From Candidatus Hydrogenedentota bacterium (GTDB lineage: Bacteria > Hydrogenedentota > Hydrogenedentia > Hydrogenedentales > SLHB01), in assembly GCA_034408725.1 (NCBI GenBank), contig JAWXCN010000118.1:1-12125 (forward strand): a DNA stretch of 12,125 nt. The letters run 5' to 3'. The notes beneath the pieces were generated by a model, which was given only the letters and a program-made list of their open reading frames with translations, had not been told where the DNA came from and searched no databases. This document shows, one piece after another, positions 1 to 12,125 of the stretch. The position numbers and the translations under genes were made by a program. Numbering within the stretch: the stretch's first letter is position 1; the number at the start of each line of letters is the position of its first letter.

Positions 1-2
1 AG

Positions 3-646
3 ATGGTCCAGGCGGCGCGGAGCGGGGTGCAGAATATTGCGGAGGGTAGCCAGGCGAGCGGCACGTCAAGGAAGATGGAAATAAAACTGACGAATGTTGC
101 GCGGGCGAGTCTTGAGGAGCTGCGGTTGGATTATGAGGATTTTCTGCGGCAGCGCGGGTTGAAGACGTGGCCGCGGGAAGACCCACGACGGCAGTTGTTA
201 GTAGATCGACGGCCCACAACGGCGGAGGAAGTAGCCGCGTGGGCAAAGGAAGTCCATAGGAGCGGGAGTGGCCAGAGTGGACAGAAAAAGAGTGGACGTG
301 GTGGACAGGGTGGACGTGGTGGACAGGGTGGACAGGAAAAGAGTGGACGTGGTGGACCGAGTGGACCGAGTGGACAGGAAAAGAGTGGACGTGGTGGACC
401 GAGTGGACCGAGTGGACCGAGTGGACCGAGTGGACCGAGTGAAAGGGATGAATTGTCCACAAAGTCCACAGGGTCCACCATGTCCACATTCCCTGAAATC
501 GCTGCGAACGGCGCTTTAACGCTGTTGGCCGTCGCTCGGGCTTTATTGGATCGCCAGATTCAATTCCAGGCCAAAACCTTCGAAACCGAAGGCGGCTTCA
601 CCGAACGCTTGCACCGGGTCCGTACTTCGGCGCGACGAAACCAATA

Positions 647-647
<1 letters not shown>
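3..647 (+). CDS. Four-helix-bundle protein with C-terminal 'suffix' domain (TIGR02436/TIGR04258-like, Avd/IVS-protein fold), 5' truncated by the window, with a repeat-encoded Gly/Ser/Pro insertion
   Basis: Translation has (Q)[16 protein letters not shown]...[30 protein letters not shown], typical of four-helix-bundle proteins, and C-terminal [11 protein letters not shown]...LLDRQI...[11 protein letters not shown], typical of the suffix domain. ATG at 3 is probably internal. Stop TAA 645-647 overlaps the hsdR ATG. Confidence 0.85.
267..487 (+). repeat. Intragenic 9-bp-period tandem array (16x GTGGAC) followed by an inverted block (4x GTCCAC)
   Basis: GTGGAC at 277, 292, 301, 310, 319, 328, 343, 352, 361, 370, 385, 394, 403, 412, 421, 430, plus GTGGCC at 268. 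Units (A/G)GTGGAC(AG/GT/CG) are interrupted by 6-bp (A/G)AAAAG linkers at 285, 336 and 378, with a 42-bp higher-order duplication (336-377 vs 378-419). Reverse-complement GTCCAC at 455, 464, 473, 482, also 9-bp period. Confidence 0.97.
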
Positions 648-3784
<3,137 letters not shown>

Positions 3785-3842
3785 TTTTACGACTTTTGCG
3801 TTCTTCGTATAGGCCATATACCTTGAAATTATCCTTGAATTA

Positions 3843-3878
3843 ATGGACGGAATGGACTTGACGGACGGGATGGACGTT
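3843..3878 (+). repeat. Four 9-bp tandem units with (T/C)GGAC core downstream of hsdR
   Basis: ATGGACGGA (3843) ATGGACTTG (3852) ACGGACGGG (3861) ATGGACGTT (3870): same period and core as the array at 267-437. Confidence 0.85.
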
Positions 3879-3917
3879 TAACCGTTCAATTTGACGCCAT
3901 GTAGATGCGTAGTTGGT

Positions 3918-5195
3918 TTATGTATTGGGCGAGCTTGTTGCACTGTCCATCAACGACCCAAGACTACGGTTGAAACGGAAACCCATCCTCCGGGAAACCG
4001 GTGGGTGGGGGAGCGGCGGGTTTGGCGGCTTGTTTCGGCATATTGCGCTGCGCCGCGGGTGTTGGCCGGGATGGGACGTAGATTTCGTCGTACCATTCGA
4101 GCCAACGTTCGCGTTGGAGTCCGCGGGCAGGCCGGTGATGGTGGCGAGCGCGTCGCTCGCCGTTTCGACGAGGCCGGTGCGCGCGCGCACGAGACCAATC
4201 AGGAATTCGATGGTTTCTCCGGTGCCGACGTAAGCGAGCATGCGGATGGCGATTTTGCGGGCCGAGGTGTCGGGTTCGGTGCGACCCGCGGCCGCTTCGG
4301 TGATGGCGGCGCGGGCTTCGTCCCCGCCGATCCGGGCGAGGCCGCGGTAGGATGCCGTGCGCATGTAGACCTGGGGGTGGGCCGTCATGCGGATGTATTC
4401 CCGCAGAAGGCTTTGGTCGTCGATGCCGGCGAGCGCGTCGGCGCAATAGTAGCCGAGGACCATGTCGTCACCCCAGACCTGGGCCGCGAGCAGCGCGCCG
4501 GCGCGCGTGCTTCCGATGCGGCCAAGGCAGTACGCTATCGTCATTTTTTCGATACGAAGGGCGCCGGGAGAATGGAAGCGCGCAATCAGGGGAGGTTCCA
4601 ATTCATTCTTGAGAGTGGGGAGAGTCGCATCGAGTGGCTGCGCCAAGGCCAGGTCGCCCCACCCCAGCACCGCGACCACTGCGTCGGCCAGGGCTTCCCC
4701 GGGAATATTTCCCAGCGCCTGATGGGCCGAGCTCTGGACCAGCGGATCGGCGTCCGCCAGCGCGATGATTAGTGGTGGAATTGCGTCGGGAGTGCCCATT
4801 GCCGACAAGCCTTCAACGGCCCGCATCCGGATGACCGGATCGGCCGACGCGAGCATTTGCTCAAGGGGCGCGGTAGCCGAATTTACATCGAGTAATAATG
4901 GTTTGAAGCGCGGAGGCATGGGAGTGTCTTGTAAGCCATTTTCTGGAAATAATCGGTCCAATTCTTCCAGCGTGGGAGGCCCGAGGGGTTGGAAATCGCT
5001 CGATGGAGCGGGAATGGTGTTTTGGTCCGAGGGTAGGACTGGCGCGCGAGGCACGGGAATCGATGCTGTTTCTTCACTTGAAACGTTCGGCACGGCATTG
5101 TTCGCGCTACACACGAGCACGGTAATGAAACATGCGAGAACACGCGAGAAACAGGGGGTTTGATGCGCAAGAATATGGGTATTGCCCGATTGCAT
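3918..5195 (-). CDS. Secreted or membrane-anchored HEAT (PBS-lyase-like) repeat protein; probable 1-nt frameshift near 4113, true stop likely at 3964
   Basis: Repeated HEAT motifs (LASADPVIRMRAVEGL, ALADADPLVQSSAHQALGNI, IAYCLGRIG, SYRGLARIG, IRMLAYVG), an N-terminal hydrophobic stretch (RVLACFITVLVCSA) and a Pro-rich linker. Start taken at ATG 5195 (MQSG); 5249 is an alternative. After ALATITGLPADSN the sensible continuation RERWLEWYDEIY lies in another frame ending at TAG 3964-3966. Confidence 0.8.
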   Translation of the reverse strand: MQSGNTHILAHQTPCFSRVLACFITVLVCSANNAVPNVSSEETASIPVPRAPVLPSDQNTIPAPSSDFQPLGPPTLEELDRLFPENGLQDTPMPPRFKPLLLDVNSATAPLEQMLASADPVIRMRAVEGLSAMGTPDAIPPLIIALADADPLVQSSAHQALGNIPGEALADAVVAVLGWGDLALAQPLDATLPTLKNELEPPLIARFHSPGALRIEKMTIAYCLGRIGSTRAGALLAAQVWGDDMVLGYYCADALAGIDDQSLLREYIRMTAHPQVYMRTASYRGLARIGGDEARAAITEAAAGRTEPDTSARKIAIRMLAYVGTGETIEFLIGLVRARTGLVETASDALATITGLPADSNANVGSNGTTKSTSHPGQHPRRSAICRNKPPNPPLPHPPVSRRMGFRFNRSLGSLMDSATSSPNT

Positions 5196-5270
5196 GCAAT
5201 GAGTTTGACGGAGTTCGCGCTCATTGTCAAAGTGAAAAAAATGAGACAATCGATGGATTAGGGTATGGAA

Positions 5271-5298
5271 TAGACTTTTACTGGATTTATGTTATAAT
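5271..5298 (+). promoter_or_regulatory. Sigma70-type promoter with extended -10, driving the small RNA
   Basis: -35 TAGACT 5271-5276, 16-bp spacer, TG at 5290-5291 and perfect TATAAT 5293-5298; predicted start near 5305. Confidence 0.7.
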
Positions 5299-5304
5299 AG
5301 TGCG

Positions 5305-5421
5305 ACGGAGGGGTGCCTTCCCCCAGGTAGCCCCTTCGGGTACAGTCAGCAATGACTGGTTCCCACCACCGGCGAGTGCGTCGAAGGCAGTTCCCCCGCT
5401 GCCCGCACTCGCCTCTTTTTT
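5305..5421 (+). ncRNA. Candidate structured small RNA or attenuator (~115 nt), family unassigned
   Basis: Lies between a strong promoter and a terminator. Contains CC-TTCG-GG (5333-5340), CAGTCA-GCAA-TGACTG (5343-5358, GNRA loop) and long-range pairing of 5306-5320 with 5383-5398. No credible coding frame. Confidence 0.6.
5371..5421 (+). terminator. Intrinsic terminator
   Basis: GGCGAGTGCG (5371-5380) / CGCACTCGCC (5404-5413) perfect 10-bp stem, inner GGCAG (5386-5390) / CTGCC (5399-5403), followed by TCTTTTTT (5414-5421). Confidence 0.75.
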
Positions 5422-5483
5422 GCGTCGAAAGGGTTTAGATGTTGGCGGGAGGTTAACTGCTGACATGGTATGGTAATGGTCTA

Positions 5484-5512
5484 TTGACTTTCTAGTTTCG
5501 CTTCTGTATACT
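5484..5512 (+). promoter_or_regulatory. Sigma70-type promoter for the isomerase-like gene
   Basis: TTGACT 5484-5489, 17-bp spacer, TATACT 5507-5512. Implies a ~165-nt leader before RBS AGGAGA 5672-5677 and ATG 5683. Confidence 0.7.
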
Positions 5513-5682
5513 TTGGCCACGACCGCGCTTATCTGAATCAATTCTAACATTAGCGCGCACAAGACCTTGCACCTTGCGGGCACATCAGGAAATCACCCCT
5601 GACGAATGAGCGGGGCGGAGGTGTCCCTATAGGGGATGATGTCGCAACGCTCGTGCAAATGCGGAAACTCTAGGAGATTTCA

Positions 5683-6663
5683 ATGGCTTTACGATTGTCA
5701 ACGTCCCTGGACGTGTTTAACTCGTCCCCGGATCGTTTTTGTCCGCAGGGGTTTAGGGACCCATTGCGGCCACAGGAAAAAATAGCGCTTGCCGCGAAGA
5801 TCAAGGGCATCAAAGCGATTGAGGTTAGCCAGAAGGACATAACGCCCGACTTTCCGGTGAAAGAGTTGAAGCGTATCCTCAAGGACTACAACCTTTTATC
5901 GTCCGGCGTAGTGGCGGATTTATCCGCCGACCGCAGGTTTGCCTGGGGCGCGTTTGGCCACCAGCATCCCAAAACGCGAAACGCGGCGATTGACGAAGGG
6001 CGCAAGGCAGTAGACATGGCGCGCCACCTCGCCGCTACCGAAGTGACACTGAAATTATACAGTGACGGGTTTGACTACCCGTTTCATATTGATTACACCA
6101 CGCACTGGAACACGGTCATTTCGTCGATTAAGACCATTGCGAAATACGCTTCGCCGGATATCAATGTGGCGATTGCGTATAAACCTCGCGAGCCGCGCAA
6201 GTTCGCGACCGTTTCGAGCGTTGGGAAGGCGTTGTCGTTGTGCCAGGAAATCGCGATGAAAAACGTGGGCGTGGCACTCAACTTTTCGCACGCGCTGATG
6301 GCGGGCGAAACCCCCGCGGAGTCCATAGCGTTTCTCACACGCGCGAATAAGCTGTTCACCGTATATTTCGCCGACAACTACCGTATGTGGGACGACATGA
6401 TGCTGCCGGGAAGCATTCACATGTGGGAACTGTTGGAAGCATTGTTCTATCTGAAGACGACGAAGTTCAAAGGGTGGAGCACGATAGACATGTTGCCGCA
6501 GCGTTTGGATCCTGCCCAGGCTTGCCAGATAGCGATAGGCAATATGTCGATCTTCTGGAAGAAGCTCGAGAAGCTGGACCCGAACGAGTTGCGTAAAGCG
6601 CAGAAGACATTGGATGCCGTCGAAAGCCAGCGGATTATCCGTAGAATTATGTTGCAGGGATAA
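5683..6663 (+). CDS. Xylose/rhamnose-isomerase-like TIM-barrel protein (sugar isomerase/epimerase, AP_endonuc_2 clan) with a degenerate active site
   Basis: 326 aa, good RBS. Family-like motifs DRF..G, GAF...P..R..AI, DGFDYPF, YKPREPR, FSHAL, DNYRMWDD, DMLP, and a C-terminal L..AQ...DA helix. Confidence 0.85.
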   Translation: MALRLSTSLDVFNSSPDRFCPQGFRDPLRPQEKIALAAKIKGIKAIEVSQKDITPDFPVKELKRILKDYNLLSSGVVADLSADRRFAWGAFGHQHPKTRNAAIDEGRKAVDMARHLAATEVTLKLYSDGFDYPFHIDYTTHWNTVISSIKTIAKYASPDINVAIAYKPREPRKFATVSSVGKALSLCQEIAMKNVGVALNFSHALMAGETPAESIAFLTRANKLFTVYFADNYRMWDDMMLPGSIHMWELLEALFYLKTTKFKGWSTIDMLPQRLDPAQACQIAIGNMSIFWKKLEKLDPNELRKAQKTLDAVESQRIIRRIMLQG

Positions 6664-6720
6664 GCGGTGGTGGCTTTGATGCCGCCAGATCGGCCGCTTT
6701 GACCGTCGAGTATGCATTCG

Positions 6721-6760
6721 GGGGTGTTCCACGTGGAGTGGAACACCCCGATTTTTATTT
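6721..6760 (+). terminator. Terminator-like hairpin between the isomerase-like gene and hflX, containing a parS-like sequence
   Basis: GGGGTGTTCCAC (6721-6732) / GTGGAACACCCC (6738-6749), 12-bp perfect stem with a 5-nt loop, followed by GATTTTTATTT. Confidence 0.65.
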
Positions 6761-6766
6761 AAGGAG

Positions 6767-8431
6767 TTGCATACCATTCGTGTAGAAGGAAATACCCAGG
6801 GACTCAGCGCGCTTCCCCTGCGCCGCCTGGACCGGTTGGCGACCCGCAAGACCCCGGCCTCGGGGATTATCAGCCCGGAATTCGCCCGCGCACTCACCGA
6901 AACCTCGTTGGAAATCAAGCGGCAAGTCGCCGTCCTCATTGATCGGCGGGGCCAAACGCGGGAAGTCATCGTCGGTGATGCGCGCTCTGTGCTGCTTCCG
7001 GACCTGCGCGAATACCGCCGCGGCCGGGACCGGTTAAGTGGGTTGCGTCTTATACACACCCACCTCAATGGCGAACCGCTGACGGACGATGACCTCACCG
7101 ATCTTGCGGTGCTTCGACTCGACCTGATTGCTGCGATTGAAGTGCTTGAAGACGGGTTGCCGGGCCGGGTATTTACGGCGCACCTCCTGCCCAACAATGA
7201 AGCCGGCCGCGCGTGGGAACTGGAAACCCACCGTTCGGTGCATGAACTACCCGAAGACTTCCCCCCGATGATTGAAGCGCTCGAGGCGGAATTCGCGCGC
7301 GTGCGCCAGGCGCGCACGGTGGGTGACAACCGGGACCGCGCGATTCTCGTTCACGTGTCGCAGCAGCGTCTGACGGATGCCGAAGATTCGATGCAGGAGC
7401 TCAAAGATTTATCGCGCGCGGCTGGAATTGATTGTGTACATGCAATCGTTCAGCGGCGCCCGGTCGACCCGCGGTTTGTGATGGGGCGCGGAAAATTGCA
7501 GGACGCGGTCATCAAAGCCATGCAATTGGGCGCGGAAGCGATTGTGTTTGATCAGAATCTCACGCCGGCCCAAGTGAACGCGCTCTCGGAATTTACGGAC
7601 CTCAAGGTATTGGATCGCACCCAGGTCATTCTCGACATCTTCGCGCAACGCGCGCAAACCCGGGAAGGCAAGATACAGGTGGAGCTTGCGCAACTGCGCT
7701 ATTTATTGCCGCGCCTGGGCAGCAAGCAGACGGCGCTGGCGTTTTCCCGCTTGACCGGTGGCATTGGCGGCAGGGGGCCGGGTGAGACCAAGTTGGAGAT
7801 CGATCGCCGCCGCGCACAGGAACGGGCCGCGATGTTGGAGCGGGAAGTGAAGAAACTTGGTGAGCGCCGCAAGCTGCGCCGTTCCGTGCGGTCCAAGAAG
7901 CAGATTCCAACGGTATCTATCGTGGGATACACGAACGCCGGTAAATCTACGCTCTTAAATCATCTGACCCGCAGCACGGTCGTTGCCGAAGACATTTTGT
8001 TCGCAACCTTGAATCCAGTATCGCGGCGGTTGCGGTTCCCCCAGGATCGCGAAATCATCATTACGGACACCGTCGGGTTCATCCGGAATTTACCAAAGGA
8101 ATTGATGGCGGCGTTTCGCACGACCTTGGAAGAGCTGGGCGAAGCCGACCTGCTGCTGCACGTTATCGATGCGTGCAGCGAAGGTTTTGGGGAACGAAAG
8201 AATGCCGTCGAGCAGGTCATTCAGGAATTGGGGCTGGGCGAGACTCCCGTACTCCTGGTGTTGAACAAGGCGGACCGTTGCGACCCCGTCGAATTGGAAG
8301 GGCTTGCCAGACAGACCGGGGGAATTCCAGTTTCGGCCTTGGATACAAAAACGTTTGGACCGTTAATGGTTAGAATTCAGCGGGCGTTGTGGGACGGGAT
8401 TATAAACGAGCAAGCGCCGGCGTCTTCGTAG
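6767..8431 (+). CDS. hflX: Ribosome-splitting GTPase HflX, long form with N-terminal extension; start TTG 6767 or ATT 6776
   Basis: G1 GYTNAGKS, G2 DILFATL, G3 DTVGF, G4 NKAD, G5 VSA. HflX signatures DRTQVILDIFAQRA...EGKIQVELAQLRY.LPRL and GGIGGRGPGETKLEIDRR. N-terminal GNTQGL...RLIHTH...DDL.DL...RLD extension of long HflX. Confidence 0.96.
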   Translation: MHTIRVEGNTQGLSALPLRRLDRLATRKTPASGIISPEFARALTETSLEIKRQVAVLIDRRGQTREVIVGDARSVLLPDLREYRRGRDRLSGLRLIHTHLNGEPLTDDDLTDLAVLRLDLIAAIEVLEDGLPGRVFTAHLLPNNEAGRAWELETHRSVHELPEDFPPMIEALEAEFARVRQARTVGDNRDRAILVHVSQQRLTDAEDSMQELKDLSRAAGIDCVHAIVQRRPVDPRFVMGRGKLQDAVIKAMQLGAEAIVFDQNLTPAQVNALSEFTDLKVLDRTQVILDIFAQRAQTREGKIQVELAQLRYLLPRLGSKQTALAFSRLTGGIGGRGPGETKLEIDRRRAQERAAMLEREVKKLGERRKLRRSVRSKKQIPTVSIVGYTNAGKSTLLNHLTRSTVVAEDILFATLNPVSRRLRFPQDREIIITDTVGFIRNLPKELMAAFRTTLEELGEADLLLHVIDACSEGFGERKNAVEQVIQELGLGETPVLLVLNKADRCDPVELEGLARQTGGIPVSALDTKTFGPLMVRIQRALWDGIINEQAPASS

Positions 8432-10886
8432 CCGCGTCGAGCACGAAACGAACTTTGCGGGCAAGTGCCTCCGGAGCAAAGGGTTTTGGAAGAAATGAAA
8501 TCCCCTGCTCGAGCACCCCGTGGTGCACAATCGCGTCCTCGGTGTAGCCGGACATGTAAAGCACTTTCAGGTCGCGGTGCTTCATTCGTAGTTGCTCGGC
8601 GAGTTCGCGGCCGCTGATCTTTGGCATCACGACGTCGGTAAGCAGGAGATCAATTGCGCCGTGATAGTTCGCGGCCAAGCCCAACGCGCTTTGGCCGTCG
8701 GATGCCTCGAGCACCGTGTAGCCTCGTTCAATCAAGGTCTGACAGGTGATGGCGCGAACCATTGGTTCATCTTCGACCAGTAGAATCGTTTCATTGCCGC
8801 CTGCCGCGGGCCGTGCTGGCGCGCGGGTTATGTTGGCGGCTTCACCAGAAACGCGCGGCAGATAGATTTTGAATGTCGTGCCGTTACCAGGTTCGCTATA
8901 GACCCAAATGTGGCCGCCAACCTGTTTCACGATGCCGTAGCAAGTGGCCAGGCCGAGCCCAGTGCCTTTGCCGTCTTCCTTTGTCGTGAAGAACGGTTCA
9001 AAGATATGGCGTCGAATTTCTTCCGGCATACCCATGCCCGTATCGCTCATCGCAAGCATGACATAGTCGCCGGGCGTCACGTCGGGATGGTACTTTGCGT
9101 AATCATCATCCAACACGACGTGCTCAATTTCGAGCGTTAGTTTTCCGCCGTCGAGCATGGCGTCACGCGCATTGACTGCAAGATTGACCACCACCTGCTC
9201 GAACTGGCCCGGATCAATACAGACAATCGCCGGGTCCGCCGATGGAAAGGTTACGAGATCGATGTCTTCGCCGATCAACCGGCGCAGCAGTTTTTCCAGA
9301 TTCAGCGTCAACGTGTTGAGGTTAGTATTGCGCGGCTCGACGATTTGTTTGCGCGCAAACGCCAGGAGCTGCCGCGTGAGTTCCGCGGCGCGTTGCGCGG
9401 CATGCGTGACCTGCTCAATCTGCCCACGCACCTTGCTTCCTTCCGGAATGCTTTCGAGGGCGAAGTCGCAGTAGCCCATGATCGCCGTCAACAGGTTATT
9501 GAAATCGTGGGCGACACCGCCGGCGAGCCGGCCGATGCCTTCCATCTTCTGCGAGTGCAGGAGCTGTTGTTCGAGAGTTTCGCGTTCCGTGATGTCACGC
9601 GAATTAATCACCGCGCCTTCAATGTCGGGGTCACTCATCATGCTGCGGCCCACGGATTCAAGGGTCTTCCAGGTGCCGTTCTTGTGCATGCACCGAAAGC
9701 GCATGGACCGGGAAAGTTCGGGACTTCGCAACGCCTCGGTGAACGTCTTCAAGATACGGACCCGATCATCGGGATGTACCAGTTCAAAGACGTTTCGTCC
9801 CGTCAGTTCGTTCGGCTGGTATCCGAGAATCCCCGTAATTGAAGGGCTTTCGTAGCGAATCGTGCCGTCGAAATTCAAAACAGTGATCAAGTCCTGGGCG
9901 TTTTCCGTCAGCGCGCGGAAATACCGCTCGTTTCGCGACAGCACCTCTTCCTCGCGTTTGCGATCCGTGATGTCTTGCATGAGACCAATCGTCTCGGTGA
10001 TGAGACCATCCGAGCCGACAACTTCGACGGAATTGTCGTTTATCCACTTCTCATCGCCTAAGCGGGTGCGAATGCGGTATTCGCGCTGCCAATTGCGCAC
10101 TGCTCCACCCGCTATAAGCCGGCCAATTTCGTCTACGGGGGTGCCCGCCAGCGGTCCGACATAGCGGGTTTCGTCCGGCAGGCTTTGCAGTCGATCAAAG
10201 GTGAGTTCGTCCGGGGTGAATCCGGTCAGCCGATAAATGTGATCATCGTAGAACGTGTACGACTTGGTTGCCCAATTGATGCGATAGGGGATCGCACCTG
10301 CCTGCGTGATCGCGGCACGATAGACGTTATCCTGTTCGATCAATGCGTCGGCGAGATGGCGCCGGTGAACGGCCTCGGCAACCAACCCCTGTTGCTCGTG
10401 CAGCAACCGGGATTCAGCAGTAATCGTCTCAAGCAGGGCGAAATACAGGCTGGACAGCAACAACAGCATGCCGAGCACAACACCCACCCAGCGCGCCGTG
10501 TCGTGGAACGCCCCAGCGTCACCAAGGATTGGCCACGAATTGATGGCGGAGATATCATCCGTTACTCCAAGCCCCTGGGAACCGATCAGAAAAAACGTGG
10601 AAGCCAGCATCATGCGCTTCAAAGAGCGAGCGCCGCGGATGCGCGCCACGAGGTAGACCCCTGGGGCGAGGACGACACAGATTCCGAGGGTGGTGATTAG
10701 GCCGACGATTATGTTGTGGCCCGGCCAAACACCCTTAAGTATGTGGGCGAAGACTTCAATCACAAAAGCGATAAATAGAACCCCGAACACACCCATGCCC
10801 GAACGCGACTTTCCGATTGCGACCGCACTGTCCGAATGCGTGCCGCTGATCCTGGCAAAGCTGTTATGTGCTGCGAGCGTGCTCAT
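8400..10886 (-). CDS. Membrane-anchored PAS-PAS hybrid sensor histidine kinase/response regulator (CckA-like architecture)
   Basis: 828 aa. About four N-terminal hydrophobic segments, two PAS/PAC domains (ending QDITDRK and RDITER), H-box [12 protein letters not shown]-box [11 protein letters not shown]1 DTGMGM, F-box FEPFFTTK, G2 GTGLGL, receiver ILLVEDE...[10 protein letters not shown]...KPF. 3' end overlaps hflX by 32 bp. Confidence 0.95.
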
Positions 10887-11042
10887 GAATGCTCTATTTG
10901 CCTTTCGGTTTTGCTGACCGACGAAAGGAAGGTCCTTTTCGGACTTACTTGGGGAATGGTGGCTCAGACGTGTGGCTCACCGCAAAGGCGCATGGTCTTG
11001 GATTTACTCATTCGGGTATCTCCTGCTAATACCGCTTACACC

Positions 11043-11060
11043 GTAATTGTATACAATTAC
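11043..11060. promoter_or_regulatory. Perfect 18-bp palindrome, candidate transcription-factor operator
   Basis: GTAATTGTA|TACAATTAC in the AT-rich region between the divergent kinase and TPR genes. Confidence 0.55.
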
Positions 11061-11292
11061 TCAAGACAAACGCTATTTTGGCATAAAATACTTATTTAGT
11101 CAATTAAAAATATTAATGGAAATATTGTATATACGGTCATTACGGTGTATACGATATAGATTTTAATCTAAATCATTGAAGCAGCATGTTTTAGAGCAAA
11201 AAGCACCCCTGCGCCATCTTCCCTATTCAATTGGAATTCTTCGGAGGCGCATGTGTAGTATCCCGGCAAGCATGTTCCGTTCTTTCAACATA

Positions 11293-12125
11293 ATGAGGCC
11301 CATGATCAACTTACGTCTCCTGTTTCTGTTTGCGTTTTCGGTTGTTGCGCTGGTCTACGGACAAGATTTCGGCGTGTCGGGTATCAAGGCGAACGTTGAA
11401 GAGGCATTTCGGGCGCGCCAGGCCAGCGCCGATGCATTCGCGCAAGGAAACGCGGAGGAGGGACAGAGCCAGGCCCAGCGGTCAGCGTCCCTGTTCCGCG
11501 AGGCGCGTGCGAGCTACGAGTCTATGCGGGCCGATGAATCCGTGGATGTTGGAGTGTTGGTTGACTATGCCGGCCTGCTCAACGAGATGGAAGACTACGA
11601 TCTTGCCGAGAACGCATTGCTGCGCGCCGCCGCGATTGCCCCTGGCGATGCCGCGGTCTGGCTCAAACTGGGCCAGACGCAAGCCGCGCTAGGACCTGCA
11701 AGCGAGTCGCGAGCGATCCGATCGCTGCGTAGGGCGGCGGACATCGAACCCAGCTCCCAATCGACGGTCGAAGCGCATGCGTCGCTCGGCGCGTTGTACC
11801 AGCAGGCCGGTTTGTATGAGTTCGCGCGCGAAGCGTTCAACGAAGCATTAGAGTTGGACCCAGACCATATTGGTTCGCGGTTAACCATTGCATCATTGGA
11901 CGCGCGCGAGGGCAAAATGGTGGAAGCTGAGGCAGCCTTCGATTCGATTGAAGCGTTATCGCCCGAGCATGGGGGATACATCAAGCGGACCCTGGGCCCT
12001 TCACTGGATGAATTTGCGGCGTCGCGCCGTTGGTTGCCGGATACGGCCGACGCGCATTTTGCGTATGCCAAGCTGCTTGTGCGCGTGGATCGCATTGAAG
12101 ACAGCGTTTGGCCGCTGCTTCGATC
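11293..12125 (+). CDS. Secreted tetratricopeptide-repeat (TPR) protein, 3' truncated by the window
   Basis: Open frame to the window end, absent from the ORF track. MRPMINLRLLFLFAFSVVALVYGQ signal-like N-terminus, then TPR motifs YAGLLNEMEDYDLAENALLRAAAIAPGD, AVWLKLGQTQ...AIRSLRRAADIEP, AHASLGALYQQAGLYEFAREAFNEALELDPDH and AHFAYAKLL. Alternative in-frame ATGs at 11251, 11272 and 11302. Confidence 0.88.
   Translation, partial: MRPMINLRLLFLFAFSVVALVYGQDFGVSGIKANVEEAFRARQASADAFAQGNAEEGQSQAQRSASLFREARASYESMRADESVDVGVLVDYAGLLNEMEDYDLAENALLRAAAIAPGDAAVWLKLGQTQAALGPASESRAIRSLRRAADIEPSSQSTVEAHASLGALYQQAGLYEFAREAFNEALELDPDHIGSRLTIASLDAREGKMVEAEAAFDSIEALSPEHGGYIKRTLGPSLDEFAASRRWLPDTADAHFAYAKLLVRVDRIEDSVWPLLR

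Follow-up and report, generated by a model that had tools for sequence, protein, structure and literature searches.

Comparative analysis of the 12,125-nt stretch of Candidatus Hydrogenedentota DNA considered here (the window) indicates that positions 5299 to 5421 of its + strand are a real, stand-alone small RNA gene that has not been catalogued. The gene specifies a non-coding RNA of ∼120 nt and has its own predicted promoter and its own intrinsic terminator. As in sRNAs of the UCCC class, it stands alone: 63 of 76 homologues have the promoter motif and all 76 the terminator, and at 13 of 38 loci the largest ORF downstream is convergent. We consider it probable, at about 0.6, that the RNA belongs to the UCCC class of trans-acting sRNAs and would be induced by oxidative or thiol stress via an ECF-type promoter.

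The gene was delimited by a full-length match to a covariance model, R1 (model positions 1-123 of 123, 117.1 bits). It is single-copy in the window's own genome. R1 matched 88 of 135 Hydrogenedentota genomes, mostly with one copy each, and some genomes carried tandem or multiple copies. These matches span nine families, and a tenth family (f11) gave one weak match of 31.5 bits. By blastn the RNA was found in 36 of 41 sampled genomes, the window's own genome counted in. The sequence-only reading had regarded the RNA as undescribed and as unlike tRNA, 5S, SRP, 6S, tmRNA or riboswitches, and had proposed a search of Rfam. That search was run and agreed with it: in Rfam 15 the whole window gave no match at the gathering score, and positions 5150-5700 gave none even at E≤10, with RsaE, 6C, SRP, 6S and the riboswitches among the families searched. 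The SRP and 6S RNAs of the genome were located elsewhere, on contigs C247 (55.2 bits) and C106 (82.1 bits), and the RNA was therefore rejected as a candidate for either. A full-text literature search returned no paper on regulatory RNAs in Hydrogenedentota. Hence, the statement that the family is undescribed holds for Rfam 15 and for the literature searched.

Beyond the phylum, a pattern scan produced seven pattern matches with no R1 match (L043, L069, L072, L082, L087, L102 and L110), whose hosts were Streptomyces, Terrimesophilobacter, Mycolicibacterium, a haloarchaeon, Didemnitutus, one deltaproteobacterial record and one further bacterium. R1 gave weak partial matches in two further records, L054 from Streptomyces and L065 from Kineococcus. 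Both of these, like four of the seven pattern matches, are actinobacterial. All of them were taken as chance matches and not as homologues. The conservation counts given below refer to a set of 76 homologous sequences, from which L039 (cut by a contig end), L054, L065 and 33 duplicate loci were left out.

The + strand, on which the RNA had been placed earlier, folded at -61 kcal/mol (z -5.4), and none of 200 shuffles was as good; the - strand folded more weakly (z -2.0). The consensus fold of the 76 homologues consists of three hairpins with strong covariation. In this fold 91.9% of 2488 cells were paired, against 82.2% in shuffles, double-sided changes occurred in 19 of the 33 pairs, and none of 500 shuffles reached any of five fold measures; covariation was counted on an alignment fitted to the model, and is thus biased toward the modelled structure. 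In slid controls only 24-43% of the cells paired.

Hairpin 1 (5307-5337, +) has a stem of variable sequence and a conserved loop. RNAalifold missed it on the MAFFT alignment because it was misaligned there; the helix was supplied to the model by hand, and the sequences were then re-aligned. All 11 modelled pairs of this hairpin showed double-sided changes. When the 5′ segment was folded without any alignment, a C-run fell in a hairpin loop in 70 of the 76 homologues, with a mean z of -3.5. The hairpin keeps its shape at 44% sequence identity, and the 3′ two-thirds of the RNA are 85% identical. A UUCG hairpin had been proposed for part of this region, and it was not borne out: in the minimum free energy (MFE) fold, as in the family consensus, these bases pair as part of hairpin 1, and CCCCTTCGGG occurs only within the window's own genus.

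Hairpin 2 (5343-5358, +), which the sequence-only reading had also recognized by its GCAA loop (5349-5352), carries a GNRA tetraloop in 63 of the 76 homologues. Its cells were paired in 98.9% of cases, with compensatory changes in three of its six pairs and the other three invariant. The terminator hairpin (5371-5413, +) is built in two tiers, an outer stem of 10 bp and an inner stem of 6 bp separated by an internal loop, and is followed by the U-tract UCUUUUUU (5414-5421, +; read from the sequence), in accord with the 10-bp terminator stem and U tract noted before. Here 98% of the cells were paired; the inner stem covaries, and seven of the ten pairs of the outer stem are invariant. The terminator is kept in all 76 homologues, and a T-rich run follows its stem in every aligned one. 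A repeat of TGCGTCGAA had been pointed out at 5377 and 5421, and both copies are there; the second is not conserved, as it follows the U-tract, where relatives differ, those of the same genus included.

Three conserved C-rich patches lie in the hairpin-1 loop, in the linker and in the terminator loop. Patch 1 is the UUCCCCC of the hairpin-1 loop (TTCCCCC, 5318-5324), in which CCCC is present in 76 of 76 homologues and CCCCC in 72 of 76. Patch 2 is the linker GUUCCCACCACC (5359-5370, +) between hairpin 2 and the terminator hairpin; it is single-stranded in the consensus structure, identical in 51 of 76 homologues, and has a mean pairwise identity of 92%. In the MFE fold of the window the linker is mostly unpaired, with 5362-5364 pairing with 5338-5340. 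Patch 3 is the UUCCCCC of the terminator loop (TTCCCCC, 5391-5397), where CCCCC is present in all 76. The double occurrence of TTCCCCC, at 5318 and 5391, had already been seen in the sequence-only reading. At least two conserved, unpaired C-rich motifs, as expected of the UCCC class, are present in the consensus structure, and also in 70 of 76 single-sequence folds.

Upstream of the RNA, a -35 element GGAATA (5267-5272, +) and a -10 region (5290-5298, +) form a conserved promoter of the GGAAT-N18/19-GTT class. In the -10 region, TGTT (5290-5293; YGTT) is family-wide and TGTTATAAT is restricted to the window's own genus. Of the 76 homologues, 63 have the relaxed form GGAATA-N16/17-YGTT, whose distance to the RNA downstream of it is constant, and 57 have the strict form GGAAT-N18/19-GTT. 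Among the 74 homologues with sufficient upstream sequence, 11 lacked the motif and had a different upstream sequence instead. The modal distance from GTT to the start of the model is 7 nt, and the predicted 5′ end would therefore lie at about 5299-5305. The available text of two reports gives GGAAT-N18-GTT as the consensus of SigR and GGAAT-N18-19-GTT as that of SigH, with GGAATA-N17-GTT exemplified at trxB1 and mshC (PMC10012870, PMC2375139). A -35 GGAAT and a -10 GTT, 18-19 nt apart and at promoter distance, characterize the SigH/SigR type, whose consensus is actinobacterial, and this is the arrangement found here. The extended -10 box of the sequence-only reading does exist, since TGTTATAAT at 5290-5298 is sigma-70-like and has a -35-like TAGACT 16 nt upstream, but TATAAT is conserved in the window's own genus only. 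We conclude from the sequence comparison that the conserved promoter is of the ECF type, with the SigH/SigR consensus GGAAT-N18/19-GTT, and is not the TATAAT box.

The same motif marks thiol and oxidative-stress genes of the same organisms. In relatives, the 300 nt ahead of the gene contained the strict motif at 24 of 25 loci of BrxA/B bacilliredoxin orthologues and at 17 of 30 loci of Fe/Mn superoxide dismutase (SOD) orthologues; of 113 control windows in total, one contained it (flgH 0/30, flgA 0/30, an ECF sigma gene 0/30 and a radical-SAM gene 1/23). In the window's own genome, sufB and pirin gave single motif matches. There, the 16 occurrences of GGAATA-N16/17-YGTT were not above those of permuted hexamers (5-77). 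Intergenic GGAAT-N18/19-GTT occurred 52 times (controls 16-60), with a gene downstream in 33 cases (controls 4-30). Only the comparison across relatives is informative as to the regulon; the own genome is not. That genome has 29 genes of the sigma-70 family and three zf-HC2 anti-sigma candidates, and the strict motif was found at a promoter-like position within 450 nt upstream of none of the 29 or of the three; it was likewise absent upstream of the ZAS-linked sigma factor at C201. An autoregulated, RpoE-like ECF sigma factor at C113 has a different box, GGAAC-N17-GTT, conserved in 30 of 30. The RNA has its promoter motif in common with oxidative-stress genes, and its most likely role, as far as promoter sequence can indicate, is therefore to silence other genes during such stress.

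Nine sequencing runs matched the RNA, with small shares of 0.04-0.07, and four of them were examined; one, X1, is probably DNA. Each of the four yielded one short contig (151-269 nt) that covered the RNA from 5316, 5318 or 5329 to 5421 with 90-99% likeness. Three of the four contigs run past 5421 into sequence unlike the window. That of X3, which comes from a relative, jumps to 5481-5527, so that this stretch of the downstream promoter region recurs in it, and that of X4 extends upstream into the promoter-like TGTTATAAT. The contigs from RNA libraries are sequences of relatives, and they establish neither transcript ends nor transcription.

Targets were searched for in the window's own genome with crude gene calls (4459 genes). 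RNAduplex energies of -18 kcal/mol or lower were obtained for 643 of these genes and for 586 with reversed motifs, and the duplex energies equalled those of the controls. The 8-mers complementary to the three patches occurred at the start sites of 20, 14 and 20 genes, without enrichment over composition-matched controls (22, 14 and 16). The candidates with the longest complements were flgA, flgH, PilT/PilB-like ATPases, a radical-SAM enzyme, a sigma-54 activator and an ECF sigma factor. Comparison with relatives led us to discard the three best of them: the match in flgH is a by-product of coding, GGGG or longer is present upstream of flgA in just 6 of 30 relatives, and the radical-SAM gene has a G-rich Shine-Dalgarno (SD) sequence in just 2 of 23. 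Highly expressed genes of the regulon have plain AAGGAG ribosome-binding sites, which argues that the patches are not simple anti-SD mimics. Neither Hfq nor ProQ was found in the own genome (92% complete); CsrA is present. The suggestion of the sequence-only reading that the RNA acts in trans fits the conserved anatomy, that is the C-rich patches and the fold, but the search of the own genome supplied no target for it.

As a trans-acting sRNA, the RNA would be switched on by a SigH/SigR-like ECF sigma factor alongside the oxidative/thiol-stress regulon. Its redundant C-rich patches would then pair in trans with several mRNAs, in G-rich stretches that overlap the ribosome-binding site or lie close to it, and pairing may block translation or alter stability, as by LhrC, RsaE/RoxS and 6C, without Hfq or ProQ. 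Hairpin 1, whose sequence varies, would have no other role than displaying patch 1 and shielding the 5′ end.

The surroundings of the gene bear on whether the RNA might instead be a cis-acting leader, a riboswitch or attenuator that governs read-through into the isomerase-like gene and hflX, as had been proposed at first. In 22 of 38 loci, from several families, a same-strand TIM-barrel gene with an AP_endonuc_2 domain lies downstream of the RNA. In the window this gene (5683-6663, +) is sugar-isomerase-like, its best solved relative being 3ktc, a 'xylose isomerase' (E 5e-49), and its identification as an endonuclease IV was rejected for this reason. Within the window, too, the 5′ end of the RNA can pair inside the terminator hairpin (-19.6 kcal/mol), which had been read as a switch or pseudoknot. 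However, across the 76 homologues this one alternative helix was no better than shuffles, with 53.8% of its cells paired against 54.1% and a covariation score of 0.137 against 0.141, so that a conserved, mutually exclusive antiterminator/terminator pair was not found. The position is not that of a consistent 5′ leader before related same-strand genes either: at 13 of the 38 loci the largest ORF on the downstream side runs toward the RNA, and promoter, RNA and terminator are intact there, which argues that the RNA is not a riboswitch. The gap of ∼260 nt between the terminator and the isomerase-like gene holds a separate predicted sigma-70-like promoter for that gene (TTGACT-17-TATACT, 5484-5512, +), outside the RNA. 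The synteny is stronger with a divergent gene upstream (3918-5195, -), which read-through cannot reach; it encodes a HEAT-repeat protein (Pfam HEAT_2) with a signal-peptide-like N-terminus, and is found in 23 of 37 loci. No Rfam riboswitch family matches. Control of read-through is, on these grounds, highly improbable.

The 3′ domain is far more conserved than a seed plus a terminator requires, as would be fitting for binding to a protein or another macromolecule, and the RNA might work mainly through such a partner and not by pairing with mRNA. The invariant 3′ domain (the GNRA hairpin 2, the linker and the terminator helix) would then be the binding module, and the repeated C-rich loops may titrate or recruit an RNA-binding protein, as CsrB and RsmZ titrate CsrA. 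Across families this domain is 85% identical, with hairpin 1 at 44% and FlgH proteins at ∼50%; seven of ten outer terminator pairs and three of six hairpin-2 pairs do not vary; hairpin 2 has a GNRA loop in 63 of 76 homologues; the C-rich motif is repeated in two loops; and the own-genome search gave no mRNA target. CsrA is indeed present, but it recognizes GGA motifs, and no bacterial protein that recognizes UUCCCCC loops is known to us. Moreover, broad conservation is not foreign to base-pairing RNAs: 6C pairs with mRNA and is highly conserved over wide taxa. RsaE, which also acts by base pairing, is conserved in Staphylococci and Bacillaceae according to the available text (PMC2790875). Action mainly through a partner therefore appears unlikely. 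It is doubtful, too, that the RNA goes beyond a base-pairing sRNA in having its near-invariant 3′ domain as a folded module for a conserved partner. Such a module would combine a hairpin capped by a GNRA loop with the CCCACCACC linker and a two-tier helix of invariant sequence that displays UUCCCCC; an RNA-binding protein, the ribosome and RNA polymerase are conceivable as the partner. If it were true, an oxidative-stress response under ECF control would have in this RNA a ribonucleoprotein arm that is specific to the phylum and without counterpart among the bacterial RNAs described. That the RNA encodes a small protein, or has a dual function, is barely conceivable. By eye, an ATG in hairpin 2, within the conserved AATGACTG stretch, opens a frame of 28 codons, and an ORF of 114 aa spans 5132-5476. 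Yet the ATG is base-paired and has no SD-like sequence ahead of it, the 114-aa frame has no Pfam match, indels of 1-2 nt in the terminator internal loop and in hairpin 1 would break any frame, and conservation tracks helices and not codons.

To our knowledge, Hydrogenedentota are known only from metagenome-assembled genomes. The present analysis gives this phylum an RNA family defined by a covariance model, in about two thirds of its species genomes, and the ECF-type motif that ties the RNA to bacilliredoxin and SOD genes offers a first sketch of its oxidative-stress regulon. If the RNA is the trans-acting sRNA that we favour, it would be another independent instance of a design with three redundant C-rich patches (loop, linker and terminator loop) known in Firmicutes and Actinobacteria; the design would then appear to have evolved convergently. 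No new regulatory principle is involved.

The closest likeness is to LhrC1-5 of Listeria monocytogenes, which, in the available text, have three redundant C-rich sites in the same places, namely the 5′-hairpin loop, the inter-hairpin stretch and the terminator loop; they are stress-induced and Hfq-independent, and block the SD of their target (PMC4132741). LhrC is multicopy in its genome (PMC4132741), as the Hydrogenedentota RNA is in a few genomes. In sequence and in Rfam the two are unrelated. LhrC folds into two hairpins and bears a CUCCC...UUUU motif (PMC4132741), whereas the Hydrogenedentota RNA has three hairpins with UUCCCCC and CCCACCACC patches. The same source places LhrC in a low-GC Firmicute, under the LisRK two-component system and in envelope stress (PMC4132741); the Hydrogenedentota RNA, in contrast, has an ECF-type promoter in common with oxidative-stress genes. 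RsaE/RoxS, from Staphylococcus and Bacillus, is similar in its length of ∼114 nt, 5′ hairpin and stable terminator, in its several unpaired C-rich motifs, which in RsaE/RoxS bind ribosome-binding sites, and in its conservation far beyond one genus, as stated in the available text (PMC2790875). It belongs to another phylum, there is no Rfam match between the two, and its motif is UCCC and not C5. RsaE/RoxS is controlled by redox-sensing transcription factors, whereas the Hydrogenedentota RNA has an ECF sigma-type promoter. The 6C/B11 sRNA of Actinobacteria is phylum-wide, and its C-run hairpin loops pair with G-rich mRNA with no known chaperone; the window matches no Rfam family, 6C included.

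As regards the promoter, the SigH/SigR (ECF) regulons of Actinobacteria, as far as the accessible parts of the reports describe them, combine GGAAT-N18/19-GTT with thiol and oxidative-stress genes (PMC10012870, PMC2375139). In Hydrogenedentota, bacilliredoxin and SOD are the thiol/oxidative-stress genes with the motif. Unlike in those regulons, which belong to another phylum, no sigma/ZAS anti-sigma pair with the motif upstream was found in the window's genome. A second, closely related promoter class, GGAAC-N17-GTT, serves another ECF sigma factor, as SigE exemplifies in Corynebacterium. ECF-sigma-dependent sRNAs are known in RybB and MicA (sigma-E) and GsrN (sigma-T), and oxidative-stress RNAs in CcsR; GsrN and CcsR use C-rich loops. 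None of these is homologous to the Hydrogenedentota RNA, and their targets and chaperones are known. Through such an sRNA, an alternative sigma factor that can only activate gains a repressor arm, and the same logic would apply to the Hydrogenedentota RNA.

The majority of the features that a sequence-only reading had listed for the RNA gene were borne out in the window by direct reading and folding. The -10 region at 5290-5298 (+) reads TGTTATAAT, and 16 nt upstream there is a -35-like hexamer. A GCAA loop caps a hairpin at 5343-5358 (+), and UCUUUUUU follows a GC-rich hairpin of two tiers at 5371-5413 (+). TTCCCCC occurs twice, at 5318 and 5391 (+). The + strand folds with an energy of -61 kcal/mol (z -5.4, equalled by 0/200 shuffles), and the - strand with a z of -2.0. 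Some of the listed features were not retained. In the own genus alone, one stretch can fold locally into the UUCG tetraloop hairpin as an alternative; the family-wide structure uses it as the 3′ arm of hairpin 1. The TGCGTCGAA repeat (5377 and 5421, +) has its second copy downstream of the U-tract, in sequence that varies even among relatives of the same genus.

The Infernal search that had been proposed as a check gave zero Rfam 15 matches for the whole window at the gathering score, and zero for window 5150-5700 even at E≤10. ARAGORN found neither a tRNA nor a tmRNA. Because the SRP RNA and the 6S RNA of this genome are located elsewhere, a diverged copy of either was ruled out. A full-text literature search of a limited collection turned up no work on regulatory RNAs of Hydrogenedentota. 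sRNAs that are ECF-controlled and carry C-rich motifs are a kind of element already known; the RNA family itself, which has no Rfam family, is new.

The RNA stretch is single-copy in its own assembly (5.17 Mb, 92% complete), and blastn detected it in 36 of 41 sampled genomes (the own genome, G000, and 40 relatives) with 79-92% identity across the 3′ 70-110 nt. A pattern scan that took a single genome for each species gave 88 stretches, of which 80 came as loci; the majority of the record titles were Candidatus Hydrogenedentota or Hydrogenedentales, and some records under other MAG labels were the same contigs as those of relatives sampled. A covariance model, R1, was built from 38 sequences, with hairpin 1 supplied by hand because MAFFT and RNAalifold had missed it. 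Among 83 sources searched, R1 gave full-length matches (84-127 bits) at 76 distinct loci and none in seven sources (L043, L069, L072, L082, L087, L102 and L110). These seven, with Streptomyces, Terrimesophilobacter, Mycolicibacterium, haloarchaeal, Didemnitutus, deltaproteobacterial and unnamed-bacterium labels, were taken as chance pattern matches.

On the phylum set, R1 matched in 88 of 135 genomes, distributed by family as 48/53 (f1), 12/14 (f3), 11/15 (f5), 6/6 (f10), 4/4 (f8), 2/2 (f4) and 1/1 each in f2, f7 and f9. Family f13 gave 0/10, and f11 is almost devoid of the RNA (1/23, weak). The sole f11 match, G054:C118:23419-23535 (31.5 bits, E 1.7e-4, full model length), may represent a homologue that has diverged, the RNA being absent from the rest of that family. 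A few genomes carry two or three copies, which are sibling sRNAs in some lineages: three in G109, two on different contigs in G006, G023 and G030, and tandem pairs ∼100 nt apart in two genomes (G126:C309:4007-4361 and G127:C4:39352-39701).

Comparison of the homologues strongly supports the three-hairpin structure. In the 76-sequence alignment, whose fitting to R1 favours the structure, 91.9% of 2488 cells were paired versus 82.2% in shuffles, and changes on both sides were seen at 19 of 33 pairs (288 cells versus 88 expected). Each of five structure measures was reached by 0/500 shuffles, and slid controls had merely 24-43% of cells paired. In an alignment-free check, with the 5′ segments folded singly, 70 of 76 placed the C-run, unpaired, in the loop of a hairpin (mean z -3.5). 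The RNA's two halves have diverged to very different degrees: mean pairwise identity is 44% for the 5′ end and hairpin 1 and 85% for the 3′ domain. Of the 10 outer terminator pairs, seven show no variation at all. Loop 1 reads (U/C)UCCCCC, with CCCC in 76/76, and loop 3 reads UCCCCC or CCCCCC, with CCCCC in 76/76; between them, the hairpin-2 loop is GNRA in 63/76 and the linker GUUCCCACCACC is exact in 51/76.

The extended -10 promoter of the sequence-only reading is present as sequence, but its TATAAT box is confined to the own genus. The upstream elements found family-wide are GGAATA and (T/C)GTT, separated by 16-17 nt (63/76 loci) and ending at a modal 7 nt ahead of the R1 model start; the strict form, GGAAT-N18/19-GTT, precedes the RNA at 57/76. 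Of the 13 loci that lack these elements, two are cut short and 11 (L016, L049, L055, L062, L075, L079, L081, L093, L099, L116 and L117) have a different upstream sequence containing a palindrome. In several, a short palindrome and a T-run lie directly 5′ of the RNA (for example, AACGCTC-GGTG-AGCGTT in L016 and L099), and may represent a different promoter, an operator or an upstream terminator. The published consensus is GGAAT-N18-GTT for the ECF factor SigR of Streptomyces (PMC2375139) and GGAAT-N18-19-GTT for SigH of Corynebacterium, with GGAATA-N17-GTT at trxB1 and mshC (PMC10012870). The RNA promoter motif equals this consensus, which comes from Streptomyces and Corynebacterium. Among the own genome's 29 sigma-70-family genes, a search for the motif in a promoter-like place gave no case.

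Within the own genome alone, the GGAAT/GTT-type motif is rare and not enriched. Its intergenic matches include Fe/Mn superoxide dismutase (SOD), BrxA/B bacilliredoxin and pirin, as well as sufB from the strict scan; further single matches lie upstream of a cupin gene and of a hydrolase gene. Two matches, bacilliredoxin (G000:C176:6179-6694) and SOD (G000:C182:60495-61094), were tested in 40 relatives, using the strict motif and 300 nt of upstream sequence. The motif was present at 24/25 bacilliredoxin loci (L245-L269) and 17/30 SOD loci (L215-L244), and near-absent from control upstream windows (flgH 0/30, flgA 0/30, an ECF sigma gene 0/30, a radical-SAM gene 1/23). This distribution places the RNA in a conserved group of genes, defined by their promoter, to which genes for thiol and superoxide defence belong. 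At G000:C113:51250-51825 (-), an ECF sigma gene of RpoE/SigW-like type shares 4 nt with its anti-sigma gene and has a GGAAC-N17-GTT box upstream in 30/30 orthologues (loci L143 and L270-L299), 52-56 nt before the start in 26. Its product is probably a sigma factor of the envelope-stress type that is autoregulated and falls outside the GGAAT-N18/19 class; the two boxes resemble the SigE/SigH pair of PMC10012870.

A riboswitch or attenuator acting on the isomerase-like/hflX genes had been proposed. When the neighbour on either side was defined as the longest ORF (90 aa or more) found within 1.5 kb, a divergent HEAT-repeat gene lay upstream of the RNA at 23/37 loci and a same-strand sugar-isomerase-like TIM-barrel gene (3ktc-like) downstream at 22/38; inherited gene order is the simpler account of such a neighbourhood. 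A convergent ORF is the largest one downstream at 13/38 loci, with promoter, RNA and terminator all retained, and in the window ∼260 nt and a sigma-70-like promoter (5484-5512) precede the isomerase-like gene. The competing pairing of 5306-5320 with 5383-5398, proposed as a switch or pseudoknot, is possible in the window (-19.6 kcal/mol), but across the 76 homologues 53.8% of its cells are paired versus 54.1% in shuffles, and there is therefore no evidence for either. The convergent loci, the gap with its own promoter and the failed pairing together argue against the riboswitch/attenuator, which was rejected.

The 5484-5682 stretch comprises TTGACT-17-TATACT and a ∼160-nt leader before the isomerase-like gene, and 5481-5527 was found again in a relative's contig (sequencing run X3). 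Elsewhere, the window encodes a type I restriction enzyme R subunit, HsdR, with all domains present (647-3784, +), preceded by a 214-aa ORF without a Pfam match (3-647, +) whose stop overlaps the hsdR start; an HflX GTPase (6767-8431, +) with a ∼190-residue N-terminal extension, the HflX model matching residues 191-540; a hybrid PAS histidine kinase with a receiver domain (8400-10886, -); and a TPR protein (11176-12123, +). GC content falls to 0.46 in intergenic 11001-11500.

Four sequencing runs (three RNA libraries and one that is probably DNA) each gave one short contig that covers the RNA as found in a close relative. Beyond the terminator, three contigs continue in sequence unlike the window and the fourth jumps to 5481-5527; one of the four extends into the promoter. 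These contigs give no evidence of a discrete transcript.

The analysis establishes a gene, its fold, three exposed C-rich patches and a promoter class common with oxidative-stress genes. We infer that the RNA would be induced by oxidative or thiol stress, and that its C-rich patches would pair with G-rich mRNA segments and repress translation. Complements of the patches were not enriched at start sites of own-genome genes, and three candidate targets (flgH, flgA and the radical-SAM gene) were rejected after failing a conservation test in relatives. The ribosome-binding sites of SOD, bacilliredoxin and the sigma gene are of the ordinary AAGGAG type and lack G-runs. A reading in which the RNA works with a protein partner is kept open because the 3′ domain is very highly conserved. 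In the own genome CsrA is present, and Hfq and ProQ were not found. The arrangement of the patches is that of LhrC, for which PMC4132741 describes three UCCC sites that are redundant (in loop A, in a stretch that is single-stranded and in the loop of the terminator) and action independent of Hfq, and it likewise matches that of RsaE as given in PMC2790875.
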